This document shows positions 1 through 64,000 of a stretch of DNA of 64,000 nucleotides, piece after piece. The stretch is from assembly GCA_013287775.1 (NCBI GenBank), contig JABDDE010000002.1, positions 11,988 to 75,987 of the forward strand. Reading direction: 5' to 3'. Position 1 is the first letter of the stretch. Every line of letters begins with the position of its first letter. Position numbers and translations under genes: made by a program. The DNA comes from Chlamydiota bacterium. GTDB taxonomy: Bacteria; Chlamydiota; Chlamydiia; Chlamydiales; FEN-1388. The notes under the pieces were generated by a model. It had not been told where the DNA came from, did not search any database, and worked only from the letters and a program-made list of their open reading frames with translations.

Positions 1-1
1 G

Positions 2-235
2 CTTGCCTATAATCGTGCATTTTGTGCTGTGAAGGATGCAAGCGGTACAGAATATAATAAGTGGGGATTCATTGCCGACTATGCCACAGGGAAGAACACG
101 GGTGGTGGCGGTGGTTTTGGGGTTACTTGTAACTTTACACCCACCATCAACATAACTACAGGCCCCACATGGTTTAATGACCACACTATCAATGGTTCGT
201 GGCAGTGGACTATACAGCTGAGTGTGAGTGTGTAA
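2..235 (+). CDS. 3' end of a gene that begins upstream of the window; Gly-rich hypothetical protein
   Basis: Frame is open from nt 2 to the stop at 233-235 (ORF track shows only 29-235). No family recognised. Confidence 0.35.
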   Translation, partial: LAYNRAFCAVKDASGTEYNKWGFIADYATGKNTGGGGGFGVTCNFTPTINITTGPTWFNDHTINGSWQWTIQLSVSV

Positions 236-289
236 TTAGTTACCATCATGTGCGCATTTTCCTATGGAAAATGGCACATGATGGTAAAT

Positions 290-685
290 TTATGTGTTTG
301 TACCCATTTGGCTCTTGCTACGCAGGACACCTTCAATATGCGCCATACGATTATCTAAAAGCCGTTGATTGTGATCAAGATTACCTACGGCTGCTTTTAC
401 TTCAGTAATTCCTTGAGTTAATCTTGATTCAAGGCTAGTCATGTCATATTTTAATCTTGTTTCAAGGCTATTCATATCGCCTTTTAATCTTGATTCAAGG
501 CTGTGTATATCATCTTTTAGTCGTGTGTCAAGTCTTGATTCAAGGCGTTGCATATCGTCTTTTAATCTCGTTTCAAGTCTCTCCATTTTTTCATTAGAGC
601 GGTGGTAAAAGAACCATACAATCGCCAAGATGGCAATGATATTCTGAATGTCAAAACCTTTTAAAAACTGTACTACCTCGTCCAT
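290..685 (-). CDS. membrane-anchored tandem-repeat (11-residue) coiled-coil protein
   Basis: ATG at 685 is preceded by AAAGGAG. N-terminal TM helix (IIAILAIVWFFY) is followed by five M/I-x-S/R-L-E-S/T-R-L-K-x-D repeats. The ORF-track extension to 796 runs through a palindrome and is unlikely. Confidence 0.6.
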   Translation of the reverse strand: MDEVVQFLKGFDIQNIIAILAIVWFFYHRSNEKMERLETRLKDDMQRLESRLDTRLKDDIHSLESRLKGDMNSLETRLKYDMTSLESRLTQGITEVKAAVGNLDHNQRLLDNRMAHIEGVLRSKSQMGTNT

Positions 686-760
686 ATTTTCTCCTTTTAG
701 GCCACTTGTGGCATAATGGCATCGTGATGATATGTAGCATAGCAATTTAGTGTTTTTTTT

Positions 761-799
761 GTCATGTGCAATTTTCCAAAAGGAAAATTTGTACATGAC
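761..799. repeat. PAL-1 palindrome (subtype A), near-perfect
   Basis: gtcatgtgcaattttcc-aaaa-ggaaaatttgtacatgac, 9 nt downstream of the permease stop at 809. Confidence 0.9.
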
Positions 800-808
800 A
801 TAACATGA

Positions 809-2077
809 TTACGGCAGAATATTCACATCGAAATCGAGTTCACGAACATCGGTCACGGCAGGGATGTGCCCTGTACGCATGAAGACCTCAATAAGCAGCA
901 CGCCCACAAAGAAGGCACACACAAACATAAGAACAGGTTTGGAGCTTGGAATGCGATATGAATCTCCTGCTCGCTTCATATACACGTATCTGCCAAGCCA
1001 GATCATGCATACAGGCATGATGCCATTTAAGATGGCATCCCCAAAGCCTCCTGAGACGTCTAAAGCTAAAAGAAAGATTTTCTCAAGAGATATAGCTGAA
1101 ACAAGTGTGGGCACAATAATGAGGAGTGCAAGCAGCACGCCTCCCTTGCCTTTCTTGGAGATACTCAGGCCGTCACTTAAAAAGTCATATAGCCCCAGCG
1201 ACATGCCAAAAAAAGAAGTCACCAGTGCAAAGAACGCAAAGAAATGCGCACACATCTCAAGAAGGCCATTAGAGACATGCTTGCCAAGATAATGCGTTGC
1301 TGCATGCCCCCCTTTCAAGGCTTCGAGAAGACCGTGTGGACCTGAAACTGGCACTGATCCTAAAACAATGAACTGCCAAATAAGATAGAAAATAAGCGCA
1401 ATGGAAGTGCCGGCGATGATTGCAACTTTTAATGATTTCCCATCATGCTGTAAATAAGGATGCAGGCTTGGCACCATGGTCTGCATGCTAAAAGAGGTAA
1501 GCAACATAGGTAGTGCTAGCGCGGCTATACCCCAATCTTGCCGTTCAAGAAGTTTTGGCTTTACTTCTTGGCTGCCAAGCACCACGATGATCACATAGGC
1601 TGCAAGCATGGCATAAAAGAGCCAGCTGTTTACTTTCCCAAGTATCTTGTGGCTGCAAAAAATAATCGGCCCAAAGAGGAGCATGAAGATAATACAGCCC
1701 ACTCCATGAGAGAGCTCTCCAAGCCTCAGATACTCGGCTGCTTGGGTAATCAAATGACCTCCACCTGCTGTGTAGGCCACAATCGAGGCGTATGAAATGA
1801 AGAGATAGATAATCCATGCAATGGCCTTCCCTGGCAGGCCAAGCAAAGAAGACGACATGGAGATGACATGGGCATCATCTTTTCGCATCCAAAACCCCAC
1901 TTCCGTGAGATACAGCGCCGTCGCTGTCATCGCCGCCCAGGCCACGATCATCATGATGGCGCTAGGAACAAAGCCTATCTGCGCAGTAACTACTGGGAGC
2001 GCAAGCATCCCACCACCAATACAGGTTCCTGCAACCAGAAAAATAGCACTAAAAAGGTCGGGAGAATATTTTTTCAT
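809..2077 (-). CDS. aromatic/hydroxy amino acid permease (HAAAP family, TyrP/Mtr/TnaB-like)
   Basis: 422-aa polytopic membrane protein. The N-terminal FLVAGTCIGGGMLALP motif is typical of this family. Confidence 0.75.
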   Translation of the reverse strand: MKKYSPDLFSAIFLVAGTCIGGGMLALPVVTAQIGFVPSAIMMIVAWAAMTATALYLTEVGFWMRKDDAHVISMSSSLLGLPGKAIAWIIYLFISYASIVAYTAGGGHLITQAAEYLRLGELSHGVGCIIFMLLFGPIIFCSHKILGKVNSWLFYAMLAAYVIIVVLGSQEVKPKLLERQDWGIAALALPMLLTSFSMQTMVPSLHPYLQHDGKSLKVAIIAGTSIALIFYLIWQFIVLGSVPVSGPHGLLEALKGGHAATHYLGKHVSNGLLEMCAHFFAFFALVTSFFGMSLGLYDFLSDGLSISKKGKGGVLLALLIIVPTLVSAISLEKIFLLALDVSGGFGDAILNGIMPVCMIWLGRYVYMKRAGDSYRIPSSKPVLMFVCAFFVGVLLIEVFMRTGHIPAVTDVRELDFDVNILP

Positions 2078-2212
2078 AATTTCGTCTCTACATTATATCC
2101 TGGAGGCACCTTTTTTTGCAAATTTATTTTCCTTTGTATTTTTTTCTTGTCTAAAAAAATTCTTTTTGTTACACCGGAGCCTATATACAACCAAAATTAA
2201 CGGAGAGTATCT

Positions 2213-3382
2213 ATGTTAAAAAAATTATTTACATCGCTTATGTCTCTTGCGGTACTGGTAGTTTCAGTGCCGGAGATGCAGGCGGCAGAAATTCCTTTTT
2301 CTCGACATGAGTTGATTGCAAAAAGGACTGAAAGGACTGAGAGGACAGGCATTGAAATCTTAAAACGAGGCCCTCGTGGTGAGCGCGGCAAACGTGGAAA
2401 ACATGGAAAACATGGCAAAGCTGGCGCAACAGGTGCCACAGGCGCGACAGGTGCGCCAGGCCCAGTAAATTTTATTGCACCGCACGACCTATTTGTGGAT
2501 GCAGCAACGACCCAGGATCAGGCCACGGCAAATGGTACCCTTGCCATGCCCTTCAGCACGGTTCAGGCAGCGATTAATAGGGCCACAACCATACTTCAAC
2601 CCACAAATGCCACACAGTTTATCCTTGGTACTAGTATTTATATAGCCGGTAACACCTATTCTGAGAACCCAGTTATCAATGGTACCTCTAACCGAATTAC
2701 CCTTGTCGCTATGGGTGACGTGATTTTGGGCACTGGTGCTACGACGACAGTAACGTACAATCTTACGGGTGCCAATACGCAATTTGGAACGGAAATTAAC
2801 CCAGCGCTTATCATTGAAAGCTGGACATCCCATGATGCTCCGCAAACAGCATCATCGTTTGTGAGGAACAGTGGAACGCCCGCTTTTCGTTTGTTAGGTG
2901 CCATAGAAATTAATAACAATTCTAACGTGACAGTGAATCTTGTATTCAATGGGGAGGCAACCACTGTTATTCCCAATACCCCTCGTGTTGCTATGAATTT
3001 TTTTAATTCTATCATTCATAATGATTTGAATATAGGGGCAACTAATAACCTTGCAGATGCGGTAAATACTGTGTTTCTCGGTAACGTAATGGGTCAGATC
3101 CGCTATGCTAATGAGTGCGTCTTTGATGGCGGTCTGACGCTTACAAGTGATGTTGTCATTACTCAAGGGGCCGGGGAACAAATTGGCTTTATCAATTGTG
3201 AAATAAACAATTTTTTGAACGCTAATGGCTTTACATTTTTTGTAGATGCATTTACCAATTGTTGGTTAAAAGGTTCCAATGGCCTTTCACCAAGCCCTCC
3301 TAACTATTCGCCACCATTAGTAATGGGAGTGAATGTGATTTCTCCATTTAACAAGAAAATTATTGGCGATACAACACAATAA
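2213..3382 (+). CDS. secreted collagen-like protein with beta-helix-like C-terminal domain
   Basis: Signal peptide, Gly-X-Y run RGPRGERGKRGKHGKHGKAGATGATGATGAPGP (nt 2369-2464), then ~290 aa starting DLFVDAATTQDQATANGTLAMPF..VQAAIN..IYIAGNTY..ITLVAMG. GGAG RBS upstream. Confidence 0.8.
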   Translation: MLKKLFTSLMSLAVLVVSVPEMQAAEIPFSRHELIAKRTERTERTGIEILKRGPRGERGKRGKHGKHGKAGATGATGATGAPGPVNFIAPHDLFVDAATTQDQATANGTLAMPFSTVQAAINRATTILQPTNATQFILGTSIYIAGNTYSENPVINGTSNRITLVAMGDVILGTGATTTVTYNLTGANTQFGTEINPALIIESWTSHDAPQTASSFVRNSGTPAFRLLGAIEINNNSNVTVNLVFNGEATTVIPNTPRVAMNFFNSIIHNDLNIGATNNLADAVNTVFLGNVMGQIRYANECVFDGGLTLTSDVVITQGAGEQIGFINCEINNFLNANGFTFFVDAFTNCWLKGSNGLSPSPPNYSPPLVMGVNVISPFNKKIIGDTTQ

Positions 3383-3459
3383 CAAAAACGTCATGTTCGC
3401 ATTTTTTGTACGGGAAATGGTGCATGACGAAAACATTTAACACGCAAATGGGAGATTTT

Positions 3460-4656
3460 ATGATTAAAAAATATTATACAATTATCGTGGCTTTGATGCT
3501 AAGTACCTGTTTTATGGGGGATATCTCCGCTCGAGAGATTCCTTTTTCACGCGGTCAGTTATATGCCAAAAGGCGAGGCTCTGACATTGATAGATTGCAA
3601 GTGCTCAGAGGGCCTAAAGGGGAACGTGGCAAGCGAGGCAGGCATGGTAGAGATGGTAAACATGGAAAGCATGGAGCTGCCGGTGCAACAGGCGCGACCG
3701 GTGCGACAGGAGCCACAGGAGCCACAGGGGCACCGGGTCCAGTGAATTTTATTGCACCACATGATTTATTCGTCGATGCAGCAACCACACAAGACCAAGC
3801 GACAGCAAATGGTACTCTTGCTATGCCTTACAAAAGCATTCAAGCAGCTATTAATGCAGTTCCAATAGCAACCGACAGCGCTTCGTTTACACTGGGTACA
3901 ACTATTTATATAGCTGGCAATAACTACACTGCTGAAGACTTGACAATTAACGGAGATTCAAAACGCATCACCCTCGTCGCTATGGGGGATGTAGTTGTAG
4001 GCACAGGCAGTGCAGGATCGAGTTCAATAACGTGGTTCACTACAGGTGCAAATAATGATTTTACATCAGGTAAATTGACTACAACACTCACTATTGAAAG
4101 TTTGACGTCTTTGGATAATTCGCAAGCAACTGGGGCATCGCTTGCTATGGACGAAACTCCAGGAATACCTGCATTTCGTCTTCAATCGCAGATCACTGCA
4201 ACGACAGCATCGACGGATGATGTCAGCTTAGTAATCAATGCGGGGCTTCCTACTGTGGTTGCGACGGTAACGGGAAATGGCGACATGAATGTATTCTTCT
4301 ACAATTCTGTTGTTAACCAAGCCCTCAACCTCTCGTCATCGGGCGTGTCTATGAGTGCGGTTAATTCTGTGTTTCTAGGCAGTGTTACGGGCCTCATTCC
4401 GTATGCTTCACGCTCCTGTTTTGAGGGTGGGATAGTGCTTTCTGGCTCTACGATATATACTAGCGGAATTGGTCAGCGTCTTGGTTTCCAGGAATGCACA
4501 ATAAACACATCGTTCAATGGAGCGACCTTCGTTTTCTATGTTGATGCTTATACAAATAGGTGGCTAGAAAATAATGGAGGCACTCCAATTCCTGGGGTTC
4601 CTCAATTCACTCCAACCAACGTTGGTAATAAAGTAATTCTTGCTAGCGTAACCTAA
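3460..4656 (+). CDS. secreted collagen-like protein, paralogue of 2213-3382
   Basis: ATG at 3460 with GGAG 5 nt upstream. Signal peptide, 15 Gly-X-Y triplets (nt 3610-3741), and the same C-terminal domain start as the neighbour. Confidence 0.8.
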   Translation: MIKKYYTIIVALMLSTCFMGDISAREIPFSRGQLYAKRRGSDIDRLQVLRGPKGERGKRGRHGRDGKHGKHGAAGATGATGATGATGATGAPGPVNFIAPHDLFVDAATTQDQATANGTLAMPYKSIQAAINAVPIATDSASFTLGTTIYIAGNNYTAEDLTINGDSKRITLVAMGDVVVGTGSAGSSSITWFTTGANNDFTSGKLTTTLTIESLTSLDNSQATGASLAMDETPGIPAFRLQSQITATTASTDDVSLVINAGLPTVVATVTGNGDMNVFFYNSVVNQALNLSSSGVSMSAVNSVFLGSVTGLIPYASRSCFEGGIVLSGSTIYTSGIGQRLGFQECTINTSFNGATFVFYVDAYTNRWLENNGGTPIPGVPQFTPTNVGNKVILASVT

Positions 4657-4670
4657 ACCTATCATCCCAT

Positions 4671-4709
4671 TTACACTGATGGCGCTCCGTAAGGAGCCCA
4701 TCAGTGTAA
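4671..4709 (+). terminator. hairpin downstream of the collagen-like gene (terminator candidate)
   Basis: ttacactgatggcgctcc-gtaa-ggagcccatcagtgtaa, ~17-bp stem with one bulge, 15 nt after the stop. No clear U tract. Confidence 0.35.
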
Positions 4710-4830
4710 ATGTTCAGTGTAATTGTTCTTCTTGCCTTTTTCTCCCATCCTCCGTATCATATTTGTTACATCGAATAACAAATGAAATATTTTATTATTA
4801 ACATAATCTTAACAAATAGGGTTTACGGGT

Positions 4831-6471
4831 ATGAATTCTTTTATCATTAGCAAGCAGCTTGGTGTCATTGCGGACGAACTACAACATACAGCTGATGCCA
4901 CGCGCGTGGCAATACGACCAGGGCCACAGCGTCGCATCACCATACTACAAGAGTCCAATACATGGGCTGATTGTATTCATCGTCATATCTTGTGGATCGC
5001 ATCACAGATAGGAGCGCTTTTTGGCAAGACGATCCCCTATTCCATCTTAGCACCCGACGACATATCCACAACGCTGAGCTATTTGCAACACATCTTTGGC
5101 GCAAAGCGGCTGCAGCGCCTGGATAAGGCACTTTCCTTCAATCTTTCTGCAAAGGAGGGTTCTCGTGAATATTTTACACGCAAAGATGTGGCAAAGATTT
5201 TTGCTGGTGCTGAAGAGGTGACCTGGGAGGACATGCAGGAGCTCTTTCAGGAGATTAAAACCCCGAGTGCTGCTATTCGATATTTAACCATTATAGAGTC
5301 GGATGTACTTCGCAATACTTTTCGTGATGCTGCAACCCTTGATGGCTGCTGTAAGCGACAATATGATATGCTCAAGCGTCTCCTTGCTCCTTTTGCAAAA
5401 ATCGAGCATGCTTTCCTGCACTCTATGCCGGTTGCTCATCCGGTTATGGAAAGCACACTTACGGAGAAAAAGCTACGCTGCCTTACCTATCATGCGCTGC
5501 GGCACTACCATGCCGATGCTCCACACTTTTCATTTCTTGTGGCCAAAGAGCTCGCTGGGAGGGCTCTTCCGAAAGGAGTTCTTATCCCTCATCATTATGG
5601 TTATTTTGAAAACATGCGCTGCATTGAAGGTGGCGGCGAGCAAAAATACCTGCTCAAAAACCATGGCTCGCCTTGGGTGCCAAGTGCTGTGCTTTATCGA
5701 GGAACGAATCCTGGTAACCCGGCGTCGCTTGCGGCCCTCATTGCGCAGCATATCGGGGAAGATGGGATAAAAGTGAACTTTGAAGAGACTCTACGCTATC
5801 TCACCAGCCCGGCACTTGGATTTGTACGAAAGAGTGATGAGCCTTTGATGGCAATTGGCTTTAGTCAAGGAGGCTGCCATGCCTCATTGTGGTCACATCT
5901 TCTTCCGCACCGATTTCGTCATATCGTAACCATATGTGCGCCGGGCATTGAAAGGAACAAGGCTTTAGAATATGCGCAGCGTGTTGAAGGCTTAAATATC
6001 AAAATTGATCATATAGGGGAACCCGATGATGATATCGATCAATTTGGTGAGGCGCATCTTGGTGTGAATACATCTATTAGGAATGTCGAAGTATCGATTC
6101 ATATTGCCCATCCTGGTGCAGGACGCAGAGCTATCATTCATCGACTTCCTTGCCCTAAATCGATAGGAGCGGCCTTGGGCCGAATCCTCTTTGGCTACCC
6201 TGCAAGCCACTGTAGACCCGCTCTCGGACGCTCGCTTATCTTCACAAAGCTTTCTACGGCCGATGCGACGCAGGCACCGTTGGTTGAGCGATTCTTGTCG
6301 CACGATGGGGCCTTTCGAGATCAGATGTGGGAGCGATACCGAAAGATCTTTGCTGCTGCCATGCGGCGTGTGTTATTCGAATGGCAGACGTCAGTTAAAA
6401 ATGCGTATACTGGATTGCTGGAGCTGGGCGAACTCATGATGCAGGGCGCAGAAGAGGCAAGACCTGCATAG
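4831..6471 (+). CDS. large hypothetical protein with alpha/beta-hydrolase (lipase-like) nucleophile elbow
   Basis: 546 aa with no signal peptide. GFSQGG (G-x-S-x-G) in the C-terminal half. No other family recognised. Confidence 0.55.
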   Translation: MNSFIISKQLGVIADELQHTADATRVAIRPGPQRRITILQESNTWADCIHRHILWIASQIGALFGKTIPYSILAPDDISTTLSYLQHIFGAKRLQRLDKALSFNLSAKEGSREYFTRKDVAKIFAGAEEVTWEDMQELFQEIKTPSAAIRYLTIIESDVLRNTFRDAATLDGCCKRQYDMLKRLLAPFAKIEHAFLHSMPVAHPVMESTLTEKKLRCLTYHALRHYHADAPHFSFLVAKELAGRALPKGVLIPHHYGYFENMRCIEGGGEQKYLLKNHGSPWVPSAVLYRGTNPGNPASLAALIAQHIGEDGIKVNFEETLRYLTSPALGFVRKSDEPLMAIGFSQGGCHASLWSHLLPHRFRHIVTICAPGIERNKALEYAQRVEGLNIKIDHIGEPDDDIDQFGEAHLGVNTSIRNVEVSIHIAHPGAGRRAIIHRLPCPKSIGAALGRILFGYPASHCRPALGRSLIFTKLSTADATQAPLVERFLSHDGAFRDQMWERYRKIFAAAMRRVLFEWQTSVKNAYTGLLELGELMMQGAEEARPA

Positions 6472-6639
6472 GAGTGCTCTCCTCTCCAACCATATCTGAA
6501 TTTTGCTCGCCAAAAATAGCATAGAAAGGCGATAATGTACCCATGGCAATGCCCTGGAGGGGACTATAAATTATGTTATTAAAAGACGACAATGATAGAG
6601 CAATTTTTTTTGGACTCATAAGCGACCGGAGGGAGCTTC

Positions 6640-7491
6640 ATGAGTCCAACTAGTTCAGTACACGCCTACTGCACCGCCAGCTCCTATGCCCTCAAGCAGC
6701 TCTACGAGGGGTTTAAGGTGCGCTATAAGGCCACCCTTATGAAGGACGTCGTGCATATCGAGGCAGAGCATGAAAACGACGAAGTAAAGGATATTTTCTG
6801 CTTCGGGTATGGCGTCACTGTTTTTTGGGGCTTTGAAGAAAAGGAAGAACATCGCTTTCTTAAAAAAATTCGTGCGTTTGAAAGCCGGTCGACAGAGCAG
6901 CCAGAGCGTGAACGGATGCATTTTTCGTTTGGCGAAGTTGCAAAGATCGAAGAAGAAGAGATTATTCTGCCAGATAGAGATCTCTACACACGCCTTGCTA
7001 TTTCACATGGGCTTGCACAGTCCGTAAAGCTTGCCACCTTTGAAAATACCATTCAAAAGACGATCGACACTACAAAAAATATTCCTGAGCAGCTGGCAGC
7101 ACAAGGAAAAATCCCCCTTTCTAAGAGAGAAATCCGAAAAAAAATGGGAGAGCTGTTTGTAGAAAGAAGTTCTGTGAATTTGCACTCAGATATTTTGGAT
7201 GTGCCAGAGTTTTTTTGGGAACATTCAGAGCTCGAGGCGCTTTATAGCATGATTGCGAATCACCTTGACCTGGAAACACGCATCGAAGTCCTCAATCAAC
7301 GCCTCGATACAGTACATGATCTATTCGAGATGCTCGGCAATGAGCTCAATCACCAGCATTCCAGCAAGCTCGAGTGGATCATCATCTGGCTTATTGTGAT
7401 TGAGGTGATTATTAGTTTATTTACACATTACGACCACACGACACGCTATAGGGTGCCACCATCAGTTACTGCTGCCAATGAAAGCCGATAA
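6640..7491 (+). CDS. DUF155 / RMD1 (YagE-like) family protein
   Basis: DIFCFGYGVTVFWGFEEKEE..FL core and a C-terminal TM helix, typical of the RMD1/Sif2/DUF155 family. Confidence 0.65.
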   Translation: MSPTSSVHAYCTASSYALKQLYEGFKVRYKATLMKDVVHIEAEHENDEVKDIFCFGYGVTVFWGFEEKEEHRFLKKIRAFESRSTEQPERERMHFSFGEVAKIEEEEIILPDRDLYTRLAISHGLAQSVKLATFENTIQKTIDTTKNIPEQLAAQGKIPLSKREIRKKMGELFVERSSVNLHSDILDVPEFFWEHSELEALYSMIANHLDLETRIEVLNQRLDTVHDLFEMLGNELNHQHSSKLEWIIIWLIVIEVIISLFTHYDHTTRYRVPPSVTAANESR

Positions 7492-8326
7492 CTATGTTCT
7501 TATTGACAGTGGACAAGGTAGAAAGCTCGAGCGCTTTGGCGACTATGTGCTTTCAAGACCATGTGCGCAAGCAGTCTGGAAACAGACCGCCTTGAAAAGC
7601 GAGTGGCATAGTGCTGATGCTGTCTTTACAAGAGAAGAAGAGAATCGCTGGGAGAAGAAAAAAAACACACCTGACAGCTGGCAGTGCTGTGTAGAAGATA
7701 TCCAATTTCACATTCGCCCTACAGATTTTGGCCATTTGGGCATTTTCCCCGAGCAAAAACCCCTCTGGTGCTGGATTCGAGACATGTGCCGGGCTAGTGC
7801 AGCCAAACGGGGCAGTCCACTCAAGGTGCTGAATCTATTTGCCTATTCTGGAGGCGCAACCCTGGCAGCAGCACAAGGAGGCGCTCAGGTTTGTCATCTC
7901 GATGCCTCAAAAGGAATGGTTGCATGGGCACGAGAAAATGCAGCCCTGAATGGCTTAGAGGGCGCCCCTATTCGCTGGATTATCGATGATGTAATGAAGT
8001 TTTTACAGCGAGAGGAGCGGCGTGGCAGTCTCTATGATGCCATTATTTTAGACCCGCCTACGTTCGGGCGTGGGGCAAAAGGAGAGCTGTTTAAAATCGA
8101 AGAAACCATCATCCCCCTTCTTGAATGTTGTCAAAGGCTTTTATCAAAAAACCCCGCTTTTGTACTCTTATCGTGTCATACGCCAGGCTTTACGCCTGAG
8201 ACGATCCATAACCTCCTTATACAAATTTTTGGTAGTAGCAGCGCCATTGAATGCGCTGAGATGTTACTCTCTTCCCCCAATACGTTCTCGGTTCCAAGCG
8301 GAGTATATGGAAGGTGGGTTGCATGA
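7478..8326 (+). CDS. class I SAM-dependent (rRNA) methyltransferase, RlmI/COG1092-like
   Basis: LNLFAYSGGATLAAA and ILDPPTFGRG motifs. 14-nt overlap with the upstream gene. Confidence 0.7.
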   Translation: MKADNYVLIDSGQGRKLERFGDYVLSRPCAQAVWKQTALKSEWHSADAVFTREEENRWEKKKNTPDSWQCCVEDIQFHIRPTDFGHLGIFPEQKPLWCWIRDMCRASAAKRGSPLKVLNLFAYSGGATLAAAQGGAQVCHLDASKGMVAWARENAALNGLEGAPIRWIIDDVMKFLQREERRGSLYDAIILDPPTFGRGAKGELFKIEETIIPLLECCQRLLSKNPAFVLLSCHTPGFTPETIHNLLIQIFGSSSAIECAEMLLSSPNTFSVPSGVYGRWVA

Positions 8327-9150
8327 AACCGCTTCTCATTACCAGTAGCGCCAATCCCAAAGTAAAGGACGTGCTGCATCTTTATGAAAAGCGCCACCGC
8401 GATGCCACACAGCACTTTATCGTGGAAGGCTACCGAGAAATTCTGCGCGCACTCGATGCAAAGACAGCGCTTATACAGCTCTTTGTTTGTGAAGAGCTGT
8501 TTTTAGGAAGTAATGAACAGGCGCTTATTGAAAAGGCAACAAAGCAGGGCGCTCAAATAATTTCTTGTCATGAATCAGTCTTTCGAAAAATGTCTTATCG
8601 AGACCGTCCTGATGGGTTGATAGCTATTGCCCATGCTTTTGAGGGGACTCTGACGACGATAGAGCGGGCGATAGAGGGAGTACATAGTCCACTTCTTGTG
8701 GTTGCAGAAGCCATTGAAAAGCCCGGGAATTTAGGGACTATACTTCGTACAAGCGATGCTGCAGGGGCGCATGGGGTGATTGTATGCGATCGCTGTACGG
8801 ATATCTATAATCCCAATGTAGTGCGCGCAAGTGTAGGAACGCTCTTTACAGTGCCTGTAGCCGAAGCCTCAAGTAATGAGACTGTGTCCTGGCTACGCTC
8901 TCGAGGCATTAAGATGGTTGCTGCGACGCCGCATTCTCCCAAGAACTACTTTGACGTCGATCTCAAGGGCCCTATTGCCATTATCGTAGGCGCTGAACAA
9001 GTGGGCCTGAGTCCCCTCTGGCTAGAGCAGGCAGACATAACAGTGAAAATCCCTATGCATGGCGCTGCCGATTCCTTGAATGTCGCGCAGGCAACCACCA
9101 TTTTGTTATATGAAGCAGTACGACAGCGCGCGTCCACAGATTCTCTTTGA
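8323..9150 (+). CDS. TrmH/SpoU family RNA 2'-O-methyltransferase
   Basis: ATGA overlap with the upstream stop (8323-8326). GNLGTILRTSDAAG and SLNVAQA motifs. Confidence 0.8.
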   Translation: MKPLLITSSANPKVKDVLHLYEKRHRDATQHFIVEGYREILRALDAKTALIQLFVCEELFLGSNEQALIEKATKQGAQIISCHESVFRKMSYRDRPDGLIAIAHAFEGTLTTIERAIEGVHSPLLVVAEAIEKPGNLGTILRTSDAAGAHGVIVCDRCTDIYNPNVVRASVGTLFTVPVAEASSNETVSWLRSRGIKMVAATPHSPKNYFDVDLKGPIAIIVGAEQVGLSPLWLEQADITVKIPMHGAADSLNVAQATTILLYEAVRQRASTDSL

Positions 9151-9778
9151 GGATAATCACCTACTTTTTGTTGATAAGCCTGCAGGACTGTTAACACAGC
9201 CATCTGGCACTGATGAAGACAGCCTCGAGAGCCATGTAAAGGCATATCTTAAGAACAAGTATCATAAACCTGGCAATGTCTATCTACATGCAGTCCATAG
9301 GCTTGACAAGAGCGCCTCAGGTATTGTTCTCTTTGCAAAAACAAGCAAGGCACTCGGCCGCATGAACGAGCTTATCCGCGAAAGAAAAGTAAAAAAGCAG
9401 TATCTCGCAATAGTGGAAGGGCATTTTGAGAGCAAGAGTGGCACACTGCGGCATTTTCTTGTGCATGACGCACACAAGGCAATTGTGGATGCAGATGAGG
9501 GTGCAAATGGGGGTAAAGAGAGTGTACTGCATTATGAGGTAGTAGATGTTAGGGATAACCGATCTTTAGTGAGGATAGATCTTGAGACGGGGCGCTATCA
9601 TCAAATTCGAGCGCAGCTTGCAGCGGTCCATCATCCCATCCAAGGCGATACGAAGTACGGGAGCCGGCTGGCGTTTCAGGATGGGGCTATAGCGTTGCAA
9701 CACTACGCGATTGAGTTTGTGCACCCAGTGACGCAGGAGCAGATCATATGTAGGGTGCGTGTGCTGCTGGCGTTGTAA
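9110..9778 (+). CDS. RluA family pseudouridine synthase
   Basis: HRLDKSASGIVLFAKT catalytic motif. ATG at 9110 gives a typical N-terminus (ILFEDNHLLFVDKPAG). Confidence 0.8.
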   Translation: MKQYDSARPQILFEDNHLLFVDKPAGLLTQPSGTDEDSLESHVKAYLKNKYHKPGNVYLHAVHRLDKSASGIVLFAKTSKALGRMNELIRERKVKKQYLAIVEGHFESKSGTLRHFLVHDAHKAIVDADEGANGGKESVLHYEVVDVRDNRSLVRIDLETGRYHQIRAQLAAVHHPIQGDTKYGSRLAFQDGAIALQHYAIEFVHPVTQEQIICRVRVLLAL

Positions 9779-9785
9779 GGTTTTG

Positions 9786-10038
9786 TGCAGGGAGAGCTAC
9801 AGGAGAGGGTTAGGAGTGCTTGATGCGTTGGTGAGGCAGGTCAGGGGGGCTTTTTTTCACAGGGAGAGCCACAGGAGAGAGCTTGTCAGAGGCGTGTGGG
9901 GAGCTTGATGCGTTGGTGAGGAAGGTCTGGGGGGCTTTTTTTCACAGGGAGAGCCACAGGAGAGAGCTTGCAGAGAGAGCTTGACAGAGGCGTGTGGGGT
10001 GCTTGATGTGTTGATGGAGAAGGTGTGGGCCGTGTTCT
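9786..10038. repeat. ~85-bp tandem repeat, about 3 units
   Basis: Units at ~9788-9857, 9858-9942 and 9943-10038. The first two units share cacagggagagccacaggagag...gcttgatgcgttggtgagg...ggggggcttttttt; the third is degenerate at its 3' end (gtgggccgtgttct replaces the G-run/T-run). Confidence 0.85.
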
Positions 10039-10146
10039 AAGGTCCGAAGGACCGAAATATGTATAGCCCAGGGTGCAGGAGCCCTGAAGGGGCGACTAAA
10101 CCCTGGCTAAAAAACAAAATAATAGAGGCCTGTAAGGCCGACACAG

Positions 10147-11079
10147 TTAACATCCTTTCGTATGATGCGTATGCACTTTGTGGGTACTTCGATCGTGGTT
10201 ATCAGGGCTTGCTAGTTGCAGCTTTTTATGAGCATGCTTTAGCTTGAAATATATCTTGAGAAGATGTTGTACGGCCTCTTTTGCCGGCTTGCACCAAGCT
10301 ACACAGTGCTTGCCAATTTGTTGACGCTCTATCTCTTTGAGTCCTTTCTTGGTTATCTGATACTTGAGCGTAGCCTCTAAGTTAGAAATTTTAAAATTTC
10401 TATATGGATAAAATGTTGCGGTAGCGGTGAGTATTGCTGTTTTATTCTTTGCATCCTTTTCTTTGTTTATAGAGATGTCAATGCGTCTGCGTGGATATTC
10501 ACGAAAAGAGTGGGATTTTGCGTCTAATGCATAGGATCCATTCATCCGACTCTCTTGCGATGGCACAATTCGAAAAGGAGCAATCACCTCTCGCCCTCGC
10601 GTAGAATGCTGGGTGGAAATGGGTGTAGAAGGTGGAAGATCTCTTTTTCGTGTATGGTATGCATCATAGCAGTGCACATTTTCTAATATTTTGCGGATTG
10701 GCGCGTACCATATCGAGGACGTTTGAAAGCGTGTTCTTTTTATTTTCAATGTGTTATGACGGCCATCCGTAAATCCAATGTGAGATTCTTTCTTATCCAT
10801 CATAAATCGTAAACTGCCCATAAAACGACTTACATGCCACTTTGGGATATCGGACGTCCGACCAAGGTATGGTGGAGGAGGATATGAAGTCCACAGTTGC
10901 ACTCGTAATGGAGGGGCATTGTGCTCTGAGGTCAGGTATATTTTATATGATGAGTGAAAAGAATACCCGAGGGGTTTTATTGTAATTTTGAGTGTGTGGT
11001 GTTTTGCATGCAATGAAGGCATTGTGACACACAGCAAAAGCATGCAGGCTAGAGCAAGCAACTTGGTTTTTATATACAT
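10147..11079 (-). CDS. secreted hypothetical protein
   Basis: ATG at 11079 with GAGGA 8 nt upstream and signal peptide MYIKTKLLALACMLLLCVTMPSLHA. No family recognised. Confidence 0.5.
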   Translation of the reverse strand: MYIKTKLLALACMLLLCVTMPSLHAKHHTLKITIKPLGYSFHSSYKIYLTSEHNAPPLRVQLWTSYPPPPYLGRTSDIPKWHVSRFMGSLRFMMDKKESHIGFTDGRHNTLKIKRTRFQTSSIWYAPIRKILENVHCYDAYHTRKRDLPPSTPISTQHSTRGREVIAPFRIVPSQESRMNGSYALDAKSHSFREYPRRRIDISINKEKDAKNKTAILTATATFYPYRNFKISNLEATLKYQITKKGLKEIERQQIGKHCVAWCKPAKEAVQHLLKIYFKLKHAHKKLQLASPDNHDRSTHKVHTHHTKGC

Positions 11080-11395
11080 AGGCATAATCCTCGTAGAATA
11101 GTTGTGAGGGCAACAAAACAGCCCCATATTTTCCGAACAGATGCATTGCCGTCCATTCAGTACCATCCACGGTAACATATCGCTTTTCGTTTTGTCAACT
11201 AGGATGTTTTGTTTTTATTTTTTTAGATGAGGTGCTTGCAAAATTCCGTTGGAGACAAAATTTGATGATTGTGGCGATGGGAAAAGCCTTTTGCAAATCG
11301 ACATACTCCCTCGAGTAGGCGATTTGCAAAAGGTTTTTTCCCAGCGACAAAAGCGCGAATTTTGGCCCAAACCGGAATTTCGCAAGCGCCTCACG

Positions 11396-11446
11396 TGAGT
11401 GGGCAGCTCGATAGAGCGGTCTCCTCACATCTAGATAATCAAATCC
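11396..11446. repeat. PAL-2 repeat (degenerate copy)
   Basis: gtgagtgggcagctcgatagagcggtctcctcacatctagataatcaaatcc, homologous to the copies at 12281 and 14731. Confidence 0.8.
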
Positions 11447-11516
11447 TTGCAAACAAAAAAGTCCTTGCTTATGTACCATAAAAATGATACACTAAAAATA
11501 AGAGAAGGATTATACA

Positions 11517-11885
11517 ATGCAATACCCTATCGCTTATGCCGGCGAAGAATTTACAATTGAATGGTACCTTGATTTGAAGGGCCACAGTCAAGCACTTGAA
11601 TATTTTTTGGCACAATCACTTGATCGACAACGAAAATTATTACATTTACTTAAATTGATGGGCGATCACGGGAAAATTTTTAATAAGACAAAATTTATGA
11701 ATGAAGGTGATGAGATTTATGCATTTAAACCCCAACCAGATCGTTATCTATGTTTCTTTTATCAGGGCAAGAAAATTATTATCACTAATGCGTTTATGAA
11801 AAAAACGCAAAAATTACCAATTAATGAAAAAGAAAAAGCTTTGAAAGCGCATAAAAACTATATAAATATAATGAATGGATGTTAG
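11517..11885 (+). CDS. RelE/ParE-superfamily toxin (HigB / phage Gp49-like)
   Basis: 122 aa, immediately followed by an XRE HTH gene. Pattern ..IEWYLD..G...A..F....D......L......G...N..KF is typical of Gp49-like killers. Confidence 0.65.
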   Translation: MQYPIAYAGEEFTIEWYLDLKGHSQALEYFLAQSLDRQRKLLHLLKLMGDHGKIFNKTKFMNEGDEIYAFKPQPDRYLCFFYQGKKIIITNAFMKKTQKLPINEKEKALKAHKNYINIMNGC

Positions 11886-11887
11886 TT

Positions 11888-12202
11888 ATGAAGAAAAAAA
11901 TATTATCGACATACGAAGAGTTTATGCAAAATCACGAACAAAAAAAACTTTTTGATGAAGAATACACAGAACTACTGATCTCTGAAATGGTGATAGCAGC
12001 AATGGAGCATGATCATATTTCTGTGAGAAAATTGGCAGCTGCTGCAGGTGTCTCGCCTACTATTATTCAAAGCATAAAAACGAAGTCCAAAATTAACATT
12101 ACTCTTGATACATTATCACGGATTTTGGATGCAATTGGTTATCAAATGCGTTTTGTCCGCAAAGACAACTCTCATCACCAAACAACAGGGTATGCAACGT
12201 GA
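11888..12202 (+). CDS. XRE-family HTH antitoxin (HigA-like)
   Basis: ATG 3 nt after the toxin stop. HTH segment ISVRKLAAAAGVSPTIIQSIKT. Confidence 0.65.
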   Translation: MKKKILSTYEEFMQNHEQKKLFDEEYTELLISEMVIAAMEHDHISVRKLAAAAGVSPTIIQSIKTKSKINITLDTLSRILDAIGYQMRFVRKDNSHHQTTGYAT

Positions 12203-12280
12203 ATGGACTTAAAAAGATAGAAAACCATCCATGCAAATACTTCAGTATCTAACTTTCAGTTATTAATTAAGCTTTCTGGT

Positions 12281-12336
12281 GTGAGTGGGCAGCTTGATAG
12301 AGCTGCTCACTCATATCTAAATAATCAAATCAACGC
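12281..12336. repeat. PAL-2 repeat
   Basis: gtgagtgggcagcttgatagagctgctcactca + tatctaaataatcaaatcaacgc. The tail overlaps the stop of the 12330-12746 gene. Confidence 0.85.
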
Positions 12337-12746
12337 CTCGGGCACATAACAGAAGATGGAAGAGCCTTTATGGCGGCTGGCGATACACCGTGAGGTCCAC
12401 GGATCTTATCGCATTTTGCCGCTAAAACAAAGTCGCTTTCAGATAATCCGTCAATTTTGTGTGTCCATAACAGAACTTTCACTCTGCCATAGGCTAACAA
12501 GATATCAGGATGATGTCCTTCATGCTCTGCAACTGCGCCAATTTTGTTGGTGAAGGCAAGAGCCTCACAAAAGTTTGGAAAGAGATACTCTTTTTCCAAA
12601 TGGTGTTCCTCGATTACCTGCCAGTCATTGCCAAGTTGCTTATGAAGCTTAGCAAGCGACAGTCCTTTCAATGGGGGAATATTTTTGCTACAAGGGACAC
12701 ATGTTTTATTTGATAGTTTGCAATTTGAGTTCATAAAATTCCTCAT
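12330..12746 (-). CDS. phhB: pterin-4-alpha-carbinolamine dehydratase
   Basis: EGHHPD motif and typical PCD core. The C-terminal ~25 codons and the stop lie in or next to the PAL-2 repeat. Confidence 0.75.
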   Translation of the reverse strand: MRNFMNSNCKLSNKTCVPCSKNIPPLKGLSLAKLHKQLGNDWQVIEEHHLEKEYLFPNFCEALAFTNKIGAVAEHEGHHPDILLAYGRVKVLLWTHKIDGLSESDFVLAAKCDKIRGPHGVSPAAIKALPSSVMCPRR

Positions 12747-12750
12747 TTTA

Positions 12751-12790
12751 CGCTACGTGCACTTTTCCTTCAGGAAAAGTGCACGTAGCG
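12751..12790. repeat. PAL-1 palindrome (subtype C), perfect
   Basis: cgctacgtgcacttttcc-ttca-ggaaaagtgcacgtagcg. It fills the gap between the yhhQ stop (12791) and the phhB start (12746). Confidence 0.9.
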
Positions 12791-13468
12791 TTAATTTTTA
12801 TTTGTTAATGATACGTTTTGAGCGCTCAACTGGTTATCGCTTTTGCAGTGTTTTCGAAATATAAAAACACAACAATAAAATAGCGGAGTAGTTGCGACGC
12901 TAAATAAGGCTTTATAGGCATAGGAAAAGATCATTATAGGTACTACCTGCTGTATCTCCATGTTGAGTCCCCAATATAAAAAGATGATATCAATAGCCAC
13001 TGTATCAATCAGTTGTGAGATGCATGTAGAGCCATTATTGCGTAGCCATAGAAGGCGAGGTCCTGTCCATTTTTTTATCAGAGCATACAATTGGATGTCG
13101 GCAAGTTGAGCAATAGCGTACGCAGTGAGTGAAGAGAAAATGCGCAAGCCACTCGCGCCGAGTATCATCTTAAATGCATTATGCTCACCTTCTATATGCG
13201 CAGGAAGCCACAAAGCCAATTCGATGATCCCAAAACTTAAAAGGTTCATTCCCAAGGTAATATAGACCATGAATGTAGCCTTTTTTGGTCCAAAAAATTC
13301 AGTGACCAAGTCGCTCAATAAGAATGTGAGCGGATAGGTCACCAAACCAGCTGGAATAAGCAAGCCAACATAGGGCAGTACGACCATCTTTGCAGAGATG
13401 ATATTGGATAACACCACGAGGACGCAGAAGGCAGCACTCATGGCATGATATATTTTTTCACCTTTCAT
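12791..13468 (-). CDS. yhhQ: YhhQ/DUF165 family (queuosine-precursor-type) transporter
   Basis: 225-aa polytopic protein with a YPLTFLLSDLVTE motif typical of the family. 11-nt overlap with phhA. Confidence 0.7.
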   Translation of the reverse strand: MKGEKIYHAMSAAFCVLVVLSNIISAKMVVLPYVGLLIPAGLVTYPLTFLLSDLVTEFFGPKKATFMVYITLGMNLLSFGIIELALWLPAHIEGEHNAFKMILGASGLRIFSSLTAYAIAQLADIQLYALIKKWTGPRLLWLRNNGSTCISQLIDTVAIDIIFLYWGLNMEIQQVVPIMIFSYAYKALFSVATTPLFYCCVFIFRKHCKSDNQLSAQNVSLTNKN

Positions 13469-14378
13469 ATTTTACCTCCAAAAAGGCTTGTAGATCGGCA
13501 TCACTCACTTTTGGCTCTCCTGGGTTGACATGGTCTAATTTGCCCTCATGTAACCATTGTTCAAGTTGACCGACCTCTTCGTACAGATGCGCAAATGAAT
13601 CAATCACGAATAAAAGAGACTGAAAATGATCAATTTCAAACGCTTGATTGATCACCCATTCAAGTTGAAAAGGATATCTTTGCACACATGGTGATTCAAT
13701 GCAATGCTCGATTTCTCCAGCAGAGCTTAAAAGGCCACTGCCGTAGACACAAATACGCTCTCCCTCACGCATAAGGCCAAATTCAATGCTAAACCAAAAA
13801 AAACGCGAAAGCGCCTGGATGTTGCTCCGAATTTTGGCCAATTTTTCTTCTGCATTGGCAATATGTGCATGTCGCTTGGCAGCTATGTGAGCAAGGGAGC
13901 CAAACTTGACGAGCACATCAGCAAATGTTCTATCTGTATGCATAGGGACATGTCCCGCAATATCATGAAATATATCGGGCTCCGGGAGATAGTGCAGATT
14001 GTTGCTATCTCTTATCGTAACCGTAGTTGGAAATTCCCGATGTTGTAAGCTGTCAAAAAATAAATAGGTAGGTACATACCCGCTGACTGCCTTTGCTTTA
14101 AACCCTGTTAACGGTTCTAAAAATGCATTGATCTCTTCTAATTCAGGAATTCGATCAGGATTCAAGCAAAGCGATTGAATGCCTTCCATGAATTTCTTAT
14201 TGGCATATTTTTCCCACTTTGGGTGTAAAAGAGCATACAGTTTTCTCCATGCTTCTTGATTATTCTCATTATATAGCTCATATGGTTGGTGAATGAAGGT
14301 TTTCCCTTCGTTTTGGGCATTTTCGATAAATGGAGCTTTTGTTGTGGTCAAACCATGACCTATTTCTGGGTGGTGCAT
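13458..14378 (-). CDS. phhA: phenylalanine 4-hydroxylase
   Basis: PEPDIFHDIAGHVPM and YGSGLLSSAGE motifs of biopterin-dependent aromatic amino acid hydroxylases. Confidence 0.85.
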   Translation of the reverse strand: MHHPEIGHGLTTTKAPFIENAQNEGKTFIHQPYELYNENNQEAWRKLYALLHPKWEKYANKKFMEGIQSLCLNPDRIPELEEINAFLEPLTGFKAKAVSGYVPTYLFFDSLQHREFPTTVTIRDSNNLHYLPEPDIFHDIAGHVPMHTDRTFADVLVKFGSLAHIAAKRHAHIANAEEKLAKIRSNIQALSRFFWFSIEFGLMREGERICVYGSGLLSSAGEIEHCIESPCVQRYPFQLEWVINQAFEIDHFQSLLFVIDSFAHLYEEVGQLEQWLHEGKLDHVNPGEPKVSDADLQAFLEVKYER

Positions 14379-14730
14379 ACATCCTCTGAAATTAAAATAA
14401 ATTTTTTATAAAAATTAGTTTATAGCATGAGGCGATAATATCAGAACACATGCTAATAGCACAGCACACTGCCTTTAATGCAGATAAACACTGTAACTAA
14501 ATTAGATAATTAATAAGAATAATAGCAGGGATAATAAGAATAGACAAAAGAAGAAAAGCAAGAAAAAAGAAAAGATGAACCCGTCCTCAGCGGAGGAGCT
14601 TGGGTCGAAGAACATGTTAAAGAACATTCCGTAAACATTTTTTACTCCTTGTGTAACTTTTTGTCAAACGCCATCTGGCGTTAGAACGATTGTATCATAT
14701 AGAAATGGTTTTTAGCAAGACATATTTTTT

Positions 14731-14790
14731 AGATGTGAGTGGGCAGCTCGATAGAGCTGCCCACTCACATCTAAATTACTAAATCAACGC
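14731..14790. repeat. PAL-2 repeat (perfect 19-bp stem)
   Basis: agatgtgagtgggcagctc-gat-agagctgcccactcacatct + aaattactaaatcaacgc. The tail contains the stop codon of the PiT gene. Confidence 0.9.
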
Positions 14791-16203
14791 TTCCAGCACA
14801 TAAAAGCAGAAGATGGAAAGAATAGCCCCTGCAGGGATGGTGATGAACCATGAGAGCACAATGTCTCGAAGGGTGCGAAGGTTCAGCGAGGCAATACCGC
14901 CTGCTAGCCCGACACCAATGACAGAGCCAACGATGGTATGCGTCGTCGAGATGGGAAAGCCAAAACGAGAGGCCAGCAGAATGATGAGAGCAGCCCCAAA
15001 TTCGGCAGCAAAGCCACGGCTGGGAGTAAGCTCTGTGATGCGTTTACCGATAGTTTCAATGACACGCCAGCCCCAGGTTGCAAGCCCAATAACAATGCCG
15101 ACGCCTCCGAGTACTAAAGCCCATGAGGGAAATATCGACTCATGACCAAAGTGGCGCTGTATGGTAGAAACTATGGCAGCCATGGGGCCTATGGCATTGG
15201 AGACATCATTAGAACCGTGCGCAAATGCCATAAGGCAGGCACTCGAGATCTGCAGCAGTCCAAACATTTTTTCTACCCAGAAAAATTCCGTGTGCTTCTC
15301 TTCAGTATCAGTATGCTTTTTCAGGGAATACGAGAGTGTGTCCATATCTTGCACAATATCTGAAAGCTGAAATTTGAGCTCGCCCTCTAACGAATTTTGG
15401 ACGCGAAGAAGGTGCTTCTTTGCTTTATCCACCTCAGTAAGAAGATGCGTATCATGCGTGTGTGCCATAGGCAGCGCATTTGCTACAGCTTTTGCAGAAG
15501 AAAATGTTTTATAATGCACAGCATAATGGGCACAAATGCCGGTAATGACCGCAATTGTGATTGCAATGCAACATTTTATGATAAATGCCGTATCCGGCAA
15601 GATCACACGATACATCATAGTGAGAGAGAGCACCAGAACCACGACTGCTGCGATGTATGGAAAGAATTTTTTTGAAGCCTCGAGAGGATGTGGGTCATAG
15701 AAGATATACTGACGAAGCATCGTAAATACAATATAGGAGGTAAATGCACCTAAAATAGGAGAGGCAACCCAGCTTACCGCTATTTGGAAGACGTTTTCCC
15801 ATTGCACGGCATCAATGCCGCCGACAACAGCACCAAAGCCGACGATGGCTCCCACGATCGTGTGTGTGGTAGAGACAGGCAGGCCACAGTAGGAGGCAAA
15901 CTGGAGCCACAGCCCCGTTGCAAGCAAAGATGCCAGCATGCCATTGATGAAGATGAAGGGGTGGTATACAAAAACATCAGGGTTGACGATATTTTTTTCG
16001 AGGGTTTCAGAGACATTAGAGCCAAAAAACACAGCGCCGAGAAATTCAAAGATAGCGGCTAAAATAACCGCTTCGCGAAGAGAGAGTGCTTTTGAGCCCA
16101 CAGAGGTGCCCATAGCATTGGCAACATCATTGGCACCAATATTCCATGCCGCATAAAAGCCAAATACCAGCGCAATAATAATATATATGAGGTCTGCAGT
16201 CAT
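14779..16203 (-). CDS. inorganic phosphate transporter (PiT family)
   Basis: GANDVANAMGTSVG and GSNDVSNAIGP signature pair. 474 aa, polytopic. Confidence 0.85.
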   Translation of the reverse strand: MTADLIYIIIALVFGFYAAWNIGANDVANAMGTSVGSKALSLREAVILAAIFEFLGAVFFGSNVSETLEKNIVNPDVFVYHPFIFINGMLASLLATGLWLQFASYCGLPVSTTHTIVGAIVGFGAVVGGIDAVQWENVFQIAVSWVASPILGAFTSYIVFTMLRQYIFYDPHPLEASKKFFPYIAAVVVLVLSLTMMYRVILPDTAFIIKCCIAITIAVITGICAHYAVHYKTFSSAKAVANALPMAHTHDTHLLTEVDKAKKHLLRVQNSLEGELKFQLSDIVQDMDTLSYSLKKHTDTEEKHTEFFWVEKMFGLLQISSACLMAFAHGSNDVSNAIGPMAAIVSTIQRHFGHESIFPSWALVLGGVGIVIGLATWGWRVIETIGKRITELTPSRGFAAEFGAALIILLASRFGFPISTTHTIVGSVIGVGLAGGIASLNLRTLRDIVLSWFITIPAGAILSIFCFYVLEALI

Positions 16204-16207
16204 AATG

Positions 16208-16876
16208 CTATTTTACATCAAGGGTTGCACGCACACAGTTGGCCAGCTTTTCAGAAATATTGGAAAGAGACCCAACCACTTCAAATATTTTTTGCCAATG
16301 AATGTAGAGGCCATATGAGAGTTCTCGTTCTGAGGCAAATAGGGCGCGTAGCAGCTCTCGTTGGAGGAGATCTGCCTCATGTTCTTTAAAAGCAACGGCT
16401 TCAACCATGGCCTTTACTTTTTTTGCTTCATTGCCGCCAAAGGAAGATTCTTGCAGATCCTGGAGTTCTTGAATGATTCTTCGTACCATTTCAAAAGAGT
16501 CAATATTTTTTTGTAAAAATTGCAAAAATGGCTCTTCAAAGGTTTTGAGTAGTTTCATGGGTCGCAGCGTTACAAGCACAGCAATATCTTCCGCTTTATC
16601 AGCAAGAGTATCTTGAAGACTGAGCATCTCGAGAAATGAGCTACGATCGAGAGAGAGAAACAAGCTTGAGGGGATATTATTTCGAATCTCATCTTTTGTA
16701 CGATCGGCAGCATGCTCGAGTGATGAGATGTGATCGGCAATTTCTTGCACTTGCTTCTCTTGTCCTTGCTTGATTGCTGTGAAAAGGGCCACAAGTTCAT
16801 GGATGCAATGTGCCACTTTCTCCATATGTTTTTGCAGGGGCTGAAATGGAGAGCGCCCAAAAAGATTAAACAGCAT
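16208..16876 (-). CDS. DUF47 / PhoU-like phosphate transport regulator (TIGR00153-type)
   Basis: 222-aa all-helical protein immediately upstream of the PiT gene, which is the usual pairing. Confidence 0.7.
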   Translation of the reverse strand: MLFNLFGRSPFQPLQKHMEKVAHCIHELVALFTAIKQGQEKQVQEIADHISSLEHAADRTKDEIRNNIPSSLFLSLDRSSFLEMLSLQDTLADKAEDIAVLVTLRPMKLLKTFEEPFLQFLQKNIDSFEMVRRIIQELQDLQESSFGGNEAKKVKAMVEAVAFKEHEADLLQRELLRALFASERELSYGLYIHWQKIFEVVGSLSNISEKLANCVRATLDVK

Positions 16877-16881
16877 ATTTT

Positions 16882-17649
16882 TTATATAACTCTCGCTTGT
16901 TCTTTTGCTACAAAACCCTCTTCGTGAGTGCTTGATTCTACTTTTAGCCAGTTGCCATTGTTAACAACTTGGCGTACAGTGACCTTTGTTCCGGGTATGA
17001 GAGGGAGCCCAGGTAATGTGGGATACTCTGTGCCTGCACCTTTATAGAGGGGTGTAGGGTAAATAATAACGGCTTCGAGTGGGGCAAAAAAGAGCGTCCA
17101 CGCAATACTTGCAGAAAAGACAATGGTAATGCCCAGGGAAACAAAGGCAAGAGTGAGAAATGTGGGTTGTGGCAGCCATACTGCAAAGGAAGCAAAGGCA
17201 AATGTACAGAGCAAAAAGCCTAGTAGACACATCTCACGCTCGTATAAAGAGAGCATTCTATGAAAAAAGAGGAGGGTATCTGCCACCATGTTTTCATTGA
17301 CAGATGGGGGCAGATGCGCAAGCTCCTTTGTGCGTTGTATATTTTGTATAAGTGGCTCTGCACGCGGCATTTCCTTGTAGGCTCTATAGTAATACCACAG
17401 GGCAAGTCCATATTCTTTTAGCTGGCAGTAGCAATTACCAATGTTATAAAGGAGCCTGCCTGATGGGTTTTGCGTAAGCTCGCTCAGATATATTGTGAGG
17501 GCATCATTAAAGGCGTGTCTTTTTTCTTCGGGCGTTTGTGTTTGCTGCCCCTGTGAATATCGTATATACCCCTCGTCAATAAATGCCCCCGCCGCAGGAA
17601 GGCATATGGGACACAAGCAAAGAAAAAGGAAGAGAAGATGGTGATTCAT
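16882..17649 (-). CDS. TPR plus SH3b domain membrane protein (BatE-like)
   Basis: Signal peptide, TPR-like segment (LYNIGNCYCQLKEYGLALWYYYRAY), two TM helices and a C-terminal SH3-like GTKVTVRQVVNNGNWLKVE. Confidence 0.5.
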   Translation of the reverse strand: MNHHLLFLFLCLCPICLPAAGAFIDEGYIRYSQGQQTQTPEEKRHAFNDALTIYLSELTQNPSGRLLYNIGNCYCQLKEYGLALWYYYRAYKEMPRAEPLIQNIQRTKELAHLPPSVNENMVADTLLFFHRMLSLYEREMCLLGFLLCTFAFASFAVWLPQPTFLTLAFVSLGITIVFSASIAWTLFFAPLEAVIIYPTPLYKGAGTEYPTLPGLPLIPGTKVTVRQVVNNGNWLKVESSTHEEGFVAKEQARVI

Positions 17650-17681
17650 CGTCCGAAGTATAGAAGGCTTATATTTTTATG

Positions 17682-17717
17682 TCAATGTACAATTTTCCAA
17701 GGAAAATTGTACATTGA
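17682..17717. repeat. PAL-1 palindrome (variant of subtype A)
   Basis: tcaatgtacaattttcc-aa-ggaaaattgtacattga. Confidence 0.85.
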
Positions 17718-17944
17718 AAAAATGACACCTTGTGTGACTAATCCTACTAGAAAGGTGTGCATGGCGAAAATAGAGCATGCGCCCCGCAGCCCACGATTCG
17801 CGTAAAAAAATGTTACTGCTTCACACTATGATTAGATAAAAAATCATGAATGGTTTTGTGCATCGCGTAGGCCATAATTTTGCAAGAATCTATGTATGTT
17901 TTAATGACATGACTGTTCACCCAATACGAGCAAGTGTCATAGCC

Positions 17945-18546
17945 CCCGCCACGGTAGTGGCGGCTGGTGTTAGCCCCGCGTGACCGAGGGAGCACGCATT
18001 GCGTGCGATCGAGGGAACGTGGGGTTGTGGGATCGAAAGAAGATCCGCGCCGCGGTAGCGGCGCATGAAGAGTGTTAGCCTAAGTGAGGAGCGAAGATTA
18101 CATGTTAATCGTAGTATGAAACAAATTCATAGTGTGCTTGTTGAGGCTATTTTCACTACACGGTTAAAAAAACAGAGCTGCGGTAACAGCGAAACCCATT
18201 TGTGTTGACATATTTAACGTACATATTGTTGTTACAGATACAATTCTGTTTCGCTGCTACCGCAGCTCTGTTTTTATTGATGCCTCATAAACCCCACGTT
18301 CCGCTCGGCCCGCGCGCTAGCGCCGCGGCCTTCACTGCACGCGGGGCTAGAGCCGCATTTCGCCACTACCGTGGCTCGGTTCTGATTGGTTACAGGTTTC
18401 TTTAAGTTGACACCACTCCAGCCTTAGCCTGATGCGTATGCCGCTGCCGAGGTGGGGTCCATATCAACTAGAGGCATAATATGTTATGCGTTTGCCTTAA
18501 GTGAACACTATTGGGTCTTAGCCTGATGCGTATGTGGTAGTGGCGG
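17945..18546. mobile_element. MITE-like modular repeat, rearranged or expanded copy
   Basis: Carries the modules ccacggtagtggcgg, gccccgcgtgaccgag, cgagggaacgtgggg and cagagctgcggtaacagcga with their inverted partners. Right terminus ctttaagttgacacc ends at 18414, followed by extra right-end modules. Confidence 0.7.
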
Positions 18547-18710
18547 TCAGTAAAGGCAAGGGTAGATTTTGCTATGGTGGCGCAAAAGAGTTGCATTTTT
18601 TACATTATCCTTGTTATAGTCTAGAGCGTAAAAGAGAAACCAGCTACACATTGTCGCATCAGTGCTGCGACAATGTCGTTCATAAAGTGGTTAGCGAGTA
18701 AGGAGGAAAA

Positions 18711-19295
18711 ATGAAATATTTCAAAATCTTGATGGTGTCAATTTTCTTGGCAGTAATTGGTGTTGCGCCTACTTCTGGGTGGACAATTGAAGCCTGCCGA
18801 GAAAAGCCAGCTTTAGATGATAATCTATCGTGGCAAAAAGTAGTGCAGTATGCCCAAAAGAATTTGTCATTAACAGGGCAACTGCTTGTAAAATCAGATG
18901 GATTTGCTTACTTGAAGGTTGATGATGCATACATTCACGACCTGTTTCCCATGCTTGGCCTAGAAAAGGATGGATTTAACAAGCCCCCTTACTTCCGGTC
19001 AAAAGAGGCTCCTGGAGCACATATTAGCGTATTTTATAAGGATGAACACATTAAGGCCGCAGAGGTTGGTCAATATTTTCGCTTTGAGCTTAAGCAAATT
19101 GTGATTGTAAAGGCAGACAAAGATACAAGCTATGCAGTGTTACAGGTGGTCTCCCCTGAATTAGAAAGGTTGCGAGAGAAATATGGATTATCTCCTAAAT
19201 TACATGGACATGAATATCATATTTCTTTAGGAAAGAAAACATATCGTTGTGGTAAAAAACATATTAAGGAGTCGAGTGAAACAAATCGCCATTAA
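18711..19295 (+). CDS. secreted 2H-phosphoesterase-like protein (tentative)
   Basis: Signal peptide plus two H-x-S-x motifs (AHISVF, YHISLG) ~68 aa apart in a ~170-aa mature protein. Confidence 0.45.
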   Translation: MKYFKILMVSIFLAVIGVAPTSGWTIEACREKPALDDNLSWQKVVQYAQKNLSLTGQLLVKSDGFAYLKVDDAYIHDLFPMLGLEKDGFNKPPYFRSKEAPGAHISVFYKDEHIKAAEVGQYFRFELKQIVIVKADKDTSYAVLQVVSPELERLREKYGLSPKLHGHEYHISLGKKTYRCGKKHIKESSETNRH

Positions 19296-19989
19296 AATTA
19301 TCTACGATAATTGTACAGCGAATGAACATTTCCAAGCAGGATGGGGATTTTCTTGCGTAGTTGAGGTTGGCCTTCGTAAAATCCTGTTCGATACAGGAGC
19401 AGATGTGCATGCTTTCTTTTCCAATCTTCAAAAATTTGGCATGCAATGTGAGGAAATTACCGACGTCGTATACTCTCATAAACATGCTGATCATATTGCA
19501 GGGTTTGAAGAGGTTATTGGAAAAATCAAACAGAGTGGCCGGCTTTTTCTTCCAAAAAAATTCCCATCTAAAAAACGACCTCCTACTATTCACACAGAAA
19601 TTGTTGAAGAGTTTCAAGAGATAGATTCAGGGATATATTCCTTGGTCTTAAAAGGTGGATTTTTTTTCTATGAGCAAGCGCTTGTAATAGAAACCAAAAA
19701 CGGTTTAGTGGTCATAACAGGATGTGCGCATCCAGGAATTATTACACTATTACAAGAAGTTCAAAAACGATTGAAACAACCTATTCATCTTGTCTTAGGC
19801 GGCTTTCATTTGTTTCGCAGTAAACAAAGCTACATTGACGAAGTGGTGCATCAATTTAAAGCTCTTAAAGTACAAACGGCAGCTCCCTGTCACTGTACTG
19901 GAAGCATGGCAATCGAGCGATTTCACCAAGCTTTTAAAGAGAATTTTTATAAAATTGGAGCAGGGACAATGCTTACATTAGATAAGTAA
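19276..19989 (+). CDS. MBL-fold metallo-hydrolase (COG1237-like)
   Basis: GTG at 19276 with AAGGAG 5 nt upstream. HKHADH (HxHxDH) motif. Confidence 0.7.
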   Translation: MKQIAIKIIYDNCTANEHFQAGWGFSCVVEVGLRKILFDTGADVHAFFSNLQKFGMQCEEITDVVYSHKHADHIAGFEEVIGKIKQSGRLFLPKKFPSKKRPPTIHTEIVEEFQEIDSGIYSLVLKGGFFFYEQALVIETKNGLVVITGCAHPGIITLLQEVQKRLKQPIHLVLGGFHLFRSKQSYIDEVVHQFKALKVQTAAPCHCTGSMAIERFHQAFKENFYKIGAGTMLTLDK

Positions 19990-21100
19990 CTTGTTGTAGA
20001 TAGGCTTCAAATTTCTCCAAAATATCTGGCATATTCTTTTTACCAAATCCGATTCGGAAATAATTTCCAGGAAGGTCAAAAACTGAGCCTGGCATAATTA
20101 AAATCCCGGTCGTACGTACGAGCCCTTTAGCAAACGTATCTATTGGTATGGGCAGCTCTAGCTTCACAACAGCCATTGTGCCGCTTTGCGGTCGGATCCA
20201 TGATAAGCGTTTTTGGTGACGTGTCATACAGGCATCCAGAATCTTGAGATTATGCAGGCAGATGTCCCGGCTTCGTTGTAAAATCTGTTCTTTGGCTCGG
20301 AGCGCCATGATTGCAAGGATTTCACTGGGAGCGCTATTGCAAATAGAGGTGTAGAGCTTATATGAGCCCACTTCTTGTAAAAAATTGGCCTCACGAGTTG
20401 CTATCCAGCCGATTCTTAGTCCTGCAAGACCAAATGATTTTGTCATTACATTAAGAGCAATACCTCTCTCATATGCATCTGCAATGGAAGGCAGCCGCTT
20501 TGCTGCGTCTACTTCCAAGTAGCGATACACCTCATCACAAAAAATATACGCCCCGTGATTTCTGGCGAGCTCGATGAGTTGTTCCAAAGCTCGTTTCTCG
20601 AGTAAGGCTCCTGTGGGGTTATGAGGATAGTTGAGTATGAGTAGCTTAGTATTGGAGCGAAAAGCTGTTTTCACAGCATCTACATCTAGATGCCATTGAT
20701 TCTCGGGTTTGAGTTGTATGGTAGAAACTTCCCCTCCACACACTTCAGGCAGTGTTGCAAGCGATGGATAACAAGGAGCGATGACGATGACATGATCTCC
20801 TGGTTCGAGTAAGACTCGCATCGTGCAATAAATTCCCTCTTCTGCTCCAGCAAAGGTGATGACGTCATCAGCTTTTACAGAGGTATATAGCTGTGCTATT
20901 TCCTCTCGAAGTAGGGGATGTCCTGGAGATTCAGTATAGCCGAGCGCAAGAGAGTTCCATAGTTTTTTAGAATCTGGATCGGCAAGCTTAAGAAGCTCTT
21001 GCAGCGTCCAGGTTTCAGCGTCCGAACAGCAAAGCAGATAGGGCGCGATAAATTCATATTTTTTCCAAAATTCTTCTAATTTAAAGGCAGGGATTTTCAT
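19973..21100 (-). CDS. PLP-dependent aminotransferase, class I/II
   Basis: NYPHNPTG and SKSFGLAGLRIGW (PLP lysine) motifs. Confidence 0.8.
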   Translation of the reverse strand: MKIPAFKLEEFWKKYEFIAPYLLCCSDAETWTLQELLKLADPDSKKLWNSLALGYTESPGHPLLREEIAQLYTSVKADDVITFAGAEEGIYCTMRVLLEPGDHVIVIAPCYPSLATLPEVCGGEVSTIQLKPENQWHLDVDAVKTAFRSNTKLLILNYPHNPTGALLEKRALEQLIELARNHGAYIFCDEVYRYLEVDAAKRLPSIADAYERGIALNVMTKSFGLAGLRIGWIATREANFLQEVGSYKLYTSICNSAPSEILAIMALRAKEQILQRSRDICLHNLKILDACMTRHQKRLSWIRPQSGTMAVVKLELPIPIDTFAKGLVRTTGILIMPGSVFDLPGNYFRIGFGKKNMPDILEKFEAYLQQVTYLM

Positions 21101-21701
21101 CTGTTTTCCTCAAATAATTATAGATAGTGGCGCGAGAAAGGTTGAGCACGTCAGCTGCATATGTGGCTGCGTGTTTAGCATTAAAGGCGCCTTCTCGATG
21201 AAGCGCCTTAATGAGGTCTCGCTTTTTTTCTTTGGACAGCATCTTGAGTGTCGTGCTTTCTCTTTTCAAATAATCGCAAACATAGAGGTTTATTTTTTCT
21301 CTCCAGTCGTTTTTGAAAAGGACCTCAGGCTGATTTTGGTAATTTTGCGTGGCTACCCACTGATCCAAAAAACCGCGAAATTCTTCCCATTTTGAAATGT
21401 CCAAATTGATACATAAGAGACCCATTGGATTTTTATTGTGATCGCGAAGAGTAGCGGTCGTTGCCTTCATTTTCCTGCCATCCCAGTTTGTTTTTGCATA
21501 CACCGGAAAAACGTCTGGGAGTTTGGTATGATCTGCTACCTCTTCAAGCAAAGAGAGATCTCCTACACTCCTCTTGGAAAAATTGTTATAAATAGCCGCG
21601 ATTTTTCCTGACTGTAGATCATGAATAACGACTTCTGCATGCGGCTGCAGTAAAAGTGTAATTGCCTCTGCTATGGGAAAATAATGTTTTAAAGTAGTCA
21701 T
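21081..21701 (-). CDS. YheO-like PAS plus HTH transcriptional regulator
   Basis: N-terminal LLQPHAEVVIHDL pattern and C-terminal HTH (AADVLNLSRATIYNYLRK). 20-nt overlap with the aminotransferase gene. Confidence 0.6.
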   Translation of the reverse strand: MTTLKHYFPIAEAITLLLQPHAEVVIHDLQSGKIAAIYNNFSKRSVGDLSLLEEVADHTKLPDVFPVYAKTNWDGRKMKATTATLRDHNKNPMGLLCINLDISKWEEFRGFLDQWVATQNYQNQPEVLFKNDWREKINLYVCDYLKRESTTLKMLSKEKKRDLIKALHREGAFNAKHAATYAADVLNLSRATIYNYLRKTDENPCL

Positions 21702-21802
21702 ATCCTAACCTTTTTTATATATTTTAGTCTAAATTAGACATAGTTGTCAATGCGTAATCATCTCTTTGCACTATTCGTGTGTGGTGTGCTATTCTTCATG
21801 GC

Positions 21803-22063
21803 ATGAAATCTATTCCACACAAACCAGAGCCTAGTTTTTCAGATGCGGCTCAGAAGATAGTTATCAATGGCTTATACGAGCATTATAAAGGACAGCGGTA
21901 TAGGGTGTTAGCAATTGCACACCATAGTGAAACTCTTGAAGAGCTTGTCGTGTATCAGGCCTTATATGGACAAGAGCGGGTGTGGGTGCGACCTCTTGCG
22001 ATGTTTTTGGAAAATGTTACCGTAGAAGGACAGCCGAAGCCACGATTCAGATTTATCGCGTAA
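21803..22063 (+). CDS. DUF1653 family protein
   Basis: YEHYKGQRYRVL...LVVYQALYG...WVRPLAMF core. Confidence 0.6.
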   Translation: MKSIPHKPEPSFSDAAQKIVINGLYEHYKGQRYRVLAIAHHSETLEELVVYQALYGQERVWVRPLAMFLENVTVEGQPKPRFRFIA

Positions 22064-22096
22064 ATTGCATTTTGCAAACGTGGAAGTGGCAAGTGG

Positions 22097-22966
22097 TTAT
22101 GCCTTTGTAGATAAAAAATCTTTTATGTGTTTAAACCACGCATGAGGTTTTTCAACGTATGGAAAATGACCGCAATTTGTCAGTAACACATATTGTGAAT
22201 CCTTGATGCTTTCATGGATCTTCTGGGCGGCATTTGGAGGAATTGGGTCGGCATCTCCATGTATAATTAACGTTGGCGTTTTTAAGCTCTGTAAAGCACT
22301 ATATAAGTTAAAATATTTTTTATATAAAGTGTTTCGAAACTGTTCATAGACTTGTGAGTATCGTAGGTATGCAGAAGAGGACATGCGCAGGTTTAAGAGC
22401 TGTACTTTTTCTGGATCATAGCAGTAGACACTGAAAAACATTCTGTACAGCTTCTCCATTATTTCTGGGTTTCCTTCCGCAAATGCTTTCGTCAGGTGTA
22501 TAGCGTCTAACTCTTTTTGATAAGGAGTCAAACGGCGAGTCTTTTCTTGTTCAAAAAGAGTATATTCTTCTAATGAAGCGGGTATAGAATTTGAAAGAAT
22601 GAGTTTTGCTACACGCTCGGGATGGGCAATGGTATATTGCATTGCCAAAAAGCCTCCCCAAGAATGCCCAAGAATGGAGATTTTTGGAAAATGAAGAGCC
22701 TCGCGAATGGCATCCAAATCATGCACGAACGTTTCAATGTTCATGGTGCTTGGAGTAATATCTCCGGTTGATTGACCACAGGCTCGTTGATCATAAAAAA
22801 TTATCAGGTTATTTTCTGCCAGCCTGTATAGTTGGGGAAGTAGATAATCCTGGCATAGCCCCGGACCACCGTGCACCACAATTAATGGCTCACCTTTGCC
22901 GGCAGCTCTATAAAAGAGCTTGGCAGTTCCAGCGCAAACAAAATCTTCTTTATGAAACGTGTGCAT
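22097..22966 (-). CDS. alpha/beta hydrolase (proline iminopeptidase-like), cytoplasmic paralogue
   Basis: HGGPG oxyanion motif and GHSWGG nucleophile elbow. Visibly a close paralogue of 24740-25687 by eye, but without a signal peptide. Confidence 0.8.
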   Translation of the reverse strand: MHTFHKEDFVCAGTAKLFYRAAGKGEPLIVVHGGPGLCQDYLLPQLYRLAENNLIIFYDQRACGQSTGDITPSTMNIETFVHDLDAIREALHFPKISILGHSWGGFLAMQYTIAHPERVAKLILSNSIPASLEEYTLFEQEKTRRLTPYQKELDAIHLTKAFAEGNPEIMEKLYRMFFSVYCYDPEKVQLLNLRMSSSAYLRYSQVYEQFRNTLYKKYFNLYSALQSLKTPTLIIHGDADPIPPNAAQKIHESIKDSQYVLLTNCGHFPYVEKPHAWFKHIKDFLSTKA

Positions 22967-22970
22967 GTGT

Positions 22971-23201
22971 ATTTATAACGCGATGTGCGATTTTAAGTGC
23001 TTTCAGGCACAAGTGCCTCAAAAGCACTTAAAGTCGCACAGGCAATTCAACTTATGAGCTGTTCGAATTGCAAGGGTTCATAGCTTTTTTTTGCCCAAAG
23101 GGCAAAATGCTAACCCCCAGGGCAACGCCCTGGGCCAGATGATGACCCAATATTGTTGCCTGAAGGGCAACACCAGCAAAAAGTCGCACATCGCGTATTT
23201 A
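22971..23201. repeat. hairpin-dense element bounded by ~24-bp inverted repeats
   Basis: atttataacgcgatgtgcgatttt (22971) pairs with aaaagtcgcacatcgcgtatttat (23178). Internal hairpins include ttgccc-aaag-ggcaa, cccaggg-caacg-ccctggg and gttgcc-tgaa-gggcaac. Confidence 0.5.
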
Positions 23202-23272
23202 TATGTGCGTATAACTGAATAGCGGCTTTTTGTAAAGGTCTTCCTAGGAATGGTGTTGTCATTTTAGGAACT

Positions 23273-23649
23273 TTATTGCTTTGGAATAACGGGAATTAGA
23301 TTTGCATACAAGCCGCGCTTGTCAAGCTTAGCCATCCACACCTCATGATCTTGCCTGCCGAAAACAACCCAAACACATTGATCATCAATGACAATACCGC
23401 AAGGGAAAACCACGCGGCAAGGCTTTATCATAGTATACTCTGGGCCATGGTAAAAATTCTTGCCTATAATTGGGCTTTGGCTCATTGCCGTTATTGCAAA
23501 TGGTGGCTCCTTTGCAAAGGTATAGGCGCCCATAAAGTAATGTTGTATGGGTTGTCTTTTGGAGCTTCCACTTGCGCAAATGCCCTTGCAATTAGCCCTT
23601 GGGCTGAAATAAAAGAAATTAATAAACAAAGTAATAACTTTTTATTCAT
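23273..23649 (-). pseudogene. frameshifted secreted-protein gene (signal peptide and body in different frames)
   Basis: ATG at 23649 (ATGA overlap with the upstream stop) encodes MNKKLLLCLLISFISAQG... and stops after 51 codons. The long ORF 23273-23629 is in another frame. Confidence 0.4.
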
Positions 23650-23930
23650 TTGGCTCCGCTTCTAAGGAGTGCTTTTACTTGCGATGAGACAAGATCCTGC
23701 TTCAGATAAGGTATATGCGCGCTATGCTTAAATAATTCATTCAATTCTGTAATCTGAAACCATTTTGTAGGGTCATCAACACGGCGTCGCAAATATTTTC
23801 TCTGTGCATTGAGAATATTTTCCGCCTCGACACGGTTGAGATCATGTATATGATGTACCCAAGTAGGAATAAGGCCGCTACAGTCCATTATTGGTGTTGC
23901 ACCTTCGGGAAATTCAAAAAATGACGCCAT
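23646..23930 (-). CDS. truncated Fic-family protein (N-terminal part of mobile mystery protein B type)
   Basis: FPEGATPIMDCSGLIPTWVHHIHDLNRVEAENI matches the N-terminus of this family as remembered. 94 aa only, and no HxFx(D/E)GNGR motif. Confidence 0.5.
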   Translation of the reverse strand: MASFFEFPEGATPIMDCSGLIPTWVHHIHDLNRVEAENILNAQRKYLRRRVDDPTKWFQITELNELFKHSAHIPYLKQDLVSSQVKALLRSGAK

Positions 23931-23931
23931 A

Positions 23932-24393
23932 TCATTCTCCCCACAATTTAGAATCGGGTCCTTGTAAGAGCCGATTTGTTTCTTGCTTCAGCAATTCCTC
24001 ATTAAAACGTTCATCTGGTTGTTGCTCCTCTAAATTCATTGTGCCTTTAAGATATTGTAACTGCGTTGCAGCGATTTTTTTAGCCTGATTGTGCCTCATA
24101 ATATCAATCGGCGCTTTCAGGAAAGGAAGGATCACCAGCTCGCACGAAATGGCGTGAAAAATTTTATTTAGAGTGGTTAAATTAATGTGCTCATGCCCAC
24201 TTTCTATACGTGACACAGTAGATTGAGGGACTCCTGCTCGCTTAGCTAGTGCTTGCTGTGATATTCCTAACTGTTTGCGGATGAGTTGCAGTATTGCGCC
24301 AATACTTAGCCCTTTCAATGCAAGTCTCATTTTTTGAGCGGCATGGGTGATTTCTTCAACAAGAAGTTTTTCGGCAGGAGAATATGATTTCAT
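23932..24393 (-). CDS. XRE-family HTH protein (mobile mystery protein A type)
   Basis: HTH LGISQQALAKRAGVPQSTVSRIESG. 153 aa, 1 nt upstream of the Fic-like gene. Confidence 0.6.
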   Translation of the reverse strand: MKSYSPAEKLLVEEITHAAQKMRLALKGLSIGAILQLIRKQLGISQQALAKRAGVPQSTVSRIESGHEHINLTTLNKIFHAISCELVILPFLKAPIDIMRHNQAKKIAATQLQYLKGTMNLEEQQPDERFNEELLKQETNRLLQGPDSKLWGE

Positions 24394-24413
24394 AGTGCAC
24401 CTCTAGACATAAT

Positions 24414-24496
24414 TATAGCATATTTGCTATAAAAAATGTCAAGTTTTATGCACCATAAGCATAAAAATGGGCAAAACCTATAGCATTTATGCTATA
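24414..24496. promoter_or_regulatory. two TATAGCA-N4-TGCTATA palindromes upstream of the HTH gene (operator candidates)
   Basis: Copies at 24414-24431 and 24479-24496. The first lies 21 nt upstream of the ATG at 24393. Confidence 0.4.
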
Positions 24497-24532
24497 AATG
24501 CCTCATACTTTTACGCCGTTATCTATACTAAT

Positions 24533-24639
24533 GGTGTCAATTTAAAGAAACTTGTAATCAATCAGAACCGAGCCATGGTAGTGGCGGAGTCCATTTACCT
24601 GATAGCATGATTTGTCATACGTTTCCTTAGGGTGACACC
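24533..24639. mobile_element. MITE-like element, 107-bp internal-deletion derivative retaining both ends
   Basis: Left end ggtgtcaatttaaagaaacttgtaatcaatcagaaccgagccatggtagtggcgg is joined to right-end modules ...gtttccttagggtgacacc. Confidence 0.7.
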
Positions 24640-24739
24640 ATTGCCTGGGGAGATACAGCAATTCGGACTTCACGAGGAAGTCCACACCTCATGGTCTTGC
24701 CTGCCGAAAACCACCCACTCACATGTTTCTTCTGAACTG

Positions 24740-25687
24740 TTACGACTTTGTCGTTAAAAAAATTTGTGTGTGATTAAACCACGCATCCGGTTGTTCAACG
24801 TACGGAAAGTGCCCACAATCTGTTAGTACCACATATTTCGAATCCTTGATATTTTCATGGATTTTTTGGGCGGCAATGAGAGGAATAGGATCAGTGTCTC
24901 CATGTATAATTAACGTCGGAATTTTCAAGCGCTGTAGTGCTCCATATAAGTTAAAAGATTTTATAAAAATAGAGCGTCGGAAATATTCATAGACTTGTGC
25001 GCCTCTTAGGGACGCGGAGGGGGGTATGTATAGATTTAAGAGCTGCACTTTTTCTGGATTATAACAGTAAGTGCGCAAAAGCATCCTATACATCTTCTCC
25101 ATTATTTCTGAGTTTCCTTCTGCAAATTCTTTCGTATGCTGAATAGCTTCTAATTCTTTTTGATAAGGAGCCGTGCGCCGAGTGTATTCTTGCATAAAAA
25201 GAGCATATTCTTCCGATGCAGCAGGCATGGAATTTGAGAGAATGAGTTTTTCTACGGATTCAGGATAAGTGAGTGCATATTGCATTGCTAAAAACCCTCC
25301 CCAGGAATGTCCAAGAATGGAGATTTTCTGAAAATGAAGAGTCTGGCGAATGGCATCCAAATCCTGAACAAACGTTTCAATGTTGATCGTGTCGGCATTG
25401 ATGTCTCCAGTTGATGCACCACATCCTCGCTGATCATAAAAGATTACTAGGTTGTTTTCTGCCAATTTGTATAGCTGAGGAAGTAGGTAATCCTGACTTA
25501 ATACTCCGGCACCGCCATGCAAAACAATTAATGGATTTCCTTTTCCAAGCGCTCTGTAGAAGAGTTTGGCGCTTCCAATGCAAACGAAATCTTCTTTTGG
25601 AACTTCTGTATATGCGTTTGCAATGGGCTCCTTCGCTGAAATGAAAGAAATTAATAAGCAAAAGGAAAGTAAAAATTTTTTTATCAT
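24740..25687 (-). CDS. alpha/beta hydrolase (proline iminopeptidase-like), secreted paralogue
   Basis: Signal peptide MIKKFLLSFCLLISFISA, plus HGGAG and GHSWGG motifs. Confidence 0.8.
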   Translation of the reverse strand: MIKKFLLSFCLLISFISAKEPIANAYTEVPKEDFVCIGSAKLFYRALGKGNPLIVLHGGAGVLSQDYLLPQLYKLAENNLVIFYDQRGCGASTGDINADTINIETFVQDLDAIRQTLHFQKISILGHSWGGFLAMQYALTYPESVEKLILSNSMPAASEEYALFMQEYTRRTAPYQKELEAIQHTKEFAEGNSEIMEKMYRMLLRTYCYNPEKVQLLNLYIPPSASLRGAQVYEYFRRSIFIKSFNLYGALQRLKIPTLIIHGDTDPIPLIAAQKIHENIKDSKYVVLTDCGHFPYVEQPDAWFNHTQIFLTTKS

Positions 25688-25774
25688 ATTAACATCATTG
25701 TTATTTTTGTGTGTTTGCGACTTGTGGCCTTCTGAGGCCTACGGGTGTAGATTATATACCTAATTTCGGCTTTT

Positions 25775-25791
25775 GTCATGTGCAATTTTCC
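25775..25791. repeat. PAL-1 half-site (left arm only)
   Basis: gtcatgtgcaattttcc with no right arm. Confidence 0.7.
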
Positions 25792-25931
25792 GCCTCTTTT
25801 CCCATAGTTCCACCTTCACAAGAAGGGAAATAGAAGGACAAGTTTTATGCACCATAAGCATAAAAATGGGCAAAACCTATAGCTTTTATGCTATACATGC
25901 CTCATACTTCTACGCTGTTATCTATACTAAT

Positions 25932-26305
25932 GGTGTCAACTTAAAGAAACTTGTAACCAATCAGAACCGAGCCACGGTAGTGGCGGAAGCTCATTAGCCC
26001 CGCGTGACCGAGCAGCGTGCGCTTAGCGCACGCCGAGGGAACGTGGGGTCATGGAGCATAAATAAAAAACAGAGCTGCGGTAGCAGCGATACAGAAATGT
26101 ATCTGCACCAACGATACAACGCAAATGGGTTTCGCTGCTTCCGCAGCTCTATTTTTTAACCGCTGCCCAACCCCACGTTCCGCCGGCCGTAGCGCATGCG
26201 CTACGGCCGCGCTCCACGCGGGGCTAATGAATTCCACCGCTGCCGCGGTGGGGTCCATATCAACTAGAAGCATAATATGTTACACGTTTGCCTTAAGTTG
26301 ACACC
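25932..26305. mobile_element. MITE-like element, full 374-bp copy (long imperfect inverted duplication)
   Basis: Termini ggtgtcaacttaa / ttaagttgacacc. Both arms carry the same module order. No ORF with coding character. Confidence 0.75.
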
Positions 26306-26343
26306 ACTCCAGCCTTAGCCTGATGTACATGACACTACCCCCT

Positions 26344-29300
26344 CTATTCCAGTGCTTGCAACAAGCCCATGCGTGCCAGCATATCGGCAATAAAGGAGAT
26401 CTTTACTTTTAAGTGAAGAGGGCGATTCTCCAGCGTCCACTGCACTGGAGGCGTTTCATAGATCTGGGTGTCAAGGTATGCGAGTTTCAGCACCTCAACC
26501 ATGCAACGCTCAATTGCCTGGGCGGCCGTTTCATTGGCTTGAATCCTAATACTATGCACTTTGAGCAGTGCCTGCTCTGCTGTTTCATTATTGCGCCTCT
26601 GAATACGATGACTGCTTAAAAATGCTCCAGCATCTTTGGCCTCTCTGAGCTCCTGGAGCCTGTTCTTGGCGGTATCGAGATCCTGAATATCGTCGAAGTA
26701 TCTGCCCCAATCCTCAACCTTACGATCTTTACCCCAAGTATCTGGTACTCTTACAGTGTCATAACACCACTTTCTGAACAACTCTCGTGCGTCCTCACGC
26801 CCTTGTGGACCTACTTCTTGCCTAATACAAGAAGCAAGAGCAAAAGGGGTATACAGCTCTTCAAAGCGTTTTTTTAAGGCTGCTCTATTATTTTCATAAC
26901 GGCCATACAACTGCGTTTGCGTATAAAATGGGTCGTCATAGCGGCCTAAAGTCTCAGTTCCGGGAATTGCCAATTCTTGTCCTGCAAGGCGCAAGAGCGC
27001 CATAAACTGATGAGCCTCACCTTCACTTATGATGTGGGCATTGGCTTCTCTAATGCCACTTAATTCCCTCGCAATTACCGATTCGAAGGTAATAGGTTTA
27101 TTTAATACAATTTGTTGATAGAGATCGATGGCATCTGCGATATATCGTGTGGCGCAAAAACCAGCGCCGCTTATGATGGTTGCCAGGAGCTTGATTTTTT
27201 TGGTTGTCAGTTCTTGGAATGGTAACTGAGTGCTTTCGAGATAAGAGATGACATGAAGAATAGGGTTTTTCACATTGCCCCAAAATTCTCTTCGTGCCTC
27301 GATATTGGCCTCTGGAGGTGCCCCTATAAGGCAGGCCATGTTGTTTATGCTATCAATGTATTTATTTAAGTCTGTTGTAGCGCTCTCTTGGGTCATTGTT
27401 TTAGCGTCAAGCCGGAGCTGCAACCGCGAAAAAGGAATGCTGTTAAAGAGGGTGACAAGGCCTGTCCTTAATGCGCTGTCAGAATTTATTGTGGCAGCAA
27501 GAGGTGCGATGCTGCTATTGTAGCGCACTCTGTTGTAATGATCATCAGAGAGTTTGTAGAAAAAGTTACATTCAAATTCCCCTGTTGTAACCTCATTGAT
27601 GAGGCGCTTCATACGCGGCCGCGAATCAAGAATTGGTGGGTCTGCCAGATGGCTTAAAAGTGTCTTATATTGCTGCTGATCTATCTGATGAGCGGCTTTA
27701 TATATATCATGCAGGCATGTGCGCATACTGCTATGTATTGGACTCAGTTGCTCTGGGGTAGACGTTCTTTCTGCTTCGCATTGATAGTGATCGAGAAGAT
27801 AATAGGCAGTCATGCACTCTATCTGTGTCATCACCTCTTGACTCAATGGGTAGCAGCGTTGCAGATAGCTGCGAAATTTCCCAGTAAGTGATGACTTAAC
27901 TATGCCTTTTGCGTGATACCTACCGATGCGTATAATAGCATCTATATTATCAGTAAGGTAAAAAGGGTATGTGTTTGCTGACAAATTATCAGTGAGGTAA
28001 AAAGGGTGTGTGTTTGTTGTCAAGCCGTGGTAGAGTGCTTCCAGTATTAATTCATATTGCTCATCCATGGTGTTGAGCAAGTTCCATCCAAAAGTGAAAG
28101 CTGTTGATAATTCGAGGATTTTATTTAAAATCGTTATACGAGTACTATGGGCTACGATAGTGCGTGGGGTATTGTTGTAGCGCTGGATATAACGGCACAC
28201 GTCCATATCTGTGTGCAGCCGGGCAACTACGGTGGCATGGTCAGGGATTTTTGTATCAAAATCACGAATATGTTCACGCAATTGGGTATAGAGGGTGTTG
28301 CATTCGTCGGTAGTAAGCTGGAAAGCGACTGTATCTGCTCCTACAATGGACTGGAGGAATGTGAATCTGCTGCTATCTTGAGAAGTACTACGTATGAGAG
28401 TAGCATAGCATATTTGGGAGACAAGAGCCCCGCACTCGGGATACAGTTTGTGAAGCTGTGTTGTTTTTAAAGGGATATCTGCTGACAAATCCCAAATGAG
28501 TTGCAAGCGAGTGGCAGCATCAATTCCTTGCGCTTGTAAGCGTTTGAGGGCCGCCGTGTAGCGCATGACAAAAGCTGCATTATACGTTGTGTTCCTTGTT
28601 ACATCCACCATAAGATCAAGCAGGTGTTGAGGCACAGCTTCGGTATCAAGGATAGCTTCTATATTCTGAATGAGCGCTCGCGCGGTCGCGATATATTGAT
28701 TTTGCTGTTCTGTGGAGGCATTTGCTGGTTTTTCTAAATCGCCAAGACATCTTTCTAATTTAACGACAGCATTTGCGTAGTTTATTGCAGTGTTTACGGA
28801 AGTAATAAAAGAGCCAAGTGGAGACGAAACATGGTGAAATAACAGATCGCAAATTGTGTCATAGTGCTCTTGCAAAAACCCCGCCTCACTCAGTAAATAA
28901 GAAAGTAAGTCACGCAACTCTTTCTGTTGATGCTCTCTTTCAGAATGGCGTTCATTGGAGGGTCCTGGCTGCAGTGTTTTATATTCTTGGTAGGAGTGAT
29001 ACAACCGCATGTATAGCTCACCTATGATCCACAAGCATTGCCAGTTTGATATTCCATAGAACTCTGCAAAGAATGTGCAAGCTGCCTCATCAAAATCATC
29101 AAGCGAAATAGTGGTGAGCCGTGGATCAAATAGGCCATCCCAATAGTGTTCTTCAAGCCTGATACGTCCTGTAAGGAGTGCCCAAGGTTTGTTGCGATTT
29201 GTGGGCGTTTCTTGATGAGTATGCTCTATGATAGAAATCCTTTCTTTGCATTCCGTTATGCTTAAAGAAGTGGGAAATGTATCCAGGCATAAGGTATCAC

Positions 29301-29772
29301 CTATTATGTTATTATAATGGGTAATGGCTAGCGACAATGTAGAATCTGAGTATGCTCTGATTCGTAGAGTTTGTCTGATAAGGTTTTGGCGTCCCGTATT
29401 ACCAAATTTGTTCTCCAATTCAATTATTGTTGCTGTCTGTTTCTCTTTATATGCTGTCTGTAATTTCAAAAAATTTTTAATGTCTTCATTGAGAGTACTT
29501 ACTCGCAGCTGTGTTTGCAGAGACTGTGGCAATGCTGCAATGCTATGAGGAGTAATAACAGAGAACAATTGTGTCAGTTTCTCATCATACGCGCTATGGT
29601 CCTTTCTCTGAATATTCAATACGTCTGTAATGAGAGAACAGATGGTAGTAAGCTCTGGACACTCTGATATATCCGTCACTACACGGCCTTGTAGTTCCCC
29701 ACTTTGTTCCACTGTCGATATGGCTACATTGGTTGTCGTATTATTTGTATGATTGGTATTTGGAATATTCAT
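26344..29772 (-). CDS. 1142-aa hypothetical protein (orphan)
   Basis: Long uninterrupted ORF with no signal peptide, TM helix or recognisable motif. In-frame 39-bp tandem duplication at 27947-28024. Confidence 0.6.
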   Translation of the reverse strand: MNIPNTNHTNNTTTNVAISTVEQSGELQGRVVTDISECPELTTICSLITDVLNIQRKDHSAYDEKLTQLFSVITPHSIAALPQSLQTQLRVSTLNEDIKNFLKLQTAYKEKQTATIIELENKFGNTGRQNLIRQTLRIRAYSDSTLSLAITHYNNIIGDTLCLDTFPTSLSITECKERISIIEHTHQETPTNRNKPWALLTGRIRLEEHYWDGLFDPRLTTISLDDFDEAACTFFAEFYGISNWQCLWIIGELYMRLYHSYQEYKTLQPGPSNERHSEREHQQKELRDLLSYLLSEAGFLQEHYDTICDLLFHHVSSPLGSFITSVNTAINYANAVVKLERCLGDLEKPANASTEQQNQYIATARALIQNIEAILDTEAVPQHLLDLMVDVTRNTTYNAAFVMRYTAALKRLQAQGIDAATRLQLIWDLSADIPLKTTQLHKLYPECGALVSQICYATLIRSTSQDSSRFTFLQSIVGADTVAFQLTTDECNTLYTQLREHIRDFDTKIPDHATVVARLHTDMDVCRYIQRYNNTPRTIVAHSTRITILNKILELSTAFTFGWNLLNTMDEQYELILEALYHGLTTNTHPFYLTDNLSANTYPFYLTDNIDAIIRIGRYHAKGIVKSSLTGKFRSYLQRCYPLSQEVMTQIECMTAYYLLDHYQCEAERTSTPEQLSPIHSSMRTCLHDIYKAAHQIDQQQYKTLLSHLADPPILDSRPRMKRLINEVTTGEFECNFFYKLSDDHYNRVRYNSSIAPLAATINSDSALRTGLVTLFNSIPFSRLQLRLDAKTMTQESATTDLNKYIDSINNMACLIGAPPEANIEARREFWGNVKNPILHVISYLESTQLPFQELTTKKIKLLATIISGAGFCATRYIADAIDLYQQIVLNKPITFESVIARELSGIREANAHIISEGEAHQFMALLRLAGQELAIPGTETLGRYDDPFYTQTQLYGRYENNRAALKKRFEELYTPFALASCIRQEVGPQGREDARELFRKWCYDTVRVPDTWGKDRKVEDWGRYFDDIQDLDTAKNRLQELREAKDAGAFLSSHRIQRRNNETAEQALLKVHSIRIQANETAAQAIERCMVEVLKLAYLDTQIYETPPVQWTLENRPLHLKVKISFIADMLARMGLLQALE

Positions 29773-29886
29773 ATAGCATCTCCCTATATTATTTGTTAAA
29801 TATAGGGAGAATTATAATTGCTAGATATGTTTTTTGCAAACTTGATATTGAAGTTTTGGAATTATGCAAGTACTTCAATACTCCTT

Positions 29887-31107
29887 CTATTGGTTTGCGA
29901 CTACTTTGCGCTCTTGAAAAGAGAGTACTGCAAAGCCACCCACGCCCATGGTGAGGGTGATAGGGATAACAGCTGCAGCATACATCAAGGCCTGCTTTGA
30001 GGTTGGCCCTCCCATGATATCGACAATGCCGCCAATTACACTATGAAACGCATAGCCAAAGATCATAATGATCATATTGGCGCAGGCCGTAGTAAGGCCA
30101 GCAACTTGCGGGCGCACATAGGTGGAGGCTTTGTAGATAGCCAAGATTTGATAGGCGCAGCATACACCAACTATGATGAAGTTTATCGAGAGCACGCCTG
30201 TTGGAAGCTGCCAGGCAAGTAAAGCGGCAAAGGATACGGCCATGATAATGCCTGCGCCGATAATCGTCATAAGGTAGCTGCCAGCTTTATCTGCAATCAA
30301 CGTGAGCACCGGTGCTCCAAAACACATGCCCACAAAAATCATAGAGGGAATACTCGCAGCGAGCGTGCCTGTAAAGCCGTAAACCTCTTGTAAGAATACT
30401 GTTGCCCACACATCTGCAAACCCTTCCAAGGGGCCTACCATGAGTCCTGCACACACACACGAGAACACCACGCGGCCATTACGGAGGACTTCTGTAATGT
30501 CTGATAGGATGGTTTGCTTGGCTTTTTCCTTTGTGTCTGGCACAATCCAGTAGGTGATGGCGGCAAGAAGTAATCCGCATCCAGCAAAGACGTGGAGGAC
30601 GGTTTCATAGCCAAAATGCTCCCGCATATAGCTCACGGGCCCGCCTCCATAGATGGCGCCAATCAAGCCGATAGTGACCGATATGCTGAGCATGCGAGGA
30701 AAACGCTGCTCACTAAAGGTCATACGAATGATCTTGAAAACACCCAAGATGGCAGCCGAGGAGCCAAGACCAATAAGAAACCTGCCACAAATAGGATACG
30801 CCCAATGGGTTGCAAACAAAAGGGGCATTAACCCTATAACCGTGAAAAGTATGCACAGGGTCATGATTTTCTTCGGGCCATAGCGGTCGAGCATGATGCC
30901 TATGGGCAGATGCATGAGCGAATAGCCAATGTAATATACGCCTGAAAATTGTCCGAAGGCTGCGCTACTTATGCCAAATTGCTCCATAATGTCATGCAAC
31001 ATAATATTTGGCATTACTCGTAAAATGTATTGGTATGCATAAAACACCGATGCGATGATCCATACCGCCCACGCAGCAGCGCGCGGGGTTGCAATAGAAT
31101 ACGTCAT
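29887..31107 (-). CDS. MFS transporter
   Basis: 406 aa, ~12 TM helices, with an MLDRYGPKK loop motif between TM2 and TM3. Confidence 0.8.
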   Translation of the reverse strand: MTYSIATPRAAAWAVWIIASVFYAYQYILRVMPNIMLHDIMEQFGISSAAFGQFSGVYYIGYSLMHLPIGIMLDRYGPKKIMTLCILFTVIGLMPLLFATHWAYPICGRFLIGLGSSAAILGVFKIIRMTFSEQRFPRMLSISVTIGLIGAIYGGGPVSYMREHFGYETVLHVFAGCGLLLAAITYWIVPDTKEKAKQTILSDITEVLRNGRVVFSCVCAGLMVGPLEGFADVWATVFLQEVYGFTGTLAASIPSMIFVGMCFGAPVLTLIADKAGSYLMTIIGAGIIMAVSFAALLAWQLPTGVLSINFIIVGVCCAYQILAIYKASTYVRPQVAGLTTACANMIIMIFGYAFHSVIGGIVDIMGGPTSKQALMYAAAVIPITLTMGVGGFAVLSFQERKVVANQ

Positions 31108-31118
31108 AAAAAATCCTT

Positions 31119-31158
31119 ACATATCGTACATTGTGCATGCGCACAATGCACGATATGT
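31119..31158. promoter_or_regulatory. 40-bp palindrome abutting the MFS gene RBS
   Basis: acatatcgtacattgtgc-atgc-gcacaatgcacgatatgt (17/18 paired), starting 12 nt upstream of the ATG at 31107. Confidence 0.4.
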
Positions 31159-31478
31159 ATAAATAAAGTTTCAGCCTCTTAAGGCTATGATAAATAATAA
31201 AAAGGTGTAAAAAAGAGGTATATATGTGTGCCTACAGGCACAGCAGCAGGGGCAGGAGAATACGAGAAGACGGAGCTTGTCCAACCGAGTGTTTGCAGGG
31301 AATAATAAAATAGGACTGTGCGTCTTTTTTCGTGTTCATGTAGATTATTGTAGCATAATCGAGGAAAAACGTGCAAGTGAAAAATTTAATGATTTTGTCT
31401 AGAATTTAGTCTAATAAATTTGGCCCTTGATATGACTTGCCACAATCTGATATGTTGTTTGTGTAAAGGAGATATATT

Positions 31479-32756
31479 ATGAATCCTATATCAAGCAGCT
31501 CATATAGTTCGAGCTCCGGCTATTCCAATGGCTGTTTTTCCAATGACATGTCTATAAGCTCTGTCTCAACGGCTGCATCCATAGGAAGTTCAAGCTCTGT
31601 TTCCAACACAAGTGTAGCGTCAAATCCTGCAAGCGAGCCAACCGATCCCGTGACGCAATATAACTTAGGAGTGGCTTACTGGAATGGCCAGGGCGTAGTA
31701 CAGTCGCGCGAAACTGCAGTACATTGGTTTAGGCGGGCTGCAGAACAAAATAATACCAATGCACAAAATCACTTAGGTGAGGCTTACTGGCATGGTGATG
31801 GCGTGTCCCAATCGTATGAAAACGCATACTATTGGTTCGGATGTGCAGCAATACAAGGCGATGCACGTGGAGAATATAATTTAGGAATGGCCTACCAGTA
31901 TGGCCGAGGCATAGCCCAATCACATGAAACGGCAGTACATTGGTACGAACGCGCTGCAGAACGAGGCAATCCATGTGCGCAATATAATTTAGGTATGGCT
32001 TATTGGAATGGCCAAGGTGTTGATAAATCGTATGAAACGGCGGTAGATTGGTTTAGTCGCGGCGCAGAGCAAGGCGATCGAGATGCGCAATATAATTTAG
32101 GAGTTGCGTGCTTGAATGGGCAAGGCATTCGTCGGTCATATGAAGATGCTGCAGCGTGGTTTCAGAAAGCAGCAGCACAGGACCATGCAAATGCACAATG
32201 CCATTTAGGATGTGCTTACTGGATTGGGAGAGGTGTTTCCCAATCGTATGTAATTGCAGCATACTGGTTCAGACGTGCTGCACAACAGGGCCATGCAGAT
32301 GCACAATGTAACTTAGGTGTTGCGTACTGGAATGGGCAAGGCAGGGCTCAATCACATGGAAAAGCCATAATGTGGTTTAAGAAAGCAGAGGGGAGCGATC
32401 ATCTGCACAAACAGACGCTGCAGCTGACCTCTAAAATGCGGTATCTCTCAGCACAATATGTGCCACTTTTTACGGATAATTTGTGGCGCTCGCTTGCCAT
32501 GCAGGCAAACCAACGAGCCAAAGACATTGCGGCAATCATCCAGGCAACTCCCTATCTTGCGCTCAGTTATCCCGTCGAAACCAATCAGATCTTTTTTACG
32601 GCGCCCGCATCTTGGATCCCTCTTATTCAAGAGGAAATCGCTTGTTATCTTTGGGATCAAGAAAAAAATGAGATTCGATTTATTGCTTCCTGGAACACGT
32701 CTGAAGCAGATGTGCTGGCTGTAGAGGCACTTTTATCACGCATTTCCAAGACATAA
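31479..32756 (+). CDS. Sel1-repeat protein with a C-terminal threonine-aldolase-derived tail (chimeric ORF)
   Basis: Ser-rich N-terminus and seven 36-aa Sel1 repeats (AQYNLGxAYWNGQG...). The last ~100 aa read like the C-terminus of low-specificity threonine aldolase. Confidence 0.75.
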   Translation: MNPISSSSYSSSSGYSNGCFSNDMSISSVSTAASIGSSSSVSNTSVASNPASEPTDPVTQYNLGVAYWNGQGVVQSRETAVHWFRRAAEQNNTNAQNHLGEAYWHGDGVSQSYENAYYWFGCAAIQGDARGEYNLGMAYQYGRGIAQSHETAVHWYERAAERGNPCAQYNLGMAYWNGQGVDKSYETAVDWFSRGAEQGDRDAQYNLGVACLNGQGIRRSYEDAAAWFQKAAAQDHANAQCHLGCAYWIGRGVSQSYVIAAYWFRRAAQQGHADAQCNLGVAYWNGQGRAQSHGKAIMWFKKAEGSDHLHKQTLQLTSKMRYLSAQYVPLFTDNLWRSLAMQANQRAKDIAAIIQATPYLALSYPVETNQIFFTAPASWIPLIQEEIACYLWDQEKNEIRFIASWNTSEADVLAVEALLSRISKT

Positions 32757-32800
32757 ACGTATCCAAATCTGAAAGGATTTGCTGTCAGTTTTTTCATTCC

Positions 32801-32830
32801 CCAATTTTTAACAGATTTGTTAAAAATTGG
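32801..32830 (+). terminator. AT-rich hairpin downstream of the Sel1 gene
   Basis: ccaatttttaaca-gatt-tgttaaaaattgg, 13-bp stem. No U tract. Confidence 0.3.
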
Positions 32831-32900
32831 CAAGTAGAAAAATCGGTAGCCACCAATTCGGATATCCTTAGGAAATCGAATTGCTGTTTATGAGTTTATT

Positions 32901-32938
32901 GTCATATGCAATTTTCCTGGCGGAAAATTGCATATGAC
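32901..32938. repeat. PAL-1 palindrome (subtype A), perfect
   Basis: gtcatatgcaattttcc-tggc-ggaaaattgcatatgac. Confidence 0.9.
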
Positions 32939-33125
32939 AAATTGAAGATCTACGAATCGAGGAAGAGGTTGATATCCCAAAGGCTATCGGAGGCTGTAAC
33001 TTGTGCAGCATGATTTATATGATGCAAAGCTTGATATTCTGAGACGAGTCCTATAATTGAGGATATTTGAACAGAAGGATCCGAATAACTCAGGGTTGAG
33101 CTGATTATCAAGTCCTAATGACAAT

Positions 33126-33295
33126 GGTGTCAACTTAAAGAAACTTGTAACCAATCAGAACCGAGCCACGGTAGTGGCGGAAGCTCATTAGCCCCGCGTG
33201 ACCGAGGATCGTGCGCTATTAGCGCACGATCGAGGGAACGTGGGGTTGTGGAGCATAAATGAAAACAGAGCTGCGGTAGCAGCGACACAGAATTG
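33126..33295. mobile_element. MITE-like element, left half only
   Basis: Nearly identical to 25932-26100. Ends ~40 nt before the ATG at 33338. Confidence 0.75.
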
Positions 33296-33337
33296 AGTGG
33301 TCGATATTATGTGACACAGTGTGATAGGATATCTGTT

Positions 33338-33865
33338 ATGAATAGACCTAAAATTTCCATTTATATTGCCACCAGCATCGATGGATACATTGCGCGTCAA
33401 GACGATAGTATAGATTGGCTTGATAGAGTAGGTGGCTTTGGTGAGGATTATGGGTTTCAGAAGCATCTGAGCAGCATCGATGCACTTATTATTGGTCGAA
33501 AAACGTATGAAATTGCCACAACGGTTGCTGATCCGTATCCAGGCAAGAGAGTTATTGTCTTAAGCAACAGCTTACCAGCGGTACGAGAAGGCATGGAGCT
33601 CTACCGAGGGGATTTGACAGCGCTTATCGCAAAATTACATATTGAGGGAGTGCGCCACATTTGGGTTGATGGCGGCGTGACCATTTCTCAATTTCTTGCG
33701 CTGCAAATAGTTGACATGATGACAATATCTATCATCCCTATAATTTTGGGAGCAGGGCTTCCACTTTTTCATGTGATTGATAAAGAGATTTCATGCCGTC
33801 TACTCTCCAGTCAGTCATATGCAAGTGGGCTTGTGCAAATAACATATGCATTGGGAGTTGGTTAA
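33338..33865 (+). CDS. dihydrofolate reductase-like / RibD C-terminal domain protein
   Basis: MNRPKISIYIATSIDGYIA...DW N-terminus typical of the family. Confidence 0.7.
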   Translation: MNRPKISIYIATSIDGYIARQDDSIDWLDRVGGFGEDYGFQKHLSSIDALIIGRKTYEIATTVADPYPGKRVIVLSNSLPAVREGMELYRGDLTALIAKLHIEGVRHIWVDGGVTISQFLALQIVDMMTISIIPIILGAGLPLFHVIDKEISCRLLSSQSYASGLVQITYALGVG

Positions 33866-33912
33866 TTAAAAATCACCAATAGGTTATTCTTAAGATAACA
33901 TACTGGTTAAAA

Positions 33913-34578
33913 ATGAAAAGATCACTAGGCATTGATACAGGACTTGCTATTTTACTCGAGAAGGCACCGGCAGAAGAGCTCGATTATGGGTTTGTAATGC
34001 ATTGCCTACAAGAATACCAAAATCCTCGAGTAAAACTACACCACCTCTTAAAAATCGAGGCCCTGATTCGCGTCAAAAAAGGGATATATATTTTTGGGAA
34101 ACGATTTGCAAGGGAGCCCTACTCGTCGGAAGTATTAGCAAACATGATTTATGGTCCATCCTATGTTTCCTTAGAATGGGCCTGTCAACATTATCGTTTG
34201 ATTCCTGAGAGAGTGACAACAGTAACCAGCATCACAACACAGCGCTCGCGGCGTTATCAGACACCTCTTGGCCTCTTTACCTATGACCATCTCCCACTCT
34301 CAGTGTATCCTGCAGGTGTGACAATGATGACCGTTTCTCATGGGCGTCATGCTTTAATTGCGACAAAAGAAAAAGCGCTTATTGATTTGTTAGTGGTACG
34401 TAGAGGTCGTTTTTCCTCGATGAAACATTTTCGTGAAACGGTATTTGAAGATCTGCGAATAGAGGAAGAGGATATAAAAAGTTTGGATCGCGAGTTATTG
34501 CAGGAAATATGTAGAGCACGGCAGTGCAGTGCAATACCTTTTGGAGCTGCATCAAAATGCATAATTCTATACACGTAA
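33913..34578 (+). CDS. AbiEi-type (type IV TA) antitoxin
   Basis: wHTH-like N-terminus ending LIRVKKGIYIF, then YGPSYVSLEWACQHYRLIPERV. Its stop overlaps an AbiEii-type start MHNSI. Confidence 0.65.
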   Translation: MKRSLGIDTGLAILLEKAPAEELDYGFVMHCLQEYQNPRVKLHHLLKIEALIRVKKGIYIFGKRFAREPYSSEVLANMIYGPSYVSLEWACQHYRLIPERVTTVTSITTQRSRRYQTPLGLFTYDHLPLSVYPAGVTMMTVSHGRHALIATKEKALIDLLVVRRGRFSSMKHFRETVFEDLRIEEEDIKSLDRELLQEICRARQCSAIPFGAASKCIILYT

Positions 34579-34622
34579 GCTCTTCGGAAATTCTGCAGGA
34601 AATTGCCCTTGTAGGGCCTTGA
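34557..34622 (+). pseudogene. AbiEii-type nucleotidyltransferase toxin, N-terminal stub 1
   Basis: MHNSIHVSSSEILQEIALVGP*, with only 21 codons left. Confidence 0.5.
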
Positions 34623-34719
34623 CAATGGAAGTTTTTTGGGTATGCTGCTTGTATTTTAGGAGTGAGTTGCTTATTATATTGCGGTGTGATAATATGCATT
34701 ACACAACAATGAGGTTATT

Positions 34720-35907
34720 ATGTTCAAGCGAGCCAGCCCACTTGATGAGTGTATTGTAGCTTATTTTGATGCATGCAACAATAAGTATATTGCAAAAGGT
34801 GGGAGCTTGGCCTGGCGCCTCAATAATCCTGGATTACTACATACCCGTGACAGGAACGTATGCAAACAAGGAATAATAGGAGTTCAGTTCCCTTACGTAA
34901 TTTTTGAAAGTGCTCATGTTGGGATAAGTGCTTTACAAGCGTGGCTGAAGTCCCCAAAATTTTTTAACGCAACGCTTGTCGCGATTGCTAAATACTATCA
35001 ACCACAATCTTCAGAAGAATGTTTACAAACACTTTGTGATATAACGGGATTACTTCCTAATAGTAAAGTGGGTACGTTGTCATGCGATGAATTTCGCCGT
35101 TTGATAAAAGCAATTCTGACCCTTTGCCATTTTTCTTCATCCTATGAAGGTGAAATCTTATGTCTCCCTAAAATTTCAGCACTTTATTTCTCGGCGCAAA
35201 GAAATATCGAATATTATCTCATTGATTTCAAGGAAATGCTTACACGGAAAGAGGTAATTTCGCGAATAGAAGCACACTGTTTAGATGCCGTCATTATACA
35301 TAAAAATGATGGATCTGTGTATGTTAGATCACGTCCTGGTCATCGCATTGGCACTGTGCATCTTTCAGAAAAAGAGTGTGTGTCAGACAATATCCAGTTA
35401 GAAAAAGCAATCAGAGAAATCGGCGAGAAGAAAAAAGGCCAATGTCTCTGGGCATATATCAATGGAATATGGAATGATGAAGCAAAGGCACAAGAGTCAA
35501 TTGAACTTATTTCTGAAATCGCTGAGGGCGAACATGTTTTATCTTTAGTAAATAACACAAAAGGTTACGCTTCAGATTTGATAGATTGTTTTCGCCAAAA
35601 GTCAAAATATTTAACAGATGTAGTCAAATTAGCAATTTGTTTTTTTCAATTATTAGTACGTTTAGCAGAAGGGGAAGCCGATACACCTCCGATTATTCTT
35701 TTTGCACATAGCCAGGGCGCTATCATTACAGATTTAGCGCTTGAAAATCTTAAGCCAAATATTCGAGAGAAAATACGAGTTTTTACTTTCGGTGGTGGTT
35801 CTTTCATTTTTCCTGGGAAAGCGCATCCCGAGTCACACAACTATATTAGTTTTGGAGATATGGTGCCTCGAGTGGCTTCTCCTATACGCTCGCCAAGCTC
35901 GCATTAA
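34720..35907 (+). CDS. lipase-like alpha/beta hydrolase, probably frameshifted at its 3' end
   Basis: FAHSQGA nucleophile elbow near the C-terminus. The adjacent frame is open from ~35860 into ORF 35967-36188. Confidence 0.55.
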   Translation: MFKRASPLDECIVAYFDACNNKYIAKGGSLAWRLNNPGLLHTRDRNVCKQGIIGVQFPYVIFESAHVGISALQAWLKSPKFFNATLVAIAKYYQPQSSEECLQTLCDITGLLPNSKVGTLSCDEFRRLIKAILTLCHFSSSYEGEILCLPKISALYFSAQRNIEYYLIDFKEMLTRKEVISRIEAHCLDAVIIHKNDGSVYVRSRPGHRIGTVHLSEKECVSDNIQLEKAIREIGEKKKGQCLWAYINGIWNDEAKAQESIELISEIAEGEHVLSLVNNTKGYASDLIDCFRQKSKYLTDVVKLAICFFQLLVRLAEGEADTPPIILFAHSQGAIITDLALENLKPNIREKIRVFTFGGGSFIFPGKAHPESHNYISFGDMVPRVASPIRSPSSH

Positions 35908-35966
35908 GACTGCATGAAAATCGAAAAAATAAAATAACAGATGAACAGACTATTAGTCACCTGGTT

Positions 35967-36188
35967 ATGGAAGATATAGATTGTTATCTTGATTCGAAAA
36001 ATCCCGAAACTATTCATATTTACGAGAAACAGAGAAGAGAATATTATAAAAAAGAAATAAATAAAATTACTAATGTTACCGTCCTTGAAAAGAGTCAGAA
36101 TGCTACTCTTGGTCGGTGGGAGCATGAGTTTGCATCACCTTGTTACCAAAATGCAGTAAGCTCCATTATAAGAGAGTACAAAAAATGA
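35967..36188 (+). CDS. probable C-terminal continuation of 34720-35907 (separate frame)
   Basis: Frame open upstream back to ~35860. Contains GRWEHEF, a candidate catalytic-His region. Confidence 0.4.
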   Translation: MEDIDCYLDSKNPETIHIYEKQRREYYKKEINKITNVTVLEKSQNATLGRWEHEFASPCYQNAVSSIIREYKK

Positions 36189-36691
36189 GAGTAATAAGAT
36201 TTTTTTTCAAATTAATGGTTTATTTTTTTGCGTTCTGTAATTTTTTTTATTTCATATTTTTGGCCGAAAGATATGTAGACTTGAAAGATGATGAAAAATT
36301 TAGGAATTGGCTGGGGCGAGAATTTGAAATGAAGAAAGGTGTTTTTATTCACCATCAGTTTGCTACAAATAGATTTTATCTTGAAGTATCAACAGCTGCC
36401 GAATCTTTTCCGCAGAATATAGACGAGTATCTCCAATCGCCAGAAAAATGGGGTAATGGTACAGAGGATTGGCGTCAACCCGTTATACCAGGGACAAGGT
36501 TTAAAATTGAACGAATTTATATAGATCAGAAGCCGGCAGTAGTCTCCATATTTATTATTCAAGCAGTGATAGTAAATGGAATACATAAAAATTTGCGTGT
36601 GCAGGCTAGGGAAATTTTTAAGTGTGATCATATAACTCATGAAATTTTTAGCCCGAAAAATGATTTGTGCCGCGAAGTTTTGTATGACTAA
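36185..36691 (+). CDS. hypothetical membrane-anchored protein
   Basis: ATGA overlap with the upstream stop. N-terminal TM helix FFFKLMVYFFAFCNFFYFIFL. Confidence 0.5.
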   Translation: MRVIRFFFKLMVYFFAFCNFFYFIFLAERYVDLKDDEKFRNWLGREFEMKKGVFIHHQFATNRFYLEVSTAAESFPQNIDEYLQSPEKWGNGTEDWRQPVIPGTRFKIERIYIDQKPAVVSIFIIQAVIVNGIHKNLRVQAREIFKCDHITHEIFSPKNDLCREVLYD

Positions 36692-36715
36692 ACATATTTC
36701 ATTAGGTTAATGATA

Positions 36716-36820
36716 ATGCATAATTCTATTAAGCCAATGTTAGGGAGGTATGCATGCCGTTCGTTTCAAGAACACGAGCAAGCTCTTCGCGAAATTCTGC
36801 AGGAAATCGCTCTTGGATGA
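36716..36820 (+). pseudogene. AbiEii-type nucleotidyltransferase toxin, N-terminal stub 2
   Basis: MHNSIKPMLGRYACRSFQEHEQALREILQEIALG*. No NTase core follows. Confidence 0.55.
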
Positions 36821-36854
36821 TGTATACTTAAGTTGTAAATATGGAGGTAAATGT

Positions 36855-37124
36855 ATGAGAAAGCATATGCATGTCTCTGAGGAAAAAACAAAAGTCACAT
36901 TTGAATGCTCCCCCGAGGAGAAGATATATATTAAGATGCTCGCAGCTAAGTCTTGTATGACTCTTGGCGATTTTATACTGTCTTATCTTAAAATTGATTT
37001 CCCAAAGAAAAAAAGAAAAGCAAATAAAGAAACGCTTGAAGCGATTAAAGAATTACGAGAAGGGACGCTTTACGAGTCCATGGAGGATTTTTGGGCAGAT
37101 ATGGGAGTCAAACCAAGTGGATGA
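36855..37124 (+). CDS. orphan RHH-type antitoxin (paralogue of 41328-41615)
   Basis: GGAGG RBS. KVTFECSPEEKIYIKMLAAKSCMTLGDFILSYL parallels RMTIDFPVMKHKQLKAIAALLGIPMKEFILSCV. No toxin gene downstream. Confidence 0.55.
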   Translation: MRKHMHVSEEKTKVTFECSPEEKIYIKMLAAKSCMTLGDFILSYLKIDFPKKKRKANKETLEAIKELREGTLYESMEDFWADMGVKPSG

Positions 37125-37158
37125 CCTCTCATTCAATATTATTCTAGCAGGCTATTTA

Positions 37159-38208
37159 TCAGTAGGTTTCCCAGTACTTGGGTGATAGGAGCACGCCAAC
37201 TGCATTCGCGCCTTGTGTTCCTGCATAGTGGACTTGAGAGATATCGAGAGCTTGCATTATTCCAAGGGCAAGGATGAGATTTGAAACAACGTAGGCTGAT
37301 ACACCTTTGTATTCTTGTGCAATGGAATCTTTCATCATAATTGCATCATCATCGAGATTTACTCTCGATTCGATTTCCTGTTGCAATCGCAGGCTGTTGA
37401 AATCAGTATTCTGTAGCATGCCATATAAGGGATTGATCCCGACTTCCAGTACAATAGTATCTGGACGATGCAATTTTTGACGCAGAGTTGCAGGAACGTC
37501 TTTGAGAGTATCCTTAATGAACTGAAGAGCTTGAGTGACTTGTGGCTTTGAAATGGGGTTTGGACTTACTGTTTGATCTGTCCTGCCTTGGATTTGCAAA
37601 AGAGCAATTTTAAAAGGGATTTTCCCCAGTTTTCCCTGGTAGACCATGTAATGATCATCACATTTCATGGTGATTTGAAAGCTTGCTCCGCCAAAATCCC
37701 ACGAAACTGCATGCACTGGATCTATACCAGATATGCTCACAGCGCTGATAAATCCTAAAATTCCCTCTTCTTCTTGGGAAATTATGGTCACCGGGACTCC
37801 TGCTTCATTCTTGATGCGTTCGGCTAAGGCCTCACCGTTTTTAGCAAGTCGAAGGGTTTCTGTGGCAACGGCGTGGCGAGCTTCAGGATGAAAAGGGGCA
37901 GCTTTTTCTAGTAATTGTACGATTGCTTCCACTGTCTGATTTTGGATATCGGAGCTTAATCTTCCATCGAGACTTTTTACTAAACTTTCTCGTAATTTCA
38001 CCGTGGCGATGTCGGTCAGTAATACATTAACAATCTTATTCGCTGTAATATCGACATCGGATACCTGCATCTTTATCTGGCCAGAGCCTATATCAAATGC
38101 TGCCCTTCGTTCTATTTTGTGTGGCTGGGGAGCATTAGTGCCAAAAATTACTCCTACAGGAGCTACTGTTAGCAATACAGCTACAAGCAGATAGAGTGTT
38201 TTTTTCAT
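37159..38208 (-). CDS. secreted ASKHA-fold phosphatase, Ppx/GppA - GDA1/CD39 (NTPDase) superfamily
   Basis: ATG at 38208 with GAGGAA RBS and a signal peptide. Motifs FDIGSGQIKM, ATETLRLA, QEEEGILGF and DFGGASFQ. Confidence 0.6.
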   Translation of the reverse strand: MKKTLYLLVAVLLTVAPVGVIFGTNAPQPHKIERRAAFDIGSGQIKMQVSDVDITANKIVNVLLTDIATVKLRESLVKSLDGRLSSDIQNQTVEAIVQLLEKAAPFHPEARHAVATETLRLAKNGEALAERIKNEAGVPVTIISQEEEGILGFISAVSISGIDPVHAVSWDFGGASFQITMKCDDHYMVYQGKLGKIPFKIALLQIQGRTDQTVSPNPISKPQVTQALQFIKDTLKDVPATLRQKLHRPDTIVLEVGINPLYGMLQNTDFNSLRLQQEIESRVNLDDDAIMMKDSIAQEYKGVSAYVVSNLILALGIMQALDISQVHYAGTQGANAVGVLLSPKYWETY

Positions 38209-38233
38209 AAGTTCCTCACTTTTCATATTCTTG

Positions 38234-38743
38234 TTAGGAGATAGCCTCCCTTTCTAGCAGCCATTTTTTGCGCTCGATGCCGCCACTATACCCACCTAAT
38301 TCGCCATCCTTACAAATGACTCGATGGCAAGGCACCACAATGGTGAGCAGGTTACTTGCAATTGCCTTGGCAACGCCTCTACAAGCCGTAGGTCTTCCAA
38401 TTTTGGAGGCAATATCAGAATAGGATAGGGTCTCACCATAAGGGATATTGCACAGCTCTTTCCATACTCGTTTTTGAAACGGGGTACCGAGTAGTTGCAC
38501 GGGCGTTGTAAAGGTCTTGAGTGTGCCTTTGAAATAGCTCCGGAGCTCTGCATCTATTGTACGAATTGGAGAGGACATGCCCTGGACGACGGTGGCATCG
38601 AATTGTGACTCCATTCTGGCAATATTTCTGATAGCGTCTTGTTTCGAAATAAACCACAAGAGAATGAGTTTGTTCGCATTCGAAATCACGGTAAGTTCCC
38701 CAAGAGGGGTCTCTAGCCATGCTACGTTGAGTTTACGACCCAT
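38234..38743 (-). CDS. ogt: methylated-DNA-protein-cysteine methyltransferase
   Basis: VPCHRV active-site motif and YGETLSYSDIA. Confidence 0.8.
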   Translation of the reverse strand: MGRKLNVAWLETPLGELTVISNANKLILLWFISKQDAIRNIARMESQFDATVVQGMSSPIRTIDAELRSYFKGTLKTFTTPVQLLGTPFQKRVWKELCNIPYGETLSYSDIASKIGRPTACRGVAKAIASNLLTIVVPCHRVICKDGELGGYSGGIERKKWLLEREAIS

Positions 38744-39276
38744 TTTGTAATATGTGCAGCGAGCTGCTTTGAGAGTTCTGGTAGTCTTGCCATAATATGT
38801 TTAGAGGTATCGGCAGTACAGTAATCGGAAACGATCTTGTGCATAGTGAGGGGAACGTTTTTCTCTTGCGCAAACTGTGCAATCGAAAAGCCCTCCATAT
38901 CGATGATGTCATAGTTTTTTGCTAAGGTATCGCGCAGCTGTGGGTCATGCAGCGGCACGGGTGATGAAATAAGCTTCAGACCATCTCTTTGGAGCTGAAT
39001 GGATTGCTCATCTCGTCCAACGAGCTGCACTGCATGAATTGACCCGACATGAATATTTGTTTTGAGGGCGCCCACAATACCAAAATTACTAATCTTAGTA
39101 ATAGCATGCATGTGGCTGCTGAGCCGCTCATAGGTGGTTGTGAGGCCCATGCCAGTAATTAAAATATGGCCATACGGACAATGATACAAGTGGCTCTCTA
39201 TTTTTGTTGCTTGTAGCGATGCTAGGGACGCCTCTGCTTCTTTTTCTGTGGCAAAACAAATAAGCGTGCTCATCAT
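38722..39276 (-). CDS. nucleoside phosphorylase/nucleosidase superfamily protein (MTAN/futalosine hydrolase-like)
   Basis: DMEGF motif and GMG near the N-terminus. ATG at 39276 lies 2 nt after the upstream stop. Confidence 0.5.
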   Translation of the reverse strand: MMSTLICFATEKEAEASLASLQATKIESHLYHCPYGHILITGMGLTTTYERLSSHMHAITKISNFGIVGALKTNIHVGSIHAVQLVGRDEQSIQLQRDGLKLISSPVPLHDPQLRDTLAKNYDIIDMEGFSIAQFAQEKNVPLTMHKIVSDYCTADTSKHIMARLPELSKQLAAHITKWVVNST

Positions 39277-39277
39277 T

Positions 39278-40045
39278 TTATTTTGGTTTTTGTACAATGG
39301 CGTACACAACGCTCCATGGCACCACTTTTCCATCCAGATTTTCTGCCTCTCCATCAAGAGAAGTACAGCACTGAATAATAGTATATTTGCCATCAAGTAA
39401 TTTTTTTACTTCCTCTGGGGAAAAGGTGCTTAGGTTGTGGTCCTTCGCACGAATATCGCCTTTGCCCCAAAAGGTTGCTGCAAAAATACCGCCAGGCTTC
39501 AGATGATGATAAACAGTATCTAATACAGAGTCAAGATCTTTTCGAGGGACGAAGCATAAACTGTTATTGGCAATGATAAGATCCACATTTTGAGGCAGAT
39601 GCATATCACGAAAATCTTCGTTCTGTAAAACGAGGCGTTGTTTGTCTGCTTCAGATGTTGATGCAGCGAGCGCTTTTAATGATTCTGGAAAGACATCTAC
39701 GGCATGCACTATCCATGTTTTGAGACTGAGTAAGTGCTTTGTCCATACGCCAGTGCCAGAGCCCAAATCTACGGCCACACCTTGAGAGATGCCATGTGTA
39801 TTGGCTACTCTCAGTACCTTATCGAGAAAGTCTGTGTTTGAGCCATATTTAATTTCTGAGACTTTCTGAATTTCCATCATGTTCATAAGCCCACAATCCG
39901 TATGAAACACGAGTTCATTTAAGTTGGGCGGATTTTGTAATAATGTCTCATATTTTTTCTGGCATTCCGGAGTATTCTGAGCAGCATAGATACAGCTCAT
40001 GCTTAATACCTGCATACACAATATGCATATTTTCCATATATTCAT
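39278..40045 (-). CDS. class I SAM-dependent methyltransferase with signal peptide
   Basis: VDLGSGTGVW motif I. ATG at 40045 with GAGGTG 7 nt upstream. Confidence 0.7.
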   Translation of the reverse strand: MNIWKICILCMQVLSMSCIYAAQNTPECQKKYETLLQNPPNLNELVFHTDCGLMNMMEIQKVSEIKYGSNTDFLDKVLRVANTHGISQGVAVDLGSGTGVWTKHLLSLKTWIVHAVDVFPESLKALAASTSEADKQRLVLQNEDFRDMHLPQNVDLIIANNSLCFVPRKDLDSVLDTVYHHLKPGGIFAATFWGKGDIRAKDHNLSTFSPEEVKKLLDGKYTIIQCCTSLDGEAENLDGKVVPWSVVYAIVQKPK

Positions 40046-40101
40046 AATATTACACCTCATTGATACAAACACTATAGCACACCAGGATAAAAGGGGGCAA
40101 G

Positions 40102-41034
40102 ATGAGATGTGCTATCGATGGAAAGGTGTGGTGTATTGATGATGGGGCGGCCCATTTGGTGGCCTCTTTGCAAGCCCTTGGCAACATACTTCCTAAGGGG
40201 CCTGTTTGGAATTTTGCCATTGGGACGGGTGTAGGAATAGGTTTTACTGACAGCGAACATCACATTCGAGACTTATCGGGTGCATGGGTGTTTTTTGATG
40301 GAAATCCCTGGGGTATGAAGGAGCCACGTTCTGGATTACCAATGTGGCAGGCTTGTGGATCGCGCTCTGGGTTTGATCAGATTGTTTCGGAGAATCAGGG
40401 AATTGTAAATGACAGTGTGTTTCTAGAATTTGCGCTTCGTTGGAAAGCCTATATCGAGCATTGTGTTTTTGAGCATGCCACAAATATGTTGTGGGCAAGA
40501 CCTGCGTCAATCATTTTTACAGGTGGCCATATTGATGTCTATGCGGATCGCTTGGTGAATATACTCCAGACATACTCTCTGCCGGTTCCTCTATTTACTG
40601 GTCCGAAACATGGTGGTCTATTGGGTGCAGCGTGGTATACAGTGCTCCATTCTTTTGGTGAAGAAGCATTGATCGAGGCGATTGTTTCTAAAAAGGTAGA
40701 ACAAGTTGCGGGGCTTCTCCAGCAAGGTGCCGACGTGAATAAAAAGGATACCTTAGGCAAAAGTCCTCTCATGGCTGCCGTTGCAACAGGCTCGCTTGCA
40801 ATAGTAGAGTTATTGATACAACATGGTGCTGCAATAGATGCAGCCGATTTTGCAGGACAGACCCCTCTGTTTCACGCAGTCAAAACGGGTAAGGATGATA
40901 TCGCTGCCTTTTTATTAGAACATGGTGCTGATAGCAGGCATACCGATTACTGGTGCCACACAGCCGCATTTTTTGCGAAGCGGAATCAGGACATGGAAAA
41001 GATCTTACCATTACATTGCGCTGCAAAAATGTAA
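40102..41034 (+). CDS. ROK/sugar-kinase-like (ASKHA) domain fused to three ankyrin repeats
   Basis: FAIGTGVGIGF and IIFTGGH...GLLGAAWY are followed by ANK repeats (GKSPLMAAVATGSLAIVELLIQHGAAID, GQTPLFHAVKTGKDDIAAFLLEHGAD). Confidence 0.6.
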   Translation: MRCAIDGKVWCIDDGAAHLVASLQALGNILPKGPVWNFAIGTGVGIGFTDSEHHIRDLSGAWVFFDGNPWGMKEPRSGLPMWQACGSRSGFDQIVSENQGIVNDSVFLEFALRWKAYIEHCVFEHATNMLWARPASIIFTGGHIDVYADRLVNILQTYSLPVPLFTGPKHGGLLGAAWYTVLHSFGEEALIEAIVSKKVEQVAGLLQQGADVNKKDTLGKSPLMAAVATGSLAIVELLIQHGAAIDAADFAGQTPLFHAVKTGKDDIAAFLLEHGADSRHTDYWCHTAAFFAKRNQDMEKILPLHCAAKM

Positions 41035-41046
41035 AAAATAATAATG

Positions 41047-41172
41047 GGTGTCGCAGCTACCGCAGCTCTATTTTTTAACAATTCCAGTAACCCCACGTTC
41101 CCTCGGCTGCACGCATAGCGGCATCCTTCGGTCACATGGGGCTAGAACACAAATTTTGCCGCTACCGCGGCA
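41047..41172. mobile_element. MITE-like element, internal right-arm fragment
   Basis: gcagctaccgcagctctattttttaac...ccccacgttccctcgg...ggggctag...gccgctaccgcgg modules. Confidence 0.6.
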
Positions 41173-41327
41173 GGAGCGTATTTCCTAAAAACGTCTTTAC
41201 GCTTTAATGCATATATAGTATAATTGAATTAAAAGGAAGAGCTGCATGCAAAATTTGCTTTGGAGCCAAAGTTATCGAATTTTGGGCCAAATGGAATTTT
41301 GTAAGTAGCTCTGGAGGGAGAGATTAT

Positions 41328-41615
41328 ATGGCTACACATTCTCATTCACATTCTCATCAAGATTTTGCACGCATGACAATAGATTTTCCCGTTATGAAAC
41401 ATAAGCAACTAAAAGCAATTGCAGCGTTGCTTGGTATTCCCATGAAAGAATTTATATTATCATGTGTTCTCGAAAAATTAGAGAGTAAAGAAATAGTAAA
41501 ATCTCTTGAAGATCAAAGGGATATCGCAGCAGGTGAACGTGGCATAAAAAGCATTAGGGAACGTGGGTATGATACTTTAGAGGAAGTAAAGCGCTACTTA
41601 GGACTAGATGATTGA
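41328..41615 (+). CDS. RHH-type antitoxin (RelB/ParD-like)
   Basis: 95 aa with an ATGA overlap to the RelE-like gene. Confidence 0.65.
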   Translation: MATHSHSHSHQDFARMTIDFPVMKHKQLKAIAALLGIPMKEFILSCVLEKLESKEIVKSLEDQRDIAAGERGIKSIRERGYDTLEEVKRYLGLDD

Positions 41616-41872
41616 TGTATACGATTATTTTTGAGATAGATTTAAAGAAAACCCTAAAAAAAATTCCAAAGCAAGATGCTAAAAAAATTATTGACACTAT
41701 CGACACACTTGCCAATAACCCAAGACCAAGATGGGTAGAACAACTGAAAGGGCACATTGAAACACTATATAGAATAAGAGTGGGTAGCTATCGGGTTATT
41801 TATACGATAAATGACAATACACTAGTTGTGTGTGTCGTAGATGTCGATCATAGAAAAGACGTATACAGATAG
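41612..41872 (+). CDS. RelE/ParE family toxin
   Basis: 86 aa. KKIIDTIDTLANNPRP...LYRIRVGSYRVIYTINDNTLVVCVVDVDHRKDVY is the classic RelE/StbE pattern. Confidence 0.75.
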   Translation: MMYTIIFEIDLKKTLKKIPKQDAKKIIDTIDTLANNPRPRWVEQLKGHIETLYRIRVGSYRVIYTINDNTLVVCVVDVDHRKDVYR

Positions 41873-41959
41873 ATGGTTTAGTAGACGCTGGTATTGAAAA
41901 AATGCGTCATAATATGCCATTCAATGTAGCGTGAGCTATACAGGGGGGGGGGCTATTTA

Positions 41960-41998
41960 CGTCATGTGCCATTTTCCGCAGGAAAATGGCACATGACG
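41960..41998. repeat. PAL-1 palindrome (subtype B), perfect
   Basis: cgtcatgtgccattttcc-gca-ggaaaatggcacatgacg. Confidence 0.9.
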
Positions 41999-42078
41999 CT
42001 ACAACACCACACTCCCTTCTATCAAGCTGCGATAATATGTTGATCGTCTAAGTAATTCTTGGGCAGAGTATGCCTTAA
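41981..42078. repeat. direct repeat DR1: PAL-1 right arm plus pseudo-copy of the last ~25 codons of the ABC gene
   Basis: Aligns with 44453-44558 apart from an 8-bp gap and a few substitutions. Followed by a solo MITE terminus at 42072-42087. Confidence 0.8.
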
Positions 42079-42208
42079 GTTGACACCATCAAGGGCTATT
42101 ACTCATCCAAAAGGATGCAATAAAAATCGGAATGTGATATCTTTAAGATATGCAGGTTACATTCATGGAACGTGAACTTAATCTGCACGAATTAGGAGTT
42201 TAAAATTC

Positions 42209-42817
42209 ATGGATCATGAACATAAAATTCACAAAAGAAATATCGATATCACTGTCGTGGCATTAGAGCAAGCATTAGACATGTTAGGGCAGTTACTTGC
42301 CGATCGTGGAGAGTATCACGAAGTTGTAATTATTGGAGGTGGAGGGCTTCTGTTATTGAGGTATATCGAGCGCACGACTAAGGATCTTGATTTAATTGCG
42401 TTAGTTAAGGAAGGAAAATTGATTACACCGAATCCCTTACCTCATGGGTTATTGCAGGCAGTTGATGAGGTAGGTCGTGCTCTTGAATTAGGAAAAGAGT
42501 GGTTCAATACAGGCCCGGCTTCGTTACTAGATTTGGGGTTGCCGTCGGGGTTTGAAAAACGAATGCAAACGAGTCGTTATGGCAGCTTAATAGTGCATCT
42601 TGCTAGCCGATTTGACCAAATATGTTTTAAGCTGTATGCTGCGATAGATCAGGGGCCATATAGTAAACATTTTTCCGATCTTAAAGTATTATCCCCCACA
42701 CGAGAAGAATTAGTCACAGCAAAAGAATGGTGCATTACACAAGACGCATCCCAAGAGTTCGTTACAGAGCTTGATAAAGCAGTATATGCATTGGAGACAA
42801 CAGATGGGAGCTCTTAG
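42209..42817 (+). CDS. minimal nucleotidyltransferase-fold protein (AbiEii/MNT/DUF6036-like)
   Basis: IIGGGGLLLLRYIERTTKDLDLI fits the hG[GS]-x9-13-D-x-D NTase motif. 202 aa. Confidence 0.55.
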   Translation: MDHEHKIHKRNIDITVVALEQALDMLGQLLADRGEYHEVVIIGGGGLLLLRYIERTTKDLDLIALVKEGKLITPNPLPHGLLQAVDEVGRALELGKEWFNTGPASLLDLGLPSGFEKRMQTSRYGSLIVHLASRFDQICFKLYAAIDQGPYSKHFSDLKVLSPTREELVTAKEWCITQDASQEFVTELDKAVYALETTDGSS

Positions 42818-43706
42818 TGCGCAGCTAGAGGCATATTTACTCGATCTTTCATGGAGCTTGTGGACTGAATTAGGTGTGGCAGGCGTGAAACGACAGCATC
42901 AAGATTTTCTTATTGACCCTGAAGCGCTCATCTTGTTGACGTCAGCTATAATGGAAAGCGATCCTAGGCTTCGTGATGAGGCTCTGGATTGGTGTGTTCA
43001 TAATCATCATTTTATTTCTGTAAGTCGACTTCGTGTTCTTGTCAAAGCACTTGAATCGTATATTGCAATTCCCTTTTCAGTGTTTTCTGGAACAGTAAAC
43101 GCTGTTGCTGGTGTCCATTGGCCTACTTTCACATCAGTATCACCATTAGCATTCGTACCAAGCAATAAGTCTACGTCGCCAAAATTAAATATGCCAGCAT
43201 TGCTGTATTTTCGATTGCGTACTTTATTTGGTGTGAGTGCGCGTGCTGATGTGCTTGCATTTTTTTTATCAGAGGAAAAGACTGATTTTGCTGCAGCAGA
43301 TGTGGCCGAAATTGGGTATAGTAAGCGTAACCTCTTTGATATATTAGAAGGATTTTCAAAAACAGGATTGTTTAATAGAAAATCAATTCGAAATCAGCAG
43401 CGATATTCTTTAGAGAAGCGAGCTCAAATGGAAAAGATAGCAGGGCCCCTGCCGAAATATTTTTTGCCCTGGCGAGCCTTTTTGGAAGTGATATTGCCAC
43501 TGCGTGCGTGTATTAAAGCCACTGAAAATAAATCGTTGAGTACAAAGGTTGTGGAAATACGTAATCTGTTATTACAGTTAGAAAATAAGTTAGTAGTCTT
43601 GCGTTATGCTCCTCCGGTTATGCAAGCAGATATTCAAGTTTATTGGGAATCATTTAGTCAATGGTTCTTGGCGAGAATACAAGAGGTTGCCTGTCAAGGC
43701 ATATAA
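42804..43706 (+). CDS. hypothetical protein with probable winged-helix segment, partner of the NTase
   Basis: 14-nt overlap with the NTase gene. AADVAEIGYSKRNLFDILEGFSKTGLF resembles a wHTH. Confidence 0.5.
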   Translation: MGALSAQLEAYLLDLSWSLWTELGVAGVKRQHQDFLIDPEALILLTSAIMESDPRLRDEALDWCVHNHHFISVSRLRVLVKALESYIAIPFSVFSGTVNAVAGVHWPTFTSVSPLAFVPSNKSTSPKLNMPALLYFRLRTLFGVSARADVLAFFLSEEKTDFAAADVAEIGYSKRNLFDILEGFSKTGLFNRKSIRNQQRYSLEKRAQMEKIAGPLPKYFLPWRAFLEVILPLRACIKATENKSLSTKVVEIRNLLLQLENKLVVLRYAPPVMQADIQVYWESFSQWFLARIQEVACQGI

Positions 43707-43717
43707 AAACCTATTTT

Positions 43718-43756
43718 CGTCATATGCCATTTTCCGCAGGAAAATGGCATATGACG
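43718..43756. repeat. PAL-1 palindrome (subtype B), perfect
   Basis: cgtcatatgccattttcc-gca-ggaaaatggcatatgacg, between convergent stops at 43706 and 43763. Confidence 0.9.
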
Positions 43757-43762
43757 CAGGTT

Positions 43763-44449
43763 TTACATCTGTTGAATAAGCTCTGACACGAGGAGGGACA
43801 CTTTTGGTTCCGTTTCGTGTGCAATCCGAATGATTTCTGGGATATTCACAGGTTGTAATGAATCCGGATGGCAATTGTCCGTAATAATTGAAATTCCAAC
43901 GACTCTCATGCCCATATGTTTTGCGGCGAGGTTTTCTGGAACGGTTGACATGCCAATTGCATCAGCTCCAATGATATAGAGCATTCTATATTCTGCACGT
44001 GTCTCGAGTGCAGGGCCTTTAAGTGCCGCATACACGCCTTTTTGGACAGGGATGTTATTAGTGTATGCAATTTGCTCGAGTTTAGAAATGAGCTGCAGGT
44101 CATATGGCTCGAACATATCAGGCCATCTAGGACCTACTTTGGGATCATTACGACCAATGAGAGGACTGTCCGACAGTAAATTAATGTGATCATTGATGAT
44201 CATAATATCACCAGGCTGAAACGTTGGATTAATCCCACCAGCGATATTGGTTACTATTAATGTTTGTGCACCAAGAGCTTTCATAACCCGGATAGGGAAT
44301 GTTACCTGCTGTGGCGTATACCCTTCATACAGATGAAGCCTTCCTTCCATAGCTACAACGACTTTGCCTCTACACTTGCCCAATAGCAGCTTACCAGCAT
44401 GATGATCTGTAGTAGCTGAAGGAAAGCCGGGAATATCTTCATAATTCAG
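43763..44449 (-). pseudogene. purine nucleoside phosphorylase (PunA/XapA-type), 5'-truncated
   Basis: Homology ([20 protein letters not shown]...GRLHLYEGY...) runs up to a stop at 44450-44452 next to a PAL-1 half-site. About 30 N-terminal codons and any start are missing. Confidence 0.6.
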
Positions 44450-44452
44450 TTA

Positions 44453-44558
44453 GGAAAATGGCATATGACGCAACAACACTACAGTACCACACTCCCTTCT
44501 ATCAAGCTGCGATAGTACGCTGATCGTCTAAGTAATTCTTGGGCAGAGTATGCCTTAA
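44453..44558. repeat. direct repeat DR2: PAL-1 half-site (44453-44470) plus authentic 3' end of the ABC gene
   Basis: Partner of 41981-42078. Confidence 0.8.
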
Positions 44559-46290
44559 TTTGATGAGTGTCTGCAAGCTCAGATAAGTCGATGAGACCCG
44601 CCGCGCCTTCCACAGTTTTGAGTCTGTGGGCTATCACCAGAGTAATCGCCGAGCGCGCAAGCTGAGACATCATCTCCGTAATTTTTACTTCACTAATTTC
44701 ATCTAAGCTGCTAGTGGGTTCGTCAATCAAGAGAACAGATGGTTTATAATAGGTAGCACGCAAATACAGAGCGGCAAAATTGAGACGCTGGCGCTGGCCT
44801 CCTGAAAGATTCAACCCACCTTCACCGATTTTTGTTTGAAGGCCTTTATAGGTGCTCAGAACAGCAAAAAGACCAACGGCGTCTAAGATGGCAAGAAGCT
44901 CATCATCACTGTAAATAGGCTCTTCTGGCAAACCTTCTGGCAAGCCAAGGAGTAAATTGTCCTTCACAGTGCCCTTCACGTTCGTTGCTACTTGCCCTTG
45001 GAGCGCAATAAGCTGACGACGCACAGCATCACTGGTTTGATATATGTCAATATTGTCAATAACAACACTGCCACTAATAGGCTTGAGTTGCCCACCTAAA
45101 ATAGAGAGAAAAGTGGTTTTGCCAACGCCTGAAGGGCCTATAATGCCGTACAGTTTATTTGGCTGCTCCTGAGCAGCGGTCATCGCAAATGAATGATTGT
45201 TATAGAGCACTGCGCCGCCGTAGTCAAAGTGAATATTTTCAGCGCTTATGGTGATGGGATCTGTTTTAACTACTTGTGGTTGACTATCGCCAAAAACGGG
45301 GATTTGCTGTTTTCCAAACGCAGGGATAAAGGCAAAAAGATCATGGATGGCTGCCAGGCTTCGCATCGTTTTTCTAAAAAGCTTCATGGTTACTACAAGC
45401 ATTTTAGTGCCTTGCATGTAGGATAAAAATAATCCAATAGCAGACGCTGTTGTGGCAAGCGAATGATTTACTTGCCAGACGAGAAATACAGCCAAGATAA
45501 ACAACGAGGCCAAATGGAGCAAAGCAAGGAAATGGAAGGTTGCAGAATAGGAGAGCCATAGCGCCCCTTCGGTGTATACATTTGAAAGCACATTATTCTT
45601 AAGGCGCTGACTTCTAAAGTCGGCTGCAAAGGTAGATCGAATAAGCTGTATTTGTGCAAGATTCTCCACTGCAGTGGTCTTACACGCATCATCGGATTTG
45701 AGGAAATCTTTTTCGAAAGAAGCAGAGATACGAGTTGTGAAATAATACCCTATGCTTATGATAGATATAATAAACAGGGCCATGATTGCCGCTATGGTGT
45801 ATGAATAGTACACTACCATGATGATGACGGTGATGAGGCTGAAAATAAGAGGAGTAAAGTCGTCAGTAATCTGGTCGAGAAGATCTTCGCAGCCACGCGC
45901 TCCACGATCTATTTTGCCAAGGATAGCGCCACTTGATCGATGCACGTGGTATTGTGGGTCAACGGATAATAAATGCAGGTGCGCTGCCTGATAAATGCTA
46001 TAGATGCACTGCAGCTGGAATTTGGGATTTTGTTGGCGTGCCAGTTTTTGAAGTATGTCGAGGATAAACCAAATGCCGAAAATCACAAAGCACATATACA
46101 TGCCATGTGACTCAAAAATGAGCGCCGCCAAAAAAGGTGTTATTGTCGTAAACACTTGATATATGGCCGTCATGGCCAAAATGCAAAAGCAGGTGCCTTT
46201 CTGATAGGCAATCAACTGCCACCAGGGCTTCGTAAAGTCAATTGGAAAGATAGTTGGATTTTTTATCTTTTTAAATTTCATAAACTGCAA
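44479..46290 (-). CDS. ABC transporter, fused permease/ATP-binding protein (exporter type)
   Basis: Walker A GPSGVGKTT, signature LSGGQRQR, Walker B LLIDEPTS, and six N-terminal TM helices. Confidence 0.85.
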   Translation of the reverse strand: MQFMKFKKIKNPTIFPIDFTKPWWQLIAYQKGTCFCILAMTAIYQVFTTITPFLAALIFESHGMYMCFVIFGIWFILDILQKLARQQNPKFQLQCIYSIYQAAHLHLLSVDPQYHVHRSSGAILGKIDRGARGCEDLLDQITDDFTPLIFSLITVIIMVVYYSYTIAAIMALFIISIISIGYYFTTRISASFEKDFLKSDDACKTTAVENLAQIQLIRSTFAADFRSQRLKNNVLSNVYTEGALWLSYSATFHFLALLHLASLFILAVFLVWQVNHSLATTASAIGLFLSYMQGTKMLVVTMKLFRKTMRSLAAIHDLFAFIPAFGKQQIPVFGDSQPQVVKTDPITISAENIHFDYGGAVLYNNHSFAMTAAQEQPNKLYGIIGPSGVGKTTFLSILGGQLKPISGSVVIDNIDIYQTSDAVRRQLIALQGQVATNVKGTVKDNLLLGLPEGLPEEPIYSDDELLAILDAVGLFAVLSTYKGLQTKIGEGGLNLSGGQRQRLNFAALYLRATYYKPSVLLIDEPTSSLDEISEVKITEMMSQLARSAITLVIAHRLKTVEGAAGLIDLSELADTHQIKAYSAQELLRRSAYYRSLIEGSVVL

Positions 46291-46739
46291 TTTTGCAATT
46301 CCAAAGCAAAATGATGGCCGACGATTTTAAAGCCATGGTTTAAGTAGAGTCGATGCGCGTCGTGACGTTGAGGACCGCTGTCTAAATGGACTTGGTCGCA
46401 GTATGCGTTCTTGGCCTGCGCAATAACCCACTGCAGTAGTGTGCTCCCGTAGCCTTGTCTTCTTGTTGTGGAGTCGGTGATGAGGTCATCGATATAGCAT
46501 ACCTTTCCCCACGCTAAAAACTCTAAAAATCTATATCCAACAACTGCATGCACTTTCTCGCCTTGTTGATAATATGCGAGTTTATATCCTACAGCCATTT
46601 GTCGCTGGACTTGGTTGATAAAGCTTGCCTCATCAGGTACATGAGGGCGCAGCTCACGCACAATCTGAAAGCAGGGACGAATGTGCTCGATAGAAGTGGC
46701 CTCATGAATATGTGTGGGCGTGCTATTTTGGTGTTTCAT
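46278..46739 (-). CDS. GNAT family N-acetyltransferase
   Basis: RRQGYGSTLLQWVIAQAK acetyl-CoA binding motif. Confidence 0.75.
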   Translation of the reverse strand: MKHQNSTPTHIHEATSIEHIRPCFQIVRELRPHVPDEASFINQVQRQMAVGYKLAYYQQGEKVHAVVGYRFLEFLAWGKVCYIDDLITDSTTRRQGYGSTLLQWVIAQAKNAYCDQVHLDSGPQRHDAHRLYLNHGFKIVGHHFALELQNCSL

Positions 46740-47389
46740 TTTGGCAAGAAAATTTGCTCATGAAATTTTTCTGCTGAAAGTTGGTTTTCTCGTGCCTGTT
46801 TGGTATCTTTTCCACTGTAGAAATAGAAACAGCCTTTGTAATGCATGTCGAAATAATCACTAGTTTGGGAAAAGGGGTCTTCAAAGCCTTTGGGCATCGA
46901 GCTGCCATAGGAAGTAATAATATAGAGATCTTTATTTGCCAGGCGACGGCCAAGATCTTTTCGTATACTGAGTAAATCAGTCCAACGGTCGATAAAGGTT
47001 TTCATTACTGCGCTCATCGAATACCAATATACTGGTGTTGCCAAAATGATAGGATTATGCTCCATCATTTTTTCAGCTAGCGGGATAAAATCATCAGAGG
47101 CATTCATAGAGTCGTAGTCATAGTCTGAAATATTCAAACCACGTAAGTCTATCACAGGGACTGGTTGATTTTTTATGACTAATTTGATTGCTTGCAGAGT
47201 ATTTCCATCACTACGGGAGCTGCCAAAAATAATAATTGGATTATATGCTGGAGTCTTTTGTGATTGAGGTGCAGTTGCTTCCACGAGTGAGCTATCAATT
47301 TGTTTCATGTTGGTTGGAGATGTCGTCTCGCCATAACAAGACACGGTAAAGCTCATAGCAAAACATAGTATGATTAGTATACGTAGCAT
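46736..47389 (-). CDS. flavodoxin-like NAD(P)H-dependent FMN reductase with N-terminal signal-like segment
   Basis: IIIFGSSRSDGNT motif. ATGA overlap with the GNAT gene. Confidence 0.65.
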   Translation of the reverse strand: MLRILIILCFAMSFTVSCYGETTSPTNMKQIDSSLVEATAPQSQKTPAYNPIIIFGSSRSDGNTLQAIKLVIKNQPVPVIDLRGLNISDYDYDSMNASDDFIPLAEKMMEHNPIILATPVYWYSMSAVMKTFIDRWTDLLSIRKDLGRRLANKDLYIITSYGSSMPKGFEDPFSQTSDYFDMHYKGCFYFYSGKDTKQARENQLSAEKFHEQIFLPK

Positions 47390-47520
47390 ATAAACCTGCT
47401 TTATTTTATTTGGATGTCTTGGTAAGTGTAGCAGATTTTTTCAAATTGTGGAATTGGTTTTCTCTATAGTTTCACCCCCCTATTAAAGGGGGGTGGTGAA
47501 TAGTCGCAGCAAATATTTTT

Positions 47521-47559
47521 GCCATGTGCACTTTTCCGGAAGGAAAAGTCGCACATGGC
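47521..47559. repeat. PAL-1 palindrome (subtype C)
   Basis: gccatgtgcacttttcc-gga-aggaaaagtcgcacatggc, 6 nt after the stop at 47566. Confidence 0.85.
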
Positions 47560-47565
47560 GTACTG

Positions 47566-49116
47566 TTACCGGTGGATACGGTAGGTATATTGATCGTTAG
47601 GAGTGGTTGAGGAAGTGCCTGAAGCTGTTGTCACAGTGACATTTACTGTGCCAGCAGCCCCTGCAGGTGCAGTTGCATGAATAACTGTTGGTGATATTAC
47701 TGTAAAATCTGAAACAGTATTTGTACCAAATGCAATACCACTTACGTTAACGAAATTGACCCCATGAATCACAACCATGTTTCCACCCGCCGTAGAGCCC
47801 TGATGTGGACTTACGCTGGTTACTGCAGGAGCAGGAAACCACGAGGCTGCAAAAATCTTTGTTTGTGTTTCATTGGTCCAATTGGCAACAGCAAGTCCTG
47901 TATGATCAACTGCAATTTGAGGAAAGTCTGCTATCTCACCTACAGATGAGAGGGTCGTCACCGAACTCCAACTTCCGCCAAATGGCAGTGTTGCTGATTG
48001 AATAAGCGTATCTGTCCCTACGGTATTATCCCAAATGGCAATCGCATTGCCTGCTTGGTCAACTGCTACGCGTACATCAAAGGCCTGCTCTCCTGTATTG
48101 GTAAGCGTGGTAGTTGAAGACCAACTAGTAGCACCAAAAGCAAGGGTCGCGGCTTGGGCAAAGATATCTGATCCAGTACTATTGCTCCACAAAGCAGTCG
48201 CATTGCCAGCATGGTCGATAGCAACAATAGGCTCAAAGTTAAGAGCGCCGCTGCTAACACTCAAAGGTGAGCTCCAGCTGCCTCCAAATGGTAGTGTGGC
48301 TGACTCAATTTCAAAAAGGCCACTATTATCTCTTGCCCATACTGCAATAGCATAGCCAGCAGCATTGACAGCCACTTCAGGTGTTCCAGCTTGGGTGCCC
48401 GAAATAGTTGTAAAAGGCGACCAGAGTGCAGATCCAAATGGCAGAGTCGCTGCTTGAATGGTCTGGTAGGTAACGTTTGACCAGACAGCAACAGCATTGC
48501 CGTTTTGGTCAACACCTAATTGTGGGACATAGGTATCTTCAGGGGCTGCAGAAAGATCGGAAGTAGGCGTCCAAAATAGCTCGCCAAAGGCAAGGGTTGC
48601 ACCTTGTGTGACATTCCTGCCTAATATATTTATCCTTTGCCAGACAGCAACAGCATTGCCGTGAGGATCCAAAGCAACTTGTGGTACAAACGCATCTGCT
48701 CCTGGAAGTGATAGATCACTCGTTGGTGTCCAGCTGGAGGCTCCAAATGGAAGAACAGCACCTTGAATGATCGTATTTGTGCCATCTGATCGCACCCATA
48801 CTGCCACAGCATTACCATGCGAGTCGACAGCTACTTGTGGGACCGTAGCATCCTGTCCAGCAACAGAAATGTTTACTGGAGTAGTCCATCCTCCACCAGT
48901 AGGTAGTGTTGCACCCATAATGATAGAATTGGAGCCATTAGACCCTTGCCAAATAGCAACGGCATTTCCATGTGAATCAATGCCAATTTCAGGACTATTT
49001 GAATTGGTAGATGAGATGGGAACTGCAGGCAGATTCCATGCCGCCTCCATCTGCGTGAAAGAAAAAATGCACAGCAGCATGCAGGCATTTAAAATGTAAG
49101 AAATAATTTTCTTCAT
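47566..49116 (-). CDS. secreted repeat protein (eight ~46-aa GNAVAVW repeats) with C-terminal IPT/TIG domain
   Basis: Signal peptide, repeats D-x-x-GNAVAVW...IQ-x-ATLPFG-x-x-W-x-x-P, and C-terminal VTSVSPHQGSTAGGNMVVIHGVNF... Confidence 0.7.
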   Translation of the reverse strand: MKKIISYILNACMLLCIFSFTQMEAAWNLPAVPISSTNSNSPEIGIDSHGNAVAIWQGSNGSNSIIMGATLPTGGGWTTPVNISVAGQDATVPQVAVDSHGNAVAVWVRSDGTNTIIQGAVLPFGASSWTPTSDLSLPGADAFVPQVALDPHGNAVAVWQRINILGRNVTQGATLAFGELFWTPTSDLSAAPEDTYVPQLGVDQNGNAVAVWSNVTYQTIQAATLPFGSALWSPFTTISGTQAGTPEVAVNAAGYAIAVWARDNSGLFEIESATLPFGGSWSSPLSVSSGALNFEPIVAIDHAGNATALWSNSTGSDIFAQAATLAFGATSWSSTTTLTNTGEQAFDVRVAVDQAGNAIAIWDNTVGTDTLIQSATLPFGGSWSSVTTLSSVGEIADFPQIAVDHTGLAVANWTNETQTKIFAASWFPAPAVTSVSPHQGSTAGGNMVVIHGVNFVNVSGIAFGTNTVSDFTVISPTVIHATAPAGAAGTVNVTVTTASGTSSTTPNDQYTYRIHR

Positions 49117-49303
49117 GTGATCTCCTTTAGGTTATACTCAAAGGCGTTAATTTTTTTCGTTTGTGAAAAAAATCAACACCTCATTGTATAGGTTACTTTT
49201 TGATTTGTCTGTATCGAAATATACTGCGGCCGCTCATTTTGTGTCAAGCAGTGCAAAAGAACATGCAAGAGAGAGAAAAAATTCCTGGAAACGTATATTC
49301 CTC

Positions 49304-49333
49304 GAGCGACTTTTCTTTCAGGAAAAGTCGCTC
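49304..49333. repeat. PAL-1-related short palindrome (subtype C core only)
   Basis: gagcgacttttc-tttca-ggaaaagtcgctc, 15 nt after the stop at 49349. Confidence 0.7.
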
Positions 49334-49348
49334 TTGAGTTTGTCCCTA

Positions 49349-51217
49349 TTACTTCTTCACGATCTGCAATGGGCGCATCATATCATGATCCTCATGGGAA
49401 AGAATATGGCAATGCCACACATATTTTCCAGGAAGGCCAAAGTGCATAATAATGCGAGTCCTTTGTCCAAGAGCATTGACAGGTCCCCCATTTTTTGGGA
49501 ACACGTTAACCGTGTCAAATAAGCCATGCTCAGCAGGAAGAGGGGGTATAGGCTTGCCAAGCAGTTGTATGTTGCTCAGAGCCCCAGTGGTTGGATCTTG
49601 AGTGCCACTAAAATACTGCCTGTCCAAGATCTGGAAGTTTCCAGCATGCAAGTGGATAGGGTGCGAAACGCCTGTGGTGTTATAGATCTCCCAAATCTCT
49701 GTGGTTCCAAGACGTGGTTTTTCCGTTATAGGATCATCCCAGTGAAGGCCACCCAATTTTGGTGTACCAAGGAGTGTTAGTACTCGACCATACGTATCCA
49801 TTGTTTCAAAGAGCAGTACTTTTCGAGACTTAGTAGTGGGTTTCAGCTTCTTTATAGAATGCTTGCGTAATTTTTTTGGCAGGTGTGTACGAGGCTGATC
49901 AGAATCGGCCTTATGCTTTACTTTAAAAGCCATAACGAGTCCTATTGAATGAGGATTGGGCGGTGTTCCACCAGGAAAAGGAGCATTGGCAGTATTTTTC
50001 ATGATGAGCGTTTGCCCTTTATAATCAGAAAAATCAATAACCAGATCTGCCCTCTGCGCTGCGCCTAAGAGAATATGTGCGATTTTCACAGGTGCATTGA
50101 GAAATCCTTGATCGGTGGCAATTTGTGTAAAGCGAACCTTGTGTGTGGACTTAGGCGATGTAAGATGGAGATCTAAAAAGCGAGAATCACAGGCATTCAA
50201 TACACGGAAACGATACTTACGAGGCTCCACTTCTAAATAGGGCCACGCTTTACCATTTACCAGCATAAAGTCACCCAAAAATTCAGGCTGTATACTTGGC
50301 TGAGGCTCATTTGGAAAATTGACGGGATCGTAATAGGGAAAAAACAGATCACCTTTAGTGGTAAACATTTTATCTGCGATCATAAGTGGCACTTCATACT
50401 TTCCTGTGGGCAAATTGTGCTTTTTAATGAGGCTTTCTTCTTCTTGATCGCGTATAATATAGATACCATTGAGTCCAGAATAGTTTGTAAGGCGAGTAAA
50501 GCCAAGGGGATGCTCATGATACCAAAGCATCATCGATTCTTGAGCATTATCGTATCGAAATACTTTCTTCTTAAACAGCGGGCCTGTTTGAGCAAAATTG
50601 GGTGTTGTCCATGCATCAGGATTGCCATCACTTAGGTCCTCAGTGAATCCTCCGTGAAGATGTACGACTGCTGGCAAGCCACTCTGTGGATATGTTGGAT
50701 AGTCGGGCATGGCTATATGAATGGTCTCGTCTACAGGGACATAGCGAAACTCAGGAAGTGGCTCGCCATGCTTGTTTACCAGTTTGTTTTGCCAAAATAC
50801 CCTAATAGGCTTTTGGCTATTAACAACAAACGTCCTTCCAGGATAGGTCGGCTTTTGATGTGGCGCCGCAAACCCAAACATGGGTGTATGAAGATGGTGG
50901 CCTTTCTTATTCACAATACCTAAGTCAGCTAAAAAGGCAGTTCTGTATATTTTATATAGAGGCACTCCATGAAAGGTATGAATTGGTTGAAATATAAAGT
51001 CCTTATCAAGGACGTTGACCAATTTGTTAACAAACTTCGGCTGCTTTGTTCCGTCCAGAAGCTCTGGCAATGGAGGGTTTGGAGGAAGTGATTTAGCTTG
51101 CAATGCTTTGTCTTGCAACGCTTTGTCTTGCAGCGTATGTGCTGCTTGTGCATGTACCGATAGTTGTAATGCAACCAAGCCCACAGCTGAATATGAAAGC
51201 AGTTTTCTTAAAAACAT
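49349..51217 (-). CDS. multicopper oxidase (CotA/bilirubin-oxidase-like)
   Basis: HPIHLHAGNFQ and WHCHILSHEDHDMM copper motifs. ATG at 51217 with AAAGGA RBS and a signal peptide. Confidence 0.8.
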   Translation of the reverse strand: MFLRKLLSYSAVGLVALQLSVHAQAAHTLQDKALQDKALQAKSLPPNPPLPELLDGTKQPKFVNKLVNVLDKDFIFQPIHTFHGVPLYKIYRTAFLADLGIVNKKGHHLHTPMFGFAAPHQKPTYPGRTFVVNSQKPIRVFWQNKLVNKHGEPLPEFRYVPVDETIHIAMPDYPTYPQSGLPAVVHLHGGFTEDLSDGNPDAWTTPNFAQTGPLFKKKVFRYDNAQESMMLWYHEHPLGFTRLTNYSGLNGIYIIRDQEEESLIKKHNLPTGKYEVPLMIADKMFTTKGDLFFPYYDPVNFPNEPQPSIQPEFLGDFMLVNGKAWPYLEVEPRKYRFRVLNACDSRFLDLHLTSPKSTHKVRFTQIATDQGFLNAPVKIAHILLGAAQRADLVIDFSDYKGQTLIMKNTANAPFPGGTPPNPHSIGLVMAFKVKHKADSDQPRTHLPKKLRKHSIKKLKPTTKSRKVLLFETMDTYGRVLTLLGTPKLGGLHWDDPITEKPRLGTTEIWEIYNTTGVSHPIHLHAGNFQILDRQYFSGTQDPTTGALSNIQLLGKPIPPLPAEHGLFDTVNVFPKNGGPVNALGQRTRIIMHFGLPGKYVWHCHILSHEDHDMMRPLQIVKK

Positions 51218-51353
51218 AGTTTTTCCTTTGATTGTAGCCAAGGCTTGTGGATGACAAGCCTATGCTAATATGTTAAAAAATAATTTAAATTTCGGCATAC
51301 CCTCCCTGAATGTACGCCATATGTAAATTTTCTGTAAAGGAATAATAGCATAA

Positions 51354-52913
51354 TTAAGAAGAGGTGAGTAACCCTAGCAAATGATCCCCAACACGTAGCG
51401 CATTTGCTATGGCCGTAAGCGAGGGATTCACAGCGCCAATGCTCGGGAAAAAACTGGTGTCTACAACATAGAGATTGTCTAGCTCGTGAGCTTTGCAATT
51501 CACATCAATCACAGAGGTTTTGGGGTCCTTGCCGAAGCGGCAAGTGCCTGCTTGATGGGCGACGCCTGCAATGGGGATATCAGTTTTGAAATACATGGAG
51601 CGAGGAATTAAATGCTCAGGGTGCATGCCAAGATGGCCGAGCATGCTTTTAAGCTGTTCGTAGAGCTTGTTTTTGGGCACTTGATTGTTGGGTGTATAAC
51701 TCAGAGTTATGTCTCCTGCATTATTGACAGTGATGCGATTGCTTACATTAGGTAAGTCTTCTGTGGAGAGCCAGAAGTCGACAGCATGGCGCGAAATCTC
51801 TTCTAAGAGCATATGCGGCACGAGTGCGGTTTCTATGGGTTTTTCGCCCTTATACATGGCTGGTAGTGACTTTCCAACCATTTGGATATTGCCCATGGGG
51901 TAGGGAAAATCTTTTGTGCCAAAGTAAAAATCGTTAAGTGCCATCGTTTTCTGAAAGTAGGTAGGATTTGGCTCTCGAGAAATCGCAAGAACCGCTTGGC
52001 TGTTATGATACATGTAGTTGCAGCCCACCATGCCAGAGCCGTTGGCAAGGCCGTGAGGGTGTTTATCATTTGCAGACTTCAATAGGAGTGCGGCCGAGTT
52101 TGCCGCCCCACACGATACCACAACAATATCAGCTGTAAATGACTGCAGGCTTCCATCTTTTTCAACGATAACCTCATTTACGGATGTCCCTGAGGCATTA
52201 GTGGTGAGCTTCACAGCCTTTGCTTCTGTGCACAAGGTGACATTGGTATACTCTATGGCCGGGCGGCAGGCAATCATCTCCGCATCAGCTTTTGCTTGTA
52301 CCAAACAAGGAAATCCATCGCACGTTTGGCAGCGAATGCAGCGGCTCATCTCTCTTTTTTGTTCATTGAGCATAATAGCACAGGGAGCTGGAAAAGGGTG
52401 ATAGCCAGCTTTTTTCAGGTTATCATAGAGCTGTTGTATGCGCGGCTCATGAGAGACTGCAGGGTATGGGTATGGACCACTTGCGTCAGGCTCAGTCGGA
52501 TCTATCCCACGCTCGCCGTGCACCTGATAGAGCTGTTCAGCTTTCAGATAGTAGGGCTCAAACTCCTCATAGCTCACGGGCCAAGCAGGAGAGATGCCAT
52601 CGTAGTGTTTGAGCTCGCCGAAATCCTCTCTCCGAAGCCTGTAAAGGGCTGCGCCATACATTTTTGTAGCGCCGCCGACATAGTAGTGTACTTGGGGCTG
52701 AAAGGCTTTGCCAGTGCTATCATACCATGTGTCGGGTGAGATATAGCGGTTTTGTACAAAGACAGACGTTGCATCCCAATTTTCGACTTCACGTTTGAGC
52801 CATCCACCACGCTCTAAGAGCAGGATTCGCTTGCCAGAAGGGGCAAGATGGCGAGCGAGTGTCCCACCGCCTGCCCCGCTCCCAATAATGATCACGTCAT
52901 AATGTTCACTCAT
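51354..52913 (-). CDS. GMC family FAD-dependent oxidoreductase
   Basis: DVIIIGSGAGGGTLA dinucleotide-binding motif. 519 aa. Confidence 0.8.
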   Translation of the reverse strand: MSEHYDVIIIGSGAGGGTLARHLAPSGKRILLLERGGWLKREVENWDATSVFVQNRYISPDTWYDSTGKAFQPQVHYYVGGATKMYGAALYRLRREDFGELKHYDGISPAWPVSYEEFEPYYLKAEQLYQVHGERGIDPTEPDASGPYPYPAVSHEPRIQQLYDNLKKAGYHPFPAPCAIMLNEQKREMSRCIRCQTCDGFPCLVQAKADAEMIACRPAIEYTNVTLCTEAKAVKLTTNASGTSVNEVIVEKDGSLQSFTADIVVVSCGAANSAALLLKSANDKHPHGLANGSGMVGCNYMYHNSQAVLAISREPNPTYFQKTMALNDFYFGTKDFPYPMGNIQMVGKSLPAMYKGEKPIETALVPHMLLEEISRHAVDFWLSTEDLPNVSNRITVNNAGDITLSYTPNNQVPKNKLYEQLKSMLGHLGMHPEHLIPRSMYFKTDIPIAGVAHQAGTCRFGKDPKTSVIDVNCKAHELDNLYVVDTSFFPSIGAVNPSLTAIANALRVGDHLLGLLTSS

Positions 52914-52929
52914 ATAAGTCCTATCTTCT

Positions 52930-53412
52930 TTAGCTCCATTTATTTAAGAGCTGCTCCACATCACTCCAGGGGAGACGACTGCCTTTTTCTTTCATTGAAT
53001 CAAAACTATGTTTAGCCTGAGCTTGTGCAATAATTTTTTGATTCAGTAGCTCTTCAACGATCCACATGGTTCCATGTACTTCTATTCCTTCACTTTTCGC
53101 AGCAGTTCGAAGATACTTATCACCTGTAAGGAGCGGACATCTCTCTTGCATTGCAAGAGCTAAAGCTGAGTGATCCATGATACTTGGTCGTGGATATTTG
53201 CAATTCAAAAACTCAGCTTTTTTAACCGATTCTGCAGTGAGGCTACGTACTTGTAATCCTGCTTGCAAAAGATGCCCATGTTGTTCTTTGAGCTCTAATT
53301 CAAAGAGAGTGTCAGGCACCGCAATTTCATAAGGAAGGCGAAAAATAACGGGTGTTAAGTTGCCATCCTCCATGTCTATGAGAATGTTAGCATCGCTGAT
53401 AAGTAAAATCAT
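52930..53412 (-). CDS. PIN-domain protein (putative toxin/nuclease)
   Basis: N-terminal LISDANILID, mid E residues and LLTGDKYL acidic positions typical of PIN. 26-nt overlap with the upstream HTH-ImmA gene. Confidence 0.6.
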   Translation of the reverse strand: MILLISDANILIDMEDGNLTPVIFRLPYEIAVPDTLFELELKEQHGHLLQAGLQVRSLTAESVKKAEFLNCKYPRPSIMDHSALALAMQERCPLLTGDKYLRTAAKSEGIEVHGTMWIVEELLNQKIIAQAQAKHSFDSMKEKGSRLPWSDVEQLLNKWS

Positions 53413-54463
53413 GTGAATTTTGTACCTGACGAAGTGCTTTCAACTGTGAAAGCGAGCAGGATAATAGTTCTGCTGCTTTTGATTCTCCAATATATTCTTC
53501 CCCTAAGGCATGAAATAACATTTGGTTGAAGGTATGTGCTTTTTCAGGAGGTGTTGCTAAGCCTGGTTCTTTGAGATGCCATCCTCGTGCACGGAAACGA
53601 ATGATAAGATTTTTGAAGTAAGATTCTTTAATGATCATTAGGTCTTTAAGGCGATAGCAAATGGCGCTCATGCTTAACTGGAATTGTTCTTTGAGGAGAA
53701 GAAGTTCCTGCCATTCAATAGTGCGACGCTCTTTTCCGATTATCTGGAATACAGTTTCTCGGGGGAGTAGGAAAGCACCTGCAAATCTATTACAGGCTTG
53801 TTCTTCATCGAGTTTAGGTGATAGACGATTGATAAAAATATAATGAGCAAGCTCATGTGCTACATTAAAGCGTTGTCGATCGCCCGGCCACTTTGTGCTA
53901 ATTACTATAATGGGTTGATCGTCGATAGTGGTAGACAGCCCATCAAAATGTTCCTCATCAGTATCGATAACAAAAACTCTTATTCCATGGCTTTCACACA
54001 CATCAGTAAGGTCATGAATAGCATCAAATCCCAGCTTCCAAGAGGCTCGCAGATTTTCTGCAATGACTTCTATTTCTTCAAAATTATTGATTTCCTGAGG
54101 AAAGTTTGTTGGAAGAACAAATGGCGATACAGGAGGAGTGGGGTAAAGATTTTCTAACTCCAGACGGCGTTCTATTTGATTAATAACTGTAAATTTAATT
54201 GCACTTTCTGCTTTCCCTTGCAGTTTTTTCCGTTTGCGAAATTTGACATTTTCTAGGGAAACTTTGGCAGGACGAAAGAAAAAATCAATACATACTTGTA
54301 ATGCTTTTGCCAATTTGATAAGAATGTCTGACGAAGGATAGGTATCTCCATCTTCATATTTTTTAATTGCGGTGTGACTAAGCTTAACAACGGTTGCAAG
54401 ATCTCGAAGACTCATCCCTGCAGCTTTCCTGGCCTGTTGCAGACGTGTGCCTATAATGCTCAT
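53387..54463 (-). CDS. XRE HTH fused to ImmA/IrrE (COG2856) zinc metallopeptidase
   Basis: ATG at 54463 (MSIIGTRLQQARKAAGMSLRDLA...), an HELAHYIF HExxH motif, and DRQRFNVA upstream of it. Confidence 0.7.
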   Translation of the reverse strand: MSIIGTRLQQARKAAGMSLRDLATVVKLSHTAIKKYEDGDTYPSSDILIKLAKALQVCIDFFFRPAKVSLENVKFRKRKKLQGKAESAIKFTVINQIERRLELENLYPTPPVSPFVLPTNFPQEINNFEEIEVIAENLRASWKLGFDAIHDLTDVCESHGIRVFVIDTDEEHFDGLSTTIDDQPIIVISTKWPGDRQRFNVAHELAHYIFINRLSPKLDEEQACNRFAGAFLLPRETVFQIIGKERRTIEWQELLLLKEQFQLSMSAICYRLKDLMIIKESYFKNLIIRFRARGWHLKEPGLATPPEKAHTFNQMLFHALGEEYIGESKAAELLSCSLSQLKALRQVQNSHDFTYQRC

Positions 54464-54550
54464 AATGCCTCTATTTATTATTGGTTTACAGCATATAAAA
54501 AAATGGTATTTTTGTAAACTAGCAGAAAAATGAATAGTGTGAGCCATTTT

Positions 54551-54590
54551 TGTCATGTGCAATTTTTCGTAGAAAAATTCGCACATGACA
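54551..54590. repeat. PAL-1 palindrome (subtype A variant)
   Basis: tgtcatgtgcaatttttc-gta-gaaaaattcgcacatgaca, 6 nt after the stop at 54597. Confidence 0.85.
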
Positions 54591-54596
54591 TAACAC

Positions 54597-57287
54597 TCAT
54601 ATAAGTCCTATCTTTTCTTTTTCTATGGTTGCTGCAGGCTCATGCTGCAGGACAAATTTTCCATACTGCTGTATAAGCTTGGCTACAAGGGCTGTCCAGC
54701 CGGTTTGATGGCTTGCTCCGAGGCCGCAGCCACTGTCTCCATGAAAGTACTCATGAAATGGGATGTAGCCATTAAAATGGGGGTCAGTTTGAAATTTTTC
54801 GACGCTGCCATACACAGGCCTTCTTCCATGCTCATCTTTAAGAAAAATATTTACAATTCGTTTGGAAAGCTCTGAGGCTACTTCCCAGAGGTTTAAGTAG
54901 CTGCCTGAACCTGTAGGACATTCTACTTTGAGATCGTCGCCAAAATAGTAATGAAATTTTTGAAGCGATTCTATAAGGAGAAAATTCAGTGGCAGCCAAA
55001 TAGGGCCTCGCCAGTTGGAGTTGCCTCCAAAAAGGCCTGTAGTGGATTCTGCGGGCTCATAGTCGAGTCTAAAAACTTGGTTGCTAATATGGACGACAAA
55101 GGGCTCTGTAGCGTGCCTTTTTGAAACAGAACGAATACCAAAGGGGCTTAAAAACTCCTGAGAGTTGAGTACTTTTTTCAGCACTCTCATGAGTTTTGTA
55201 CTATTAGCAAAGGCAAGCAGGACGCGTCCTTCGACACCCAATTTTTCAAGATTTGCAATGTTTTGAAGCATATGGGGCCTGTTTTCAATAAACCAGTGAA
55301 AGCGCTTTCTGTATTCTGGAAAGCGATGAGCAATCTTAGCTTCATTGGTGGCTACAGCAAATAAGGGAATAACGGAGGTCATGGTGTCTTGGCGCATCCG
55401 GATAGAGCGACCATCAGGGAGCATTAAAAGGCCATAGTAAAACCCATTTTCTCGGTCCCATAAGCCCTCAGATTGGCCTGTGACGTTATTAATAGCATCG
55501 GCAATATAGACAAAGTGCTCGAAAAACTTGGTTGCCATGTCCTCATACACAGGATTTTCAATTGCCAGCTCCAAGGCAATCTGAAGACAGTTCAGGCAGT
55601 ACATGCCCATCCAGCCCGTTGCATCGGTCTGTTCGAGGATACCACCTGTGGGGGGCTGAAGAGAGCGATCGAAAGCACCAATATTATCGAGGCCCATAAA
55701 GCCGCCTTCAAAGATATTGCGCCCTTGGCTGTCTTTTCTGTTGACCCACCAAGTGAAGTTCAGGAGGAGTTTATGGAACATTTTTTCTAAAAAGATGCGA
55801 TCAGCTGTGCCATACATAGCGTGCTCAATTTGGTAGACGCGCATGGCTGCCCAGGCATGTACAGGAGGGTTGGCATCACTGAATTGCCACTCGTAGGCAG
55901 GAATTTGCCCGCAGGGAGCCATGTACCACTCGCGTGTCAGGAGTAGAAGTTGGTTTTTGGCAAAGGCCGGATCGATCATAGCGAGCGTCACTGTATGGAA
56001 GGCAAGATCCCATGCGGCAAACCATGGGTATTCCCATTTGTCAGGCATAGAAAAGATCTCGAAGGCATCAAGATAGGGCCATTCATGATTTCTTGTAACT
56101 TCACGCTCTTCAGGAGGCTTTGGCTGCAGAGGATCACCTCGCAGCCATGTGCGTACGTTGTAATGATAGCATTGCTTATTCCATAATAGCCCTGCAAAGG
56201 CTTGTCGCTGGATAGAGCGCATATCTTCAGGCAGTGGATAGGGCGTAACCGCTTGGTAGAAGGCGTTAGCTTCACTTTGCCTTTTTACAAAAAGCGCATC
56301 AAAAGCTTTGTCAAATGGATGTGTCAGGGCATTTTTCGAGGTGAGCCGAAGCTTTACTATTTTTTCTTCTCCTGCTTGCAGCTCCAGCTGATAGGCAAGG
56401 CATGCCTTTGTTCCTTTTTGCTCCGGATGTACTGCCGTCTTACACCCATGTACAAAATAGTCATGAAAGCTGTCCTTAACATAAGGCGCAGCATTGGGAA
56501 CTTGAAAGAGGCGCGCTATGTTCGTTTCATTCTCGGTAAATAATGCAGGAGGTTGTCCCTCATAGTAGAGCCAGTATTGCCCCAGAGTGTCTTCGGTTGC
56601 GTGGAGAGCGCCTTGAGTGAGGTCGAGGTGTGGTTTTAGCCCTCCTTCCCAGCTCCAGGTATTTCGAAACCATAGATGTGGCAAAAGATAGATGGAAGAT
56701 GCTTCAGGGCCACGATTGGCAATGCGATACCGAATCAGAATATCCTCAGAATCACTTTTGGCATATTCAATAAACACATCAAAGTATCGATTATCATCAA
56801 AAATCTTCGTATCTATAAGTTCATACTCAGGCTCGTATCGATTTCTTTGTCGGTTGGTGGTCAGAAGATCATTATAGGGAAAGGGGCTTTGAGGATACTT
56901 ATAAAGGTATTTCATGTAGGAATGTGTTGGGGTATTATCGAGATAATAATAATACTCCTTTACATCTTCACCATGATTGCCTTCATTGTTGGTGAGGCCA
57001 AATAAGCGCTCCTTCAAAATGGGGTCTTTGCCATTCCAAAGAGCTGTTGCAAAACAAAGGCGCTGCTTTGTATCAGAGATGCCGGCGATGCCATCTTCGC
57101 CCCAGCGGTAGGCGCGCGAGCGTGCATGGTCATGAGGAAAATAATTCCATGCATCTCCATTTGCGCTATAGTCCTCACGCACAACGCCCCATTGCCGCTC
57201 GCTGAGATACGGCCCCCATATTCGCCAGGGGGCATCTATTGCTGTGCTCGCAGCAAGGCGCTTGCCTTCTTCGGTGTCAGATATCAT
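54597..57287 (-). CDS. GH63-like (alpha/alpha)6-barrel glucosidase (MGH1-like)
   Basis: 896 aa. The pattern of W/Y-rich conserved blocks (WAAWDLAFH, GGFMGLDNIG, HQTGWTA) is as in bacterial GH63-like glucosidases. Confidence 0.6.
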   Translation of the reverse strand: MISDTEEGKRLAASTAIDAPWRIWGPYLSERQWGVVREDYSANGDAWNYFPHDHARSRAYRWGEDGIAGISDTKQRLCFATALWNGKDPILKERLFGLTNNEGNHGEDVKEYYYYLDNTPTHSYMKYLYKYPQSPFPYNDLLTTNRQRNRYEPEYELIDTKIFDDNRYFDVFIEYAKSDSEDILIRYRIANRGPEASSIYLLPHLWFRNTWSWEGGLKPHLDLTQGALHATEDTLGQYWLYYEGQPPALFTENETNIARLFQVPNAAPYVKDSFHDYFVHGCKTAVHPEQKGTKACLAYQLELQAGEEKIVKLRLTSKNALTHPFDKAFDALFVKRQSEANAFYQAVTPYPLPEDMRSIQRQAFAGLLWNKQCYHYNVRTWLRGDPLQPKPPEEREVTRNHEWPYLDAFEIFSMPDKWEYPWFAAWDLAFHTVTLAMIDPAFAKNQLLLLTREWYMAPCGQIPAYEWQFSDANPPVHAWAAMRVYQIEHAMYGTADRIFLEKMFHKLLLNFTWWVNRKDSQGRNIFEGGFMGLDNIGAFDRSLQPPTGGILEQTDATGWMGMYCLNCLQIALELAIENPVYEDMATKFFEHFVYIADAINNVTGQSEGLWDRENGFYYGLLMLPDGRSIRMRQDTMTSVIPLFAVATNEAKIAHRFPEYRKRFHWFIENRPHMLQNIANLEKLGVEGRVLLAFANSTKLMRVLKKVLNSQEFLSPFGIRSVSKRHATEPFVVHISNQVFRLDYEPAESTTGLFGGNSNWRGPIWLPLNFLLIESLQKFHYYFGDDLKVECPTGSGSYLNLWEVASELSKRIVNIFLKDEHGRRPVYGSVEKFQTDPHFNGYIPFHEYFHGDSGCGLGASHQTGWTALVAKLIQQYGKFVLQHEPAATIEKEKIGLI

Positions 57288-58054
57288 TATAATCCAGAGC
57301 TCTGATGCATAAGACCGCCATCGACAAAGAGTGTGGTTGCGGTCATGTAACTTGCTGCGTCCGATGCCAAGAAGGCCACCACATTGGCAATCTCCTCAGG
57401 CTTTGCCATCCTGCCGAGGGGGATTGCAGTGTCGAGCTTTTGTAACAAGCTTGGGTCCTGCATGGTAGAACGGTTAATAGGTGTTGCAACAGCCCCTGGG
57501 CCTACGCCGTTTACAAGGATATTATGTTTTGCAAGCTCGACGCCTGCAGTTCTCGTGAGCATGCGCATACCGCCTTTTGAGAGGCAGTAGGCCGTGTTAT
57601 TTGGCATAGGCCAGTCTTCATGGACGGATGTGATGTTAATAATACGCCCGCCGCTGCCCTGTTTGATCATTTGGTTGGCGGCAATTTGTGTGCCAAAAAA
57701 GGCGCTTTTGAGGTTGATGGCAAGCACTCTATCATACTGGGCCTCTGTGGTATCCAGAACGGAGGTACGACTCTCTACCCCTGCATTATTGACCATAATG
57801 TCTATGTGACCAAATTGTTTCACAGCAGCGTCAACAAGCTTTTGGAGATCTTCTACCCGGCTGACATCTGCATCTATGCCAATGGCTTGATCGCCGAGGG
57901 CAATCACTTGTTGTTCAAGAGCCTGTGTAGAGGCAGGATTCACCACATAGTCGATGACAATGCTCATGCCTTGTTTTGCGAGGGCAAGTACAATACTTGC
58001 CCCGATTCCTGAATTGCCACCTGTGACGATGGCTACTTTTTGTTTTGTATTCAT
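57287..58054 (-). CDS. SDR family oxidoreductase (glucose 1-dehydrogenase-like)
   Basis: TGGNSGIG, NNAG and YCLSK motifs. Its stop codon (57287-57289) shares 1 nt with the GH63-like start codon (57285-57287). Confidence 0.8.
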   Translation of the reverse strand: MNTKQKVAIVTGGNSGIGASIVLALAKQGMSIVIDYVVNPASTQALEQQVIALGDQAIGIDADVSRVEDLQKLVDAAVKQFGHIDIMVNNAGVESRTSVLDTTEAQYDRVLAINLKSAFFGTQIAANQMIKQGSGGRIINITSVHEDWPMPNNTAYCLSKGGMRMLTRTAGVELAKHNILVNGVGPGAVATPINRSTMQDPSLLQKLDTAIPLGRMAKPEEIANVVAFLASDAASYMTATTLFVDGGLMHQSSGL

Positions 58055-58065
58055 GGTATAATTAA

Positions 58066-58097
58066 GTGGTCAATCCCCCTATCGGGGGACCGACCAC
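58066..58097 (-). terminator. GC-rich hairpin downstream of the collagen-like gene
   Basis: gtggtc-aa-tccccc-tatc-ggggga-cc-gaccac, followed on the minus strand by UUAAUUAUA. Confidence 0.35.
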
Positions 58098-58115
58098 TAA
58101 AAAAGTTTAAAGTTA

Positions 58116-58838
58116 TTAACTCGGTGTATAGTTGAATGATGCAGAAAATGCTGCAGGCTGGATATCAAACGTATTAAACCCGCTGGGGCTTATCACAACC
58201 GTGAGCATAGTTCCTGCGGTTACCAAAGCAGTATTGATAGTATTTTGAAATGTAGCAGTCAGTGGAGAGCCTGGACTGATCGACAAGGTGCCTGTACTTA
58301 GGGTAAGTGTAGTAGCCGTCCAACTCCCTAGAGGTACAGGTGTTCCAATTGGCGAACTCGATCCATATACAGTAAAAATAAAGGAGGGGCTAGCAGTTGC
58401 TGTAGATGAGATGTCGAGGCGTGCTGTGAGATTGGATATCGTGCCATCTGTTGGTACTAAGAAAGTACTGGTATAGATTGGCGGGACTGGAATAGTGGTG
58501 GTTGGATCAAACTGATCAGGAAGGTTCTGGCTATCGGATGGGTAAAAAGAAAAATCATAGTTCGGAACCACCGCAAGCGCCGTACTAAAAGGCACAGTTT
58601 GCCCTCTGGGATCTGCAGTCCCGGTGGCACCAGTGGCACCAGTCGCTCCTGTTCCGCCAACTCTACCACGAGGGCCTCTATGACCGCGGTGGCCTCGCCG
58701 CCCTCGCCTATGATGATGCTGGCTTTTTGCAATAAGCTCTTGAGGCATAACAGGGGTAAAAACGGGCTCTGCAAACATGTCAGAGCATGCAAAACTGAGC
58801 CATGCCGAGAATATAAAATAAAAAACTTGTTTTATCAT
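58116..58838 (-). CDS. secreted collagen-like protein with distinct ~160-aa C-terminal head
   Basis: Signal peptide, leader MPQELIAKSQHHH, and Gly-X-Y run RRGRRGHRGHRGPRGRVGGTGATGATGATG (nt 58602-58703). Confidence 0.75.
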   Translation of the reverse strand: MIKQVFYFIFSAWLSFACSDMFAEPVFTPVMPQELIAKSQHHHRRGRRGHRGHRGPRGRVGGTGATGATGATGTADPRGQTVPFSTALAVVPNYDFSFYPSDSQNLPDQFDPTTTIPVPPIYTSTFLVPTDGTISNLTARLDISSTATASPSFIFTVYGSSSPIGTPVPLGSWTATTLTLSTGTLSISPGSPLTATFQNTINTALVTAGTMLTVVISPSGFNTFDIQPAAFSASFNYTPS

Positions 58839-58911
58839 AATGCCTTATTTGGGTAATGGGTAAAAACCGCATCTTAAGCAAGGAGAGTATTATTCTGGAA
58901 GGGAAATTTAT

Positions 58912-58950
58912 GCCATGTGCGACTTTTCCTTCCAGAAAAGTGCACATGGC
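58912..58950. repeat. PAL-1 palindrome (subtype C)
   Basis: gccatgtgcgacttttc-cttcca-gaaaagtgcacatggc. Confidence 0.85.
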
Positions 58951-58991
58951 ATAAAATCATAAACCAGCGAAAACGCATGCTTTTTCATCGA

Positions 58992-59077
58992 TTTTCGCCA
59001 GATTAAATCATCAACTTGGCGAAAACTGGTATAAAAAGTTGACTTTTCGCCAAGTTAAGGTGTATAATTGGCGAAAA
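58992..59077 (+). promoter_or_regulatory. sigma70-like promoter with two 10-N14-10 inverted-repeat operators
   Basis: -35 TTGACT at 59039-59044 and -10 TATAAT at 59063-59068 (18-nt spacer). TTTTCGCCAg-N14-TTGGCGAAAA at 58992-59025 and TTTTCGCCAA-N14-TTGGCGAAAA at 59044-59077. Confidence 0.55.
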
Positions 59078-59090
59078 ATGGGGGGGAATC

Positions 59091-60545
59091 ATGGAAAACG
59101 CTATCGTAGGGAGAGACGCCGAGCTTGAAATACTCAAGCAGATATATGCCTCGAAAGAGCCACATTTCTTGACTGTATATGGCCGTAGAAGGATTGGAAA
59201 GACATTTTTGATAAGCGAATTTTTTAAAGATAAGGGGATTTATTTTGCAATAACGGGGATGAAAAATGGCACTCTGCGCGAGCAGCTCTTTCAATATGCG
59301 TATGAATTTGCGCGTCAATTTAATGATGGTCAGCCAATATCGCCTCCAAAAAGCTGGGACGAGGCACTACACGAACTTCGAAAAGCTATAGAAAAGGCAG
59401 ATAAGAACCAAAAATGCATCTTATTTTTTGATGAAGTCCCCTGGCTGGCATCGCCTCGTTCGCGATTTCTTAGTGCCCTGGAGTATTTCTGGAACCATTA
59501 TGCATCGAAAAATGCTAACATAATCATGATTATTTGTGGCTCTTCGGCATCATGGATTCTTCGAAATATCATACACAACACACGTGGTCTCTATGGAAGG
59601 GTAACGAGAACCATACGGCTTTTGCCATTCACTCTTGGAGAGACAGAGCAGTATTTACAATCGCGGCATATTGCACTGGACAAAAAGCAGATTATTGATA
59701 TCTACATGGCCCTTGGTGGTGTTCCAAAATACCTCTCATACATACAACGAGGCAAGTCAGCCGCACAAAACATTAATGATATATGTTTTTCTTACCATGG
59801 CGCTTTATATAACGAATTTGATAATCTCTACAAATCCCTCTTTGATCACCATGAGCATCATATAGCTATGGTTAAGGCGCTTAGCGCCACAAGAGATGGT
59901 CTTACGAAAGATGAGCTTTTACAAAAAACAAAACTGACTTCAGGTGGCTCTTCAAGCAGGATTATTGAGGATTTGGTGGATGCGGGATTTATAGTCTGTG
60001 TGCCATCTTTTCATAAAAAAAAGGTAGGCGGGGTATATCGTCTTATCGATGAGTATACGCTGTTCTATTTATCATGGCTTGTGGATGCTTCAAAAGTGGC
60101 TTTTGGAAGAGGCGATACCACAGTGTGGATAAAAAAATGTGGCACACCTGCGTGGAGAGCGTGGAGTGGGCTTGCTTTTGAGTCACTCTGTTTGAAGCAT
60201 CTTGAAAAGATACGACAAGCGCTCGGTATTGCTGGCGTTACTACGATGGCCTCTGGATGGCGCTATAGGCCGAAAAGGGGACAAGGTGCGGGAGCACAAA
60301 TTGATTTAGTCATAGATAGGGCAGATAAGTGCATCAACCTCTGTGAAATGAAATATAGCGATACGGAATTTACGGTTGATAAGTCCTATGGGGAAAAGCT
60401 GCGTTACAAAAAAGAGATTTTTCGGCAGCAAACAAAGACAATGAAAGCATTATTTTTGACTATGATTACGACGTATGGTGCTGTCAAGAATATGCATTAT
60501 CTCTCTGAAGTTGATGCTGAGGTGACTATGGAGAGTTTATTTTAG
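59091..60545 (+). CDS. AAA+ ATPase of the archaeal-ATPase/DUF234 type
   Basis: IVGRDAELEIL N-terminus, Walker A GRRRIGKT, Walker B ILFFDEVPW, and GGGGGGA RBS. Confidence 0.7.
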   Translation: MENAIVGRDAELEILKQIYASKEPHFLTVYGRRRIGKTFLISEFFKDKGIYFAITGMKNGTLREQLFQYAYEFARQFNDGQPISPPKSWDEALHELRKAIEKADKNQKCILFFDEVPWLASPRSRFLSALEYFWNHYASKNANIIMIICGSSASWILRNIIHNTRGLYGRVTRTIRLLPFTLGETEQYLQSRHIALDKKQIIDIYMALGGVPKYLSYIQRGKSAAQNINDICFSYHGALYNEFDNLYKSLFDHHEHHIAMVKALSATRDGLTKDELLQKTKLTSGGSSSRIIEDLVDAGFIVCVPSFHKKKVGGVYRLIDEYTLFYLSWLVDASKVAFGRGDTTVWIKKCGTPAWRAWSGLAFESLCLKHLEKIRQALGIAGVTTMASGWRYRPKRGQGAGAQIDLVIDRADKCINLCEMKYSDTEFTVDKSYGEKLRYKKEIFRQQTKTMKALFLTMITTYGAVKNMHYLSEVDAEVTMESLF

Positions 60546-60586
60546 CGTCATGTGCCATTTTCCTGCCGGAAAAATGGCACATGACG
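60546..60586. repeat. PAL-1 palindrome (subtype B)
   Basis: cgtcatgtgccattttcc-tgcc-ggaaaaatggcacatgacg, starting 1 nt after the ATPase stop. Confidence 0.9.
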
Positions 60587-60600
60587 TTAAATAACATGTG

Positions 60601-61332
60601 TTATCTAATCTGCTTAATGGTAACAAAAGCCGAAGCGGTACCCCCAAAGGCAACTAAGGGATCTACTAACTCAACAATGCCTCCTACATTCACTCCAGCC
60701 GCTACTATTTCAAATATAGTCGATGCTGGTACATTAAAAGTTAATGATTTCGTTGCCCAACCCTCTGCGCCTGCTGCTTGTGAAAGCCGGCTTTCTGTTA
60801 CTTCTACGCCATTAATACGTATGGCGATAACGGGATTGGTATCGCCGTTAGTACCAGTAAATCGCGCGCCGAATGTGACTTCATAATCACCTGCATCGGT
60901 AGTGACAAAAATACCACTGGGTGGGGTAAAACTAATAGAGCCTGCCGAATCGGTTACTACATTGAATTGTATTGCATCATTAGCAGTTATTGATTGATCG
61001 CTGAATCCGGAGCCATTTGCAACGACGCTAATAAAATTGTTGATGCCGCCACTGCCAGCAGGACCAGTCGCGCCAGCAGGACCAGTCGCACCAGTTGCTC
61101 CCGTTGCGCCCATTGCCCCAGTTGCACCCATTGTGCCTATGCCTCGCTGGCCACGGTGTCCGCGATGTCCGCGGTGACCACGATGCCCGCGTCGTCCCTT
61201 ATGATCATGCTTGCCTTTTGCAATCAACTCCTTAGGCATAGTTGGTTGGGTAAGCAGAGAGTCTGCAAATCCTTCTCGACACACAAAAAGTAATAGGAAA
61301 CAAGTAATAAAATAAAAAATTTTTCTAAACAT
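60601..61332 (-). CDS. secreted collagen-like protein with BclA/C1q-like C-terminal head (tentative)
   Basis: GGAGG RBS, signal peptide, leader MPKELIAKGKHDH, and (GHR)4 then GAT/GPA triplets (nt 61054-61197). The C-terminal ~140 aa are beta-rich (GDYEVTFGARF...). Confidence 0.75.
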   Translation of the reverse strand: MFRKIFYFITCFLLLFVCREGFADSLLTQPTMPKELIAKGKHDHKGRRGHRGHRGHRGHRGQRGIGTMGATGAMGATGATGATGPAGATGPAGSGGINNFISVVANGSGFSDQSITANDAIQFNVVTDSAGSISFTPPSGIFVTTDAGDYEVTFGARFTGTNGDTNPVIAIRINGVEVTESRLSQAAGAEGWATKSLTFNVPASTIFEIVAAGVNVGGIVELVDPLVAFGGTASAFVTIKQIR

Positions 61333-61413
61333 GATACCTCCATTGTTGATTGGTTAAACCGCACAGTATTTCAGGAAGGAGGTATTTGACAAGAAAAAAG
61401 TATATATTACTAG

Positions 61414-61454
61414 CGTCATGTGCCATTTTTCTGTCGAAAAAATGGCACATGACG
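61414..61454. repeat. PAL-1 palindrome (subtype B)
   Basis: cgtcatgtgccatttttc-tgtc-gaaaaaatggcacatgacg. Flanks (tagcg...ttaaa) are also shared with the 60546 copy. Confidence 0.9.
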
Positions 61455-61686
61455 TTAAAACTCGTTCAGTTTTTGTGATTTATGACAAAAAAGTCGATGT
61501 ATTTTTGTGAAATTTTCACGTTTTCCGAACATAATGTTGTGGATAATAGGGTTTCTTGGCATCAGTTATACGGTGGGCGATTTCTTTAAACGATCCCTTA
61601 TTTCCAGTCACATTCTGAATAGAAACATCCTTGAGAGATAGCCTTCAGAGCTTCTGCGATATAATCGATGGTGTTTGGCGGCAAGC

Positions 61687-62196
61687 TTAGGTGTTGACAT
61701 TGGCACTAGAACGTGTTTTTTTGGCGGATTTCTGTATGTAAAAATCGAGCATATACTGGCCGCCCAGTACAAGTGAAAGATCTTTTACTTGTGGGATAGT
61801 TGTCCATGTATATGCACGATGCTCTGTAGAGAGGTGGATAGGTACCGTTGTATCTATATTCAAACCAAAAACATGGAAGACAAACTCGATGGTGACTTCG
61901 TGCGTCGTTTTGCGGATATACACTGTGCCAAGAGGTTGTAAGGCATTTTCTGACTCAATAGTGATACCAGTTTCTTCAAAAAGCTCTCGTCTGGCTCCTT
62001 GTATAGGCGTTTCATGAGCCTCGATTTTCCCACCAGGAATGGCACATTTTCCTGTTTCTGGCTTAGTGTCGGCATATTCTAAAAACAGCAATTTATCGGC
62101 TACTTTTACGTAGATGCCCGCTGCTTGAATAGTCGTAGAGAACCCTTCAGGCAAACTCTCGTAAATCTGGATGTCAGGGACTATGTTAGTCATCAA
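61687..62196 (-). CDS. NUDIX hydrolase
   Basis: Nudix box GGKIEAHETPIQGARRELFEETGI. Confidence 0.8.
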   Translation of the reverse strand: MMTNIVPDIQIYESLPEGFSTTIQAAGIYVKVADKLLFLEYADTKPETGKCAIPGGKIEAHETPIQGARRELFEETGITIESENALQPLGTVYIRKTTHEVTIEFVFHVFGLNIDTTVPIHLSTEHRAYTWTTIPQVKDLSLVLGGQYMLDFYIQKSAKKTRSSANVNT

Positions 62197-62232
62197 TGTG
62201 TTATTAATTTATGGTGAATAAATACCTTGAAA

Positions 62233-62306
62233 TTGCACCGAAGAGGACTCGAACCTCTAACCACCTGGTTCGAAGCCAGGTACTCTATCCGATTGAGCTA
62301 TCGGTG
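62233..62306 (-). tRNA. tRNA-Arg (anticodon UCG)
   Basis: Reverse complement is GCACCGATAGCTCAATCGGATAGAGTACCTGGCTTCGAACCAGGTGGTTAGAGGTTCGAGTCCTCTTCGGTGCA. 7-bp acceptor stem, anticodon stem CCTGG/CCAGG with loop CUUCGAA, and a TTCGAGT T-loop. CCA is not encoded. Confidence 0.9.
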
Positions 62307-62420
62307 CATAAAATAATAAACCTCAGTATATCAGGTCACAGCTTTTTTCGGAAGAAACTTCAAACATCATCAAACATTTGATGGAATGAAAATTATGAGT
62401 GTGATATAAGTATTAGGTAA

Positions 62421-62460
62421 CGTCATGTGTCATTTTCCTTTCGGAAAATGGCACATGACG
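62421..62460. repeat. PAL-1 palindrome (subtype B variant)
   Basis: cgtcatgtgtcattttcc-tttc-ggaaaatggcacatgacg. Confidence 0.9.
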
Positions 62461-62503
62461 AAAATAGCGCGTGGATAATGTAAACGGAACATGGGAAAAA
62501 CAT

Positions 62504-62809
62504 ATGTTTGAATACACACAAATCATTGCCAATATTGTTATTGTCATCGCAACTGTAGCCTCGGGCTGTGCTTGGATGCTAAGCCGTCTCGATAAAAAAT
62601 TCGAGGCTACGGACAAAAAGTTCGAAGCAAGGTTTGAAGCTATGGACAGAAGGTTCGAGGCTGTAGACAAAAAGTTTGAAACAGTGCATAAAGATTTGGC
62701 CGAGATTAATGGTCGTCTTAGTGTTGTTGAAAACCGTCTTACTGCAGTAGAAACCATTCTAGCTATAATGGGAGCCCCTATTCGCAGTTTCAAAACCAAA
62801 GATACTTAA
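62504..62809 (+). CDS. membrane-anchored tandem-repeat coiled-coil protein (same architecture as 290-685)
   Basis: TM helix IIANIVIVIATVASGCAWML, repeats DKKFEA-TDKKFEARFEAMDRRFEAVDKKFETV, and a C-terminal NRLTAVETIL similar to NRMAHIEGVL in 290-685. Confidence 0.6.
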   Translation: MFEYTQIIANIVIVIATVASGCAWMLSRLDKKFEATDKKFEARFEAMDRRFEAVDKKFETVHKDLAEINGRLSVVENRLTAVETILAIMGAPIRSFKTKDT

Positions 62810-62869
62810 ATAACATCTTCATGCATCTTATTGTCAGAGCTTGCTCTGACAATAGGATGCATAGCATCT

Positions 62870-63442
62870 ATGCTACGCAGCGTCGAAGGCATTATTCTAA
62901 AAACAGCTTCTTTCGGAGAGGCATCACACATTATCACGCTTATTACCAAAGAGTGTGGCGTCGTATCTTTAGTTGCAAAAAAACACAACTGTAAGGGGAT
63001 GCCAAGCTACTCGCCGCTGATCAAAGTTGAGGCTGAGGTCATACAGAGTCATAAAGAGCTTTGGAAATGCGGCTCATTGCAGCTCATTGCTTCATACCAG
63101 AGGCTGCGCCTCGACCTCATGCGGCTCAAGATGGCATCCTTTCTTGCAAAGTTTCTTCTGGCAGTACTTGTGCCTCATGCTCCTGTTGAAAAACTCTATA
63201 CCTATTTTGATGACTGTTTAACGCTTCTTGCCGAGCGTGATAACCCTCACACTATCGTGTCAGCCTTTTTACTTAAATTGCTGCATGAAGAAGGGCAGTT
63301 GGCAAGCTCACTGTTCTTTTCTCAAGAAGAGCAGGCGCTGTGCCATTTCTTGGTACACACCCCCTTTCAAGAGCTCTGTGAACCATATTGCAGCGAGAAT
63401 TTTGCGAGGAAAGTTGCACGCTATATAACGCATCGTACTTGA
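62870..63442 (+). CDS. recO: DNA repair protein RecO
   Basis: MLRSVEGIILKTASFGEASHIITLITKECGVVSLVAKK is a typical RecO OB-fold N-terminus. The ORF-track start at 62831 lies inside a hairpin. Confidence 0.7.
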   Translation: MLRSVEGIILKTASFGEASHIITLITKECGVVSLVAKKHNCKGMPSYSPLIKVEAEVIQSHKELWKCGSLQLIASYQRLRLDLMRLKMASFLAKFLLAVLVPHAPVEKLYTYFDDCLTLLAERDNPHTIVSAFLLKLLHEEGQLASSLFFSQEEQALCHFLVHTPFQELCEPYCSENFARKVARYITHRT

Positions 63443-63488
63443 CATCCAATATATGTCGTGATATGTAAGGCGATAAAAAAGGCTATAT

Positions 63489-64000
63489 ATGCGTTGTGCT
63501 TGTTTACTGCTACTTTTCTTTTTATCATCCGCTGCATGGGCAGCGCCTGCCATCACTTCTGTAAGTCCTCATTCTGGGCCGACTGTTGGCGGTAATATGG
63601 TCACCATCACTGGAAGTGGCTTTACCGGCGCGACCAGTGTGCTGTTTGGGGAGGCGAGCGCAGCCTTTATCGTCAATAATGATAGCTCCATCTCAGCAAC
63701 AGCCCCTGCAAGCGTGCCTGGCGCTGTAAATATTACTGTCGCTGTTGGAGCTCAAACATCGCCAATCTCTCGTGCCGACATCTACACCTATACAGGAGAT
63801 TGGTTTGCCTATGTTGCCGTGACGGGAGCTAATTCTGTCAAACCAATTAACATACGAACAAACGTCGTAGGCAGTCCCATCCCGGTGGGTGCATCGCCAT
63901 TTGCTATCGCTGCTCAACCAGATACAAGGCTCGCTGTGACAGCAAACTTTTCAGGCGCTAACGCAAGTGTGATTAATCTCGTAACCAATACCGTTGCAGC
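63489..64000 (+). CDS. secreted IPT/TIG domain protein followed by beta-propeller-like repeats (3' end outside the window)
   Basis: ATG at 63489, signal peptide MRCACLLLLFFLSSAAWA, ITSVSPHSGPTVGGNMVTITGSGF..., then FAYVAVTGANSVKPINIRTN (YVTN-like). Open to nt 64000 and not in the ORF track. Confidence 0.65.
   Translation, partial: MRCACLLLLFFLSSAAWAAPAITSVSPHSGPTVGGNMVTITGSGFTGATSVLFGEASAAFIVNNDSSISATAPASVPGAVNITVAVGAQTSPISRADIYTYTGDWFAYVAVTGANSVKPINIRTNVVGSPIPVGASPFAIAAQPDTRLAVTANFSGANASVINLVTNTVA

Follow-up and report, generated by a model that had tools for sequence, protein, structure and literature searches.

The last 25 codons of an ABC exporter gene in an uncultured chlamydia-like bacterium occur twice, on either side of a 2.4-kb stretch of DNA, and the locus that holds them is best explained as a scar that illegitimate recombination left, in two events or more, on an accessory stretch dense with repeats; it is not a transposon target-site duplication. 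Very probably the direct repeat is owed to illegitimate recombination and not to transposition, since it is unique and highly significant, since one junction (J1) lies on bases shared by both parents, and since half copies of the PAL-1 hairpin found at its edge are rare and the nearby purine nucleoside phosphorylase (PNP) gene lacks 65–70 codons that are absent from the assembly. An earlier, sequence-only reading had seen here the footprint of an insertion or of illegitimate recombination mediated by two repeat families. Illegitimate recombination stands, as do junctions on both families, but the block around a nucleotidyltransferase (NTase) gene does not stand as the inserted unit: it is more likely that a piece of ~0.87 kb, carrying parDE, PAL-1 and the ABC tail, was relocated.

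The window, as the whole 64-kb stretch of DNA analysed is called below, belongs to a metagenome-assembled, repeat-rich genome of 2.17 Mb in 128 contigs (73% complete, 44% GC). Tandem paralogues are common in the window.

The Direct Repeat

41981..42078, minus strand: left direct-repeat copy, in which a PAL-1 right arm is followed by a stop codon and by the final 25 ABC codons as a pseudo-copy
44453..44558, minus strand: right direct-repeat copy, in which a PAL-1 right arm and an 8-nt spacer are followed by the 3′ end of the intact ABC gene (stop and final 25 codons)
44479..46290, minus strand: ABC exporter (fused permease/ATPase, 600–603 aa) with an intact C-terminus

The two copies had been described as matching but for an 8-bp gap and a few substitutions, and as consisting of the PAL-1 right arm and about 25 ABC codons. 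Repeat search and pairwise alignment bear this out: the copies, 98 and 106 nt long, differ by six substitutions and one 8-bp indel, that is, by 6% plus the indel. In the left copy, the PAL-1 right arm (41981–41998) directly adjoins the stop codon (CTA on the plus strand, 41999–42001), and 25 codons follow, to ...ATGCCTTAA at 42078. In the right copy, the arm (44453–44470) is followed by the 8-nt spacer CAACAACA and the stop (44479–44481), and the same 25 codons run to 44558. One substitution falls in the arm, the indel in the non-coding spacer, and five transitions in the coding part; the longest identical stretch is about 41 nt. Both copies encode ...SLIEGSVVL*, the sole amino-acid change being A to T, and the remaining four changes in the coding part are synonymous (P about 0.06 when only transitions are considered, 0.014 with all substitution types).

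When the left copy was compared by BLAST with the whole assembly, its gene-tail part matched the right copy only (78 nt, 94.9%, E 2e-29), and no remnant of a second ABC gene was found besides this tail. The right copy, already read as the functional end of the gene, is indeed that: the exporter, identified with Pfam and NCBIfam, keeps its C-terminus intact when set against full-length homologues of up to 68% identity. A target-site duplication would be short, of fixed length and identical, which repeats of 98 and 106 nt that have diverged are not.

Genes of the Locus

41328..41872, plus strand: parD (41328–41615) and parE (41612–41872), a toxin-antitoxin pair (Pfam)
42117..43706, plus strand: NTase + partner cassette, with a DUF6036 nucleotidyltransferase (42209–42817) and a 300-aa partner (42804–43706)
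43763..44449, minus strand: PNP′, a purine nucleoside phosphorylase fragment without about 65–70 N-terminal codons

The toxin-antitoxin pair upstream of the left copy, first called relBE, scores in Pfam as ParD (3.5e-7, 31 bits, cut-off 27.3) and ParE_toxin (1.8e-13, 51.3 bits, cut-off 23). The two genes overlap by 4 nt, as a type II ParDE module does, and have paralogues at 55–60% on contig C49. At 35–38% GC against 44% for the genome, they are AT-rich and form the compositional outlier of the locus.

Between the repeats lie, as reported, the NTase pair, a PAL-1 copy and the 5′-truncated PNP gene. They do not make up a single accessory block, however. A second copy of the NTase pair (G000:C39:17567-19148, 85.3% identity over 1590 nt) sets the borders of the unit at 42117 and 43706, from 92 nt before the NTase ATG to the stop of the partner, and shares no MITE end, PAL-1 or PNP with this locus. 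At 1.59 kb, the NTase + wHTH pair forms a cassette apart, with borders that differ from those of the direct repeat. Its description as recently mobile cargo is not supported in the point of recency, because the repeat copies are 6% diverged and carry an indel.

The NTase belongs to DUF6036 (26.5 bits), a family on which no literature was found. Its partner matches no Pfam, NCBIfam or PADLOC family, and a PDB profile search gives it a weak central ArsR-type wHTH (E 6e-4). NTase homologues were found at 75 loci over Chlamydiota, Verrucomicrobiota, Actinomycetota, Myxococcota and others, with the partner following the NTase in 72; the other three records break off or have no detectable partner. 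PNP, ABC or parD is a neighbour at none of the 75 loci, a distant parE-like match lying several kb off in two, and no NTase homologue was found in the plasmid collection. As an overlapping two-gene NTase + wHTH unit, patchy across phyla and with two copies in the genome, the pair resembles the nucleotidyltransferase toxin-antitoxin systems of the AbiE and MNT types, AbiE being of type IV. Unlike in AbiE, the NTase comes first and stays below the AbiEii (DUF1814) cut-off (19.9 bits against 22.5; PADLOC AbiEii E 0.009), and the partner has no AbiEi match.

On the other side of the cassette, the PNP frame had been seen to be cut at a PAL-1 half-site, and it does stop at half a PAL-1. Taken as a trimeric-type purine nucleoside phosphorylase (PNP-I), PNP′ scores 307 bits with NCBIfam NF006054 over profile positions 48–273 of 274, short of full length. 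Alignment shows the ~65–70 missing N-terminal residues to be present in three full-length homologues, so that the signal peptide and the first conserved block are lost. A tblastn search with three N-termini for this missing 5′ part, which the earlier reading had called for, found it nowhere in the assembly. PNP′ is thus a gene fragment, a 5′-truncated relic.

Repeat Families and Junctions

41960..41998, no strand: left copy of the full PAL-1 hairpin (18+3+18 nt), after a CTATTTA leader and a G10 run (41942–41951)
43718..43756, no strand: full PAL-1 hairpin, middle copy, between the partner stop and the PNP stop
41043..41201, plus strand: M_L, one foldback-MITE arm, its centre-side end AATGGGTGTCGCAGC... 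running outward, without the outer terminus
41202..41207, no strand: J0 (CTTTAA), junction of the MITE arm with the parDE segment
41237..41313, no strand: small palindromic repeat, a third repeat family, just upstream of parD
42071..42078, no strand: J1, TGCCTTAA, bases common to the ABC tail and the inner MITE terminal repeat
42079..42089, plus strand: M_R, orphan outer MITE terminus GTTGACACCAT
44447..44452, no strand: J2 (CAGTTA), PNP frame joined to the PAL-1 loop

PAL-1 is a hairpin with about 220 copies in 2.17 Mb. The window holds 16 arm matches against 0.02 expected, its copies there all lie between genes, and as single-stranded DNA it folds at -20 to -22 kcal/mol (z about -10). Of 41 genomes searched, no other yielded PAL-1, so that the duplication should postdate the spread of PAL-1 through the lineage. 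True half copies are rare (about 3–4 of roughly 220). One of them forms J2 (C2:56440), where the left arm is absent and no hairpin forms; a second in the window, at 25775, is likewise close to a duplicated segment, ~40 nt from its edge.

The GTTGACACC element is a foldback MITE: multi-copy, non-coding and with terminal inverted repeats, as in the full 374-bp example at 25932–26305. A nhmmer profile built from 45 arms gave 289 hits, with 87 arms reaching the GTTGACACCAT terminus; of 191 left-complete arms, 104 are without the GTTGACACC end and belong to other subfamilies. M_L matches model positions 3–162 of 175 (82.7 bits), in agreement with pairwise alignments, and its last ~35 nt are poorly conserved. 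M_R supplies positions 162–172, the last 10–11 model positions missing from M_L, in the same orientation and 0.87 kb downstream. Joined, the two score 94.9 bits over positions 3–172 and make an arm of 176 nt, which is a normal length. The outer terminus occurs 73 times as an exact 9-mer; genome-wide, no exact orphan terminus other than M_R follows a TTAA. That M_L and M_R are unrelated and complement each other by coincidence is highly improbable.

All three junctions lie on dispersed repeats. At J0, the match to the arm profile stops at 41201, beyond which lies unique sequence containing a TATAAT-like box; the junction is placed to within about 6 nt. At J1, the break of the left copy into a solo MITE terminus, noticed at the outset, is confirmed at 42078/42079: the copy runs into GTTGACACCAT exactly where the match to the real ABC gene stops. 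Here TGCCTTAA is native ABC coding sequence (I-K-A), conserved in the 68% homologue, and type-B MITE arms have it as their inner terminal repeat. The few bases common to both parents at the breakpoint thus number from 4 (TTAA, type-A arms) to 8 (TGCCTTAA, type-B arms); J1 is the one junction of the three at which microhomology was scored. The two halves of the third family, at 41237–41313, are by eye inverted copies of one another, and both recur on C106, C29, C55, C75 and C80. Rfam gave zero family matches over 40.5–46.5 kb.

Proposed Course of Events

What, then, was moved, and where to? The locus may have started with a MITE arm, the NTase + wHTH cassette, a PAL-1 and an intact PNP gene, followed further on by parDE, another PAL-1 and the end of the ABC gene. 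In a first step, a ~0.87-kb segment of parDE, PAL-1 and the last 25 ABC codons would have been copied to a point some 10 nt short of the outer end of the MITE arm, yielding J0 and J1 at once. For J1, the TTAA/TGCCTTAA that the ABC tail has in common with the MITE terminal repeat would have been used. Either template switching during replication or break repair on short homologies could be the route, and the same product would result if a tandem duplication had lost its redundant half. In a second step, a deletion would have taken away parDE and the left PAL-1 arm at their original place together with the 5′ end of PNP, and would have had its right end at the hairpin loop (J2).

This direction of events, a copy of parDE, PAL-1 and ABC tail placed into a MITE arm with a deletion afterwards, is our tentative preference. 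The segment is the likelier intruder because the orphan at 42079–42089 completes the arm at 41043–41201, and joining them lifts the score from 82.7 to 94.9 bits. It is also favoured because the genome has no other such orphan terminus, because parDE is the compositional outlier and because the borders of the cassette differ from those of the block. On the other side, two or three events are needed, against one in the sequence-only reading; the end of M_L is poorly conserved, and 104 of 191 arms have no GTTGACACC; and the four synonymous differences of five hint that the left tail once stood in a working gene, which is not expected of a stub that never functioned.

Two wider patterns were also considered and dropped. 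Of a general process of insertion flanked by ~100-bp duplication there was little trace: about 30 low-copy local repeats came up, and the four inspected proved to be a different sort of intergenic repeat. Nor did a search for MITE termini holding other cargo turn up any further orphan terminus.

Alternative Explanations

If the ancestral order was parDE, PAL-1 and ABC, a 2.4-kb piece consisting of a MITE end, the NTase cassette, PAL-1 and the truncated PNP could instead have been inserted between the hairpin loop and TGCCTTAA, ~100 bp being duplicated between staggered breaks. A single event would then make J1 and J2 together, and the NTase pair is mobile in a wide sense of the word, with its two copies in the genome and 75 scattered loci. 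Such an insertion is nevertheless unlikely. It does not explain why a correctly oriented MITE arm without terminus lies 0.87 kb upstream of an orphan terminus, and the piece is not the cassette, given that the cassette borders fall inside it and that, beyond the cassette, it brings in a dead PNP fragment with another PAL-1. A target duplication of ~100 bp is in itself unusual, and the copies have diverged by 6%.

The synonymous bias would fit two copies that both worked for a time, as expected if the whole ABC gene with PAL-1 (and parDE) was segmentally duplicated and then worn down by deletions, one from TGCCTTAA of the left ABC gene to the MITE terminal repeat, leaving a 25-codon stub, and another from PNP to the PAL-1 loop. 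Each junction would then need no more than a deletion between short homologies, and no event is commoner in intracellular genomes that are shrinking; tandem paralogues are, besides, frequent in the window. Yet the complementarity of M_L and M_R finds no explanation here, no further remnant of a second ABC gene exists, and the statistic behind the synonymous bias is weak; we consider this history slightly less likely than the insertion.

More improbable again is gene transfer, in which a parDE, PAL-1 and ABC end of a different strain or lineage with that gene order became joined to the MITE arm by illegitimate recombination; the differences between the copies would then be allelic. The AT-richness of parDE against its surroundings, the bias of the differences to synonymous changes and the split look of the MITE arm would suit it. 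It requires, however, a chance landing 2.4 kb from the resident ABC end, and with PAL-1 confined to this genome of 41 the donor must be a very close, unsampled relative, absent from the collections searched.

Least probable of all is a chimeric contig joining strain variants or repeat copies, an artefact that a 128-contig, 73%-complete, repeat-filled assembly might invite, as the two copies differ and are neither a collapsed nor a duplicated single sequence, their longest identical stretch is about 41 nt, J2 has no repeat on its PNP side, neither junction has a k-mer path, and the 8–9 nt shared by the J1 partners are probably too short an overlap for the assembler to have made J1.

An empty site was also sought in related genomes. 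In 40 relatives, no ABC homologue exceeds 27% identity, and the best in any collection searched (68% identity) occurs in two different gene neighbourhoods with unshared flanks. Among the 40 relatives, the ROK-ankyrin gene of the neighbourhood was found in one, the flavodoxin-like gene in four and PNP in three, never in a shared context. A metagenome scan gave no close match and exact-protein look-ups gave none; a close relative is absent from every collection searched.

Comparison with Known Systems

Microhomology-mediated illegitimate recombination and template-switch rearrangement in bacteria leave scars of duplication followed by deletion. The locus shares with them a J1 on 4–8 common bases, the use of local material, a duplicated segment next to a truncated gene, and the lack of a recombinase site; it departs from the usual case in that the junction partners are lineage-specific repeats, namely a MITE terminal repeat and a hairpin loop.

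Breakage at the centre of a palindrome, or cleavage of a hairpin tip, is known for instance from SbcCD acting on long palindromes in E. coli. J2 looks similar, keeping one arm and the loop of a perfect 18-bp stem while unrelated DNA takes the place of the other arm exactly at the loop. PAL-1 is short by comparison (39 nt), and neither SbcD nor Ku, for hairpin cleavage and end joining, was found in the 73%-complete assembly. Replication slippage at the PAL-1 hairpin would account for J2 equally well.

Like an IS or transposon insertion, the locus has direct repeats flanking an accessory gene block. The repeats are however ~100 bp long and diverged instead of a few identical bases, and 42079–44452 has neither terminal inverted repeats of its own nor a transposase ORF, ending in an 11-nt MITE terminus on one side and in a broken PNP on the other. 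Homology-facilitated illegitimate recombination in natural transformation is expected to replace the DNA between anchor and joint. A homologous stretch (PAL-1 and the ABC end) and a short-homology joint a few kb away are present here too, but the intervening DNA is kept and the anchor duplicated.

PAL-1 itself is comparable to REP/REPIN sequences: it is a short hairpin whose many copies occur in a single lineage only, and the genome has two Y1_Tnp genes (98 and 96 bits). Each of these has one PAL-1-like hairpin 430–710 nt downstream and a MITE arm just upstream, the link of the MITE to the Y1 genes being one of position. In REP/RAYT systems (REPtrons), the Y1 gene lies between inverted repeats, whereas no second PAL-1, and so no PAL-1 on both sides, was seen within 1.2 kb of either gene. 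Known Y1 (HUH) enzymes cut beside the foot of a hairpin and not in its loop, where J2 lies, and this analysis gave no evidence for the Y1 proteins as makers of J0, J1 or J2.

Implications

Ordinary in kind, the scar raises no new question alone; the repeat families and their possible Y1 link are of more interest. That PAL-1, the foldback MITE and the two Y1/HUH transposases actively capture and relocate small cassettes with flanking chromosome, here parDE, PAL-1 and 78 nt of ABC, is very improbable on present evidence. Were it true, an obligate intracellular bacterium would have a REPtron-like system by which cassettes for toxin-antitoxin pairs and defence are shuffled. No literature specific to MITEs in Chlamydiae was found.

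The scar does illustrate how a toxin-antitoxin-rich accessory region of an environmental chlamydial genome gets remodelled, with breakpoints that coincide with two lineage-specific repeat families and a PNP gene destroyed along the way. For annotation, 41999–42078 is to be treated as a gene-tail relic, 43763–44449 as a pseudogene, and the NTase + wHTH pair as a cassette that has borders of its own and occurs a second time in the genome.

Two Copies of One Gene End

The 3′-end of the ABC exporter gene occurs twice in the window, as direct repeats that each comprise the right arm of a PAL-1 hairpin, the ABC stop codon and the last 25 codons. The surrounding stretch is made up as follows:

41043-41201, left piece of an arm of a foldback MITE
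41328-41872, parDE toxin-antitoxin pair
41981-42078, left copy of the repeat
42079-42089, orphan MITE terminus
42117-43706, cassette of a nucleotidyltransferase (NTase) gene and its partner
43763-44449, minus strand, 5′-truncated purine nucleoside phosphorylase gene (PNP′)
44453-44558, right copy of the repeat
44479-46290, minus strand, ABC exporter gene

Three junctions join these pieces: J0, between the MITE arm and the parDE segment; J1, between the ABC tail copy and the orphan MITE terminus; and J2, between the PNP frame and the loop of a PAL-1.

A repeat search returned an ungapped pair at 41996-42083 and 44476-44563 (92%) and a second one at 41980-42016 and 44452-44488, and in a gapped pairwise alignment both merge into one alignment with a single 8-bp gap. 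The two copies thus lie exactly where the sequence-only reading had placed them, and the gap and few substitutions it had described are borne out, the PAL-1 arm having one substitution and the 25 codons five. On the minus strand, each copy terminates in ...SLIEGSVVL and a TAG codon; the PAL-1 arm directly abuts this stop codon in the left copy, while in the right one an 8-nt spacer, CAACAACA, separates them. The window spans 11988-75987 of contig C2 in an assembly of 2.17 Mb (128 contigs, 73% complete, 44% GC), the sole representative of its genus among the genomes compared. Across this assembly, the ABC-tail portion of the left copy has a single match, its counterpart in the right copy (alignment of 78 nt at 94.9% identity, E 2e-29). 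All five codon substitutions are transitions, and four are synonymous. Random substitution would give at least four synonymous changes with P ~0.06 (transitions only) or 0.014 (all substitution types), and this bias is a hint rather than a result.

The Repeat Families

PAL-1 is a perfect 18+3+18-nt hairpin, folding as single-stranded DNA at -20 to -22 kcal/mol (z ~ -10). The window contains 16 occurrences of its arm where 0.02 would be expected, and a census of the assembly counts about 220 hairpins; by a strict pattern there are 24 in this genome and 0 in 40 relatives. True half copies are rare: one at J2, one at window 25775, and one or two more. The half copy at 25775-25792 retains the left arm and loop, its right arm being replaced, and is followed after ~40 nt by one copy of a 154-nt duplication (24435-24588 and 25834-25987), beside MITE ends. 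Between parE and the left PAL-1 is a run of ten G (41942-41951), which may be either a tract prone to slippage or an artefact of the sequencing chemistry. Immediately 5′ of parD, a ~77-nt palindromic element (41237-41313) that covers the likely ribosome-binding site represents a third family of small repeats; copies of its halves are present on five or more other contigs.

The MITE family named in the sequence-only reading is real. Its arms, of 170-190 nt and terminating in ...TTAAGTTGACACCAT, are the halves of a 374-bp full foldback at 25932-26305. A profile built from 45 arms has 289 matches in the genome, 87 of them extending to the TTAAGTTGACACCAT terminus; this terminus is missing from 104 of the 191 left-complete arms, because these carry other right-hand modules. 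Two mutually very similar IS200/RAYT-like Y1 transposase genes (contig C5, 34581-34913; contig C49, 7713-8045) are each preceded by a MITE-family arm, whose end lies no more than ~60 nt away, and followed at 430-710 nt by a PAL-1-like hairpin; the C49 gene also has parDE and ABC paralogues nearby. These enzymes may be behind one or both repeat families.

The Three Junctions

At J1, the homology of the two copies stops at ATGCCTTAA, beyond which the right copy continues as ABC coding sequence and the left one as GTTGACACCAT, followed by unique DNA. The motif TGCCTTAA is native ABC coding sequence (I-K-A), kept in a 68% homologue, and at the same time forms the inner section of the terminal repeat in type-B MITE arms; type-A arms share TTAA only. 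This makes J1 a joint with 4-8 bp of short homology. No other orphan MITE terminus preceded by TTAA was found in the genome.

The probable counterpart of this terminus lies at J0. Upstream of parDE, 41043-41201 matches positions 3-162 of the 175 in the MITE arm profile, its last ~35 nt being weakly conserved, while the orphan terminus fills positions 162-172; once joined, the two make a normal 176-nt arm and score 94.9 bits, compared with 82.7 for the left piece alone. A caveat is the weak conservation of those ~35 nt, together with the 104 left-complete arms that have other right-hand modules; the probability that an unrelated arm would end at this point, correctly oriented and less than 1 kb away, is estimated at 0.4-3.5%.

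At J2, the PNP frame extends to about 44449 and is followed by TTA and the PAL-1 right arm; the left arm is absent, and no hairpin can form. The truncation of PNP′ had been correctly recognized: it matches NCBIfam NF006054 at profile positions 48-273 and, compared with three full-length homologues, is without about 65-70 N-terminal residues including the signal peptide. A tblastn search of the 73% complete assembly did not find the missing N-terminus. A PNP of this type is present in 3 of 40 relatives. Full-length homologues from two related chlamydiae (L098, G010:C628; L099, G031:C23) have apparent signal-peptide starts, MKKLLSLLLLSV... and MKNYFIVILSLLG..., which suggests that this is an exported purine nucleoside phosphorylase.

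The Nucleotidyltransferase Cassette

The NTase (202 aa) is a DUF6036 nucleotidyltransferase; as an AbiEii protein it scores below the family threshold. Its partner (300 aa), whose gene overlaps that of the NTase by 14 nt, has no family match in profile searches, and a profile of 19 homologues gives a weak match to ArsR-type wHTH proteins (residues ~149-238, E 6e-4). Chlamydiota and several further phyla together have 75 loci of this kind, the NTase coming first; the partner follows it in 72 of them, while the remaining three records end early or show no recognizable partner. PNP, ABC or parD is a neighbour at none of these loci; two carry a parE-like match, but only at a distance of several kb.

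A second cassette copy lies 270 nt short of the end of contig C39 (17567-19148). It has 85.3% nucleotide identity over the 1590 nt of window 42117-43706, a span that begins 92 nt before the NTase start codon and runs to the stop of the partner, and no similarity outside. Its partner gene is intact, but a frameshift or sequencing error divides its NTase between two frames. Since the similarity is limited to this span, the cassette is bounded separately within the 2.4-kb block (42079-44452), which is demonstrably composite rather than the one inserted unit that had been proposed.

Origin of the Scar

All three junctions lie on repeats, one with short homology and one at a hairpin tip, so illegitimate recombination fits, as the sequence-only reading had supposed. 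Transposition does not: it requires duplications that are short and identical, element ends and a transposase. We favour a direction in which the parDE segment entered the MITE arm over an insertion of the NTase block. The segment "parDE + PAL-1 + ABC tail" would have been copied into a MITE arm already upstream of the cassette, J0 and J1 arising at one break; a subsequent deletion from PNP to the PAL-1 loop would have removed the original parDE and the PNP 5′-end, making J2. The same product would result from one event of template switching that jumped three times, or from two deletions after a tandem duplication. A one-event insertion of the NTase block is less likely: it turns the complementary MITE pieces into a coincidence and takes a composite stretch as a unit. 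The left copy might instead be the remnant of a whole-gene ABC duplication that later decayed, or a foreign allele, either of which would better account for the synonymous bias. An assembly artefact is, on internal evidence, unlikely: the copies differ in sequence and the sequences joined at J1 have only 8-9 nt in common. Neither SbcD nor Ku was found in the 73% complete assembly.

Among the 41 genomes searched, PAL-1 was found in this one alone, and since the duplicated segment includes one of its arms, the event is younger than the spread of PAL-1 in the lineage. With copies 6% divergent it is not demonstrably recent, which leaves the recent mobility claimed for the NTase pair unsupported.

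Among the 40 nearest genomes there is no ABC homologue above 27% identity. The best anywhere are 68% identical and lie in two differing neighbourhoods, beside an SDR-like gene in the one case and within a type III secretion cluster in the other. A 67% homologue on JGI metagenome contigs of another chlamydial lineage (L104-L106) is likewise part of a type III secretion cluster and adjoins CdsD and the T3SS ATPase, a setting unlike that in the window. The genes flanking the stretch are as patchy in distribution as ABC, and the whole stretch is accessory DNA.

The scar is of an ordinary kind; its host is an unusual, repeat-laden chlamydial genome. Another duplicated gene end surrounds an insert in the window: at 34557-34622 and 36716-36820, stubs derived from the start of an AbiEii-type gene (its 5′-end) lie on either side of about 2.1 kb, the former being a shortened version of the latter.
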